Shown here: piece after piece, positions 1 through 64,000 of the stretch | Layout of the letters: every line of letters starts with the position of its first letter | Position numbering within the stretch: the stretch's first letter is position 1 | NCBI GenBank assembly: GCA_951406725.2 | Contig: OX597830.1 | Coordinates: 10,478,001-10,542,000 of the forward strand | From: Octopus vulgaris | Taxonomy: Eukaryota | Reading direction: 5' to 3' | DNA: 64,000 nucleotides | Position numbers and translations under genes: made by a program | The notes under the pieces: generated by a model | Told to the model about the DNA's origin: nothing | The model's database searches: none | The model's input: only the letters and a program-made list of their open reading frames with translations

Positions 1-210
1 GTGTGTGTGTGTGTGTGTGTGGTGTACGCGACTGGGCTAAATATGTTTGTGGAATGCACGATATTGCTCTGTGGCTATAAAGATATAATTATCGATACGG
101 TTATCGATATAGTGATATAAATATAGATGAAAATAGATACATACAGAAGATAAATACGTACTAACCGATACATGAACAGGCGGAGCCGTTATAGATTTTC
201 CTAAATATAT

Positions 211-643
211 TTGTGTGTGCGTGTGCTTATATATATGTATGTATGTGTATATATAAGTATAAGTGTGTGTGTATATAAGTATGTGCGTATATAAGTATGT
301 TTGTGCGTGTATATAAGATTGTTTGTATGTGTGCATATGTGTGTGTGTATAAGTATGTGTGTATGTGTGCATATAAGTGTGTATGTGTGTGCATATAAGT
401 GTGTGTGTATATAACTGTGTATATATGTGTGTGTATAAGTGTGTGTGTATATATATTCGTGCGTGTATATAAGTACATGTGTGTATATGTGTGTATATAA
501 TTATGTGTGGGTGTGTATGTATATGTGTGTATATAAGTATGTGTGGCTGTGTATATATGTATGTGCATACATATGAGTATATGTATGTATATATGTGCAT
601 ATATGCGTATAAATGTATATATGTGCACGTGTATGTGTGCGAG

Positions 644-676
<33 letters not shown>

Positions 677-685
677 ATATATGTA
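211..685. repeat. Degenerate (TG)/(TA) compound microsatellite
   Basis: Direct: alternating purine-pyrimidine runs; the H/T/Y/I and V/C/Y ORFs here are artefacts of it. Confidence 0.95.
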
Positions 686-1185
686 TTATGGCTGGTCAGG
701 CAGACATGCAGATCTATGCATCGACCTAGCGTTGTGTTGTGCCAATATGTTGATGCATCTTGAGCAAGCCAGACAACTACTGTCTTCTCCAGACTTTCTT
801 ACCAACCAACCAACCGACCAACCAGCCAAATATATATCTGCTAAGCGCAGCAGCTCCCACCACAAACCTACATAGTACAAACTGCACACATTACAGATCT
901 ACAATGCGCACACACACACACGCGCGCGCGCGTTACAACTATACGGCCACAGAAACACAATAGACACGCATCGATACGCATGGCGAAGGCACATAGAGAA
1001 ACCATAGCGCATACACGTATCACTTTCCATACGTGATCAGCTCACAGTGTGCCGATACTGCACACATTCTGCACACACAGTTCTCATCTGCAACTTCGGT
1101 ACATATGTACTGGATGTCGGTGCAGCCGATAGATGGCGTATATCGATGTTGTGGATTCAGGCCATCAGAATTAGGAGAAACTTCA

Positions 1186-1216
<31 letters not shown>

Positions 1217-1390
1217 GTTGTTGTTGTTAGTGTTGAAGATAAATAAAACGTTGTTATTGTTATTGCTGTTATATAACATGATGAATAAGCAATTTTTGGA
1301 CATTCATCGATATTGGCCAATAAATATTGACTGATATTTCTTTTTCGTCTAATACGCGTGTGTGAGGGCTCGCGCGCACCATTATTAGAT

Positions 1391-1391
1391 A

Positions 1392-1440
<49 letters not shown>

Positions 1441-1451
1441 GTATATGTATG

Positions 1452-1482
<31 letters not shown>

Positions 1483-1567
1483 GTATATGTATGTGTATAT
1501 ATATATATATATATATACACACATGTATATGTATGTGTATATATATATATATACATGTATATGTATG

Positions 1568-1611
<44 letters not shown>

Positions 1612-1671
1612 TGCATGCATATGTGTAAAATATATATATGCACACACACATGTGTGTGCTTATATATATAT

Positions 1672-1720
<49 letters not shown>

Positions 1721-1742
1721 CATATACACACACATATATATA
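1391..1742. repeat. (TA)n/(TG)n microsatellite with recurring acatgtatatgtatg spacer
   Basis: Direct inspection. Confidence 0.95.
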
Positions 1743-2228
1743 GGAGGGTGTTGGGATTTGATTGGTACAGTTTTTTTATCGACCACTAAAAGATGGTAGG
1801 CAAAACTGATCGCAGCTAAATTTGAACTCGCAATACAAATGACCGCGAGTAATTTCCACCGACACTTTGCGCATCCGCACACACTCATGTGCAGATATAT
1901 TTGTGTGTGTATCAGCGTGCATGTGCAGTGTCGGAGAATGCCTTGTGTTTTTTGGGGTTTTTTTCATTTTTTTGTTTTCAAGGCTCGCCGGAGTCAAGTT
2001 TGTTTGGTTTTTTTCTCTTTTCGACGTCGGTAAAAATAGGTATCAGCCAAAATTGGGTCTCAAAGCTGGGACTTTGGGGAAAAGCAACTAAGCGTTGCAC
2101 TTTACTGAGCTTCACATATATATATACACACATAAGAAGTGAGGACCGAAATCCTTCGAAGGGATGTCAAACATCCAAGTCCGCCTTATACTTAAATTTT
2201 TTTCCTTTCGTTATACTTCATATATATA

Positions 2229-2432
2229 TTCTTGTTTCAGTTATTTCACTGCGGCCATGCTGGAACACCGCCTTTGGTCGAACGATTCGACCCCAGGATT
2301 TATTCTTTATAAGCCTAGTACTTATTCTCTCGGTCTCTTTTGCTGAACCGCTAAGTTACGAGGACGTAAACAAACCAGCAGTGGTTGTCATGCGATGGTC
2401 GGGTGCCAAACACACACGCGCAAAAACATTCA

Positions 2433-2479
<47 letters not shown>

Positions 2480-2612
2480 GACAGGCTTCTTTCAGTTTCC
2501 GTCTACCAAATCCACTCACAAGGCATTGGTCGGCCCGAGGCTATAGAAGAGACCTACCTAATGTATCACGCAGTGGGACTGAACCCGGAACCATGTGGTT
2601 GGGAAGCAAGCT
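2229..2612 (-). mobile_element. tRNA-derived SINE, family A
   Basis: Reverse complement of the 9138-9550 element, with internal (TA)n; 5' head truncated. Confidence 0.85.
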
Positions 2613-2894
2613 TATAATATACACACAAACACACGCACATAGCGAATTGCTGGCAGTGACCTCGAAGTTTAGTCGATGAAACTTGATATACACATTTATT
2701 TAACTGTTACGTATAAGATGTGTGTGTGCAGAGAGAGAAATAGAGAGTGAGATGACAGGCAGACAGACAGATAGTATATAGGAACGGTGAGTAGAGAAGG
2801 ATGATGAGAGGAAAGGTAGGTATGCAGGTAAGTATGTAGGTAGGTAACTACTGAGAATATATATAAGCGCGCGCACGCGTATACAACGCATATA

Positions 2895-3241
2895 TAGATA
2901 GATAGATAGATAGACAGGTAGATAGACAGGTAGATAGATAGACAGGTAGATAGACAGGTTGATAGATAGATAGACAGGTAGGCAGATAGATAGATAGATG
3001 GATGGATAGATGGATAGATAGATAGATAGATAGATATAGATAGATAGATAGATAGGTAGGCAGATAGATAGGTAGGCAGAAAGATAGATAGATAGACAGG
3101 TAGGCAGATAGATAGATAGGCAGGTAGGCAGATAGATAGATAGACAGGTAGGCAGATAGATAGATAGACAGGTAGGCAGATAGATAGATAGATAGATAGA
3201 TAGACAGGTAGACAGGTAGGCAGATAGATAGACAGGTAGGC

Positions 3242-3275
<34 letters not shown>

Positions 3276-3289
3276 GCAGACAGGTAGGC

Positions 3290-3335
<46 letters not shown>

Positions 3336-3385
3336 GCAGGCAGGCAGGCAGGCAGGTAGATAGATAGATAGATAGACAGGTAGGC

Positions 3386-3419
<34 letters not shown>

Positions 3420-3420
3420 G
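2895..3420. repeat. (TAGA)n/(CAGG/TAGG) compound tetranucleotide repeat
   Basis: Direct; explains the LSIY-repeat ORFs at 2696-3461. Confidence 0.97.
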
Positions 3421-3967
3421 CACACACACACTGCAATGTTTGTACTACAATCAAGGTACAAAATTGAGTTGAAATTTCAATTGAACAAAGGGAATTTTAC
3501 AAATGAATTCTGAAGATTTTGTATTCTGCGACTGTGTTTTCGATTAATAAAGGAAGGGAATGTAGAATACTTTCCTGTACTAATGGAAATAGGAAGGAAT
3601 GGTTAGATGAGCTTTCGGCAAGATTTTCAACCATTTTGTTCACATGATTTTATCTGTTAGAAAGTCTCATTACATTAGCAAATGTTACTTTATTACGTTT
3701 TATCTACGGTATTATTCTATATATTGTTAAATTATATTATAGTAGTATATTGTCTTTTGTTTGATGAACGGAATAAATATAATCTTTCGTGTATATATTT
3801 TTAAAACGAAAGGGAATAAAAGATAATAACGTATCTATTCACTGTTAATACGTTTCGGCAGAATTGAACGTAAATATGTTGTTCACTGTTGAATTGCGTC
3901 TTCGGAGAACAACTTCTCCTTTCGGATGGTATATATTCATTGGAGAGAATCTTGAGATACATAGATG

Positions 3968-4350
3968 TAGGCGTGGCTCTGCAGCAAGAAGTTTACATCC
4001 CTATCATATGGTTCCTGGTTCAGTTCCGCTTCGTGGCACCTTGGGCAAATGTCTTCTGCTATAGCCGGCCAAAACCTTGTGGGTGAAGTTGGTAGACGAA
4101 GACGAAAAGAAGTGTGTGATTGGGGGGCGTGTATGGGTCTTTGTGTTTGTCATCTCACTACCGCTTAACAACAGCTGTTGGTGCGTTTATATGCCCGTAA
4201 CTTAGCAGTTCGGCAAAAGAGACCGATAGAATTAGTATGTAGCTTAAAAACAAAACAAATAAATACTGAGGTCAATTCATTCGACTAAAAAATGGTTCAA
4301 GGCAATGCTCCAGCATGACCACAGTCTAATGACTGAAGCAAGTAAAAGAA
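3968..4350 (+). mobile_element. SINE family A, diverged copy
   Basis: ggttcagttccgc B-box-like, ccttgggcaaatgtcttctgctatagc, and 3' gctccagcatgaccacagtctaatgactgaagcaagtaaaag. Confidence 0.8.
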
Positions 4351-4875
4351 GATCAACCGGGTTGTTTCGCTTCAATAAAAGCTGACCTCAGTTTAACAAA
4401 TCTAAACAAGAATCGTGCCTCTCCTTCTTTATAAAATTCAACAGGCAAGTCATTTGTGATGCACGCTGATGTCTCCCAAACCCAACAGTAAATCTTCATG
4501 GCCATAGAAAATATCGAAAACAAATGGCGTACGTATTCATTCTTATTACGCTCCGGCAGAGTTTAACGTGAATACGTGAATCATTGTTCAGCCTCTGCCT
4601 CGTGATGCACTGAAGATTGAATTTAAAATATTGAACGTCGCACTTTCATTTGGCACGTTTGATGAAGAATTTTAGAAGAATACTTAAAGAACACAACTAT
4701 TTGCTTTGTTTTATTTACCGAACACGGGGCTGTGTGGTGAAGAAGCTCGGCTATGCAACTACGCAGTTTTGAGTTCCGTCCCACTGTGCGGCTTGAGAGA
4801 TATTGGTAGACAGACACTGAATGGTAGCCCGACGTGTGTGTGTGTGTATGTGTGTGCGTATATGTATAATATAAA

Positions 4876-5078
4876 TGGCAGAAACGTTAGCATGCTGGGC
4901 GAATTGCTTAGCAGTATTTCGTCTGTCTTTATGTTCTGAGTTCAAATTCCGCCGAGGTCGACTTTGTCTTTCATCCTTTCGGGGTCGATAAATTAAGTAC
5001 CAGTTGCGTACTGGGGTCGATCTAATCGACTGGCACCCTCCCCCAAAATTTCGGGCTTTGTGCCTAGAGTAGAAAAGA
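4876..5078 (+). mobile_element. tRNA-derived SINE, family B (Meta/MESC-like central domain)
   Basis: gagttcaaattcc B box followed by gactttgtctttcatcctttcggggtcgataaattaagtaccag, which resembles the MetaSINE core. Confidence 0.8.
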
Positions 5079-5126
5079 ATGTGTGTGTGTATATGCATAT
5101 GTGTGTATGCATATATGTGTGTGTGC

Positions 5127-5174
<48 letters not shown>

Positions 5175-5415
5175 AATGTGCGCGCACACACAAACACCAT
5201 TTACTAGTTACAATCCTTAAGCTGCGGCTACGCTGGAGCAACGCCTTGAAGACTCTTACTCAAACAAACTGACCTCTGTAGTTTTTCGTTAAGCCTGATA
5301 CTTATTCCATCGTTCTGTTTTACTAAATCGCTAAAGTACGGGACGTAAATACACCAACACCGGTTGTCAAGTGGCTGAGAAGACACAAACATACATATAT
5401 ATGTATGTGTGTGGA

Positions 5416-5447
<32 letters not shown>

Positions 5448-5449
<2 letters not shown>

Positions 5450-6500
5450 TACAAATGCATCCCGGCGTTGCCCGGGTGTTATCACCTACAACCGCATTGT
5501 ATTATTTGTTCCTTTCTTATGGTCAGAATCAGCACAGCTGATATAGAGTGACCTGGATTACTGGCGTTTGTTTAAAAGTGAAGGGGGGATACAATTTGCA
5601 TGGGTTTACAGGAAAGTGCTTTCTGTTCTTAAGGTGGATCCCAAACTATGTATTGTTTCACTGTATAAAAGTGGGGTTAATGCGATTTTGCTCAGAAATC
5701 ACGTTTTCAAAAATTTTATTTCCTCCCGTCCTCACCGCAATTTCTTAATTTGTGACTTTTTTCGAATTTTTTGTCTTTTATTCACGTAGAATAATACAGA
5801 GATTACGAATCTGGGAAATATATTTTTTAAAGTTTAATTTTTCTTAAAGAAACACTCACTGCCCCTTCCCCCACCTCGTCCACCCATCAACTACCTGCTT
5901 TCAAAAAGCTAAAATCTCCCAATGCTTCCCTTTCTTATGTTATTTCACGCATGCGTAGAATTGTATTAATACCAGACCACTACCAAAAACTCGACATGCT
6001 AGAAACAACAGGTAAATGACATTATATCTGAAGAAACTTACCCGCTTTCCAAAGGGCTAAAAGTGAAACACTGGGAGCTTGTAGCTTTTTGAAAGTGGTG
6101 AGGTGATGGGTAGGTGTTTGGGAAGGAGATTTGAGTGTTTTTTTAAGAAAAAAAGAAATTTTTTTTAAATTCGTGCATTGTTTTTTCTCCGTGAATTACC
6201 AAGAAAAAATTGGAGAAAAAAGTAAAACTGAAGAAATTGGGGTGAGGGGGGAGAAAATTAAAATATTGAGAATGTGTTTTGGAGGGTGAAATCTTAATCT
6301 CTTACATCGAAAACAGGTATCGGAAGAAATTTATGAAAAAATAAGTGGGATGCGGAAATGCCACCTTGAAATAACAGGTAAAGGACAGAATTTCTGAGAT
6401 AACGTAGAAAATATGTAAATGAAAATAAAGTTTATTAGCCGAAAGATTACTGAATCTTTTGATACTCCATTCGTCAAAATCAGCGTCTTACCAAATGCAA
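5448..6500 (-). mobile_element. Probable non-autonomous Helitron-like element with internal long inverted repeat
   Basis: actac-aaatgcat-cccggcgttgcccggg resembles a reversed Helitron 3' end (hairpin plus degenerate CTAG). Diverged arms at 5683-5932 and 6061-6293. Far boundary uncertain. Confidence 0.5.
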
Positions 6501-7878
6501 AAGGTATGCACATATACGTACACACATGCACTCGACGAACATCGCACTTTCCGTCAGACAAATTCCCTCAGGCATTGGTCAACATGTGGTTAGGTTAGAA
6601 GACACCCACCGAAGGTGCTGCGCAGCGGGACTGAACCCGAAACCACATGGCTGTAAAGTGAGCTTTACCACACAGCCATACTTGCACCTATACAGAGTAC
6701 TCACGGAAACCCAGAAATGTTTCATGGAACCCTGCTCTTCCTTGGAACTCAGAGAAACACTGCTCTATTGTACCAACCAACCTGGATTTTATTTTATGCA
6801 ATCTCATAATTTCTGTTTTGCCTTTATTACGTTTTCTTATTCAGTTTCCGTGAGTTTTTTTTTTAAGCATGTAAGTTGTATCACATTTGAGCACGACTGT
6901 CAGCAAAATGTTGTCTTCCGTGATGTAGAAGCTTAAATACTTCTAAGAAAGAAATAGTTATCTTCATACAAATAAAAAATAAAAATAAAATGAAGCTGAA
7001 TCTCGATTTTAAATTCAACAGACGAAGACTGACAACTGAGAAATAACAACAGAACAGCCATGTCGTACGGCACTAAAATATGACCGATTATTAAGTTACA
7101 TTCAAAACACGAAGTGATTGACAGGTAACTACCTCAGTTGTAGACATGACTGACGTGATTGGTGGTATTTTAGTTTCAAATTAACATCGGCATGCACCCC
7201 GCTGGTATTTACATATTGACAGTCTGTATACAAATGTTTGTGGTAGTTACATGTTGAGAAAATATACGTGATAGATACATATATAAGATAGATATTGAGA
7301 GTGTGTATAAAAATATGTCTATCGAAATATAGATGAAAGATGGCAGTCTGTTTCGAAACAGATTACTGGAGACAAGAAAGGTCTTTGGCAATATTTCCTC
7401 GTACAATGTCTGGATTGATTCGTTCATGGAGCCAAGAGCTTACTCAAAGTTTCTTCTCAGCTGTCTTTAAGTTTCAAACGAAAGTTATTCAATGTTATCC
7501 AACCAGCAATATTTACCAAACTATTTCGTTGCAGACCTTTGGTGTTTATAGTTCTTTTAATAGTGTCACTTTTATTTGACTTTCGGTTTGAAAGTTTTTG
7601 AGACAAGTAGGGAACAGTGGGCAAGAGCATGGCTTCGTGAGAGAAGAGAACCTCGCCCGTCAGTCACCGTATGAGAAATTCTGCTACTGTTCATTCTTTG
7701 TTTCTTTTGTCAAATCACTAGATTACGGGGACGGAACGCACCAACATCGGATATCAAGCTGTGGGGGAACATAGACACACATGCACACAGTTTAAATTTA
7801 CAGAAAACAAAGACGAAGACAGGTGAGGGAGCAAAACAAGAAGGTGTATTAGTTTGACGCTCGGGAAGAATGGAAAAG

Positions 7879-7916
7879 TCTTTGACATTTCGATCCTACG
7901 CTCTTCGACAGAAAGA
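7879..7916 (-). ncRNA. Minimal hammerhead-like motif, core variant CUGUCGA, in PLE pLTR-like repeat
   Basis: Minus strand: UCUUU-CUGUCGA-A-GAGCguagGAUC-GAAAU-GUC-AAAGA. Stem I is 5 bp, stem II has one mismatch, stem III is minimal. Confidence 0.45.
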
Positions 7917-7995
7917 ATTACGAGAAAAAAAGTAGAGAGAACGAGAAAAAAGAAAAAAAGCGTAGGGATTAAAGGTTTAACATGAACACACACAC

Positions 7996-8034
<39 letters not shown>

Positions 8035-8221
8035 GCACACACACACACATACGCGCACACATTTTTCAGTTTCCGTCTACCAAATCTACCCACAAGGCTT
8101 TGGTCGGCTCGAAGCTATTGTCGACGATACTTGCCCACGGTGCCATGCAGTGGGACTGAACCCGAGATTCATGTGATATGGAAGCATACTTCTTACCACA
8201 CAGCCACGCCTGCACCTATTC

Positions 8222-8282
<61 letters not shown>

Positions 8283-8876
8283 TTGTGAAGCAATCTGCTG
8301 TATCACAGATAAACTCTACACTTAGATCTCTTGATTAATAAATAACACCATAAGCTCACAAGCTAACTTTCTTCCAGCGGACACGAATGGATTTTTAAGC
8401 TTTATTGAATAAAAGAAATTAAAGTCATATTGGATTTTTTCCCCGGAATGTTTATTTATTTCATCAATAATCGTAAGTAAATATTGACATTGTATATATT
8501 ATTTACCATTTCATTGTTTCTGTTTTTTTTTTTTATCGTTAATTATCTTTGGCTGAATGTGTTAAGATTTTTTTGTATTTATTTATTTATCATTTTCTGA
8601 CTTTTCTTTTAGTTTTCTCCATTTAGGCTTATGAAGAGGTCTCATGATTTGTGTGCGTATGTGTTCTTTGTTGTTGTAGTTATTATTGCGGCCATGCTGG
8701 GGCACCGCCGCCAAGGGTTAAATCGATCATATCAATCGCGCTCATTTAAAGATTCATATTTATCTATTCACTATTGTTACTCGATGTTCATTCATGCATG
8801 TAAATCGATGCTGGTTTAAACAAACTACACGCGCGCGCGCACACACACACGCACATATGTATGTGTGTGTGTGTGC

Positions 8877-9122
8877 GGAGGCGCGTGCCTTAGAGGTTGG
8901 GGTGTCAGCATCATGATCGTAGGACTGTGGTTTCGATTCCTGGACCGGGCGACACGTTGTATTCTTGAGCAAAACACTTCATTTCACGTTGCTCTAGTCC
9001 ACTCAGGTGGCAAAAATGAGTAACGCTGCGATGGACTGGCATCCCGTTCAGCTGGGGAACACATATGTCATTGAAACCGGGAAACCGGGCCCATGAACCT
9101 GGCTAGGCTTTAAAAGGGCGCA
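8877..9122 (+). mobile_element. tRNA-derived SINE, family C (CORE/V-like body)
   Basis: A box and B box (tttcgattcc), ttcttgagcaaaacacttcatttcacgttgctc, gctgcgatggactggcatccc; other copies at 27105 and 55073. Confidence 0.85.
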
Positions 9123-9137
9123 AAAAGTATATTATAT

Positions 9138-9550
9138 AGGCACAGGAGTGGCTGTGTGGTAAGTAGCTTTCTTACCAACCACATGGTTTCGGGTTCAGTC
9201 CCACTGCGTGGCATCTTGGGCAAGTGTCTTCTGCTATAGCCTCGGGCCGACCAATGCCTTGTGAGTGGATTTGGTAGACGGAAACTGAGAGAAGCCCGTC
9301 GTATATATGTATATATATATATATATGTATGTGTGTGTTTGTGTGTCTGTGTTTGTACCCCCTAGCATTGCTTGACAACCGATGCTGGTGTGTTTACTTC
9401 CCCGTCACTTAGCGGTTCGGCAAAATAGACCGAAAGAATAAATACTGGGCTTACAAAGAATAAGTCCTGGGGTCGATTTGCTCTACTAAAGGCGGTGCTC
9501 CAGCATGGCCGCAGTCAAATGACTGAAACAAGTAAAAGAGTAAAAGAGTA
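9138..9550 (+). mobile_element. SINE family A, near full length
   Basis: A box tggctgtgtgg, B box ggttcagtccc, central microsatellite, (gagtaaaa)n tail; more than ten copies in the window. Confidence 0.9.
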
Positions 9551-9580
9551 TATATATATATATATATATATATGAAGTTT

Positions 9581-9900
9581 GGAGGCACATAGCTCAGCAG
9601 TTAGAGCATCGGGTTTCCAATCGTGAAGTTGTGAGTTCGATTCACAGACCGGGCTGTGTGTTGTGTTCTTGAGCAAGGCACACTTCTCCAGTTCACTCAG
9701 CTGTAAAAATTACTTGCCGCGTCGCTGGTGCCAAGCAGTATCTGCCTTTGCCTTATCTCTTGGATAACATCGGTAGAATGGAGAGGAGAAGCTGGTATGT
9801 ATGGGTGACTGCTGGTTTTCCATAAGCAACTGTGCCAGGACATGTGCCTCGGAGGGGAGCTTTCTAGCTCCTATCCCCTGGTCATTCATGATCTTAGGGG
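9581..9900 (+). mobile_element. tRNA-derived SINE related to family C (longer body variant)
   Basis: tRNA head (gagttcgattc) plus a body shared with 46410-46740. Confidence 0.75.
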
Positions 9901-10195
9901 GTCTTAATATATAAAGGACAAAGCTCCTTCCAGACCCATAAGGGCCGGTTTCTCGCCAGTCTGTCGCAGGATTACTCAGTTTTGCCTGGTGAGGGGACTG
10001 GATAAACATGAAACGAAGTGTTTCGCTCAAGGGATGCATGGCTTAGTGGTTAAGGTGTTGGATTCCTGATCGTAAGGATATGGTTTCGATTCCTGTGTCG
10101 CGAAATGCATTGTGCTTTATGTATGTATGTATGTATGTATTTATAAAGAATTTAGAATGACAAAGGAATATGAAATTATATCATGGCTTTCATTA

Positions 10196-10272
10196 GCTTA
10201 CAGTTGTTTCTGCTGTAAGATACAAGCACTCATATTTGAGTGTTTGTGTATTACCGTATGCTTCATCGGAGC
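10196..10272 (-). ncRNA. Degenerate type-I hammerhead with long stem II
   Basis: Minus strand: GCU-CcGAUGA-A-long hairpin-GAAAC-aacu-GUA-AGC. U4 is mutated to C. A related decayed copy lies on + near 20870-20935. Confidence 0.5.
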
Positions 10273-10485
10273 ACCAAACTGAAATGCGCATTTCATGTTT
10301 GAAGCTCTAATCTAATGAAGTTCGGTACATTATTTCCCTGTTCGTTTGTCATGTATTTAATTTCTTATTAGACTCTGTAGGCCTCAACCGATGCTTCGTT
10401 CAGAAGCATATCTATATTGGGTCCTTACACCAGGTTATTAGCATTACTATGCCAAAGCGGAGCAATAAAATACATATATTCTGCA

Positions 10486-11760
10486 TCTACTAAATATGGG
10501 GAAAAATCGATGTGTGTTTGTTTGTGGCCTTATTATCTAACTCCTCCTACATCGTTTTATTGATTTTGATGAAACTTGACACGTGAGTAGAACTCATGTC
10601 TGGAAACGTCGTGACATACTTAGATTGTTGAAAAAAAATCGATAATACGGTCCCTGGAAAGGACTTCTATATCTACCTCATATAACTAATTGTTCACCGA
10701 TAAAATAAAATAACAGTGAACTAATTTTCTGAGCTCAATCGATTATATCCGGCTAAAACTGTACATAGATACATGCCTATATTATCAGAGCGTAGCTATC
10801 TTGCTAGAATAATATTCTTAGTTCAATTCTCATAGCACCTGTACAATATTTTTTTAAACACTCAAGGGAAATAACTAATTTTATTATTTATTGATTTTTT
10901 GTGTGTCCTATTTTTAATTTTTGCAGATAATATCACTTTTATACTTTATTTGACACGTGAGTAGAACTCAGGTCTGGAAACCTCGTGACATACTTAGGTT
11001 GTCGAAAAAATCGATAATAGGGTCCTTCCAATGGATCCTTCTATCTACTACATATTACTAATATCTTATTTAAACAACCCAAGGGAAATAACCCATACCA
11101 CCTGCAGTTTTTAGCGAAGTGATCAATATTTGATTCTCACGATCAGCTGGCCTAATTCTGCATTTCACTACTCAGTTTTTAACTGCTAAACATTATTATT
11201 GAACTTCCTTAGTTTGAATCTTAAACATTAAAGGTTTCATTCATACATTTCTATACATACATACTTTTTTGAATGCCCATTCCTCCGATAATTTTACATT
11301 TTTACAGTTACACTTTTTCCATGACAGTAGATAAATTTTTTATTCCGCAACGTATTTGTAGTGGATTCCTGCAGGCATAGCGTGGATTCGATCCTCAGTT
11401 GCCAAATTTCACTTAACACTTCAACAGCGCTTTTCTCGCGGTAAAACAATAGTTTTTTCTGTGAATGACAGCAGTTATACATTTCCCAGATGCATTTACT
11501 AAGCAGAATAATGTCTTTGCCTCTTGCCAACCTCCGACAACCTCTTTTGCCAACCTCCGACCTCTCTCACCAACCTCCGAAAACCTCTCTCGCCAACCTC
11601 TAACAATCTTTCCCTCCTCCAGCTGAAAGTTTCTGTATATTTTCGTGACGGAAAATACACCTTTTGTGGCAGTTATAACGAAACTGCTTTCTTATATCAG
11701 AGTAATAAGGCGTTTCATAGAACATCTTTACCCTCGTGAATTACCGGGTACACCAGCTAG
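10486..11760 (+). mobile_element. Non-autonomous Helitron
   Basis: Starts A|TCTAC and ends ...ttaccgggtacaccagCTAG|T (AT target, no TSD). Internal ~100-bp duplication at 10577-10690 and 10950-11062. Confidence 0.75.
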
Positions 11761-11930
11761 TATGTTCATATATCGAATATATATATATATAATTAATTAA
11801 TAAGGGTGAGAGAATTTGATACTAATTTAATAGTATGTCCATTCAACACCAAGTGGTCCATTCAATCCAAGTGGATTATTATAATATTTTATAATATATT
11901 ATAATATTATTTTATACAAAAATAAATATA

Positions 11931-12076
11931 AGAGAATGGTCACTATGTGGCTCATTCTAGCACTAGAAAATCCTGAGCTAACAATCGTACTGACTTTCAT
12001 GTGAAACATGTATTTTTGTGGTTGAAACCTTTTGGATTTTCTAGTGCTAGAATGAGCCACATAGTGACCATTCTCT
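11931..12076. repeat. Perfect 43-bp inverted repeat next to (TA)n
   Basis: agagaatggtcactatgtggctcattctagcactagaaaatcc (11931-11973) and its reverse complement (12034-12076). Confidence 0.95.
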
Positions 12077-12077
12077 A

Positions 12078-12109
<32 letters not shown>

Positions 12110-12815
12110 CAGCATCTCACTATCAAAGTATAGTACTAGGCCTACAAAGAATACGTCCTAGGGATGATTTCGCCTACTAAAATCCTGCATGGCTGCAGTC
12201 AAATGATTGAAACGTGTAAAAAGAATTTAAAAAATAGCTAATGAACCTCATTAGTTAACAGCTGATTTTGTTACAAGATGCAGTTCTCTCATAGCTAATT
12301 AGTTGTGTATCACCTGCAGCTTATGTTTGAACGCGTTCGATGCGCGACAATTAAACCACATAGGTTTCCGTTCTAATGTTAATCGCCCCAAACTCCCACC
12401 ACCGCTTGTACACAGATGGTTGTCCGTGTCCAACAGTAGACTATGATGTGATACAAAGAGCACAGCAATAATACGAGAAAAGAACTTGGACGTCACTCGG
12501 TCCTCCTTTATTCCATTCGTACAAATTTAGTTGCTGTTTTGTCTCTGACTTGTATTTCTTTTTCGATTGCCTGACGATGTGTTTGCTCCATGTTGGTTGG
12601 CCCAAAGCTCCGTCTACTGCTTGCTTCTATAGTGCGACATCATGTGTTACCGAATATTAAAATATATGTAACAACTGGAATAAAGGAGAACGAACTTATG
12701 ACGATGTACTTTTCTTCTTTACACACACACATGCACTCACACACACACACACACACATATGCACTCACACACACACACACACACACATGCACTCACACAC
12801 ACGCTATATATATTC

Positions 12816-13156
12816 TTTCTTTTGTTTCAGTCATTTGACTGCGGCCATGATGGAGTACCGCTTTTAGTCGAACAATCGACCCCAGGACTTATTCTTTGTA
12901 AGCCTAGTACTTATTCTATCGGTTTCTTTTGCCGAACCGCTAAGTTACGGAGACGTGAACACACCAACATTGGTTCTCAAGTGATGGTGGGTGGGGGACA
13001 AACACACACACATACATGACGAACTTCTTTCCAAACCCACTCACAAGGCTTTGGTCGGCCCGAGGCTATAATAAAAGACACACATGCCCAAGGTGCCACG
13101 TAGTGGGACTGAACCCGGAACCATATGGTTGGTAAGCAAACTACCTACCACACAGC

Positions 13157-13160
<4 letters not shown>
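12816..13160 (-). mobile_element. SINE family A
   Basis: Reverse complement match to 9138-9550. Confidence 0.85.
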
Positions 13161-13192
<32 letters not shown>

Positions 13193-13200
13193 GATGTAGA

Positions 13201-13422
13201 TATGAGAGAGTGCTGAAAAGTTCCTGGTTTAAGAGAATCACAAAAGGCCGAGTTTGATGTCCAACCTGCTGCGTTTTCTTACAGGACAAAGAAAAACCGA
13301 AGGACTGCTGCAATAAGTCTGTGAATCTGAGAGGGGAATATGTTCAATAAAATCATAATTAACTCACCCCACCCTGTATTTTCTTTGAGCAAATGCAAGG
13401 AACTTTTCAGCATCTCCTCGTA
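13201..13422 (+). mobile_element. Mariner-derived MITE
   Basis: TIRs tatgagagagtgctgaaaagttcct and aggaacttttcagcatctcctcgta with TA ends. Internal KSVNLRGEYVQ* resembles the mariner transposase C-terminus. Confidence 0.8.
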
Positions 13423-13829
13423 CATGTATGTATACACATATACATGAACGTATGTGTTTGTGTGTGTGTACTGTCAAGCCGCAGTTATCCGAACGTTAGT
13501 TAACTGAATTTCCAAACCATAACCTCTTAACATAATCCCTTGAATATTACAGGTACAATCCTTTCATTTTTGTTTACAATTATCCAAAGGAAATTCGAAT
13601 TACTGAATGACGCGTAAAAATAAAATATAGTTTACATCAAAGATATGGCTGTGCGCCAGAACGTATAAAAGAATGGTGAGACGTTATTGTTTGGGTTCTC
13701 TCTATTCTGTGTGCCCCTCGTGAATTATTATTAGTTTGGTAGACATCAGTAAGCTTTAGTATATAATTTCTTTGTTGATTCCTGTTCACAAGAGCCAGAT
13801 CTCTCGTTATATTCGTTAATCTAAGATAG

Positions 13830-13872
13830 CTTTGACTGAGGAGTAAGATCGAAACAACGCAATGTCTGAAAG
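13830..13872 (+). ncRNA. Minimal type-I hammerhead ribozyme (copy 1 of tandem pair, degraded)
   Basis: CUUUGA-CUGAGGA-guaagauc-GAAAC-aacgcaau-GUC-UGAAAG. Intact core, weak stems II and III. Confidence 0.55.
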
Positions 13873-14140
13873 TCCTTTTACTTTAATGAATCGCGTGTGA
13901 TGAACACACTTCGTCTAAAAGATGTTTTTCCAGTGACGAAAACCATCCGTGATCGTCATATCCATGCTTGAATTTTCCAGAACGTATTCAGAATGAAAAA
14001 ATACGAAATCGCTTGGATTTTTAGTATCCTGCATGCACTACATGAATTGTTATCAGTTTGGCAGGCATCGTGCATCAATAAATAATTCAATTGCTGATTG
14101 CTATAAACAGGAGCTTGTGCCCTTGATAAATTCATTAGTC

Positions 14141-14196
14141 GGCTTTGACTGAAGAGACACAGTATGGCCGAAACACCATGGTGTCTCAAAATAGCC
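14141..14196 (+). ncRNA. Minimal type-I hammerhead ribozyme (copy 2 of tandem pair)
   Basis: UUUGA-CUGAAGA-gacacaguauggcc-GAAAC-ACCAUGGU-GUC-UCAAA. Perfect stem I, intact core, palindromic stem III (ACACCAUGGUGU), GUC site at 14183-14185; stem II has mismatches. Confidence 0.78.
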
Positions 14197-15359
14197 TCAC
14201 ACAAATCCCATGTGTTGTAAATACGCATATTTGAAAAGGGGGATCTTCAACAACGATGAGATGTTCACGTTCAAATCTATCAAAACGTAGTGAATATGAA
14301 TAGATATGTTATAATCTTAATTACCATATATAATCCACAAAAATGAGAAAAATGATTACAAAAGCTTTACCCGTAATAAAACACTAAAAGCCTCCAAACT
14401 GATACATAACACACAAAACAAATCGGGAAGTATAGTAATACGTTGCGTTGTAGATTTTTCTTTAATTCGTGTTAATGTTTTTTATTGGGTGCAACAGCAT
14501 TTCAATGGTCCTTTGCAAGCAACACGCCATTATTGTTAGCATCACACCATTTTGATGATGAGATTGCAAAGATCTAGAATCTTTAATAGATTAATGGATT
14601 TAGGAATGTTTTTGCCCTTAAATAGATTTAGGAACGCTACTGATTGTATATATGAATGTATTTTATTTTTATTTGATTTAGTTGTCTGACTATAGCATGT
14701 TGCAGCATCGTATTTGATGGTTTGGGTGATCGTATTAAAGCTACTAATCTAAAGATTTGCATTCCTGTAGTTGTTGTTGCTACGCTGTATTCATAAAGAC
14801 AAAGACGCAACCCAGCTCGACACAAGTTTAACCGATGAACATAAATACAAACACGCGCACAAACACGCATATATACAGGTATGTATGAGAGAGAGAGGGA
14901 GAATGTGAGACCATTCAGTAAAGTATATGGCTACGTTCACCTAAGCGTAATTATTCAATAGTTGCACAATACACTCATCTTGTGCACTTATCATTGTGTA
15001 TCTTATCCTTCTCCCGTTTTGTGACAAATGGAAAGCTATTTAAATAGGATGGATGCATCTTTGGTAACATGCTGAATAACACAGAAACTGACCAAGGGAA
15101 ATTACCTCCTTTCATTTGGGGAAGGAGGGTTCAAAACGTTATCGCTAAAGATTGCGAATAAACGGGAAAAAAAGAGGGTCAGATAGTTGTATTTATACCT
15201 GTTCATATACAGTAAGGTTTTTTTCAGAATTTTCTTTTATCCTGTAATTCATAAATGATTGCGCTAGCGTTTCTTGAATTTACTGTCAGTCATATCTATA
15301 CACTGCTTGCTATCGTTTAAGTGTTCAACCACCGATAGATGAATAACAACATTGCTGTT

Positions 15360-15720
15360 TCAAGTCCGTTCAGTGGACAATCATTGATATTTCGATACAA
15401 ACAGCTTTCTTCTGTTTTGCTTGTGGGTCAGTGCAATATAATGTTTTAAGTTTGAACTGCAACTGTAATTCAACTTGATGTGCCTACCAAATATCATCTT
15501 ATATTTGTGGTACGGAAGAAAATGCTTATCTACTAAGTTAAGAAAAATTTTAGTTACATTTGATTGCACATTGACAGAGAAAGAGGTTGGATTAGATTAG
15601 ATAACAACATTTTCCCGAGACCCTTTGAATGATTAACGATAGTTAGAACAAGTTGTCTCTAGAACCACTCGTCTTTAGCTCCTCAAAATAAGAAGCTGCT
15701 ACGTCAAAAGTACCGTTATA
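15360..15720 (-). pseudogene. Decayed Penelope-like retroelement ORF (RT-to-GIY-YIG linker, Naiad-like)
   Basis: Minus-strand peptides FDVAASYFEELKTSG, VQSNVTKIFLNLVDKHFLPYHKYKMIF..IKLNYSCSSNLKHYI and CPLNG match the recalled PLE pattern TNVGKxFLxLxDKHFP..KIFN..VKxSYSCxxN..CPLxG. Stops and frameshifts present. Confidence 0.75.
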
Positions 15721-16185
15721 CATGGACAGTTAACATTACCTAATGTTTGAAGCAAAGTTCTGAGACAGTGATGGACGGCACCATGATTGTGTATACGTGT
15801 TGTAAGAGAGAGAAAGGAAGACAATTTTGAACGTAAATAAAGTCATGCAAACAGTAATTGAAATCATTCGACATCGACATGTGTATAGGATTAATTAGAA
15901 GAAGAGCTTCACGATGACACTTAAAATTCATCGAAAGGCAGCACGACCAGATTTATAAAACTGACCGTTGGCGAAATTTCGAAGCCATTATCACACTTCC
16001 TTCTCTCTCTCTCTCCACAAGTTGATGGTGTTTTTGAAGTAGTGTATCTATTCCAGTAAGCAAGTATATTGTATTTCATTTAATTTGTCTTTCGACGAGC
16101 AGGTCATGAAGCTGTGAAACAGGGTTTTCCCTGTTTAACGAAAAACCTAATATACTGCTGTACACACACACACATACACACGTAA

Positions 16186-16220
<35 letters not shown>

Positions 16221-16400
16221 GTGTGTGTGTGTCTATTGATTCTGAAATGGTTTTGTTAGCCTTCGTCTCAATACATTCTCTTTGTAGCAACAACACGCGC
16301 TCTTTTCTTAATCTGATACTCTCCAACACAATTCAACCTTGCTCTCTAACTTTTTCTCGCTCTCATCTCCTTTACATTCGCACACGTTTAATCTTTATAA

Positions 16401-16469
<69 letters not shown>

Positions 16470-17400
16470 CTGTGTGTAACTGGTTCTTTCTCGCTCACAC
16501 TCACTCTCCTACTCTCTATATACAACGTTAGCCTTTAATTTCCCCATCACTGTTTTCTCTTTTCTCTTCTTCCTACTTCACAACACCTTTACTAACTTCC
16601 CCTCTTACTTTGCTTTCTTGACATTCGACCATTCTTTCACTATGTTTTGTAACTCTCTCTCCATCCATACTCTCTACCCCCTCTTTTTCTCTATCCCTCT
16701 CTTTCTCTCTCCCTCTCTCTCTATCCCTCTCTGATTCACTTTTCTCTACTTGTTTCCCTCGTTCTCCCTCTGTCACACATTTATAAATCCTATTACACCT
16801 TTTTATCTCCCCCCACCATACGCTTTCTACCGATATTTTTCAAATCTATGATTTACCAACCTACCTACCTGTCTGTCTACCTTTCTAGTTATCGTCTATC
16901 TGTTTATCTCTCTCTCTCTCTGTCTGTCTACTTTATCAATCTGTCTGTCTTGCTATCGTGTAACGAATTAGCTGGGTCGTTAGCGCATTGGACAAAATAC
17001 CTACCGATCGCGTATGCTCCCAGTTCAAATCTCACCGGAGTCAACTTTGCTGTTTATCCTTTAAAGGTTTTCAAAATATAATAATAGTCAAAGCTGTTTG
17101 ATTGGTGCAGATATAAGACCATCGGATAAGATGTATTGTGGTATTTGCTCCGGCTCGTTACGTTCTGAATTTTTCGGTGGAGGTAGTCACCTAATTTAAC
17201 ACAATTTAACGCAATGCCTGGTCCCTCAGTATCGTTAGTGGCGTTCACTGGATTATAAGAATGTGGACCAGACCTTCAGTATGAGAAAATTCCTCTCTTC
17301 ATTTCAGGCCCTACAAAATTTAAGGGTTTCGGTGCTCTCCTTTCTTCTCTGACTAAAAAGTAAAAAGAATCTAGCCAGCGTTAAGGTTTGTGCGCGAGTG

Positions 17401-17480
<80 letters not shown>

Positions 17481-18074
17481 AGACGGGCTTCTTTCGGTTT
17501 CCGTCTACCAAATCCACTCGTAAGATTTTGGTTGGCCCGTGGCCATCGTAAAAGACACTTACCCTAAGTGCCACGCAGTGAGACCGAACCCGCAACCATT
17601 TGGTTGAGAAACACGCTTTTTACCACGCAGCAACGGCTTTTACCTAGGGTAAGTGTCTTCTACTATGGCCATGGGCCAACTAAAACCTTACGAGTAGGAT
17701 TTAGTAGACGGAAACTTAAAGAAGGCCTTAATATGTGTGTGTACGTATGTATATGTGTGTGTGTGTAGGAAAATCGAATATTAAAAACAAAACAGCAAAG
17801 TCAAAAGACGTACACCTGGGGGGGGGGTAGTATTTGTACCCCAGTACTGCTTGATAACCAGGTTTTAAAGAAATAAGTACTAAGGTCGCTTTGTTCGCCT
17901 AAGCCCTTCAAGGTGTGATGCACCAGCATGGCCGCAGTCTAGAGACAGAAACAAATAAGAGATAAGATATATAAAAGGAGAACAAAAGAAAAAGTTCTCG
18001 AAAGAACGGAATATGTATTCAAAAGCATTTAAACCGGTCTGTGAAAATTGCTCTTCAGTTTCTCGTTCTCGATA

Positions 18075-18300
18075 CTTCGTTCGTCGTTGTCGACGATGAT
18101 CAAGGACATCACATGGAGAACACTGATCACGGTGCGTCCGGTTGTGGCCAATTCGTCCGATTCGTCCTCGGAAGCCTCGGCCACATGTCAGGCACTGGTG
18201 GTCTGCTGGGACTGAAGACGACGAGTTGGATCTGGACTTGCCCAATTCACGTTTTCTTTTTGCCCTTGCAATCCTCCTCTGTCGGGGCAGCTTTGCCAAG
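18075..18300 (-). mobile_element. 3' end of RTE-type LINE with C-terminal C2H2-like motif
   Basis: RIARAKRKRE...HQCLTCGRGFRGRIGRIGHNRTH followed by a short 3' UTR. Confidence 0.7.
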
Positions 18301-18724
18301 CAGGGCGGTCTTGTACTTGCGTTTCCCAGGTGTTGGGTTCTTCATGAGGTGTGTATGTGTATAAATAATGTGTGTGTACATGTGAGTGTACGTGCAGTGC
18401 GGTTGAATCACACAGTGGAACACCTTGGGCAAATGTCATTTTCTGTAACTTTCAGTCGTCCCGTACCTTGTGAGGCATTTCAGGGGAAATGGTACCCGGT
18501 ATTCATAAGACACATTCTTGGTTTGCACGCGCGCACACACACACACGATCTCTGATTTTCCTGCGAATTACATGAAGGGTACACATGCCAGTGGAATACT
18601 CTGCCACTTTACACTTAAAGAACAAGAAGTTCAGTTCATACATTCATAAAATGACTGAATCCTCTTTGTCGAGCGACCGAGGCCCACCTCACACGCTCAC
18701 TTGCCGACACACGCATTAATTAAC

Positions 18725-19495
18725 CCTTCCTACTATCGATAAATGGTTTAATATTGGAGTGGGACTGGGTTAATCGATTACAATGACCCTAGTGCTCCAC
18801 TAGTACTTATTTAATCGATTCCGAAAGGACGAAATGCAAAGTCGACTTCGGAGGAATTTGAACTGTGAACGTGAAGATGACCGAAACGTTGCTAAGCATT
18901 TTTGTCCGACATGCTAACGATTCTGCCAGCTTGCCGCTTTAATAATAATAATAATAATAATAATAATCCTTTCTACTATAGACACAAGGCCAGAAATTTT
19001 TTTTTGGGCGGGTGGGGACTAATCGATTACATCGACCCAGTGTTTCACTGGTACTTAATTTATCGACCCCGAAAGGATGAAAGCAAAGTAGACATCGGCG
19101 GAATTTGAACTCAGAGCGTAGTGAAAAACATGCCACTAAGCATTTCGTCCAGCGTGCTAACAATTCTGCCAGTTCGCCGCTTTAATAGTAGTAGTAGTAG
19201 TAATAATAATAATAATAATAATAATAATGGTTTCAAATTTTGGCACAAGACCAGCAATTTCGAGGAGTGGGTAAGTCGCTTACATTGACTCCAGTGCTTA
19301 ACTGATACTTAAATTATCAACCCCGAAAGGATGAAAGGCCAAGTTGACCTCGGCGGAATTTGAACTCAGAATCTAGTGACGGGTGAAATCCCTATTTCTA
19401 TTTCTTTACTACCCACAAGGGGCTAAACATAGAGGGGACAAACAAGGACAGACAAACGGATTAAGTCGATTATATCGACCCAGTGCGTAACTGGT
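18725..19495 (-). mobile_element. Cluster of SINE family B copies
   Basis: Repeated atcgaccccgaaaggatgaaaggc..gaatttgaactcaga blocks; the last copy resumes at 20421 after a MITE insertion. Confidence 0.85.
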
Positions 19496-20420
19496 GGATC
19501 TTTTCTTTTTAAGATCCCTGGTGGATCTTTTCTTTTTGAAGGCCAGATTTTCTGAGTTAACTAAACAATTTGAAACTTCGTATACTGGTAGAATGTGTCA
19601 AAAGAAAACATTATTGTAAACAAAATTGAAAATATAATTGTAATTCGTAACTTAAACGGAGTTTGATTTTAAGAATTTTAACCAATGAAATCGCAGCATT
19701 CGAGCTCAAATTATTTACCTCTTCTTCTGTCTTCTACATGTGCTAGAAATAACAGCTATATCTCTTAAATCGATTAATTTCGTCGCCCAATAAAAATATT
19801 AACGATATTTTTTGAATATTTTCTTTATTTTTTTTTTACCGAAAAGGCTTCTCCCATGGTTTTGAAGGGCCAGAAACAACAAAAACAAAACAATAATATG
19901 CCTAAATCGGTCTCGAGTTTGCGCGTGGAGTGTGAGTCGTATTGTAAAAATTTGCGAAATATTTTTTCATAAAAGGATGCCCCCTGCTTGTCGGAAGCTG
20001 TGATATAAATTGGGAAAAAATCCTCGACACCAGTGCGTAATTGGTACTTAATTTATCGACCCCGAAACGATGAAACATTGACCCCACCCTTCTGTGCAAA
20101 TTTGTTGCGGCAAGTGGCAAAACACGTGTATTTTTGCTTGTGTGCGTATGTGTGTGTATGTATATGTCCGTTTGTATGTGTGTGTGTGTGTGTGTGTGTC
20201 GTGCGTCTGCTATATTTCTTTATCAATATCGACAACGCAGCAATGTTGGGATTTCATTGGTTAAAATTCGTAAAAATTAAACTACGTTTAAGTTACAAAT
20301 TACAATTTTGTTTTCAATTTTGTTTACAATAATGTTTTCTTTTGACACATTCTACCAGTATACGAAGTTTCAAATTGTTTAGTTAACTAGGAAAATCTGG
20401 CCTTCAAAAAGAAAAGATCC
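19496..20420. mobile_element. Long-TIR MITE, GGATC termini, 8-bp TSD (Merlin-like by inference)
   Basis: ~175-bp TIRs at 19523-19700 and 20242-20420. TSD taactggt at 19488-19495 and 20421-20428. Interrupts a SINE-B copy. Confidence 0.85.
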
Positions 20421-20795
20421 TAACTGGTACTTATTTAATCGACCCCGAAAGGATGAAAGGCAAAGTTGACCTCGGCGGAAATTGAACTCAGAACGTAGCG
20501 GCAGACGAAATACGGCTACGCATTTCGCCCGGCGTACCAACGTTTCTGCCAGCTCGCCACCTATAATAATAATAATAATAATAATAATCCTTTCTAATGG
20601 AGGCACAAGGCGTCAAATTTTGTGGGAAGAGAATTTTGTACATCGACCCCAGTATTTCATTGGTACTTAATTTATCGACCCTGTAAAGGATGAACGGCAA
20701 AGTTGACTTTGGTGGAATTTGAACTCAGAACGTAAAGACGGATGAAACGCCTGTAAACATTTTGTCCGGCGTGCTAACGCTGCTACCAGCTCCCT
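20421..20795 (-). mobile_element. Two SINE family B copies
   Basis: Same core; (TAA)n spacer between them. Confidence 0.85.
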
Positions 20796-21179
20796 GCCAA
20801 ACATGTATTTGTCAATTAATGACAGCAGAACAGTTAGGCTCTAACTTTCATTAACTTACACTTACATTAACTCTAACAAGCAATGTACGCCGCTCTAGGT
20901 GCACGCTTACTAACAGCAGAAACAACTGTAAGCTAATGTAAGTGAATACTAAGTTATTTATTAGACAATTATTGATTAGTGTTTCATTGTTTACTCGTCT
21001 AATACTTTATTAAGAAGTGTAACCCAATTGAATTCTATCGACTGGTAATTATTATTAGTATGCCTGTGCGAAACCGTAATGCACACACACACACACACAC
21101 ACGCTTGTGTCTATGTTCATGTATGTTTTCGTACGTCCGTACGTACTTATATATGCGTATGTAGGCATATCCATCTACA

Positions 21180-21260
21180 TACAGGACGTCCATAAATTCC
21201 CTTTACAATATGGATTTTAAAAGTATGGAAATTGTAAAGAGAATTTATGGACACCCTGTA
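21180..21260. mobile_element. Tiny Tc1/mariner MITE
   Basis: TA-caggacgtccataaattccctttacaat ... attgtaaagagaatttatggacaccctg-TA. Confidence 0.8.
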
Positions 21261-21268
21261 TGTATATG

Positions 21269-21299
<31 letters not shown>

Positions 21300-21659
21300 C
21301 CGTGTGAAAGATACTCATTATCTCTAACTGATCCCTTTCAATGTCGACCTTCAGAACCTTGCTCCTTCGTCTTCCCCTATTTCCTTTCTCTCTTACTCTT
21401 TCTCCCCCCCTCTCGCCCTCCCCCCCCCCCCCCCCACACTCTCGCACTCTCCCTCTTCTCCCCCACCCTTTCGTTCCATGTCTGTCTTTATTATCTAATA
21501 GAATCAAAGTTGTAAATCAACAACTGAAAACCCGCGACCAGAAGATTAAAGCAAAACAAACCGTTTACCCCAAACGTTCCCTAAAAACCATACGGCAGAT
21601 ACGACTTCATTAAATTACTTCCCTAAATCATTCCCTACAATGAGCCAGCGAGCGCACCT

Positions 21660-22370
21660 ACACACACACACGTACGCACGCACGCACCGGCAAATGCACG
21701 CACACGTGCATGCGCGTGCGCACGTGTGTGAGCGTGTATGCGTATGTGTGTGTGTGTTCGTGCATACCCATTTGCAAGTGTGTGTGTATGTGTGCGTGGA
21801 CGTATATTTACATATGTAGACATACGTGTGTATATGCCTATATAGGTTCATATATACACGTTCATATATATACACATAAACATTATACATATACGAACAT
21901 ATATGCGCGCAGACACACACACACACAAATAAGTACATGTATATATATACAGATATATATATATATATAAGCATACATGTATACGTCTATATATATACAT
22001 GTGTGTGTATGAACAAATACCAACATGTATGTGTGTGTATGTATATATATGCATACATATATATACATACGTGTGTATATATATATTTATATACACGTGT
22101 GTATGAACAAATACACAGGTATATATGTGAACACACGTATATATACAGATATATACATGCATACATATATACATACCTGCGTGTATATATAGATATATAT
22201 ATATACATACATACACAAACACACACGCACGTGTATATATATTTATGCATACACGTGTATATGTATAAATACACACATGTATATATATATATATATGCAC
22301 ACACACACACACGTGTATATATATATAAAATGTGTACGCACGCACACACACACACACACACACACATATA
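21660..22370. repeat. Degenerate CA/TA/TG low-complexity tract
   Basis: Direct inspection. Confidence 0.9.
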
Positions 22371-23063
22371 CGGCTTGTTAAAAATAGTACAACAGAGCAA
22401 TAAATTATAAAAGCAAAAAAAAACAAAAATACATCAAAATATCACGTATTCATTAAATACTTTTTTCTTTTTTTTTTTTACTTCACCCCCGCTCCCCCGC
22501 TCCCCCCCCCCATGTAAAGTTACCAGAATATCTAGTTGGTCGCATGTTTGCACACAGCGAAAAATGACATGCGAATCACCTGATTCTGAAATTGTTGCAG
22601 CAGAATTCGTGCACCAAGAAGCACCTAGTGACACACAAGCCATAATCGAAGAGACGATGTTGCATAAATTAGCACCGATATTATCGCTGAGCTAACATCT
22701 TACATAACAGAAACGAGAGAAAAAGAGAGAGAGAGAGTGAACGACGAGAGAGTAAATTGAAAAAGCAGAAGATGGAACGAGCGAACACAACACACGGATA
22801 CACAGACACAGGCAGAAATGGAAGCCGGGTCTCAGAAGGTCTTCCTTCAACTGGCTTAAAACACTACACAATACATAACGCGCTTCTCTCTATCATAGTA
22901 TTTCTATCTATATACCTGACTGTTTGTGTGTTTGTGTGTGTCAGGCCGGTATGTATGTCTGTGTGTATAGAACACACATAGAATATAGCGTTACCAAGTC
23001 GTAGATTCAGTAGCGTGTATATATATTTACGTGGAAGTATAGCGATTTTATATATGAGTATAG

Positions 23064-23125
<62 letters not shown>

Positions 23126-23875
23126 TGTATATGAGATGGAGGGAGGGTTATGTCCAAATATGTGTTAATGTGTGTTAGCGTATATGTGCGTATACATTTA
23201 TGTGTGTGCGTGCGTGTACGAGTGTGTGTGAGTGTGTGTATTTGTGTATATGTATCGTCTTTTTGGTCGAGTCATTGGAATGCGGCCATGCCGGAGCACC
23301 ACCTTGAAAGGTGTAGTCGAGCAAGTCGTTTCCTATACTTTTTTTTTAGTAAATTTGGTACTTATTCTGTCGTTCTCTGTTGCCGAACCGCTAGATTTCG
23401 GGAACATAAGCCAACACCGGTTGTCAAGCGGTGGGTGGGGAGATGGGTACGGACGCACCACAAGGACACACACACACACACATACACACACACAAACAAA
23501 CAAACAGATAAATATACATATGTATGTGTGCAAACATATGTATGTGCTTCAAATTTTATTTTGGGAATTTGTGGGAGCAACAGCCTTCGAAGACTCATAT
23601 TGTCGTTCAGTGCTCGAAATGAGGAGTAGATAGACAGCCGACAACTGATGAAGGGTCGTTCTTTATCTTACTTGTCCTGTTTTCCATTTGTTTCTCTCGT
23701 TGTTTGTGTATTCAACTCATTTGTTTTCGTATTTCATGTTGTTTACGGTTTGTAACGTCCTGTACCCATATATGCATTTCTCTCTTCCTTCTTCCCTTCT
23801 TTCCTGAGCGTCCAATAATACTTTATTTGTTCCACGTCCTCGCGTTGTTGTGTTTTTGTTTTCTTGTTTGGATTA

Positions 23876-23935
<60 letters not shown>

Positions 23936-23940
<5 letters not shown>

Positions 23941-24062
23941 TATATAGAAGGAGCTTCTACAGGACTAGAACTGTTTCATTCAAGAGAAATCTTCATGCTT
24001 CCTGAAGATTTCTCTTGAATGAAACAGTTCTAGTCCTGTAGAAGCTCCTTCTATATAATAAA
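23936..24062. repeat. Perfect ~60-bp hairpin (7-nt loop) within (TA)n; PLE pLTR-like
   Basis: tttattatatagaagg...aaatcttca-tgcttcc-tgaagattt...ctatataataaa; right arm carries CUGAAGA..GAAAC..GUC. Confidence 0.9.
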
Positions 24063-24212
24063 TTAATTTTACTCTGCTATGTATTGAGTACCTTATTAAC
24101 TGTGGTTAACCCCGAATCAACCCGGGACCTACATATATATATATATATATATATATATCGTTCTTCGGATTTGGTTTGCAAGATTCTTTATGAGTTCGTG
24201 TGTTGAAGCATA

Positions 24213-24411
24213 TTCTGTTGCATCTGGTGAGAGTCATTCTCTTTTAGTGCCTTATTATTTAACACACTCATCGGTTCGATTTCCACTCATTTACTTGTTT
24301 ATCTTTTTAATTAATTTTCCTAATAAATAAGTAAATGAGTGGAAATTTACCCGTGCGTGTGTTAAATAATAAGGCACTAAAAGAGAATGACTCTCCCCAG
24401 ACACAACAATA
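24213..24411. repeat. Imperfect ~85-bp inverted repeat between microsatellites
   Basis: gagagtcattctcttttagtgccttattatttaacacac and atttccactcatttactt are mirrored at 24329-24401. Confidence 0.9.
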
Positions 24412-24877
24412 TCTGTGTGTGTGTGTGTGTGTGTATACATATATATGTGTATATGTATGTCTGTTTGTATCAATATATGTATATATTTATGTCTAATATA
24501 TATACATACACATATACATATATAGAAAATAAGTGGGTGAAACTACATTGACATTCTGGACTCTGACTGAAGAAGCAATTGGCTGCGAATGAACCGTGTA
24601 TCTTGCTTTGTTCTTTTTTCCGCATGTTCTGTTTTGACGGATTCCGTTTGTTGTGTTCTTCTGTTCTACCTTTTGATTTTTAAATATATATGGCTGCATA
24701 GATATATACACACACACACATACATGTAAATATGTGTGTATAAATATATATAGTAAAGAATACGTGTGCATATGAAATACTTTGTATATAATGTGTGTGT
24801 GTATATATACATATATAAATACTTATATATACATATATAAATACTTATATAATGTGTGTGTGTATATATACATACAT

Positions 24878-24961
<84 letters not shown>

Positions 24962-24985
24962 ATTTGTGTGTTTATTATGTATATA

Positions 24986-25102
24986 TGCAGGTTGAGCCAA
25001 AAGTCGCAAGAGTCGTAAATTAGAAATGAAAAAATGAAATTAAAACGAATTTATTAAAATGTGATTTTTTTCGCTCCAAACGTACATATATTTCCTACGC
25101 GC

Positions 25103-25155
<53 letters not shown>

Positions 25156-25546
25156 TATAATGTAGAAAATTGAAAAGAAACACATGAGTTAATATGTATA
25201 AGAAAAAAAGTCAAGGCAGAAAATGCTAAAATAATTTTATCATAAAAAACATTTCAGTACCGGTTTCGGTCATTGAGACATTTTCAGCTCTAAGTATGGA
25301 AAACAATTGAATTTTGGAAGAATTAGATGAAAAGTTTTTAAAAGAATATTTGCATAGTATTCAAATACAAGGGACATTTTCCTTGGTTCTGCTTGTCTCC
25401 GTCTCTCTTATTTACTCTTGTGGGTTCGAGGTCGTTGCGAATTCTTGGCAGATAAGAAATACTGTTTATGTTTGGTAAGGTATCGTAAATTTGAAATGGA
25501 ACATAAATGAATTGACACGTTTGTGGCTTTTGGTCCATCCAGTGTA
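24986..25546. mobile_element. Decayed Tc1-like MITE interrupted by (TA)n and an HHR-like repeat
   Basis: Ends caggttgagccaaaagtcgcaa and ttgtggcttttggtccatccagtgta are imperfect inverted repeats. Confidence 0.45.
25253..25292 (-). ncRNA. Degenerate hammerhead-like motif (core CUGAAAA)
   Basis: Minus strand: AG-CUGAAAA-uGUCucaauGACc-GAAAC-CG-GUA-CUG; palindromic stem III ACCGGU; G8 is replaced by A. Confidence 0.4.
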
Positions 25547-25757
25547 TGTGTGTGTTTGAGCGTGTAGGCGCGCATTGTGTAGTGATGGCTTAGTGGTTAG
25601 ATAACTCGGCTCACTTTTGTCAGGTTGTGAGTTCGATTGCCGGCGATGCATGGTGTTCTTGAGCATAAAAGCTTTATTCCACGTTGCTCTTGTCCACTCA
25701 GTTGGCAAAAATGAATTGTACCAGTAATTAAAAAGGAGCCAGTTTTGTCACGTTCTG

Positions 25758-25858
25758 TATACCCTCCAGCCTTCATCAGGTGTCTTGGGGAAATTTCGAA
25801 CCTGGGTTCTCATTCCTAAGGTATTTTTCGATATTATTATTATTATTATTATTATTAT

Positions 25859-25901
<43 letters not shown>

Positions 25902-26082
25902 TAGGCCACTGCTTAGAATCGAACTCGGAATCTTGGGGTTAGTAGCCCGCGCTTTTAACCACTACGCCATATGGAAGGTATATCAGCCGAAACATTGTGT
26001 TAACAACAAACAAGACAAGGACAAATATCCGTCAAATGTAAATAATGTTCATAATTCCTCATCTCTTAAATACAGACCTGTA
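25758..26082. mobile_element. tRNA-headed element carrying a hammerhead, internally inverted
   Basis: Minus strand: tRNA-like head 25903-25971 (ggcgtagtggtt, gagttcgattc), (CTA/TAA)n, then GACAC-CUGAUGA-A-GGCUG-gaggguaua. Plus strand from 25972: ggaagguauau-CAGCC-GAAAC-AUU-GUGUU. Confidence 0.7.
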
Positions 26083-26214
26083 CTTTCAGCATATTGTTCA
26101 ATTGTCCTGTCTGTAAGTTGTCTGTCGGCCAACTGTCCGTCTGCCCATCTAACCAGTGCAAGGATACTTTGTCACTACCTTGTCATATCTCACCTGTCTG
26201 CAGGTAGTTGATCA

Positions 26215-26530
26215 CTGCTCTTATAAAACTGACCAACCTGTAGATGAGCGTTCACAAACGTAACTACTTCGGACACTCGTCATTTACAATAATTTTCAAT
26301 TTACAAAAGAATCTATCCCAGCTCGAAACATTGTCACTGGCTCCACCTGCATGGTGTTTACGTGTCACAAATCTCATATTGTGGAGCTTAAAATGCCACT
26401 CATGTTTATAATGGAAGAAGAATCTTAGAACCAGGAAGAAAACAAGATCATTTGATTGATTCTCTACTTGGCTTTCTAGCCAATACATTGTTGCTTCGAT
26501 CTCATCTTTAACGGCATCGATCTCGCCAGT
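26215..26530 (-). pseudogene. Decayed Tigger/pogo-like transposase fragment
   Basis: WHFKLHNMRFVTRKHHAGGASDNVSSWDRFFCKLKIIVNDE then, frameshifted, FVNAHLQVGQFYKS, which resembles FKxRH..GEaaSAD..F..L..II..YNADETGLFYK. Confidence 0.5.
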
Positions 26531-26736
26531 CAAGAGGGATTATTAAGACCCTAGGCACTGTCCCTAACCCACCATGAAGCCATTACCAAATGAAATAGAA
26601 AAAAATTACCTGCAGGAGTATATCGATTCCCCAGATTTCTTGACTTCAAAGCCGTTCCGAACTACTGATTTTTCCGAACCAGGAGTGGTCACCTAAATCC
26701 TCATTCTTTAAATTAAACAAAGATTAAATCTGCCTA

Positions 26737-27041
26737 GTGGAGGCACATGGCCTAGTGGTTAGAGCAGAAGATTCGCGGTCGAGGGATCGCGGGTTCGAAT
26801 CTCAGACCGGGCGATGTGTGTGTTTATGAGCGAAACACCTAAGCTCCACGCGGCTCCGGCAGAAGGTAATAGCGAACTTCTGCTGACTCTTTCGCTACGA
26901 CTTTCTCTCATTCTTTCCTCCTGCATCTTGCAGCTCACCTGCGACGGACCGGCATCCCATCCAGGTGGGGAACCTATACGCCAAGGAAACCGGGAAACCG
27001 GCCCTTATGAGCCAGGCATGGCTCGAGAAGGAACAAACAAC
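26737..27041 (+). mobile_element. Full-length tRNA-derived SINE with 11-bp TSD
   Basis: A box tggcctagtgg, B box ggttcgaatc, short (AAC)n tail; TSD aaatctgccta at 26726-26736 and 27042-27052. Confidence 0.9.
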
Positions 27042-27104
27042 AAATCTGCCTAAATAATTAAACAAAATGCAGGTAGCTGTATATTGGTATAAATAATAAA
27101 TAAA

Positions 27105-27351
27105 TGCGCCCTTTTAAAGCCTAGCCAGGCTCATAGGGCCCGGTTTCCCGGTTTCTGTGGCGCATGTGTTCCCCAGCTGGATGGGACGCCAGTCCATCGC
27201 AGCGTTACTCATTTTTGCCAGCTGAGTGGACTGAAGCAACGTGAAATGAAGTGTTTTGCTCAAGAACAAAATGCGTCGCCCGGTCGAGGAATCGAAACCA
27301 CAATCTTATGATCATGATGCTGACACCCTAACCACTCAGCCACGCGCCTCC
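27105..27351 (-). mobile_element. SINE family C
   Basis: Reverse complement of 8877-9122. Confidence 0.9.
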
Positions 27352-27879
27352 ACGTATAAGCTTATTAATATTGTATTTGTACTGAGCAAGGTACCAGTAA
27401 ACTAGTCTGGAAGGTTTGGGAATTCGAAGTCGCTGCTTGTAAATTATTCTGGATTATAAGAGATTTCGGACAATCAGTGTCCGCAAAATCGGTGTTGTGT
27501 CTGTGCAACCTCACTGACTTCTGTGCCTTCTTTCGACTTGCTAGAAACAGCAGTCATGCCTTGGTCGTATGAAAACCTACGTAATGTAGCCGTAGATACA
27601 TGGTGCTTAAGAATAAAATAGGGTGGTCACGGGTGGAATGATTTTGGTCATACATTTGGTGAATCTGGGTTAATCTTTGACAAAACAGTACATTACTATC
27701 ATCACAGTAAAGTGAACCAGAAAGGGCTCTCCTCTCTCTCTCTTCCCAGTGAGGTTGTTTATACCGAAAAGGTGTGTTTATTTTAGTATACATACACTTA
27801 GATTTTCAAAAAAATCGATAGATATACTCCACAAAAGAATATAGCATTATAACAGAACACCTTTCACCCACGTGCTCGC

Positions 27880-28275
27880 TCGCACGCACACACAGACACA
27901 CAGACACACAAACACACAGACACACACACACACACACAGACACACAAACACACAGACACAATCACACACAGACACAATCACACACATACACAATCAAACA
28001 CAAACTCACAGACACACAAACACACACAAACATACACACACACACACACACACACACAGATACACAAACACAAACACACACACACACGCACAGGCACAGG
28101 CACAGACACAGACACGCACACGCTCAGACACACAAACCCACACAGACACACAGACACAAAAAACCCACACAGACACACACAGACACACAAACACAGACAG
28201 ATACACACAGACACAGAAACACACAAACAAGCACCCACCGACAAACGCACACACGCGCAGACACGCATACACACT
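27880..28275. repeat. (CA)/(CAGA)-rich low-complexity tract
   Basis: Direct inspection. Confidence 0.93.
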
Positions 28276-28742
28276 CAGGTGTGTATGAAGGTGTGTGAGT
28301 GTGTTTTGCCCACACATGTATGTAGATGTACATGGATATATCTATATACACACAGTACGTACGTACACACACGCACACACGTCTGTGTATACACACTCAC
28401 AGATTGGGATTGAAATAGATAAGAGAAATTGCAATGAAGGTTGTTTATAAAAATAAAATTTTTAAAGAATTTTAAAATGCGTGCCTGTGTGTATATGTGT
28501 ATATATGTCTGGGGCAGGTAGGTAAATGTATCAGTCACGTCCGAATATATATCTACTGTTTAAATAGTATACAATATCTGGAATGCGTTTTTGTTTTTGT
28601 TGTCTGTTTTGTTGGGTTTTTTCTTTTGTTTTGTTTTTCTTTTTACTTTTTGTTTTTTTTACAAAAGAAAGAATGGTCGATTTGTTAAAGAGTTCGATTC
28701 GCAATCATAACAACCCAGTTCCAAATTCGATCCCACGGCGTC

Positions 28743-28950
28743 CTGGCAGAACGGTTAGGACGCTGGAAGTAGTGCTTAGCGGTATTTCACCCGCCGCTGC
28801 GGTCTGAGTTCAAATTCCGCCGAGGTCGACTTTACCTTTCATGCTTTCGAGGTCGATAAATTAAGTAGCAGTTGAGTACTGGGGTCACTGCCATCGATTA
28901 TTCCTCCCTTCCCGAAATTTCAGGCTTTGTGCCTATAATAGAAACGATTA
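28743..28950 (+). mobile_element. SINE family B
   Basis: Head, B box and Meta-like core. Confidence 0.85.
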
Positions 28951-28956
28951 TAACTA

Positions 28957-30020
28957 TTATCACCTCCGCCTTAGCGAGGGCGGAGGTATTGTTTTCAGTC
29001 GCGTTTGTTTGTTTGTTTGTCTGTGGACATGATATCTCAAGAACCACTGGATGGATTCGGATGAAACTTTCAGGGATGTTTGGCCTCGTGACTGGTACGA
29101 ACTGATTAGATTTTGGGATCGATTCGGTACCGAACAAGGATTCTGGATTATTCGTTATATTTACTTTACATGAAGTATTACAATCTTACGTTCACTTTCA
29201 AGTCTTTCTCTGATTACCTCTCTCGAAAGCACGCTCATGGTTTCCACGTAAGTTACGGTGGTGTTACTGTTTCCAAAGTTTTATTTTCGTTTCTCTATTA
29301 TTAATCTTACTCACGTTCTATCTTAGTAGAAACTGATGGATAAAGAAATCAAATGATACAAACAAACAGCAGCAAAACCGTTCAGAAATTAAATAACACT
29401 AATATATTCAGTAACAGTAATAAATTTAATTTAACCTCGACAATCTTTAATTTTACTGATTTTGAATATATTGCTCCTGTTTAAAACCTTTTACCTACTT
29501 GACAATTGTATTTCTAGCTCTGCCTTGAAGGAAGCTTTACTTCTTGGACTCACATTTTTGTGTACATCGATGTTGTTGAACCTTCCTTAACAGCACCGTA
29601 TGCAGGTCCTTTCCGTTTTCTTTCATGCACGGATGAATTTTTCTCTTTAGACCTTAATGGTTGTAAAGATACTATATCAGTGGATAGACTAAAAAATGCC
29701 TTCATAGAGAAAATTGTCCCTGTTCCCACTGCAGACGACACACACACACACACAGCATTAAAAACACGGCCCACACCTCTACCTTCACATTCCATGACTA
29801 CCACTGGGATCGATCAGGTACCGGACAAGGATTCTGGATTATTTTTCCAATTTTTTTACTTAATTTTTGAGAGTGGTTGGGTTCATATTTAGTATTCTCG
29901 TTTGTGAGAGTAGTCGAGTTTATTTCAGATATTCTCATTTTAAAAATCATTTCCGTTTAATCGTTGAGAGGACGTTGGTGTTACCTTGGCGGAAGTTTGT
30001 GCTCTCTGAGTGCTCTTGTT
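28957..30020 (+). mobile_element. Non-autonomous Helentron-associated element (HINE/DINE-1-like)
   Basis: 5' acctccgcc..ggcggaggt palindrome, (GTTT)n, atgaaacttt core; 3' ggcggaagt subterminal IR plus short stem-loop; T-rich flanks; internal duplication at ~29075 and ~29806. Confidence 0.8.
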
Positions 30021-30055
30021 ATTATTACTGTCATTATTATTATTATTATTATTGA

Positions 30056-30230
30056 AGGCGGCGAGCTGGCAGAATCGTTATCTGTGTTCAAATTCCACCG
30101 AGATCGACTTTGACATTTTATCCTTTCAGGGTCGAGTAAATAAATACCAGGTACGCACTGGGATCGATGTAATCGACTTAATCCCTTCCACCAAATTTGA
30201 GGACTTGTGCTTCCAGTAGAAAGGATTATT
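30056..30230 (+). mobile_element. SINE family B, internally deleted
   Basis: aggcggcgagctggcagaatcgtta head plus core. Confidence 0.8.
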
Positions 30231-31849
30231 ATTATTATTAAAGAGCAGTGCATGCCATCAAAGGGACAATGGGGTAAAATATACGAAGCCCAGTATACCC
30301 ATCATGACTACCCGTCTAAGCGTACACCCGGAACATGCCTCGCAATCATATGTGAGCGACATAGTGATATCATATCAAGATAAACAGCGCATGACCTTGC
30401 AGATGGGGTCCAGTTAGAATTATCTTCAGGTCGAGTAACCCATCCCGCTCAAAAAGTTCCTGAATAAGGGTTGTTTCAGGATGTTGAACGAACCACCCAT
30501 GTTTCCAAAGGTGAATTATCCAAACCCCAAAGAATCCCTCTCAACACATAGCTGGCTATGATGCTCCCCCACTACTTCTGCTCATGATCAGAGATGCACA
30601 TATCGTCAGCCACTAAGGGACATGCTCAACTGGTTAAGGTCAAGCAACTGACTAGCAAATCTGTGGTATTGAGCAGAATATTTGCTAGAGCCCTATTATT
30701 ATTGTTGTTGTTGTCTGATCAATCTATTCCTTGAAAATGAAACTTGGGCTGACAAATTGCAAAACCTCGTCGAATCTGTAAATTTAATTAAAAAAACAAC
30801 GTTTCCCAAGAATTTGTCCCGCTTATTTTGCCGAGGATAACGCTGAAAGTTACATGAATTACGTGTGTTAGAGGAATATTCAGCCAGACCATAATTTAAT
30901 CAGAAGTTCAAACTATTTTTTAAAAAACCTTGCGGGGTCCCGAGAAAGGAGCAGTAGCAATAAGTCTTGTAGTCTTTCCAAGAATTGGTAAGGTTGATCC
31001 CGTAAAAGTTATGTTCAAAACTGTTTTCAATCGAGTCCAGCAGTAAAAAACATGAGCAGGGAGAAGAGAGAAGATTACAGTGAAAAGAAGGAATGGGATT
31101 AGCGGGTTAGTGACGGGCCCTGACGGGCAGGTCCGGTGATAGACGCAATAAGAGTGACGAAAGGTGTAGAGATGAGTGGATAAGAGGGGCATCTATTGGA
31201 AAAACATGAATAGAAGATTCCGGGGGATAACTGGTTCCGAGGAAGAAGGAATGGGTAGGGTGATTATTGTCGGTCCAAGCGGGCGAGTGGATGTAGTGTT
31301 GGACGCAGTGCGTGACGAGAAAGATCAGAATGAGTGGGGCCGGCTTAGCAGAGTAGAGGTACAAGACCAACTTACTGTGAGGAACAGGGACCATTATAGT
31401 AGAGTTAGAGAAACTGGTTCGGAGGAAAAGGAGTGGACAAGGTGGTTATTGCCGATGCAAGCGGGTGGGTCGGTCGGTATGGTGTTAGGTGAAACACTTG
31501 ATGAGAAGGATGAGAGAAAGTGAGGAGGTACGAGGCCAACTTGCTCTGTGGAACAGAGGCCATTATACTGGTATTCCGTCGGTTACGACGATGAGCGTTC
31601 CAATTGATACAATCAACGGAACAACCTGCTCATGAAATTAATGTACAAGTGGCTGAGCACTCCACAGACACGTGTACACTTAACATAATTCTCAAGGAGA
31701 TTTGGAGTGACTACACACGCACGCACGCACGCACGCACACACGCGCGCGCGCGCGCGCATATATAATTGTATATTACTCTGCCTTTGGTATTCGAGTACT
31801 ACTTTTCCACCTTTCACCTTGTTTTGCACCTATGTGCTTATCGTGTGGA

Positions 31850-31880
<31 letters not shown>

Positions 31881-32629
31881 GTATGACAAGGTGTACTCTG
31901 TGAATTACAGGTACAATTCATTATTGCCAGCTGAATGGACTTGAGTAACATGAAATAAAGTATCTTCTCAAGGACACAACACGCTCCCGGGAATCGAACT
32001 CACGTCTTTGCGATCGTGAGCCGAATGCCTTAACCACTAAGCTACAGCAGTGACAGAAAAGACAAAGGGAAGACAAAGCATTGGAGTGGATCAGAGGCCG
32101 GATTGTGTCCGTTGGTGATTTAATGGTCAGCAGTGAAGTGCTTCTCGCCTGCATACAGGCCAAGGCATCTGTGCTTAATTAATTCATTTGATCCACTAAT
32201 CAGGTCGTTCATCGTTGACACCGACGAAGATCCGTTCGTTTACTTATACCAACGCGGTTTCGTGCGTTCGTCACGTGTGTGTGTGTATGTGTGTGTGTGT
32301 GTGATTAGAAGTATGCATTGCTGTGCGTGTCGTTTATAATTACGTATTGTTCTGTACGTTGTTATAATTATCCATTGCCGTGTCTGTCTGTGTGTCGTTA
32401 TAAGTATGCAATGTGCGTGTGTATATGTATGTCTGATACAAGTATATATATATATATATATATATATTGATATGTGTATGTGTTGTTTGTGTATGCTGTT
32501 CACACTCTATTTCCTCGCCCTTCACTCTTCCCCTTCACTCCCCCCACCTCACAACTGTGTCCTGCGAAAATACAATTATATCACTAGAGGTGTTCTTCAA
32601 GCTTGCAGTACACCTGCAATATACACTAC

Positions 32630-33290
32630 TGTGGTGGTGACGGCGGCGGTGGTAATTGCAGTGGTGGTGGTGGTAATGATGGTGATACTGGATGTGGTAG
32701 TGACAGTGGTTGCCTTACAAATGGTGATTGTAATAGTGATGCTGGCGGTGATGGTGTTTGTAACGGTGGTGGTGGTGGTGGTGGTGGTGGTGGCTGTACT
32801 AATTGTGGTGGTGGTAGTTGTATTAATTGTGGTGTTGGAGGTGGTAGTTGCAATAATGAAGACAGTGGTGGTGGTTTAGCACTGGTGATGATGGTGGTGT
32901 AGTGTTGACGGTATTGGTTGTTTGGCGGCGGTGGTGGTTTGATGTTGTGATTCTGGTGGTACAGGTGGTGGTAGTGGTATTGATTGTAATGGTGGTGTAG
33001 TATTGGCGATAGTGCAAGTGGTGATTACGGTTGTCATCACAGTCAGTATCATCTGCATCAGTGTAGTGGTACCCCTCTTATTGGTATAGGTTGTAGTCGT
33101 GACAGTGGTTAAAGGAGAAAACAGTACACTTATCATATACGCCATTATGGTGGTGGTAGTAGTAGCAGTGGAGGTGGTAGTTGTAATAGTAGTAGTAGTA
33201 GTATCGGTGGTGGTAGTAATAGTAGTAGTAGTATTGGTAGTGGTGGTGATGGGGACAATGGTTTTGTTGATGTTGGTCGTGGACGGAGTG
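32630..33290. repeat. Degenerate (GGT/GTA)n trinucleotide region
   Basis: Direct; yields poly-V, poly-G/C and poly-P/T frames. Confidence 0.9.
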
Positions 33291-33304
33291 AAGTTTGTGA
33301 TATT

Positions 33305-33875
33305 CTTTTCTACTCAGGGCACAAGCCCGAAATTTTTTAGGGAGTGGGGCCAGTCGATTAGATTGACTCCAATATGCAACAGGTACTTAATTTATCAACC
33401 CCGAAAGGATGAACGGCAAAGTCGACCTCGGCGGAATTTGAACTCAGAACATAGCAGCAGGCAAAATACCTATTTCTTTACTACCCACAAGGGGCTACAC
33501 ACAGAGGAGACAAACAAAGGCAGGCAAACGGATTAAGTCGATTACATCGACCCCAGTGCGTAACTGGTACTTATTTAATCGACCCCGAAAGGATGAAAGA
33601 CAAAGTCGACCTTGGCGGAATTTGAACTCAGAACGTGGCGGCAGGCGAAATACCCGTTTCTTTACTACCCACAAGGGGCTACACACACAGAGGACAAACA
33701 AGGACAAAGGGATTAAGTCGATTATATCGACCCCAGTGCGTAACTAGTACTTATTTAATCAACCCCGAAAGGATGAAAGGCAAAGTCGACCTCGGCGGAA
33801 TTTGAACTCAGAACGTAACGGCAGACGAAATACGGCTACGCATTTCGCCCGGCGTGCTAACGATTCTGCCAGCTC
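33305..33875 (-). mobile_element. SINE family B trimer (one head, three core units)
   Basis: Three ~180-bp units joined at cgaaatacc/ctatttctttactaccc. Confidence 0.88.
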
Positions 33876-34215
33876 GATGCGCCTTAGTTTATAATATTCT
33901 TGTTCCTGTTAAGGTAGTGGAGGTGATAGGGATTGCAGTAGGGACGGTGATGGTCACGGTTGTAGTGGCTTTCTTAGTGATATTGGCAGCGACACTGATC
34001 GTGGTGATGGTGGTGATAGCGATTGTAAATTCGCCGTATAAACTGCAGTTGTTGCAGTGATGAAAGTGGTGGTGGTGGTAGTGATGGTATTTCGTGACGA
34101 TTTTATCAAATTACAACCGAGAAAGTTTCCTTTCACAGCATCAGAGACTTGGGAATATAATACAAGAGAAAAGTGTCAAGGTAGGAATTAGGCACCAGGT
34201 GTGTAGAATATAGCA

Positions 34216-34295
<80 letters not shown>

Positions 34296-34883
34296 GTAGG
34301 CACGCTCGCACTTAAATTCATACACAAATTCTCTCTCTCGTATGTATAATATATAGACATGCTTTTTCATACACATACATACATATATGTATGTACTTGT
34401 GTATAAGTGTGTACATATGTGTATATATGCATATATTTATGTATGCGCATATAATGTTTACATGTGTGTACATATAAATATATATGCAAATGTATTTATA
34501 AGTATAGGTGTGTGTGTGTGTGTGTGTGCATCAGTGTCAATATACACACTCACACATATGGCACAGGAGGATGACAATGGAATTTATAGGTAGGATGAAG
34601 AAATACACACACTCAACAGATGCAAGCATGCTCGTACTCTCATCAGTTATCAACCAAACACCATCACAATTTCGACACCACGGCTTTGCATGTATGAATG
34701 TGTTTATATGTATGTGTTGTACATATATATTTTTGTTTATGCCTATGTGTGTGTACATACACACGTGCACACAGAGGAATCGATTATCTCAAGCAGTTGA
34801 AAATATGTCACGATGCACGTGTCACTTTTTCCAAGAAAAATATTATTACAGACTTGTCCCATAAACATAGAAAAAGAGAGAGA

Positions 34884-34919
<36 letters not shown>

Positions 34920-36319
34920 GTATTGAAAAAGCGTATAGTGAAACCAATTAATGAGACTCCTGGAGACATGAGATCTCCGTATTAATACAAAACAAATAAA
35001 GACCACTTATTCTGTTCATCAGGGATGATGTGATGAAAATTAAAGAAACTCACTCAGCATTTTCTGCAAGCCGTTAGACAACGGGGCTAAAATTGGCTCC
35101 AATATAGAAAATGTAGATAGACCTAAATGAGAAGATGTGACGCATAACGTCAGCATCTAATTTTCTACGCTTAGTTCTGCCGATAGAATAAGTACTAGGC
35201 TTACAAAGAATAAGTCCTGGGGTCGATTTGTTCGACTAAAGGCGGTGCTCCAGCATGGCCACAGTCAAATAACTGAAACAAGTAAACGAGTAAAAGAGTA
35301 AAACCATTTCTTGGGGTTTTGTGGTCTCCCGAATTGGTGGGTGTATAGTCAGAGTTGTATCTATGTGTTGGGTGTACGTGCATGTCCCTTTAGAATACAA
35401 GGGTGCATGATTCCCCATTTATGTGTGGGGGGAAGCGATGGTAGGCAGCCCAAGAAAGTAAACGAAGGGGTGGATTAGATATCAATAAATACGATTCAGT
35501 CCCTCGTTAAATGGGAATCGTGATGGGAGAGATAGAGAGAGAGAGACTTAAGAGATATTTGCTGGCGAAAAAGAGAGAAGGCGAGTGATTGATAGTTGCA
35601 AAAATGGTTGGTGGTAAGTGCAGTGTGACGAGTGAGATGGTACAAGGAATATGAGATGGAGGCTTAGAGAAGATGAAAGATAATCGGATCGGTAAGAGGT
35701 GGAACAGATGAAGATTTCAGGAATACACATCAGGAGAAAGGCCAAGATATTGAAATATATTTGTAGATATATATACATGTGATTCTGCGTAAATGTTCAC
35801 TTCCAGGAACCTGACATGATAAATCCCTGGAATGTTTTGCAAATTTTCACTGTAGTTGATTATATTTGAAAACTGCGAACCAGTTTGCTTTGTTCCTTCC
35901 TGAAAAATCTCAACGTTACTAGGCTTTTATTAAATAACCCAATGCATATCTGGTAACTGATAATACGAAAACACCTATGATCTGGATATGTCAGCTGTAG
36001 GTTTGTCATCGGTTTCCCATAGGTGTTCTCCTTTTCTCTAATTTTTAGCAAAACCTTCACATTTCTACAGCAGTGCATGGTTTTTATTCTTGTTCCATGA
36101 AACAATATCTGGCCTGCTTTGCTTACACTGGGTTACTGTATTTATTTGAATACTTCACCACTATTCTTTATCTGGCCACAGTGGAATTTGAACTCAGAAC
36201 ACACACTAAATGCCACAAGAAATAAATTCCACACAGGATCGAGTCTCATCCGACGCTTTAGCGATTCCACCGGTCCTCGCTCTTCGTTGATATTTTTTAA
36301 TCGACACTTCAAATCCATT

Positions 36320-37118
36320 CTACTATAGACACAAGGCCTGACATTTTGGGGGACGGAACTAATCGATTATATCGACCACAGTACTCAACTGGTACTTATT
36401 TCAGTGACCCCGAAAAGATGAATGGCAAAGTCGACCTCGGCAGATTTCGAACTCAGAAAGAAAAGACGGACGAAATGCAGCTAAACATTTTGCCCGGCGT
36501 GTTAACGCCTCGGCCAACCTGCGACCTTAGCAACGACAATAATTATGGTTTTTACTATAGGCACACGGCCTGAAGTTTGTTTGGGAAAAGGATAGTCGAT
36601 TACGTCGACCCCAGTACTTAACTGGTACTTAATTTAGCAATCCCCTAAGTATATAAAGGCAAAGTCGAGCAAGGCGGAATTTGAACTTAGAACGAAAAGA
36701 CGAACGAAATAACTATTTCTTTACTACCCACAAGGGGCTAAACACAGAGGGGAAATACAAGGACAGACAAACGGATTAAAACGATTACATCGACCCCAGT
36801 GCGTAACTGGTACTTATTTTATCGACCCCGAAAGGATGAAAAACGAAGTCGACCTCGATGATATTTGAACTCAGAACATAAAGACGGACGAAATGCCAAT
36901 TTCAAGGGGCTAAACACAGAGGGGAAAAACAAGGACAGACAAACGGATTAAGTCGATTACATCGACCCCAGTGCGTAACAGGTACTTATTTAATCGACCC
37001 CGAAAGGATGAAAGGCAAAGTCGACATCGGCAGAATTTGAACTCGGAACGTAGCGGCAGACAAAATACCGCTAGGCATGTTGTCCGGTGTGTTAACGATT
37101 CTGTCAGCTTACTGCCTT
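36320..37118 (-). mobile_element. SINE family B array (four core units)
   Basis: Repeated core and tail blocks. Confidence 0.85.
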
Positions 37119-37956
37119 AATCGACATTTAAAAATAAAATAAAAAGTGACGAAAGAAAAGTTTAACCTGAGTGAGACTTGAAACCGAGACGCAGCGATCC
37201 ATAACAGATATAGCATGGCACTTCACCCACTTCCCTACGTCTGTATGTATGTATCTATTTATGTATCGGTGTATATATATAAGTGCTGTGAACACTGGGT
37301 CTGTATTTAACGTCATTGTTAGAGTTTGATATGTTTTACTAAGTCAAATGTGGAGGGGGGTGAGTGAATGTTGTGATAACACAAGTTCCGATTACACGTG
37401 AAAGTTCTTGCTTAATCCGTCAGAGTAATTCCCGGCGGAGCTTATATAACCATTTCTCTGTGATTGTTATCTCATCTGACCTGGATATGCCGTAGATTTT
37501 AATTGTTTTGTTTATTTTGAATTTGATTTTGATTTTTTAAAAGGAGTTGAGACAATGAATCAATGGGCTGACATAGCAGAGAGAAAGAGAGAGAGAGAGA
37601 CGGACGGACGGACGGACGGACGGAGAGACTGACAGACAGACAGAGGTCAACACACGCACGCACTCACATACTCAAACAAGTATTTGCGTGTGTACACGAG
37701 AGCACGCACGGACCCTCACACGCACGTAAACACACGCACTCGTACACAAACACATACACAGACACACAAAAATGCACTAATACACATACACACAAACACA
37801 CACACACAGCTGCGCACACATACTCGCATGCACATACATATATGCACTCGCATTCACACACACACACATGTACATTTGAATAAAAGCGTGTCTGTATATG
37901 AATGTATAGGACCGCACATAGAAACATGTATACGCATATATACACGTATATGTGAA

Positions 37957-40620
<2,664 letters not shown>

Positions 40621-40627
40621 GTGTCAT

Positions 40628-40791
40628 CAGAACCAACCCCAGGATTGCTGGCGCCCCGGGCAAACTGAATTTCGGCGTGTACAAGCTGACAGTCGTGAAA
40701 ATTCCCTCGTCTTTGTCGCCCTCCTTTGCGCCCCCTAGCACATGGTGCCTCGGGCGACTGCCCGAACGGACAGTACCTTGAGTCGGCCCTG
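40628..40791. mobile_element. hAT-type MITE with 8-bp TSD
   Basis: CAG...CTG ends, GC-rich ggcgcccc subterminal motifs, TSD tgtgtcat at 40620-40627 and 40792-40799. Confidence 0.75.
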
Positions 40792-41257
40792 TGTGTCATA
40801 TACGTCTGCATCATCACTTACGACCATTTTTCTTGCAGGCAGGGGTTGGACGTGTTGTGTCCATCGCAGTCAGTCCTTTTTCGGAGGTACTGCCCTCCTA
40901 AGTACTGTCAGATCAGAGAACAACATTTCGCCCGTACATTTCATTTCTGTATAGTCAATTTAATCTTATGCCCTCCATAACTCATTCCACTTTACAGAAC
41001 GCAATGGGTGATTTTATGAAGGGTACAAGCACTGAAAATATTGTCCTGCTTCGAAGAGATATGACTAAAGGCTTCGGTCGATGTCTCTGTCAGTTTTTGC
41101 ATTGTGACACCGGCATTCGTGATTCTGAAAAACAGAAAAGGATCATCATTGCCCTATAGTGCTAACTTTTATTTAGAGTGTTTCATAAACTTTCCAAAAA
41201 TTTTCACGAGCCGGTCTCCTTACAGTTTTTTCGTTGCACTGCATATTTCCAAAGGTT

Positions 41258-41455
41258 TCAGTCATTGCCTCGGTGAGGCCTAATGTTCGAAGGCCATGCT
41301 TCACCACCTCATCCCAGGTCTTCCTGGGTCTACCTCTCCCACAAGTTCCCTAGGATGTGGCACTTTTTCACACAGCTATCCTCATCCATTCTCCCCACAT
41401 GATCATACCAGCGCAGTCATCACTTTTGCACACCACATCTGATGCTTCTTAGGTC
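41258..41455 (-). mobile_element. RTE-clade LINE 3' coding fragment
   Basis: LRWYDHVGRMDEDSCVKKCH...TCGRGRPRKTWDEVVKHGLRTLGLTEAM, the typical RTE C-terminal WxGHVxRM/GRPRxxW motif. Confidence 0.9.
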
Positions 41456-42194
41456 CTGTATAAAACGCTGGATAATCAGCATGAAAAAAATGACACATTT
41501 GTGTACTGTAATTTTCGGACTATGAACTGCACTACCCATAAACCCGCAACCCCGAAAACCACAGCTTAATCCAGACAGGGCACATGAAAATATGGGGAAT
41601 CAGTTGATCAACTGGTTACAAAACAAATGAGAAGCGAAAAATACCGACAGCACATTCACGGTCAACTGTTATACCCGCATATTTCTATTGGCCAGTCACA
41701 CTTGTACAAGTATGATTAGCAAATGAATGTGTAGGAGTGGTGTGGGTTTTTGAGGCCAACAACAACAAAAATAAAAAAGGATGATAGCATGCGAAAAATT
41801 GGAAGTCTTGAAATTTTAAAACTCAACTGTCTCGAGCCACCCTGTTTTCACGATGCTTCATCGTCCCTTCGCGGCACTTATCAATGTTTGATAAGTTCCA
41901 ACGTACGAAACTCTCGGTCCTTGAGTCACTCTGTTGCTTCTGCTACATATTAATAAAACTATACTTATACTCATATTCTGAGTCCAGTTTCTTTTTTGCA
42001 TCACCGTGTGTGTGTGTGTGTGTGTGTGTGTGTTGAAAAAATGAATATAAATGGCTTTTCTGATAATTGTTCCACTTTAATAATTAAATGCTTATAAGTC
42101 ATCTAATTGTTAATTATTAAAGGGAAAAAAATTATCGGAAAATCCATTTCTATTCATTTTACGAATATATAATATTGTACCAACGACTTTATAA

Positions 42195-42225
<31 letters not shown>

Positions 42226-42260
42226 TATATAAGTAAAGTAAAGGTTATTTTCCTAGAAGA

Positions 42261-42449
42261 GACGTTGTTACTGTTCATTAGCCTCAAGAAACATCGTTTC
42301 TAGCTGGCTGTACGACACACTATAGGTGTCCTTATATTTTCGAACTGGGAATTCAGCATCCCCACCTACCACAAAACAATTTAAGGACCCAGTGTCGTAC
42401 AGCCAGCTAGAAACGATGTTTCTTGGGGCTAATGAACAGTAACAACGTC
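42261..42449. repeat. 58-bp near-perfect inverted repeat in a (TA)n-flanked insert
   Basis: 42261-42318 mirrors 42392-42449; (TA)n at ~42195 and ~42540. Confidence 0.93.
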
Positions 42450-42537
42450 CTTTCCAGGATAGCCATATTATGTTGGCAATTAAATTTTACAAAGAAATGT
42501 TACTGTATGTCTCTCTCTGAGAGATTTAGAAGTAATA

Positions 42538-42597
<60 letters not shown>

Positions 42598-42598
<1 letters not shown>

Positions 42599-43961
42599 AC
42601 AATTTCTGTCTGTCTGTTACCATCTTGCTGCCTATACCAGCGAACCAATCTTCACGAAACTTTGCATAGATGTTAAACTAACATTCAGTTCAATTATAGG
42701 GCAATTGGATTTCAATAAAAGTCGATAATGGACCCCCTTACGGGAGTTGGGCTATTATATGATAAAATGAGAAGGGTACAAAGAGTGTTAGGTTAGGAGA
42801 AATGTGGTAGTATAATGAGGTGGTTAATATCAAGGAAGAAGAGGAGACAGGGAGAGACAGGGAATGTGAGAAACACAGAGAGAGAGAACGACAGACAGGG
42901 ACAGAACGGGAGTGAGAGAATGTGTTTACCGAAGGGAACAGTGAATTTTAATACTTTGTTCTTTAATTTTTATCTGTCACTTAGCACATACACTTTAGTG
43001 AATTAGCTATCGTATACTCAGTCAAAATTTTTACAATATGTCCAACAACAGATGTAAAACTAACAAGTGAAAAGTAAAGTGTTTTTATATTTGTTTTCAA
43101 ATCCCGTATTAAGATTTATTAAAACTTTACCAATATACTGAAACTATAAAACTATAGATAATGTTTTTCATTTTCTTCCATAAATGAATAGCCCGTCATT
43201 GTCAGGCAATTTTTACAATAAAATGTCTTATATAATTTTTTGTTCATTTCATGTCAGACCATGCCTTCGACAGAAAGGCCTCTTGATCTTGTGCAATTTT
43301 TCGCAAAAACATTCCTTGTTTTTTTTTTCCTTTTTAAATTATTTACATGTTTGTTCGACCGTTTCACATGACTTCATTCATTAAAACTTATCAGAACTTC
43401 AAAAGTTCTTAGATCTTTCGTCGTCGCAATGCTTTCGTTTGTGTAATAAAAATTCCTTCTCTTAATGATTTTGCTTTCATTTTGTGGTAGACAGCTATCA
43501 TGCATAAAATGCCAGCTTCCAGATCCTGTTTTCTGATTAGGTAAAATTGATTAAACTTTAAACCTCAATAACATTTTTCTGTAATTTTTCTGGAACAAAT
43601 AACAAAATCGGATTTAACAGAGAAAAATTATTTCAATATATCAAATTTCAAAATTTTGACGTAATTTTAAAATTTCACAATGTCAGAGCAACTGATAATA
43701 ATCAACCATCAATTGTCACATAGTCGCACGTGGTCAATACTCTCATCCTTCCAATCATCCACAAATTCAATTTTTTTACCATTACAATCAATCAGTTTTA
43801 TGATTCAATTGTATTACATGTCAGTATTTGTAAATCTATCCCACGTCACCGTGTATTTATAAATCTATTTGTAATTTAAACTGCAACATGAAAAAGTGAA
43901 GAGGGAACGGGAACTGGAAATAACCTCCGCTTTTCCGGATATTACCGGGTAATTCCTCTAG
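42598..43961 (+). mobile_element. Non-autonomous Helitron-like element
   Basis: 5' tgtctgtctg..aaccaatcttcacgaaactttgca similar to the 10486 element; 3' ccggatattaccgggtaattcctCTAG|T. Confidence 0.65.
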
Positions 43962-44119
43962 TATATATATATATTCTTTCACTTGTTTCAGTCATTTGAC
44001 TGCGGCCATGCTGGATCACCACCTTATATAGATATATGTGTGTGTGTGTATTAAAGAAACATACAAAATGGCATACAAATAACAAGGGAAGGGTGGGGAG
44101 ATAGATGTTTCATATTTTC

Positions 44120-44324
44120 TTTTACTGATTTCGGTTGCTATACTGCGGCCATGGTGGGGCATAGCTTTGAAGAATTTTTAGTACTCTCGTTTTTTTTTTT
44201 CTTTTAAGTCTGGTACATATTCTGTCGTTTCTTTTGCCGAACCGCTATGTTACGGGGATTTAAACAAACCAAAACCGGTTGTGAAACGGCACGGTAGGGT
44301 TGCAAACACAAGTATACACACACA

Positions 44325-44373
<49 letters not shown>

Positions 44374-44525
44374 CTTTCAGTTTCCGCCTAACAAATCCAC
44401 TCACAAGGCTTTGGCCAGCCCGAGGCTAGAGTAGAAAACACTTCCCTAAGGTCCCACGCATTGGAACTGAACCCGGAACAATTTTCTTGGCAAGAAAACT
44501 TCTTACCTCCCAGCCACGCCTGCGC
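44120..44525 (-). mobile_element. SINE family A, diverged
   Basis: Reverse complement match with (CA)n centre. Confidence 0.8.
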
Positions 44526-44699
44526 TGAGAAGACAAACGCTCACACACACAAAAGTCAGTCATTTGAAAACTATATGAAATCGAGTCCCCTGAATAATAT
44601 GATATTGAAGGAGAGAAATACAAGAGGCCAAATCTCAAAACTAATCAATGTTTCTGTAAGAAACTTCTAGAATAACCCAACTTAATATATTCCAGATTG

Positions 44700-45030
44700 T
44701 AATGCTTTGATACTTATTCTTATCGCATCGGAAATGGTAAATTAAGTGAAGAATTTTGGTCAGAATGCCGTCATGCATCATAAAGATTTGGTGTGTGTTT
44801 TACTTTGTAGTCTAAGTTTTTGATGGATATCATATGAAAAGGTTTCGTCAACCATTTAAGTAAAAATCATACCGACATATTCGTATACGGCATTATACGT
44901 AATATTTGTAAGAGGCGAACGGATGAATGTACGCTTGTTGCTCTTGTATGTGTTCTGTTCTGCTAAGAAACCTTTTGTTTGAATTCATTGTACGATGCAA
45001 GGAAATATTAAATAAAGCCAGAGTGACACT
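44700..45030 (-). pseudogene. Possible highly decayed PLE GIY-YIG fragment
   Basis: Weak peptides ASYNEFKQ/KRFLS ... KPF ... SLN..VSKH in the expected order; many stops. Confidence 0.25.
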
Positions 45031-45281
45031 ATATCTCGCGTATATGTCAGAGGAATAGGGAATAGGGAAAGAAAGAAAGAAACGAACTAACATGCTGTTT
45101 ATGATAGCAGGGGATTCTAATTAGGGAAGGGATTAAGACTGTATTCTGAAATACATATATGATGTCGTTTGACAAAAGTCGGTGAAATGGAGAACGTTCG
45201 TTTGTGTGAAGTAAATATAATCTTTGTTTTGGAAGACTCACTTAAGGGCTCGTTGCTTACAGAAATACGTATGTGCGTGTG

Positions 45282-45322
<41 letters not shown>

Positions 45323-45645
45323 GCACACACATACACACAGATAATGATACAAATAAACACGCTTGTGCTTTATATATATTTATATATATATATATATACA
45401 TGTAAAAATATACAGGGTTCTATACATGTAAATATATATAGGATTATAACAAATAAACACGCTCGAGCTTGATAAATATACATACATATATAAAAGAAAA
45501 TATTCATAGAGTTATGTGTATATATATATATATATATATATTGATATAAATGGTAAGACAACAAAAGAATGAAAGAAACCTCGATATTATGTAAATAGAG
45601 GAATTTATCTGTAAATGTAATATGTGACAATTATCCGGTAGCCAT

Positions 45646-45706
45646 GATACAACTCCGAGTTTCGGATGCCGAGGTGGAAATCCACGCCGCCATCTCTTCA
45701 GTTATC
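45646..45706 (-). ncRNA. Type-I hammerhead ribozyme candidate
   Basis: Minus strand: GAUAA-CUGAAGA-GAUG..GUGGAuuUCCAC..CAUCc-GAAAC-UCgGA-GUU-GUAUC. Confidence 0.65.
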
Positions 45707-46013
45707 CGGCCATTGGAAAAAATGCTATGAAAATGACCGTTAATCAAAGGGAAATAATTGTGTGATTGACCGTTATTAAGACAAAAGAGCTATTAGAATG
45801 ACCGCTAAGTGAGGGGAGGGAGTAAAAATAAGGGGGTAAAAAAGTTCATAGTGTTCGCGAAAGCGCGCATGTCCATACCTACTCGTATATATATTGGCGA
45901 AAAAGCCCGCCATTTTCATAGATATGTAAAGATGAACATTCGTACATGCTGCGGCGAATTCTACGGTTGGTTGTCGGGTATGTGATGTTGTTTTTTTCTT
46001 ATGTCTTGCGTTC

Positions 46014-46077
46014 GTTGCACTGAAGAGCATAGAATGCATATTCTGCATTGATTGCGAAATCACAGGTGATACGTAAC
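46014..46077 (+). ncRNA. Type-I hammerhead ribozyme candidate
   Basis: GUUGCA-CUGAAGA-GCA.AAUGCAuauucUGCAUU.UGC-GAAA-UCACagGUG-AUA-CGUAAC; cleavage triplet AUA at 46069-46071. Confidence 0.65.
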
Positions 46078-46409
46078 TAAATTCTGTTTTTAAACGACTT
46101 GCTTTGAAGTTTTGCATTCGGTACAATTTGTTTATTTTTGTAGTTTTGACAGCAAAAGTCCCTCCTAGCGTGCGGTACCTATGAATAACAGTACCCTCTG
46201 TATAATATAAATATATATATAAAGAAAGAGAGAAACTGAAAATATTCAGATGAACATTCATGTATAAGCCTTTAGATATATATATTAACCACATTTTATC
46301 CCGCAGACTTCCGAGTGTAAGTACAAATCATTTGAGCACCACAACTTGTTTTCTATACTGGACATCTCTGGATCTCACTCGCTGATTCTCTCTCTCGTTC
46401 TCTCTTATA

Positions 46410-46740
46410 TATGGCTCAGTGGTTAGAGCGTCGAACTAACTACCGTGAGGTTGTTAGTTCGAATCCCGGACCGGGCTGCGTGTTGTGTTCTTGAGCAAGA
46501 CACTTTATTTCACGTTGTTCCAGTTAACTCAGCTGTAGAAATGAGTTGTGACGTCACTGGTGCCAAGCTGTATCGGCCCCTTTGCCTTTCCCTTGGATAA
46601 CATCGATGGCATGGAGAAGGGAGGCTGGTATGCATGGGCGACTGCTGGTCTTCCATAAACAACCTTGCCTGGACTTTTGCCTGGGAGAGTAACTTTCTAG
46701 GTGCAATCCCATGATCATTCGTGACCGAAGGACGTCTCCG
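46410..46740 (+). mobile_element. tRNA-derived SINE (same family as 9581-9900)
   Basis: tggctcagtgg A box, agttcgaatccc B box, shared body. Confidence 0.85.
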
Positions 46741-47957
46741 ATCCGAAATATACATACACATGCATACACACATGGTTGCCCAAAACTCACCTGACAGTAA
46801 ATCAAAACCGTTTAATTCCAAGATATTTTTATGCTTAATAAGTGAATGAATTTAACAAAAAGTGTCTAAATATGGAACATCATGAAATCTTTCTTAAGCG
46901 AAACATTTTTCCATTCGAGTCAATACAGAATAAGGATAGTATTTATGGAATTTTGATTTACTGCCGGGTGACTTTTGGCCAACCCCGGGATGCACACCCT
47001 ATACGATCTTTTTACTCTTTCGTTTTTCTCTCTCTCTCTCTCTCTTTCTCTTATTCTTTTACCTCTGCCACTATTCTTTCCTATTACTCTGTCTCTCTTC
47101 CTCCTTCCTCTTTTGCTTACGTAACCATCGGCTATCTTTCTTCACCTACTTTGACCCTCCGCAAAATCCCAGATTTTATTTAATTTGCTTTGTAAGAGCA
47201 ACTGCCTAATCGAAAGCGTATATTGTTGTTAAATGCTCGAAAAACGAGAGTAGAAAAACAGCCAACAACTGATGAAGGGTCGTTCTTTATGTTGTTATTT
47301 TGTTTTCGATTTGTGTCTTTCGTTGTACAAAAGAATAGTTCATGTTCCATGTACTCGTGCCTTCGTATTTTTTGCTGTACACGTTTCATGACGTCATGTA
47401 CCCACATATGCTCATATATATACGTATAGATATATGTACATATTCGTATGTCTCTATGCGTGTATATATACATACATATATATATATGTTCTTGTTCTAT
47501 CGGTATTTTTTACTCAACCGCTATGTTACGGGCACATAACAAATGAATATCAGTTGTCAACCCGCGGGTGGACACACACACAGTGTTGTATTGACTTCTG
47601 TATTTAGTTTATGTTGGTTGCTTTTATAGATAAACATAATTTTAATCTGCGAGTGCGCGTAGACATGAATCTCTGTGTATGTATGCATGTATATCTGTGA
47701 ATGTGTTAATATATACAGGAGTGTGTTTGTGTGTCAACCACTCTAATCAAGTTGTGGCCTTATGACCATTTTATACACGATATCAACTGGACAACCTTAT
47801 AAACTGCTAGAAGTTATATTTACGATGTTTGATTAGGTTAGTAGTAACCCGACTTCCGCTAGTTGAACTCGTGTCTGTCTGTGTGTCTAGTTTGTTTCGT
47901 TATTTTACAGTTTTTTATTAAATTATTTTCAATTGAAACCAAGAAAACTTCTCAAAT

Positions 47958-48031
<74 letters not shown>

Positions 48032-49003
48032 TTGTACGAGTTTTAAACTGATTTAAACTTTGTTTTGCTTATTTAATATCTGCAAGCAAATGGAAGCCAA
48101 ACTATACTGGCGAAGTCACAAACTTTACCTTTTGGTTTTGACTTAAACCACAAAGGTCAAAAGTGTTTTGATTTCAATTTGGTAAATGGCAAATGTTAGC
48201 TTCATATCAAAAATATATATAATATCACAAGAAACAAAGTACCATCTTAGAACATATTAAACATGACTGTTCTGGGGAGAATGTGTGTATCCTCTATACT
48301 AAATATGAAATTATATTATATAGGGCCTCCGTCGGCCAGCGTTGACCATACTTCTTCGCACTTATGTGCGGGCCTAGGAAAGATTACTTTTGAAGAAAAT
48401 TAACAGTTGCCCAAACATCCAAGTTTTCTCTCCCCTCTTCGCCAGTGATTTTTACTCAGAGGGAAGGCCATATATGGACTGCAGCAGATTGGCACTAGTA
48501 TTGTTTAAGGCGTTCGTCCTAGAAGGCCAAGAGCCGAATTAGAAGTTGCAAAACGACTCGTATGCCATCTTTTAAGCTCTGCAAATCCAGCGCGGTGGGT
48601 TGTCATTTTTCTATCAGTTTCCGCGTACTAGGTTCCTTGGTCCAGGGTCATACTAAAAGACGCTTACCCAAAGTTCCACGCAGTGTGACTGAAACTGGAA
48701 TCAAAGCGAGTTTCTTCCTTGAGTACACAGCAATGCCTGCACTTATTTATCTTCAAACTTAGCGCCAAGTTGATATTGGCGGGCTTTGAACTCGGTCCAA
48801 ACAAATACCACAAGGTATTCTAGCCATGCTGTAACATGTTTTTGCCAATTTGGTGCCTCTGAGTAGCCTTGAGTTTTATGACTTTATGGAGACCTACCGA
48901 AGGTTAGCGAGAAGATGAGGCAAAGACGGCTGCGGCTATCTGGTCACTGCGTGTGCCACCCTGAGCAGGAAGAATCCAATTTAGTTTTGTGGATCCCACT
49001 TCA

Positions 49004-49422
49004 TACTCTTTTACTCGTTTCAATCATTTGACTGCAGCCATGCAGGAGCACCGCCTTTTAGTCGAGCAAATCGAACCCATGACTTATTCTTTGTAAGCCT
49101 AGTACTTATTCTATCGGTCTCTTTTGCTGAACCGCTAAGTTACGGGGACGTAAACACACCACCATCGGTTGTCAAGCGATGTTGGGGGGACAAACACACA
49201 CACACAAACATATAGATACACAGATAAGAAGCCCGTCGTATATATATGTATATATATACGACGGGCTTCTTTCAGTTTCTGTCAACCAAATCCACTCACA
49301 AGGCTTTGGTCGGCCCGAGGCTATAGTAGAAGACACTTGCCCAAGGTGTCACACAGTGGGACTGAACCCGGAACCCTGTGGTTCGTAAGTAAGCTACTTA
49401 CCACACAGCTACCCCTGCGCCT
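49004..49422 (-). mobile_element. SINE family A, full length
   Basis: End-to-end reverse complement match to 9138-9550. Confidence 0.9.
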
Positions 49423-50223
49423 TCATGATGATGTTTGATCTCAGACACTGGCCTGGAATGTATCCAGGACCCCGAAGCAGTGATGATGGACCGAGAAGTG
49501 TAGCGAGGGAACTTTGTTGCTACAGCCCGGGTTGAACCCCGGCCATAATAATAAAAATAAGATTTATGCTTCAAATTTCACTTTGTAATAACCCGAGAAA
49601 TAAAGGCGACAGGCTGGCAGAATCGCTACGGCACTGGACAAAATGCTTAGCAGCATTTATTCCGGCGATACGTTCTGAGTTCAAATTCCGCCGAGGTTGA
49701 CTTTGTCTTCCATACTTTCGGTGTCGATGAGATAAGAACCTCTGAAATGCTAGAATTGTAGCAATCGAATTATCCTTTCCTCGAAAATGCTGACCATGTG
49801 CCAAAATTTGGAAGCAATAATCTGAGAGAGAATGAAAGAGAGAGATAGAGACTGGTTTCTGCACAGTTTTCGTGTAAACCAACGAACTGAGATTACGGGG
49901 GAAGGCACCTGTATAAACTGCAGCGCAATAGAATTGAACGCGAAGCCATGTGGTGGAGGAACGAACTTTTTTCTACAAAGCCATCTAAATAGCCAAAGAT
50001 TACATTGAACATAAGAACTAAAGGACAAAATAAATAAATCTTGAAACTGGTTCCACTTTCAGTTCGTATTTTATTTTAAAAATTTGGTCGTTAAAATCAA
50101 TATTTTTTCCTTTGTTTCGCTTTGCAAAAATTTAAGTTTTATCAATCACACAAAACTGTTTCATAGCATCAGTTAATTGCATTTTGCGTGTGTGTGTGTG
50201 GAGGGCTTTCCTGGACATTTATA

Positions 50224-50626
50224 GGATCTTTTCACTTTGACCAGCAGATTTAAAAAATAATTTCCACGTAACTAAACACTTTTAAACTTCGTATACTGGT
50301 AGAATGTGTCACCTAAAACATCTTTTTCTCTTGGCGTTCTTGAGAAAATTCTGTAAACAGTGACAAACGAAATATACACCGCCGGAACTTCTTGTTGACA
50401 AACAGCAGCAGTAATTGTATTCACCTCAATAGACGTCATTGATTGATTGAAATTGCCGAAATACGAGAAATTTAACAACAAATAACTTACAAACTACAGA
50501 ATTTTCTCAAGAACGCCAAGAGAAAAAGATGTTTTATGTGACACATTCTACCAGTATACGAAGGTTGACATTGTTTAGTTACAAAGAAATTATTTTTTAA
50601 ATCTACCGGTCAAAGTGAAAAGATTC
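50224..50626. mobile_element. Long-TIR MITE, GGATC terminus, 8-bp TSD (relative of 19496 element)
   Basis: ~130-bp TIRs sharing aacttcgtatactggtagaatgtgtca with the 19.5-kb element; TSD catttata at 50216-50223 and 50627-50634. Confidence 0.88.
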
Positions 50627-50689
50627 CATTTATACGTTTAAATATACTAAGGAAGAGCACTATCTATATCCGTATAGTGAGAGTGGTTC

Positions 50690-51720
50690 ACTTGGTCTGT
50701 TGCTGGGTTTAAACATAACCACCGGGTTATCAGATGCTTTAAGTGGGGTCCATTCTGTTGCAAGCGTCTAAAAGAAGGCTCGCGTTTGAGGTAACATTCT
50801 CTTTCCCTCTCAACATTCATAGAGATCCTACAAGTTCCATGGTCATTGCAATTTCTTGCCATTGTAATATATGTTTAAAAAATTATAAAATTTAATGTTT
50901 ATTAAGATCGCTGCAAACTTTAGATCTGAAGTTTCCTTTATTACGACTTTTAGGGAAGAGCGGGATTTTATAAATGTACTTAGAGTATCGATAATAATTC
51001 AGAATACAGTTCCTTTTATAGAAGATATCAAATCGAGGCTTCCTTTGTCTGGAAAAGAAGCAAAGCTGCCAGCGGCAGAAACGTATCACGACGAGGTTTA
51101 TGCATTTACAAGTCGTAATATAAATAAATTATTGTTTTATACCGTTCTATTTCCTGTCGGATATATTCTAGCTATACACTGAAGTGATATAATGCTGATT
51201 GTTTCCAATATATAAATTATTACAAAGCATTCAATATCACAAGGACAGTGCTATGTAAATATATTTGCAGTCAATAACATATAACTGTACACAGATTTAC
51301 ACAGCTCTGCTTTTATGACATTCAGCGCTGTATTGACTTATATATCATAAATATAAAGCTTCATACGAGATACAGCTAAGGTATTTTATCACTACCCTTC
51401 CTTAAGAAGTTGAGCAATATAAAATGTTAAGTCACTTACAGTTATTCCTACGAGAGAACTTGTAAAGTCGAAGCTGTTTAATGTTTTCGGTCGCACGCAG
51501 CTTGGTTTTCGGTTTAGAGAAAAATCAATGCTTGGTTTCATCTTTTCCAACAAGATTCACCGTATTTCGTACTACAATATTTAATTGCTGTGTGCTTATA
51601 CAATCTCTGTAGCCATTAAAGGTCATATTAAACACGTGAAGCGTTTGGCTCAAAATCTGGGATAATTTCAATGTTTCCTTTGATATCTTCGAATATATAC
51701 CATCTTCTTTCAAAGCATTT
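50690..51720 (-). pseudogene. Heavily decayed hAT-like transposase remnants
   Basis: FNMTFNGYRDCISTQQLNIVVR resembles FSxxxDExTDxSxxEQLxIxxR, and HLKHLITRWLCLNPA resembles the TRWLS motif; both are in the expected order. Confidence 0.45.
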
Positions 51721-52189
51721 CTGTAACTCTGTTTTCTAAAGCATAGATTACGTTGTCATATCTTATATATCGGGGCCCCATTTTTGACCACATGAGGCTA
51801 TGAATCTGTACCTGCAAAATGATCTCCAAAGTGATTGCCTTTTCAAGACTCGTTACGGAAGAGAATCATTTGCCTATGAAAGAATGATTCTCTCTTCTTC
51901 TCAGCCGCCTCCTTCAATGTGGTTCAAGGAAGCATCAAAGACCAATATAGCATGAAATCCGTTTTATCGCAAGCATTACTATTAGAATACAAAACTGTTA
52001 ATACAATGAGAAAAGACGACAAGGTTGTTCGATGCTTGTTCTAGTTTCCCCATCGTTCCACTGCTCTGGAATAGTTTTATGTTTATTGATTTCTGAAAGG
52101 GGAAAGTTGATGACCGATTTCTCCCCGATTCTCACCGAAAGTTGATGGCTTCGATTTCTCATTTTGCTTTTTATCCTTTTGGACACCCC

Positions 52190-52500
52190 CCCCCACTGAA
52201 CAGGTACTGCGAGGTATTTGAACGTTCAAACAACTCTGGCATTTTACCTCCCTATTTCATACGATTCGGCAATAAATACCACCATGACCGATATCCAAAC
52301 TACAGTGGAGAAGGCTAGCCACTGGATTTGGTTAAAAAGAGATGATGAGCGATGGCTAGAGAAATATTGAGCTACATTTAATAACCAGTTGATCTAGCAA
52401 GCGGGGACTCATATCAATGAGGGGGCCGGTGTGCATTGATGCCGTCGAGAGGTAGGCCCCGAAACGGTGCACATTCTCTCCTGATGACCCCATACACTTG
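52190..52500 (+). mobile_element. 3' end of a HERO-like (RLE-type) non-LTR retrotransposon
   Basis: TTMTDIQTTVEKASHWIWLKRDDERWLEKY* (stop ~52370) resembles the recalled HERO C-terminal EKASxWLWLKR motif; GC-richer 3' UTR follows. Confidence 0.65.
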
Positions 52501-52608
52501 CTGGCTTCCGGTAAACGAAGCCTTTGACTGGTAGCACTTGCATGTACAAGTTGTTTGCAAAACATCAGTAATCCCTCGCCATGTCGCGGTTTACTATTAA
52601 AGTTTACG

Positions 52609-53010
52609 AAGGCTGCGAGCTGGTAGAAGCGTTACCTCGCCGGGCGAAATGCTTTGCAGTATTTCGTCTGCCGCTACTTTCTGAGTTCAAATTACGCCGA
52701 GGTCGACTTTGCCTTTCATCCTTTCGGGGTCGATTAAATAAGTACCAGTTACGCACTGGGGTCGATATAATCGACTTAATCCGTTTGTCTGTCCTTGTTT
52801 GTCCACTCTATGTTTAGCCCCTTGTGGGTAGTAAAGAAATAGGTATTTCGTCTGTCTTTAAGTTCTGAGTTCAAATTCCGCCGAGGTCGACTTTGCCGTT
52901 TTATCCTTTCTGGGTCGATAAATTAAGTACCATTTCGTACTGGGATTGATCTAACTGACTGGCTCCCACCCCCAAAATTTCGGGCCTTGAGCCTAGAGTA
53001 TAAAAGATTA
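52609..53010 (+). mobile_element. SINE family B dimer
   Basis: Head, core and tail, then aagaaataggtatttcgtctg re-entering the core. Confidence 0.88.
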
Positions 53011-53595
53011 TTTAAGCTTACGTCGATTCCACTGTGGTGTTGTTTTGCATTTATTGCAAAATAAATGTATACAAACAAAAATAATAATAATAATAAATTA
53101 TACAGTAGAGTACTGTTTCTATTTAGCGGACTATCGCGGTGGTGATTAGAACGTAACACCAGCGATAATCGAGGGATTACAGTATATCAAGCAGTGTATA
53201 TGGGAGCATGTGCTTGAAAATTCCGAGTGTGGCAGGCAGCCAGACATACAGGCAAAGACAGTTGTGTGGTTAAGAAGTGAGCTTTGCCAGCGCAAGATAC
53301 CAAGTTCGATCCCACTGCACCCGGCAGATGGCGTACTTGTCTTTTATATTAGTCTTGTGCCAACCACTAGCTCGGGCGTGGAATCTGGTAGACAGAAACC
53401 GAAGGAAAAACCCATTACAAACATCATGAATAATCGTTCTGACCTGTTCCAGTCATCGGACTGCGATTATGCTGAGGCACCGCTTAGGATGGCTTAGTCC
53501 AACAAATTAGGCTCTATCGATCTTTTGTTGAAACGCTACTTTACAAGGACGTAATAAAACCAATCAGTGGTGGTGGACATATATATATATATATT

Positions 53596-53663
53596 TCAGA
53601 TACATCGATAATGATAGATAGATAATATGTTATCTATCTATCTATCATTATCGATGTATCTGA
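53596..53663. repeat. Hairpin between (TA)n tracts
   Basis: tcagatacatcgataatgatagatagata is mirrored exactly. Confidence 0.9.
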
Positions 53664-53860
53664 TATATATATATATATAAAAGTACAAAGTGAGATAGGG
53701 GTTATGAGTGTAACCCTCTATGGGATATCATTTATCCAATATACTGTTGGTAAAGTACCCAGAAGGCTAATACATAAATGCTAAGAATTGCAATGCAATT
53801 CGTTTATTGTATTATATGGGCGAAGGTAAAATGTTTTACCTCAAATTCATAATACAAAAT

Positions 53861-53987
53861 AAGAAAATGGAGGAATTTCTTTCAATCATCAACTTCCAGA
53901 TAATACCAATTAATTAGTTAATAAATTATATGAATTGGTATTATCCGGAAGTTGATGATTGAAAGAAATCTATTCCTCCATTTTCTT
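53861..53987. repeat. ~50-bp inverted repeat ending in (TA)n
   Basis: 53861-53911 mirrors 53933-53987 with a small indel. Confidence 0.9.
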
Positions 53988-53993
53988 TTTTTG

Positions 53994-54026
<33 letters not shown>

Positions 54027-54159
54027 TGAGGGTGTCTGAGAGACACCAACATGCCGAAATAGCAGTCGAAATTCTGACTATAAAAACCACGTTAAGTGTT
54101 CACATCGTACCATGAGATAAGACAGAGGGACAAAATATACAAGCAAAAGTTATTGAATA

Positions 54160-54218
54160 ATTCAAGATCCAGGATTTCTGGTTTTGCTTTAAATAAGCTT
54201 TACCGTCATCAATTGAAT
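54160..54218 (-). ncRNA. Type-I hammerhead, U3 core variant
   Basis: Reverse complement of 54737-54795. Confidence 0.7.
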
Positions 54219-54736
54219 ATATCAAGGGTACATAAATACAGGTATATATATCCAGAACAAACGATATACTTACATATACGAACGTCCATACACATATACA
54301 TATGTACGTATGCACACGGCCAGTTAAATTGCCCGCCAAAACACCCCATAAGCACGATGTGGTTAAAATAAACACCGCAGTGAATATAACAAATTATATA
54401 AATTTATATATGAGGATAATATCGATATTTAAGTATCAATATTATCAAGTGGCCAGCATGGAAGAAATACCGTACAAAGGTAATAATTTTTAACAATTAA
54501 AAATGAGGGTGTCTGAGAGACACCAACATGCCGAAATAGCAGACAAAATTCTGACTATAAAAACCACGTTAAGTGTTCACATCGTATTTTAACCACATCG
54601 TGCTTATGGGGTGTTTTGGCGGGCAATTTAACTGGCCGTGTGCATACGTACATATGTATATGTGTATGGACGTTCGTATATGTAAGTATATCGTTTGTTC
54701 TGGATATATATATCTGTATTTATGTACCCTTGATAT

Positions 54737-54795
54737 ATTCAATTGATGACGGTAAAGCTTATTTAAAGCAAAACCAGAAATCCTGGATCTTGAAT
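54737..54795 (+). ncRNA. Type-I hammerhead, U3 core variant
   Basis: AUUCAA-UUGAUGA-cGGU..GCUU..AAGC..ACCa-GAAA-UCCuGG-AUC-UUGAAU. 6-bp perfect stem I, near-palindromic stem III, AUC at 54787-54789. Confidence 0.7.
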
Positions 54796-55020
54796 TATTC
54801 AATAACTTTTGCTTGTATATTTTGTCCCTCTGTCTTATCTCATGGTACGATGTGAACACTTAACGTGGTTTTTATAGTCAGAATTTCGACTGCTATTTCG
54901 GCATGTTGGTGTCTCTCAGACACCCTCATTTTTAATTGTTAAAAATTATTACCTTTGTACGGTATTTCTTCCATGCTGGCCACTTGATAATATTGATACT
55001 TAAATATCGATATTATCCTC

Positions 55021-55070
<50 letters not shown>

Positions 55071-55072
55071 AT

Positions 55073-55310
55073 TACGCCCTTTTTAAAGCCTAGCCAGGCT
55101 CATGGACCCGGTTTCTATGTCGTATGTGTCTCCCAGCTGGACGGGACGCCAGTCCAATCGCAGCGTTACTCATTTTTGCCAGCTGAGTGGACTGGAGCAA
55201 CGTGAAATGAAGTGTTTTGCTCAAGAACACAACGCGTCGCCCGGTCCAGGAATCGAAACCACAATCTTACGATCATGATGTTGACACCCTAACCACTAAG
55301 CCACGCGCCT

Positions 55311-55312
<2 letters not shown>
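55073..55312 (-). mobile_element. SINE family C
   Basis: Reverse complement of 8877-9122. Confidence 0.9.
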
Positions 55313-55354
<42 letters not shown>

Positions 55355-56174
55355 GTATATGCGCGCACACACATATGACAGGCTTCTATACAGTTTCCGT
55401 CAACCAAATTCACTCACAAGGCATTGGTCGGTCCAGAGCTATAGTAGAAGACACTTGGCCAAGTTATCGCGTAATGGTACGAACTAGAAACCACGTACTT
55501 TATATATATATATAAAATATATATATAAACATATATAAATATAATGCCATGCCATTTACCAGTCTATCACGGTGTATGCAAATGTGGTCGTATGTAGTTA
55601 GATTGTAACAAGTTTCAATAGAGACGCTGTGAAATAACGATCTCTATTATCCAAGTACATTCCCATTATTTGCATGTAATGATCAAAGCAGTTTCCTAGA
55701 CTTCCAGTGAAATTGGTTTAAGCTTGGTGCTTATTATAACAGTTCAATAGAACTAATTTCCATAGTTTGGGTTCCGACAAGAAATAAAACCGATTCTATG
55801 TTTTCTCTCGTAGTTCTCTTGCATAGTATCAGGTGATGTAAATGTTTAGTGAAAAGTCGGTTGGTGTTTGAGTAAAACTTAACGGCAGATATTTGACAAA
55901 GCTGAATGGAATATCAATATCTGTATTATGGCTATTGAATATTTTACCAATACAAGTGGTTGGATCGATTTTGAAATGTGTATGTGTGTGTGTGTGTGGA
56001 GAGAGAGAGAGAGAGAGAGAGAGAATTAGACGATGATGAAAGATTGTAGATGTATGTCTGTGTTTGTTTTTGTGTAAGGAAAGATATATGAATAGATACA
56101 GATAAATCGATAGATGGATTTAAATAGATTTCAGATAGATATATTTGAATTTAGATATACAGATAGATAGATAG

Positions 56175-56217
<43 letters not shown>

Positions 56218-57132
56218 TACAGATAGATAGATTTTGGATGGTGATAGATAGTATGCACAATTATACTAGTATACCCGCGCCGTCAAAAATAACAGTATGT
56301 TAAAAGAAATATGGCAGAAATTCTATTTGATAAATGCATCGCCATAATATATATATATATTCCTTATAATAGGTATGCACTTGTTACAATACATCATATA
56401 TTGCCAGAATACGTTCTGATCAAAGTTCATTCACCAAAAGTTATATAATTTATCAATAATCAATGTAGCGTGCATTCTATAAATATGTGATATGAATATG
56501 ATTACGACATGTCCTATATCTAAAGCAGTTATGGTGAAACATACAAATAGCACAATATGCAAATTTTATTCAATATACTTTCACCGCATATATTTCCCAC
56601 GGTTAATATGAATGAGTGTCCGCATGAAATACGTTGGAATTTTCATGCACTAAATTGTATTTTTCGACAGTTCTTTCTGGGTCGTGAAAAATGGAAATTA
56701 ACTGTTGAAAAAGCAGCAGTCAAACCTCCTTCAAAGTAAATTAGTTTTGAGTAAAAACGTATGAAATAATTCCTTGTCGAGAAATACAAGACCGGATGAT
56801 CACGGATTGTATATCACGGATCATAGGCTTGAAAGATCAAAGTAAAGGATTAGCAATGACCTCACTTCGTAGAGATGAAATAGCGGAAACTCCCCTTTTG
56901 CCTTGCGACAATTTCTACAACCCGGTCTATTTACTAAGTCCGTGTCGCAGTCTGAAGAATACTTCATAGAAACTCTTGATAGGTACGATGAAAGAATGGA
57001 TTACAATTTTGCGATCCATCATGACTTTGTATACTCTTGTACTTGTTTCAGTCATTTGACTGCGGCCATGCTGGAGCACCGCCTTTAGTCGAGCAAATCG
57101 ATCAGACCACGTCAATAGAATTTGTTCGCCTT

Positions 57133-57406
57133 CAGTGGTTTCTCAAACCGGGGTCCATATAGCCCTTGGGAGTCCACATGGCCCTTGGGAATCCATATAA
57201 GATTGTTAAAATTTAATCTGCTATAAATTGCTTATACATTTACAATACACAAAAAAATTTAACAATTTTTTCATTCAGTTCCTAACAATGTCTAATTATA
57301 AAAACATGATTTTTTTTTTTGACACTGAATGGCCAAGAGGGTCCATCTGAGTAAAAATAGGAATCAAAGGGGTCCATTGATAAAAAAAAATGGTCGAGAA
57401 CCACTG
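57133..57406. mobile_element. hAT (Charlie-like) MITE
   Basis: cagtggtttctcaaacc ... ggtcgagaaccactg TIRs with ggggtcc subterminal repeats; TSD not evident. Confidence 0.7.
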
Positions 57407-58534
57407 AGTTGGACGTTTAGGGGAGGCAAAACAGTGACGTCCACATGTTACCTTTTGGTGTTAACAGTGTGAAAAAAAAAACGTAACAATACATAATAAT
57501 GGCTAAGTTGTTAAAGTGTGGCTGTTCGTTCAGGCTCTCTGGATTCTGAGTTCAAATTCCATTGAGGTCAACTTAACCTTTAATCAGCTTTGCCTTTAAA
57601 CCGGTCTTTTTTACTTCTCTATTTTTCTCTCTCGTTCTCTCCCACTTTCTTACTCTTTTTCGTTCTTCTTGTTTTCTCTTTTTTCGTTTTTCCTATTTAA
57701 TTTTGTCCATTTCTCTCTCTCCTTCCCCTTCTTTCTCTTTGTCTTTTTCTCCATTGTACTTGTACCCCAGGTCCAGTTTTGTCACGTAGTGTTACGCTGA
57801 TTCGTCCGAGAATCCCAATAACCGTACATGTCTACCGAATACTCAGCCAGTTACACATTCATTTCGTATAATTCCTTAGAACAAACGAGCAAGTGATTGA
57901 ATTCAGTCGATCGAACAACTGAATGCTCATCGTCGATGCCGACGGAGGATCCACAACATTATAAAGATCACAAATTGAACTCGGGATGCCAGGAGCTTAT
58001 TTCTGATTTTCAACGGAGAGGCAAAAAGAAGAAGAGACGGAAAGAGAGAAAGAGATGGCTCGCTCCTAGTTGGGAAATGGTACCTTATCGACCCTAAAAA
58101 GGATGAAAGGCAAAGCTGATCCCAATGGGGTTTGAAATCAGAATCCAGAGAGCCCGGACAAACAGCGCCACACTAACGAGTTTACCATATCGATCACCAA
58201 AATAGATCGATATTTAAAGTTTATTGGAATTAAGTCTCAAATTCCTGGTAATCCTTCAGTGAAACATTTATAATGGCTTTCAATGGATTTATAATGGCTT
58301 ATAATGGATTCGAAACACTTAAGATTCTGCAGACATATGGGAACTGTTAACTAATTGTAACTATAATTAGTTAACGGTTCCTACGTGATTAATTATAATT
58401 TCCAACATATGCACAAGACGAGAAATTTCATAAGGGTTTGGGGAGCGGAAGTGTCGATTATGGATCCAACTCAGTCAGGATCTGAGTTCGCGCTTTTTTC
58501 ATCGAACCATGACGTTTGATCGACGCGCTAATGC

Positions 58535-58569
<35 letters not shown>

Positions 58570-58571
58570 CC

Positions 58572-58780
58572 AGTTCCGTTGGGCCGAACTCGTCGCAAGG
58601 TTCACAAACAACAGGTGGACTCGTGTAGTTGCCAAGCGGTGTCCAAAAGATCGGGAAGGCCAGTCGGAAGGTCTGTACTAGGATGGGAAGGAGATTTAGT
58701 TAAACCATTTTGGCCAAGATGGAAAAGAGCGTAATCAAGAAAGAATTGGAAGCACATCTTGGCCAGCGGTCTATAATAAC
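58572..58780 (+). mobile_element. RTE-clade LINE 3' coding fragment
   Basis: FRWAELVARFTNNRWTRVVAKRCPKDR then, frameshifted, RPVGRSVLGWEGDL; resembles WAGHVAR..DNRWT..W.PR..RPxGRP.xRW.DDL. Confidence 0.8.
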
Positions 58781-59007
58781 AACATCTGCAAATCCGGTCG
58801 ATACAATGACGTGTGTGAGTGAGTGCGTGAGTGAGTGAGAAAAAGAAAAAAAGAGAGAAATCGTAATAGAACGGAAATTAGGCATCTTAAAATTGGCAAT
58901 CCAAGAGATGAGTTGCGTGGGGAGAACTCTCGAGAAAGTTTGTTTAATTCTGAAAGTAAAATAATTTAAATCTTCATGTTTGTGTAGTTTTACATCAATA
59001 CAAGTAT

Positions 59008-59011
<4 letters not shown>

Positions 59012-59083
<72 letters not shown>

Positions 59084-59176
59084 GAATTTGTATATGTATA
59101 TGTATATATATGAATTTGTATATGTACATATATACATATGAATTTTTTATGTATATATATATATATATATATAAGA

Positions 59177-59207
<31 letters not shown>

Positions 59208-59233
59208 TGAATTTGTATATGTCTGTATGAACG

Positions 59234-59269
<36 letters not shown>

Positions 59270-59395
59270 TTTGTATATGTCTGTATGAACGTATGTATAT
59301 ATATATATATATATATATGAATTTGTATATGTCTGTATGAACGTATATATATATATATATATATATATATGAATTTGTATATGTCTGTATGAACG

Positions 59396-59426
<31 letters not shown>

Positions 59427-59451
59427 GAATTTGTATATGTCTGTATGAACG

Positions 59452-59487
<36 letters not shown>

Positions 59488-59525
59488 TTTGTATATGTCT
59501 GTATGAACGTATGTATATATATATA
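59012..59525. repeat. Minisatellite: gaatttgtatatgtctgtatgaacgtatg units separated by variable (TA)n
   Basis: Six near-identical units at ~59209-59513, plus decayed units upstream. Confidence 0.95.
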
Positions 59526-60282
59526 CACACTATACATATATACAGTATGTATATATACACACGCTATATATGTATACACACTTACAGTGTGTGTGTGATG
59601 GGGGTAGCAGACAATGATTTGGGTTGGGAAAAAACCTACTAAAAAGCTTATTTAATTCATTCTAAAAGCCAAGTAATTTAAAATTCGTCCGGCTTTGTAT
59701 ATATAAGATTTACATAAATAGACGTAAATTTAGGAAGTTTGTTGAAATAAATAAACCGGCAATGCTATAACAAGGGAAGAAGAGGCCACAATTAATGGCA
59801 TTCGACATCAGCCATGTTGTCTCTGCTATTTAAGTGATGGCTTAAAGCGGAAGCAGCCCCCAGTTGGTTGCGCAGATAATATACTCAAGGAGATAGCTTC
59901 ACTATAAAGCAACAGTGGACACTCCAGGTGTACTTCCTTCGTACTTACTGTCACAACAGCGTGTCTTTTCCGGTAGAAGAGACCACAATTGTGTGTTTAC
60001 TGCCTGCAATGGTAGTCCTGCCCACCCCTGTTACAAACCAACACTGCTTCTTCTATAATCACCACCAGCACCAGCATTGTGGCCACTAAATACTTCACTG
60101 TTATCTAGGCTACCAAACATTACCAATGGCAGCAACACGACCGAGACGACGACGACCACCACTACTACTACTACTACTAATAATAATAATAATAATAATA
60201 ATAATATTAATATTAATAATAATAATAATAATAATAATAATCCCTTCTACTAATGGCAGAAGGCCTGAAATTTTGGGGGCTC

Positions 60283-60832
60283 ATTGATTTTTGTTGTTGT
60301 CACTTAAAGCATGCAGAATCCATGCTCCATACTTCTGAACCTTTCCCATCTAGTGAAGATGCTTCTCTATAGCAGTGTGGGAGCATTCCATTTTCTCTGC
60401 CAGTTCCCTTGTCGTTTGACGAGAATTTTCGTGCAAAAGTTGGTTTAATCGCTCTTCATCGAACTCAACTGAACGGCCAGAACAAGGTGTGTCTTTGAGG
60501 TCAAATTTTCCATTTTTGAACTTGGGATACCAATCACGAGCGGTTCTTTCAGCTATGGCACCCTCTCCATACACATCACAAATGCCGCGAGCAGCTTTAG
60601 CGGCCTTAGAACCTTGATTAAAAACAAAAAGGTGTAATCGAAAACGCTTGATTTTCTTAACTTGATATTCCATCTGAAAATAAACAAAAATTAACTAGAA
60701 AAAAAACAAACAAAATATATTCCAAAATGATTCAAAAATAGAATTCTAGAAAAAATAGATTCCAAAATTTAAAAACGCAATAAATTCAAAAACTTTAAAA
60801 AAAAACGGCGGGAACTTAGTTGAAAACACATA
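60283..60832 (-). mobile_element. 5' portion of a mariner transposon
   Basis: TIR-like tatgtgttttcaactaagttcccgccgtttt at ~60802-60832, AT-rich leader, transposase N-terminus; truncated by a SINE-B tail. Confidence 0.85.
60350..60673 (-). pseudogene. Mariner (Mos1/Hsmar-type) transposase N-terminal HTH domains, truncated
   Basis: AAKAARGICDVYGEGAIAERTARDWY.KFKNG.FDLKD.P.SGRS..., TTRELAEK; after the stop, MGKVQKYGAWILHAL is a degenerate WVPHEL. Confidence 0.92.
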
Positions 60833-61098
60833 AGCGGGTGACCATGTGGTTTTTTGTTCATGGCTCACTAATTCACAGAAATATAGTTTCAGCTATAAAC
60901 ACAAAATCATAAGGCTACCTGCTTTTGTGCCTTCTAGCGGTATATGCAAACGAAAAATTACACCTGCTGAAAAATATTCGTGGATTCAAAAGCTCAATAA
61001 AATTCGTTTATCTTATTATTTTTGTAATATATACTGAAGAAAGTTATCAAGAAAATAGGCACGACAGCTGAAACCAGTTCAAGGCGGTTATGATTGAT

Positions 61099-61321
61099 TA
61101 GGCGAGCTGGCATAAACGTTAGCACGCCGGACGAAATGAGTAGCCGTATTTCGTCTGCCGTTACGTTCTGAGTTTAAATTCCGCCGAGGTCGACTTTGCC
61201 TTTCATCCTTTCGGGGTCGATAAATTAAGTACCAGTTACGCACTGGGGTCGATGTAATCGACTTAACCTCCTTGTCTGTCCTCTCTGTGTTTAGCCTCTT
61301 GTGGGTAGTAAAGAAATAGGT
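61099..61321 (+). mobile_element. SINE family B monomer
   Basis: Head, core and tail ending gtaaagaaatagg. Confidence 0.88.
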
Positions 61322-61643
61322 TATGGTTGATTAGAGATTGCAAATGGAACCCTTCAGTAAGTGAAGACTAGCTCACTCCCCACAACCACGCTCAGGTGGA
61401 GCGCGCAGACCAAGAGGCGAAATGCTTGTGACTCTGAGATGCCCAGTGACGATACGCAATGGTTTCCAGCATTGCAATGGATTTACAGGAGATTGCAAAA
61501 CCTCTGAGTAGCTCCTGATTCTTCTGCGTGTGGTAAAGCATCTCCGATGTTTATGTCATCTTAAGTGTCAGTTTACGGTTTGGTGTAACGCCATTTTGTG
61601 TTCGTCTCGGCTACACCTGCAATGCATTTGGTGTATATAATAA

Positions 61644-62023
61644 AGGCGCAGGAGTGGCTGTGTGGTAAGTAGTTTGTTTACCAACCACATGGTTCCAAGT
61701 TCAGTCCCACTGCGTGGTACCTTGGGCAAGTATCTTCTACTAAAGCCTCGGGCCGACCAAAGTTTGTGAGTGGATTTGGTAGACGGAAACTGAAAGAAGC
61801 CTGTCGTATATTTGTGTATGTGTGTGTGTGTGTGTTTGTCCCCCAACATAGTTAGACAACCGATGCTGGTGTGTTTACCTCCTTGTAACTTAGTGGTTCG
61901 GCAAAAGGGACCGATAGAATAAGCACTAGGCTTAGAAAGAATAAGTCCTGGGGTGGATTTCTTCGACTAAAGGCGGTGCTCCAGCATGGCCGCAGTCAAA
62001 TGACTGAAACGAGTAAAAGAGTA
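61644..62023 (+). mobile_element. SINE family A, full length
   Basis: Matches 9138-9550; another diverged copy follows at ~62093-62430. Confidence 0.9.
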
Positions 62024-63238
62024 ATACATGTTGCATGTAATGCGTGCATCTAATCCATTCGCTGCATTGCATTTCTGTCTGCATTCATCAGTAACGTGGT
62101 TGTAAGGTAAGAAGTTTGCTTCCCAACCACAAAGCTCCGGGTTCAGTTCCATTGCGTGGCACCTTGGCCAAGCGTCTTCTGTTATAGCCTCGGATCAGCC
62201 AAAGCCTTGTGAGTGGATATGGTAAACTAAAATTGAAAGAAGCCCGTCACGCGCGCGAGTGTGTGTTTGTGCCTGTTTGTTCCCAAGCACCGCTTAACAA
62301 CCGGTGTTAGTGTGTTTACGTCCATGTCACTTGGCAGTTCGGCAAAAGAGAACGATAGAATAAATACCAGGCTTAAAGCAAAAAAAAAAAAAGTAGCGGG
62401 GCGATTCATTCGACAAGAATTTCTTGAAGGCCACTGAAAGAAGTTAAAAAAAAAAAAGGATGCATCTAATATTTCTTTGCGGAAGTGAATTGAAATGCTC
62501 TCCTAAACAGTTTATTTTACCACTCTCATTTAGTAGTTACGTGACCATTCACTTATTCTCATGTGCATGTATATATATACATTTGTTTGTGTTGTTTTGT
62601 GTAAACTGACGTAAAGTGTCTTTTGATTTTAATCTCGGTGTTTATATCTACAAATGGAGTTGTATCGGTATTGTTTCGACTGTTGAATCTCTCTACTGCG
62701 TTGTTCTCTAGGCCCTACGTTATGTTCACACGTCTTCCATTACAACTACTGTATCCTCGACGTATGTAGTGTGTTTTAAATGTTTGTGTTTAGGCATCAC
62801 TTTTTCTATTGTAGCTACGCAGAATATGGCAAACGTAGGTCGTAAGGGAGCACCCATAGTTATTCCATCTTTTTTATTTATAACAATCAAAATTTTGTAA
62901 TTTATGCAAAATCTCCAAAATAAAGCCTTTCAAGAAATCATCAAAATTCTTTTTTAAGAACTGTTAGTAACTTGCACCATGGAAGTGCCGTTTCTGTACG
63001 CACAAGACATTTAAACAATCATGAGCAAGTGCCTTCCACGACAGCCTCAGGTTGTGAGGCTACTATGAAGACTGTGATATCTGCATCTATATATACACAC
63101 ACACACACACGTGTGTGTTCCAGCATGGCTGCAGTCAAATGACTGAAATAAGTAAATTAATAAAAGAATATTGTAAAGATCTTTTGAGCACTATGTGTAT
63201 TCTTGTATTCTATACGAATAGAATGGATCTCGTCTGTG

Positions 63239-63313
<75 letters not shown>

Positions 63314-63317
63314 CAGG

Positions 63318-63535
63318 CGGCGAGCTGGGAGAGTCGTTAGCACCCCGGGGAAAATGCTTAGCGGCATTTCGTTTGTTTTTACGTCCTGAGTTCAATTTCC
63401 GCCGAAGTCGACTTTACTTTTCATCCTTTCGGGGTCGATGAAATAAGTACCATTGGAACACTGGGGTCGATGTAATCGACAAGCCCCATTCTCCCAAAAT
63501 TTCGGGCGTTTTCCCTATAGAAGAAAGGATTATTA
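63318..63535 (+). mobile_element. SINE family B
   Basis: ggcggcgagctgg head, B box, Meta-like core. Confidence 0.85.
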
Positions 63536-64000
63536 TATAATTATAACCTCTGTGTGTGTGTGAGAGAGAGAGAGAGCAATTAGAGACAAGCCTTGACACC
63601 ATTACTGATTATGATCCAAAAATAAAACCCAGATGTCTTAAGTGGCCTACCACCGGCAACAGAAATGACACGATCAACAATACTACTACTAATACTATTA
63701 CTGCTGCTGCTGCTACTACTGCTGCTACAATGACTTTCACTAATTCCAACATCGTCATCATTAATAAAAACGCTTCCTTCTGCTAAACCAAGAACTAATA
63801 ATTAAGCACACAGACATGAATTTCTAATGGAAGTCTTTAGTTTCGATCGTATTAAAACGGAGAACCAAGGAATCAAGAATTAATACCGTCGGCTCTACCA
63901 AGACCACTAACCATTCTTTATACCAGTGGCTCTCATCTTTGCGCATATAACCGTCACCTTTCGCCCAATGGCTTTTTGCAAATGGCCCATCCCTATATTT

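Follow-up and report, generated by a model that had tools for sequence, protein, structure and literature searches.

We found that a tandem array on the forward strand of the octopus window (the whole 64-kb stretch of DNA analysed) is probably an old, decayed member of a dispersed, non-coding family with units of about 320 nt, which we read as a non-autonomous, retrozyme-type derivative of a PLE terminal repeat. This array (array A, 13656-14325) had been put forward in the initial annotation as an old retrozyme or pLTR dimer. The AT-rich unit of 319 nt, the type I hammerheads and a tandem register that recurs elsewhere all agree with the proposed class of element. The proposed size fits in so far as two units end in hammerheads, but a third unit head follows them, the family has a second array in the window, and array A is not a simple dimer. 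As tandem repeats carrying type I hammerheads are widespread in animals, a single locus has little weight. In an octopus host, it would bring a retrozyme-type family to a lineage in which the literature searched describes none, and the lead is the family rather than the locus, as the ends of its arrays bear on whether internal priming by PLEs mobilizes retrozymes.

Tandem units of array A

The case for tandem, diverged direct repeats, as first annotated, hung on a significant alignment between the two units, and such an alignment was obtained. Local alignment of 13656-13871 with 13977-14190 gave 147 identical columns of 206 (71%). Its score of 124.5 compares with a mean of 24.5 and a maximum of 48.5 among shuffled sequences, so that none of 1,000 dinucleotide shuffles reached it; with the hammerheads removed, the alignment still scored 99, again with 0 of 1,000 shuffles reaching this value. 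Across the array, unit-to-unit likeness was 67-71% (a divergence of 29-33%). The repeats had been placed at about 13710-13872 and 14030-14196; they do lie there, but they start about 55 nt further 5'. Each repeat ends, as had been claimed, in a type I hammerhead on the same strand, with CTGAnGA cores starting at 13836 and 14149, 313 nt apart. The positions of the GUC triplets bear out the cuts predicted after 13866 and 14185: C17 falls on these two bases, giving a predicted cut spacing of 319 nt.

A loose type I descriptor matched three sites in the window, namely the two array A copies and one at 46020, compared with two matches in total over 30 shuffled windows. The site at 46020 (46013-46078, forward strand, core at 46020) is a looser candidate with a long self-paired helix II region, an AUA triplet, a helix III of 4-5 bp and a mismatched first helix I pair; by profile, it is unrelated to the array family.

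The alignable part of unit 1 (13656..13871, forward strand) comprises a conserved block, a body and hammerhead 1. A possible 5' extension of this unit to about 13560 was non-significant (97 and 510 of 1,000 shuffles). The predicted cut-to-cut monomer (13867..14185, forward strand) is 319 nt long with 38.6% GC, and the part of unit 2 that can be aligned with unit 1 occupies 13977..14190 on the same strand. Downstream of the second predicted cut, also on the forward strand, we observed the head of a third unit (14186..14325), whose end comes shortly after its best-conserved block (about 14246-14310). This head matched the head of the next unit in array B, described below, at 60 of 80 positions and the full-length array B unit at 38 of 54 positions, with 0 of 1,000 shuffles scoring as well in either comparison; its match to unit 2 was weak (30 of 1,000 shuffles scored as well). 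Array A therefore contains about 2.1 to 2.4 units, and the end of the third head near 14325 is likely to be the 3' end of the array A insertion.

Tandem Repeats Finder did not report array A, and no target-site duplication of at least 8 nt was found between the two flank regions searched; the ends of the array are old and fuzzy. Two readings of the sequence in and after the array were rejected: the sequence after the third head was considered as shared internal PLE sequence, for which 963 of 1,000 shuffles scored as well, and the conserved block was considered as a second, minimal hammerhead, for which there is no CUGAnGA upstream. RNAalifold predicted a weak 6-bp helix in the conserved block (-1.8 kcal/mol). 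Just upstream of array A, at 13200-13420, lies a MITE-like element of about 220 nt with 20-nt inverted ends (13206-13225 versus 13416-13398, 95%). Possibly another small DNA element occupies 12500-12691, where 21-nt inverted arms that are 86% complementary stand 150 nt apart.

Relatives of the units and the search for PLE coding sequence

A second array of the same family (array B) lies 9 kb from array A on the minus strand, running from 4666 to 3812. Alignment identified a full-length unit in it (Ba, 4345..4666, minus strand), which is 68% identical to both unit 2 (180/265 positions) and unit 1 (171/253 positions), with 0 of 300 shuffles doing as well in each case. Ba ends in a ruined hammerhead that has lost C3 and its entire helix II and whose near-palindromic helix III is centred on CCGG. 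The following unit is represented by its head (Bb, 3812..3956, minus strand), and the unit position at which this fades is close to that of the 14186-14325 head of array A. A profile of the units found no further copy of the family in the 64-kb window. Between Ba and Bb lies a SINE (3957..4349, minus strand), which has 17 other matches in the window; it is flanked by helix III on one side and the 3' strand of helix I on the other, and its position exactly at the array B cut site could reflect either chance or a preferred target. Pieces of SINE also form tandem arrays at 33352-33833 and 36731-37049, with a period of about 172-184 bp and 88-90% matches. As a whole, the window is rich in SINEs and microsatellites and in this respect resembles octopus DNA.

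Beyond the window, we compared 4 of 24 listed sequencing runs: X1, X7 and X10, which are of DNA type, and X13, which is presumed to be RNA. Contigs less than 90% alike were present in all three DNA-type runs (53 of 67 contigs compared in X1, 52 of 63 in X7 and 39 of 48 in X10). Those listed match over stretches of about 50-67 nt, beyond which they are unlike; some of the short AT-rich matches may be due to chance, and read depth does not give copy number. X1 is possibly close to the source of the window and is therefore not counted as independent support. A relative found in X1 and X7 has the conserved block joined to the unit body through 40 body-like letters (joint 14305 to 13721); in X1, another contig carries the body plus the next head at tandem spacing (joint 14069 to 14248). 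Units 1, 2 and Ba and the X1/X7 relative thus agree in the body sequence that follows the conserved block. Over 14169-14452, a contig from X10 (organism D) differs at 12 of 284 positions, so the 3' junction of array A is common to a differently labelled organism. The contig pieces listed included neither a long near-identical paralogue nor the orthologous hammerhead region, 13480-14170. With array B, relatives in three runs and no Pfam or library match, this is, as judged from sequence, a dispersed, diverged, non-coding family with multiple loci, as a non-LTR retrozyme would be.

Pattern scans returned five viral and four metagenome matches, none of which was a member of the family: only the hammerhead itself matches in the viral sequences, and the metagenome matches are without helix I. 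The viral contigs (L001, L002, L004 at 1001-1048, L003 and L005) carry apparently intact type I hammerheads that are unrelated to the octopus family.

A rival reading derives array A from an autonomous PLE that was truncated at its 5' side, leaving the partial-tandem pLTR end, with no separate non-autonomous family involved; we consider this rather unlikely. PLEs do insert as partial tandems whose pLTR carries a hammerhead (PMC8557442, PMC4209133), and the geometry of PAc, a PLE discussed below, fits. Loop II of hammerhead 2 also contains an ATG, at 14164, 22 nt before the predicted cut. This ATG and the conserved block share a reading frame, and across five unit heads no other frame has so few stops (7 compared with about 15 expected, P = 0.02 before correction for six frames). 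However, a reverse frame of the heads is nearly as open (8 stops), and variation among the units has no third-codon bias (27/36/38). Near array A we found no trace of the RT and GIY-YIG reading frame that accompanies the pLTR of an autonomous PLE: none of 26 stop-free frames of at least 40 residues in 13241-15952 matched a PLE domain in Pfam, a scan in which short, decayed frames limit sensitivity and which the surroundings of array B lie outside. We also rejected the unit-head frame as a PLE N terminus, as the translated heads had no match in Pfam and a profile of four of them retrieved only two repetitive, unrelated proteins and no PLE. Finally, random 5' truncation would not yield the single junction between block and body that four units from different loci share. 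Elsewhere in the window, two further frames lack a Pfam match; we take the one at 17880-18341 (minus strand) to resemble the C terminus of an RTE LINE and the one at 29518-29892 (forward strand) to resemble the C terminus of a Gypsy integrase.

Age of the units and state of the ribozymes

The p-distance between units 1 and 2 is 0.33, and that between either unit and Ba is 0.37-0.38. Half the JC distance is 0.22 between units 1 and 2 and 0.26 against Ba. A PLE expansion in Octopus vulgaris has been placed at JC 0.2 and dated to 56 million years (PMC13282606), an agreement that depends on the octopus host. On these distances, array A would have decayed by about 0.2 substitutions per site since its insertion, which would make it a relic. 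One alternative is that units 1 and 2 never shared a tandem or circular template from which both were copied, but represent separate sub-families or arose through a local duplication at a later time. The two units are hardly closer to one another than to Ba, and, with the core kept, helix III has CATG at its centre in copy 2 but a CCGG-like sequence in Ba, as if the copies had diverged while active. However, one old burst would also give near-equal distances, and the exact head-to-tail register, which recurs in array B and in other contigs, argues against separate origins; we regard this alternative as improbable. An old, decayed array remains our preferred reading.

Both array A hammerheads have an intact core, with the CUGAnGA, GAAA and NUH elements and the G10.1-C11.1 and A15.1-U16.1 pairs all present. 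Hammerhead 1 (type I, 13829..13873, forward strand, predicted cut after 13866) has six of seven pairs in helix I, with a G.G mismatch beside the core, a single G-C pair in helix II, which carries a 6-nt deletion relative to copy 2, and a non-palindromic helix III of 3 bp. Hammerhead 2 (type I, 14142..14190, forward strand, predicted cut after 14185) has a helix I of 5 bp and a helix II in which two of four pairs are broken, and a competing fold of -18 kcal/mol runs across its predicted cut. Its helix III (14173-14184) is the perfect 12-nt palindrome that had been described; as a monomer it forms 4 bp and a CAUG loop.

Modelling assigned the catalytic helices of both copies a predicted pair probability of at most 0.07. 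Energy models frequently miss real hammerhead cores. Rfam gave no match at the gathering score in the whole window; below threshold, RAGATH-1-hammerhead, a model of hammerheads with a one-pair helix II, matched copy 2 only (17.5 bits, E = 4.8). Given that hammerheads with a one-pair helix II exist, copy 1 is not certainly dead. We infer, rather than demonstrate, that the array A ribozymes cleave weakly or not at all at present, as models miss true hammerheads and one-pair helix II variants occur.

The palindrome had also been taken as a mark of dimer dependence, which finds no support in these copies. Copy 2 closes on itself (4 bp and a 4-nt loop), and the helix III strands of the two copies are predicted to pair poorly (-4.8 kcal/mol for the mixed duplex versus -19.8 kcal/mol for a copy 2 homoduplex), so that dimer dependence is unsupported for this pair. 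In dimer-dependent hammerheads of animals, helix III is 1-2 bp long (Cervera & de la Pena 2014, PMC4209133); neither copy has such a helix with a palindromic loop, and the neighbours are predicted to be poorly complementary to each other. The predicted release of a circle of about 320 nt from array A fares no better: both helices II are damaged, and the 319-nt circle is predicted to fold like its shuffles (-66.1 kcal/mol, 55% paired, z = -0.53), with 46 of 150 shuffles folding equally well. By this model, the present-day monomer would not be the highly self-paired molecule expected of a circular RNA, which lowers the case for an active retrozyme and leaves that for the relic of a retrozyme unaffected. 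The presumed RNA run, X13, yielded two short pieces that lie outside the units and give no evidence on expression either way.

Copies 1 and 2 are identical at 16 of 16 core positions, for which the neutral chance is 0.2-0.4%. At a unit likeness of 67-71%, such identity requires ascertainment, separate active lineages or later selection. We attribute it to ascertainment or to divergence of still-active copies, and treat ongoing selection as a minor rival, because the pair was chosen for its intact cores and the third ribozyme, that of Ba, has lost its core. That array A is still under selection and produces a linear or circular RNA of about 319 nt is very improbable: it would account for the shared core and for the X10 contig, in which all 12 differences fall in the 230 bases that follow 14169-14222 (a chance of about 1 in 18), but it is opposed by the helix II deletion and G.G mismatch of copy 1, the two helix II mismatches and competing fold of copy 2, the weak mixed helix III, a predicted circle no more structured than shuffles and the finding that in Xenopus 8 of 9 predicted dimers failed to cleave (bioRxiv 10.64898/2026.07.22.740005). 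The reading of array A as a relic rests on the damage to helix II, the low predicted pair probabilities, the z score of the predicted circle and the third ribozyme, which is both ruined and hit by a SINE.

Possible mode of copying and comparison with known elements

In both arrays, similarity is lost some 130-145 nt beyond the cut, shortly after the best-conserved block (n = 2, with fuzzy borders), and identities in 30-nt windows at the shared array ends are near background. One route to such ends starts with an active family, whose hammerheads would have processed read-through transcripts of arrays to RNAs one unit long, perhaps followed by their ligation to circles. Internal priming by the reverse transcriptase/endonuclease of a PLE, about 100-140 nt 3' of the cut, and synthesis beyond a single unit length would then have produced arrays whose ends mark the priming site and not the cut. 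In PAc, a PLE of Anolis, the ATG lies at stem II and is followed by the cut after 26 nt; reverse transcription begins 111-118 nt inside the ORF, and there is a tail of 30-40 nt (PMC11167929). The parallel with the array ends and the loop II ATG of the octopus family is suggestive only. Cleavage is unnecessary for insertion of PAc in vitro (PMC11167929), so a circular intermediate is not required. Internal priming by PLEs as the means of retrozyme mobilization is still treated as a hypothesis in the available text of the retrozyme and PLE papers cited here. A broader proposal, which we hold only tentatively and regard as more doubtful than its alternatives taken together, is that the arrays of the octopus family all end at the conserved block about 100-140 nt past the cut, with the unit keeping a PLE start codon in helix II, and so would record PLE-internal-primed retrozyme copying, with priming of the kind demonstrated in vitro for PAc, more than once round a unit-length template; the interchangeable helix III palindromes would then mark self-pairing sub-families.

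The layout of array A, with units of 319 nt, 38.6% GC and a type I core in two consecutive units, is that of non-LTR retrozymes, whose units span 150-450 bp with less than 50% GC (Cervera & de la Pena 2020, PMC7229834); units of 350-390 bp are reported from mussels (PMC7229834). An origin of non-LTR retrozymes from PLE pLTRs has been argued in Xenopus (Li, Clavereau & Pollet 2026, bioRxiv 10.64898/2026.07.22.740005). Like the animal non-LTR retrozymes described in these sources, the octopus family consists of head-to-tail, non-coding, AT-rich units with one type I hammerhead each, in short dispersed arrays. Unlike them, its units are 29-33% diverged, its ribozymes are damaged, no target-site duplication was found and its predicted circle is weakly self-paired. 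Helix III of octopus copy 2 has 4 bp and a palindromic loop, compared with the 1-2 bp usual in animal retrozymes. A cephalopod host also lies outside those treated for animal retrozymes in the available text of PMC7229834 and bioRxiv 10.64898/2026.07.22.740005.

With PLE pLTRs (PMC4209133; PAc, PMC11167929), the family shares a type I hammerhead, a palindromic helix III, an ATG in the helix II region and an apparent 3' end about 100-140 nt past the cut. It differs from them, as far as those accounts describe pLTRs, in having no detected RT/GIY-YIG ORF, in its fixed unit length and in not having the minimal, helix III-less form. The satellite-2 repeats of newt and axolotl (PMC7229834), with a tandem unit of about 330 nt, likewise carry one type I hammerhead per unit. 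These have a helix III of 1-2 bp and were shown to cleave as dimers and to circularize, whereas the octopus array is known from sequence.

Among cephalopods, 235 Rfam hammerhead loci were counted in the giant squid genome (PMC6962438). The words ribozyme and hammerhead are absent from the main text of the O. vulgaris repeat paper (PMC13282606), and no description of a cephalopod retrozyme family was found in the literature searched, which lay largely outside subscription papers and outside Repbase.

A further mobile element was observed far from both arrays. At 60350-60694 on the minus strand, the window contains a fragment of a mariner transposase whose relatives carry PF17906. These relatives are 85% identical in a bee, 83% in a mite and 80-82% in two Octopus species, which fits an octopus host but does not single it out; the pattern of sequence identity suggests horizontal spread.

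Follow-up and report, generated by a model that had tools for sequence, protein, structure and literature searches.

A young 477-bp hammerhead-bearing element of Octopus vulgaris ends at two fixed sites, probably through PLE-type priming from both DNA ends

In the window, a stretch of 64,000 nucleotides of Octopus vulgaris DNA, a 477-bp unit forms a partial tandem that is joined head to head to an inverted arm. The locus belongs to a young dispersed family in which every classifiable two-armed insertion starts at one fixed site (A) on one arm and at another fixed site (B) on the other. With a probability of roughly 0.65, the whole is explained by a non-autonomous PLE of the non-LTR retrozyme type, inserted through target-primed reverse transcription that began at each of the two DNA ends. 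Mobilisation by a PLE is, taken separately, very likely.

The unit (54021–54497) restarts and runs on to 54586 with two differences (54543 and 54545), and then meets an inverted arm (54585–55037) in which unit positions 350 to 1 are followed by positions 477 to 375. The tandem plus inverted-copy structure described in an earlier note on this DNA was thus borne out, as were the near-identity of the arms (they mismatch once within 54585–55030, at 54242 versus 54713, and once more at the TA end), the UUGAUGA-core hammerhead-like motif in each arm, and the (TA)n on both sides. The features of the locus, whose left end is B and whose right end is A, are as follows.

53994–54020: left (TA)n target, detected by TRF and common to the neighbouring element
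54019–54586, − strand: arm B, 568 nt or 1.19 units, running inward from fixed terminus B (about 54019–54021); the hammerhead RNA sense is the − strand
54031–54047, − strand: 7-bp hairpin, upstream of start site B in the RNA sense, with a single two-sided change relative to the sister family
54160–54218, − strand: type I minimal hammerhead-like motif with a UUGAUGA core, cut predicted after 54166 (sequence and covariation)
54395–54497, − strand: internal copy of the ~100-nt tail, i.e., the segment between terminus A and terminus B
54498–54586, − strand: unit read for a second time, with single-copy changes at 54543 and 54545
54585–54586: TA microhomology of 2 nt, where the two truncated inner ends are joined head to head
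54585–55037, + strand: arm A, 453 nt, running inward from fixed terminus A (about 55030–55037, blending into TA); the RNA sense is the + strand
54737–54795, + strand: hammerhead-like motif (sequence and covariation); stem I 54737–42/54790–95, core 54743–49, stem II 54751–75, GAAA 54777–80, near-palindromic stem III, AUC ending at 54789 with C17 at 54789
54935–55037, + strand: tail, present only on arm A, including a 13-bp hairpin (54986–55017) upstream of start site A
55021–55065: right (TA)n target, detected by TRF

The double-stranded RNA hairpin proposed in the earlier note is matched by a predicted fold of the two arms with a ~350-bp stem at −705 kcal/mol, an energy without a shuffle control at such length. 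The unit has a GC content of 33%, the longest stop-free frame of the doubled unit is 97 codons, and tblastn with PLE protein gave no match anywhere in the window. The focal unit is non-coding and lacks the RT and GIY-YIG ORF required of an autonomous EN+ PLE. Two consecutive complete hammerheads in the same orientation, named as the mark of an "active" retrozyme in passages of a recent preprint (bioRxiv 10.64898/2026.07.22.740005), are absent at the focal locus, which has one per arm. Across the family, just 9 of 175 arms span two whole hammerheads; the focal arms are not among them, so the focal locus is probably a dead-end product.

Several other repeats were seen near the element. An unrelated second two-armed PLE-like insertion at 53680–53992 has the left TA tract in common with the focal element, and its two termini lie about 180 nt apart; its family gave 45 matches of ~93% identity among the 40 scored of 3497 candidates, and its hammerhead has a canonical CUGAUGA core, with stem II ~100 nt long and stem III palindromic. 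The near-perfect 45-bp inverted repeat between TA tracts at 53580–53679 is possibly a very short two-armed insertion. Mutually related tandem repeats with a period of 172–184 lie at 33352–33833 and 36731–37049, and we take them to be a common cephalopod repeat. Other canonical-looking hammerhead motifs occur in unrelated repeats flanking family loci (L186, + strand near 1997; L226; L270).

The genome searched comprised 2.8 Gb in 227 contigs. The unit search gave 132 matches among the 40 scored of 2490 candidate regions; 145 unit loci were gathered, of which 114 distinct loci remained after overlapping retrievals and segmental duplicates had been dropped. Matches below 82% identity, a stray match in L023 and a distant match in L071 were left out, and TA-rich positions were masked in the divergence counts. 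It should be noted that the first 30 loci are biased towards arms one unit long or longer and that pattern-derived loci need an intact hammerhead stretch only. Two sets of loci (L005–L007; L207, L209 and L210) were triplicated with matching flanks, as segmental duplications on C11 and C29. The 114 loci agree with the earlier description of a young, dispersed, non-autonomous hammerhead element of the retrozyme or pLTR type in (TA)n, and the unit is dispersed rather than single-copy. Five subfamilies of similar age (28, 26, 20, 14 and 5 loci) were distinguished, each 1.2–1.5% from its own consensus and 2.7–11.8% apart.

For the mapping of the ends, the unit was re-phased so that v1 corresponds to 54395. 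The outer ends then lie at v1 (A) or at v95–108 (B; 54 at v101), about 100 nt apart. Two arms, always with outward termini, were present at 70 of the 114 distinct loci. All 63 classifiable two-armed loci were A+B, with no AA and no BB (chance 1e-19 at p = 0.5), and the remaining seven had one degraded end. The 44 single-armed loci start at B (24), at A (18) or at neither (2). Nearly all of the 114 loci lie in (TA)n, with (TA)3 within 12 nt of 164 of 176 termini, and target-site duplications are undefinable within such tracts. A hairpin lies immediately upstream of each start site and retains one two-sided change relative to the sister family. Two termini ~100 nt apart are the "tail" signature of PLEs. 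The free circular permutation suggested in the earlier note was contradicted by the outer ends, which sit at two fixed sites instead. Fixed termini together with missing cleavage activity had been listed there as a refuting outcome; the first half, fixed termini, was indeed found, but it does not refute a retro origin and indicates PLE machinery.

An error of assembly, or the DNA-level rearrangement of a satellite, is extremely unlikely as the source of this anatomy. No contig spans the compared stretch 53700–54497 (with the TA junction left out), which speaks for it, but the same anatomy recurs at 70 loci with unique flanks and the A–(TA)n junction appears as loose ends in the independent runs X2, X15 and X16. 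Misassembly, already considered in the earlier note, is unlikely because so many distinct loci are two-armed with outward termini.

The A+B pairing was also found in other families. In an older sister family, 74% identical to the unit, all eight outward pairs among 30 loci were A+B, with a query that contained A and with one BB call dropped as an internal-site artefact. This sister family (L082:391–809, L176–L205) has a canonical CUGAUGA core, the same A/B ends and 3960 first-look candidates. A young autonomous PLE (L037, L239–L258) has many intact 781-aa ORFs with a CxxC motif in the linker and a period of 4810 bp in L249; its GIY-YIG domain scored above the Pfam cut-off and its RT below it (E 1e-5), and its CxxC motif is Neptune-like. 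Its two ends lie 38 nt apart, giving a 38-nt tail, and its targets are (TA)n. Both ends were present at 6 of 20 wide loci, all of them A+B. A single end was seen at the rest, B at 12 and A at 2; A arms shorter than about 64 nt would escape detection. A minimal hammerhead-like motif with a UUGAUAA core lies about 65 nt before the short end of this PLE. In a third family, adjoining the focal element, 15 of 30 loci had an inverted B start, and one doubtful locus had an inverted A start.

The three PLE families examined have no sequence in common with the unit beyond low-complexity DNA; this search for an autonomous partner covered 30 GIY-YIG loci, 20 wide loci of the main autonomous family and 22 loci of two older PLE families, 150 of 6136 GIY-YIG candidates genome-wide having been scored. 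The 22 loci of the older families contained one incidental neighbouring copy of the sister family. PLE fragments beside L028 and L120 were rejected as partners, being nested or incidental.

The inner ends of the arms bear on how the inverted repeat arises. Of 59 simple junctions, 32 show an overlap of 0–4 nt. The inner ends are uncorrelated, as 6 of 59 offsets fall within 20 nt against a shuffled mean of 6.0, and their median is 108 nt versus 118 nt in the shuffles. Neither arm nests in the other at 30 of the 63 two-armed loci, the focal locus included, so the template is longer than one pass, as the earlier note had held. The argument given there, that the inverted arm carries the variant of the first copy, is uninformative on the template because that state is the family consensus (T in 114 of 115 and G in 99 of 118 locus-alleles); the restart copy merely has two single-copy changes, one of them at a CpG.

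Fold-back, either as self-priming on an antisense template (proposed in passages of PMC3846280) or as snap-back of the cDNA, could explain some near-palindromic junctions (those 6 within 20 nt), the 33 of 63 loci at which one arm could nest in the other, and the rare shared variants, which are mostly A>G on the antisense strand. Self-priming is rejected because the inner arm ends are uncorrelated, with offsets like those of shuffles; the 30 non-nested loci and the A>G sites without ADAR neighbour bias also stand against fold-back. It is largely refuted for the 477-bp family, and we consider it very improbable overall. An excess of stops near site B (15 versus 6.7 expected, p = 0.004 uncorrected) was not counted as a collision of cDNA and primer, because first and later passes are alike and three other bins are similarly high.

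Both arms belong to the same subfamily at 53 of 53 assignable loci, versus 27% expected, and 10 loci are ambiguous. Taken together, the non-nested arms, the shuffle-like offsets and the same-subfamily arms lead us to infer two-ended priming with one start site per end, which is probable. Arm identity alone is no proof of a single molecule, since the arm-to-arm divergence of 1.19% (108/9103) is not below that of the nearest other loci (median 0.96%; Wilcoxon p = 0.37). This equality is what would be seen if two separate RNAs of one active source were used, with an asymmetric protein complex, and not a common template, imposing one A and one B. Same-subfamily arms could likewise derive from two RNAs of a single expressed source, and the 781-aa autonomous family is asymmetric, since at all 6 of its two-ended loci the long arm is A and the short one B. 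Against two RNAs, the five subfamilies of similar age are never mixed within one locus, and 14 private alleles are common to same-register arms. We therefore regard two RNAs as an improbable source of the paired ends.

Under two-ended priming, a GIY-YIG/RT protein borrowed from a PLE, probably as a dimer, would bind the unit RNA at the hairpins upstream of A and B and cut both strands of the TA tract. On a single template, one DNA 3' end would use A as its priming site and the other would use B. Both cDNAs would extend inward for independent distances, across the hammerhead site and the unit junction, until their inner ends were joined via microhomology into a head-to-head inverted repeat, of which just one end bears a tail. 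Failure of one side would leave a single-armed copy. The template would most likely be a monomer read repeatedly, as a ligated circle with about an even chance, or else a homogeneous linear multimer.

The choice of template was approached through the arms that pass the unit junction. Arms are longer than one unit in 57 of 175 cases, with a maximum of 2.7 units, and 141 of 142 read through the predicted hammerhead cut site, where cDNA stops showed no enrichment (one arm ends at v243–254). The unit junction is free of indel scars, 142 of 149 copies being of two types that are one loop base apart. Adjacent passes differ at 98/9261 sites and same-register arms at 108/9103 (p = 0.44). Of 6409 sites, 11 carry a subfamily-private allele that adjacent units have in common (0.06 by chance), four of these alleles being private among all the 93 loci assigned to a subfamily; only 2 of 2338 sites with three copies are register-specific. 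On the RNA strand, U>C makes up 18 of 34 shared rare variants versus 18 of 158 single-copy changes (p = 4e-7), the strand skew after composition correction being p = 0.02–0.13. ADAR editing was ruled out as the cause of this skew, as there is no neighbour bias. No parent–progeny pair was found among the mapped loci. Contigs of X1 and X2, whose RNA nature is a guess, cover parts of the unit; strand, ends, level and circularity are unreadable from them.

From the private variants common to tandem passes, we lean towards a re-read monomer or circle, and the U>C signature with the private alleles would fit errors at the RT stage that were inherited via a re-read monomer. A ligated circle stays at about even odds because GC-biased gene conversion fits too (p = 0.096). 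Such conversion belongs to another reading with the same PLE machinery, in which master tandem arrays, one or several, supply a linear multimer that serves as template without being cleaved, the hammerhead is vestigial, and the conversion happens later. The non-canonical cores of both young lineages are in its favour, as are the AT>GC direction of 19 of 25 private shared alleles, their strand skew, non-significant against single-copy changes (15:2 versus 18:10, p = 0.096), and hammerhead mutants that, in passages of PMC11167929, had no effect on insertion in vitro. On the other hand, no array was seen, clusters hold at most two same-strand exact hammerhead matches, and the longest arm is 2.7 units. 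Variants occurring in at least three sister loci are common to adjacent units at 48 sites, for which many homogeneous arrays would be needed, and compensatory changes are kept in the hammerhead stems. A linear multimer is thus rather unlikely. As a tentative elaboration of the circular template, a PLE dimer could carry out rolling-circle reverse transcription of one circular monomer RNA from both cut ends, with one subunit per hairpin-marked start; successive rounds of RNA and cDNA would leave the U>C changes, and circles might form despite the UUGA and CCGA cores via protein-assisted cleavage. On this view the genome would preserve both a general PLE rule and a retrozyme life cycle.

The hammerhead itself departs from the canonical form. 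No Rfam hammerhead family reached the gathering score in the focal element or appeared among its 21 matches to E 10. Exact hammerhead patterns gave 74 and 65 matches for two variants, and the canonical core was found only three times genome-wide; among 152 parsed cores of the young family, 74 were UUGAUGA and 71 CCGAUGA. The core thus has U3 or C4, with a C–A mismatch at the base of stem II. In the named fold, 97.6% of cells are paired, and 3 pairs show two-sided change in 13 sequences, all three reflecting one split between young and old and not independent events. Passages of PMC3088659 describe U4C as lowering activity in vitro while still permitting viroid infectivity. Self-cleavage in the young family is doubtful because of these cores, which also weakens a circle that depends on cleavage. 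The near-palindromic form of stem III hints that the ribozyme acts as a dimer, by analogy with the minimal hammerheads of PLEs, which published passages describe as cleaving poorly in vitro.

LINE-1 twin priming likewise has the two target strands priming on a single RNA, and the resulting inversion is joined by microhomology. There, the second site is random, whereas that of the 477-bp family is fixed, and a long inverted repeat results because its two cDNAs are copies of one region. The closest likeness in the passages compared is to EN-containing PLEs (Penelope/Poseidon, Neptune; PMC8557442, PMC3846280, PMC11167929): partial tandems, 5' truncation, a head-to-head inverted arm, a one-end tail, AT-rich or (TA)n targets, a hammerhead upstream of the termini and two start sites. 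Their inverted and tandem insertions likewise have the tail at one end (PMC8557442; PMC3846280). The 477-bp family differs in having no ORF, the whole element being the repeat, and in a tail of ~100 nt against 30–40 nt in published accounts, where the tail is "optional" or present "often" and not strictly one per two-armed insertion. In agreement with two-ended priming, a PLE purified from Anolis cleaves the two strands and extends each of them, has two internal start sites that define the tail, and is predicted to be dimeric (PMC11167929); the equal use of start sites on both strands reported there in vitro counts against one site per end.

Metazoan non-LTR retrozymes, as described in passages of PMC7229834 and of bioRxiv 10.64898/2026.07.22.740005, are alike in being non-coding, low in GC and built of head-to-tail units with one type I hammerhead, and dependence on PLEs has been proposed for them. 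They are quoted at 150–450 against 477–480 nt here and occur in arrays, whereas the 477-bp family mostly has 1–2 units per arm and a non-canonical core; those passages do not describe inverted arms or fixed termini. Chlamys non-autonomous PLEs such as MRC1 share multicopy head-to-tail insertions moved by a PLE, but their 3' end resembles the autonomous partner and canonical hammerheads are missing from the group, as far as the relevant part of PMC8557442 goes.

A literature search by titles and the starts of abstracts, which did not extend to Repbase or subscription papers, found no paper on the 477-bp family or on a strict one-tail rule. Tail, inverted arm, hammerhead and TA target are already known singly; what is new is the strict one-A-one-B rule, a tail of unusual length and how cleanly two-ended insertion is recorded. 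The origin of PLE inverted repeats with a one-sided tail, and the movement of animal retrozymes by PLE proteins through circles, are both stated as open questions in passages of PMC8557442, PMC11167929 and the 2026 preprint. With so short a unit, many insertions are readable in full at both ends, and "tail often at one end" becomes a strict A+B rule that is found in an autonomous PLE too. The A+B insertions of the 477-bp family count against the published fold-back model, and the unit offers a 477-nt substrate, mapped for both start sites, on which an insertion mechanism that is still poorly understood becomes testable.
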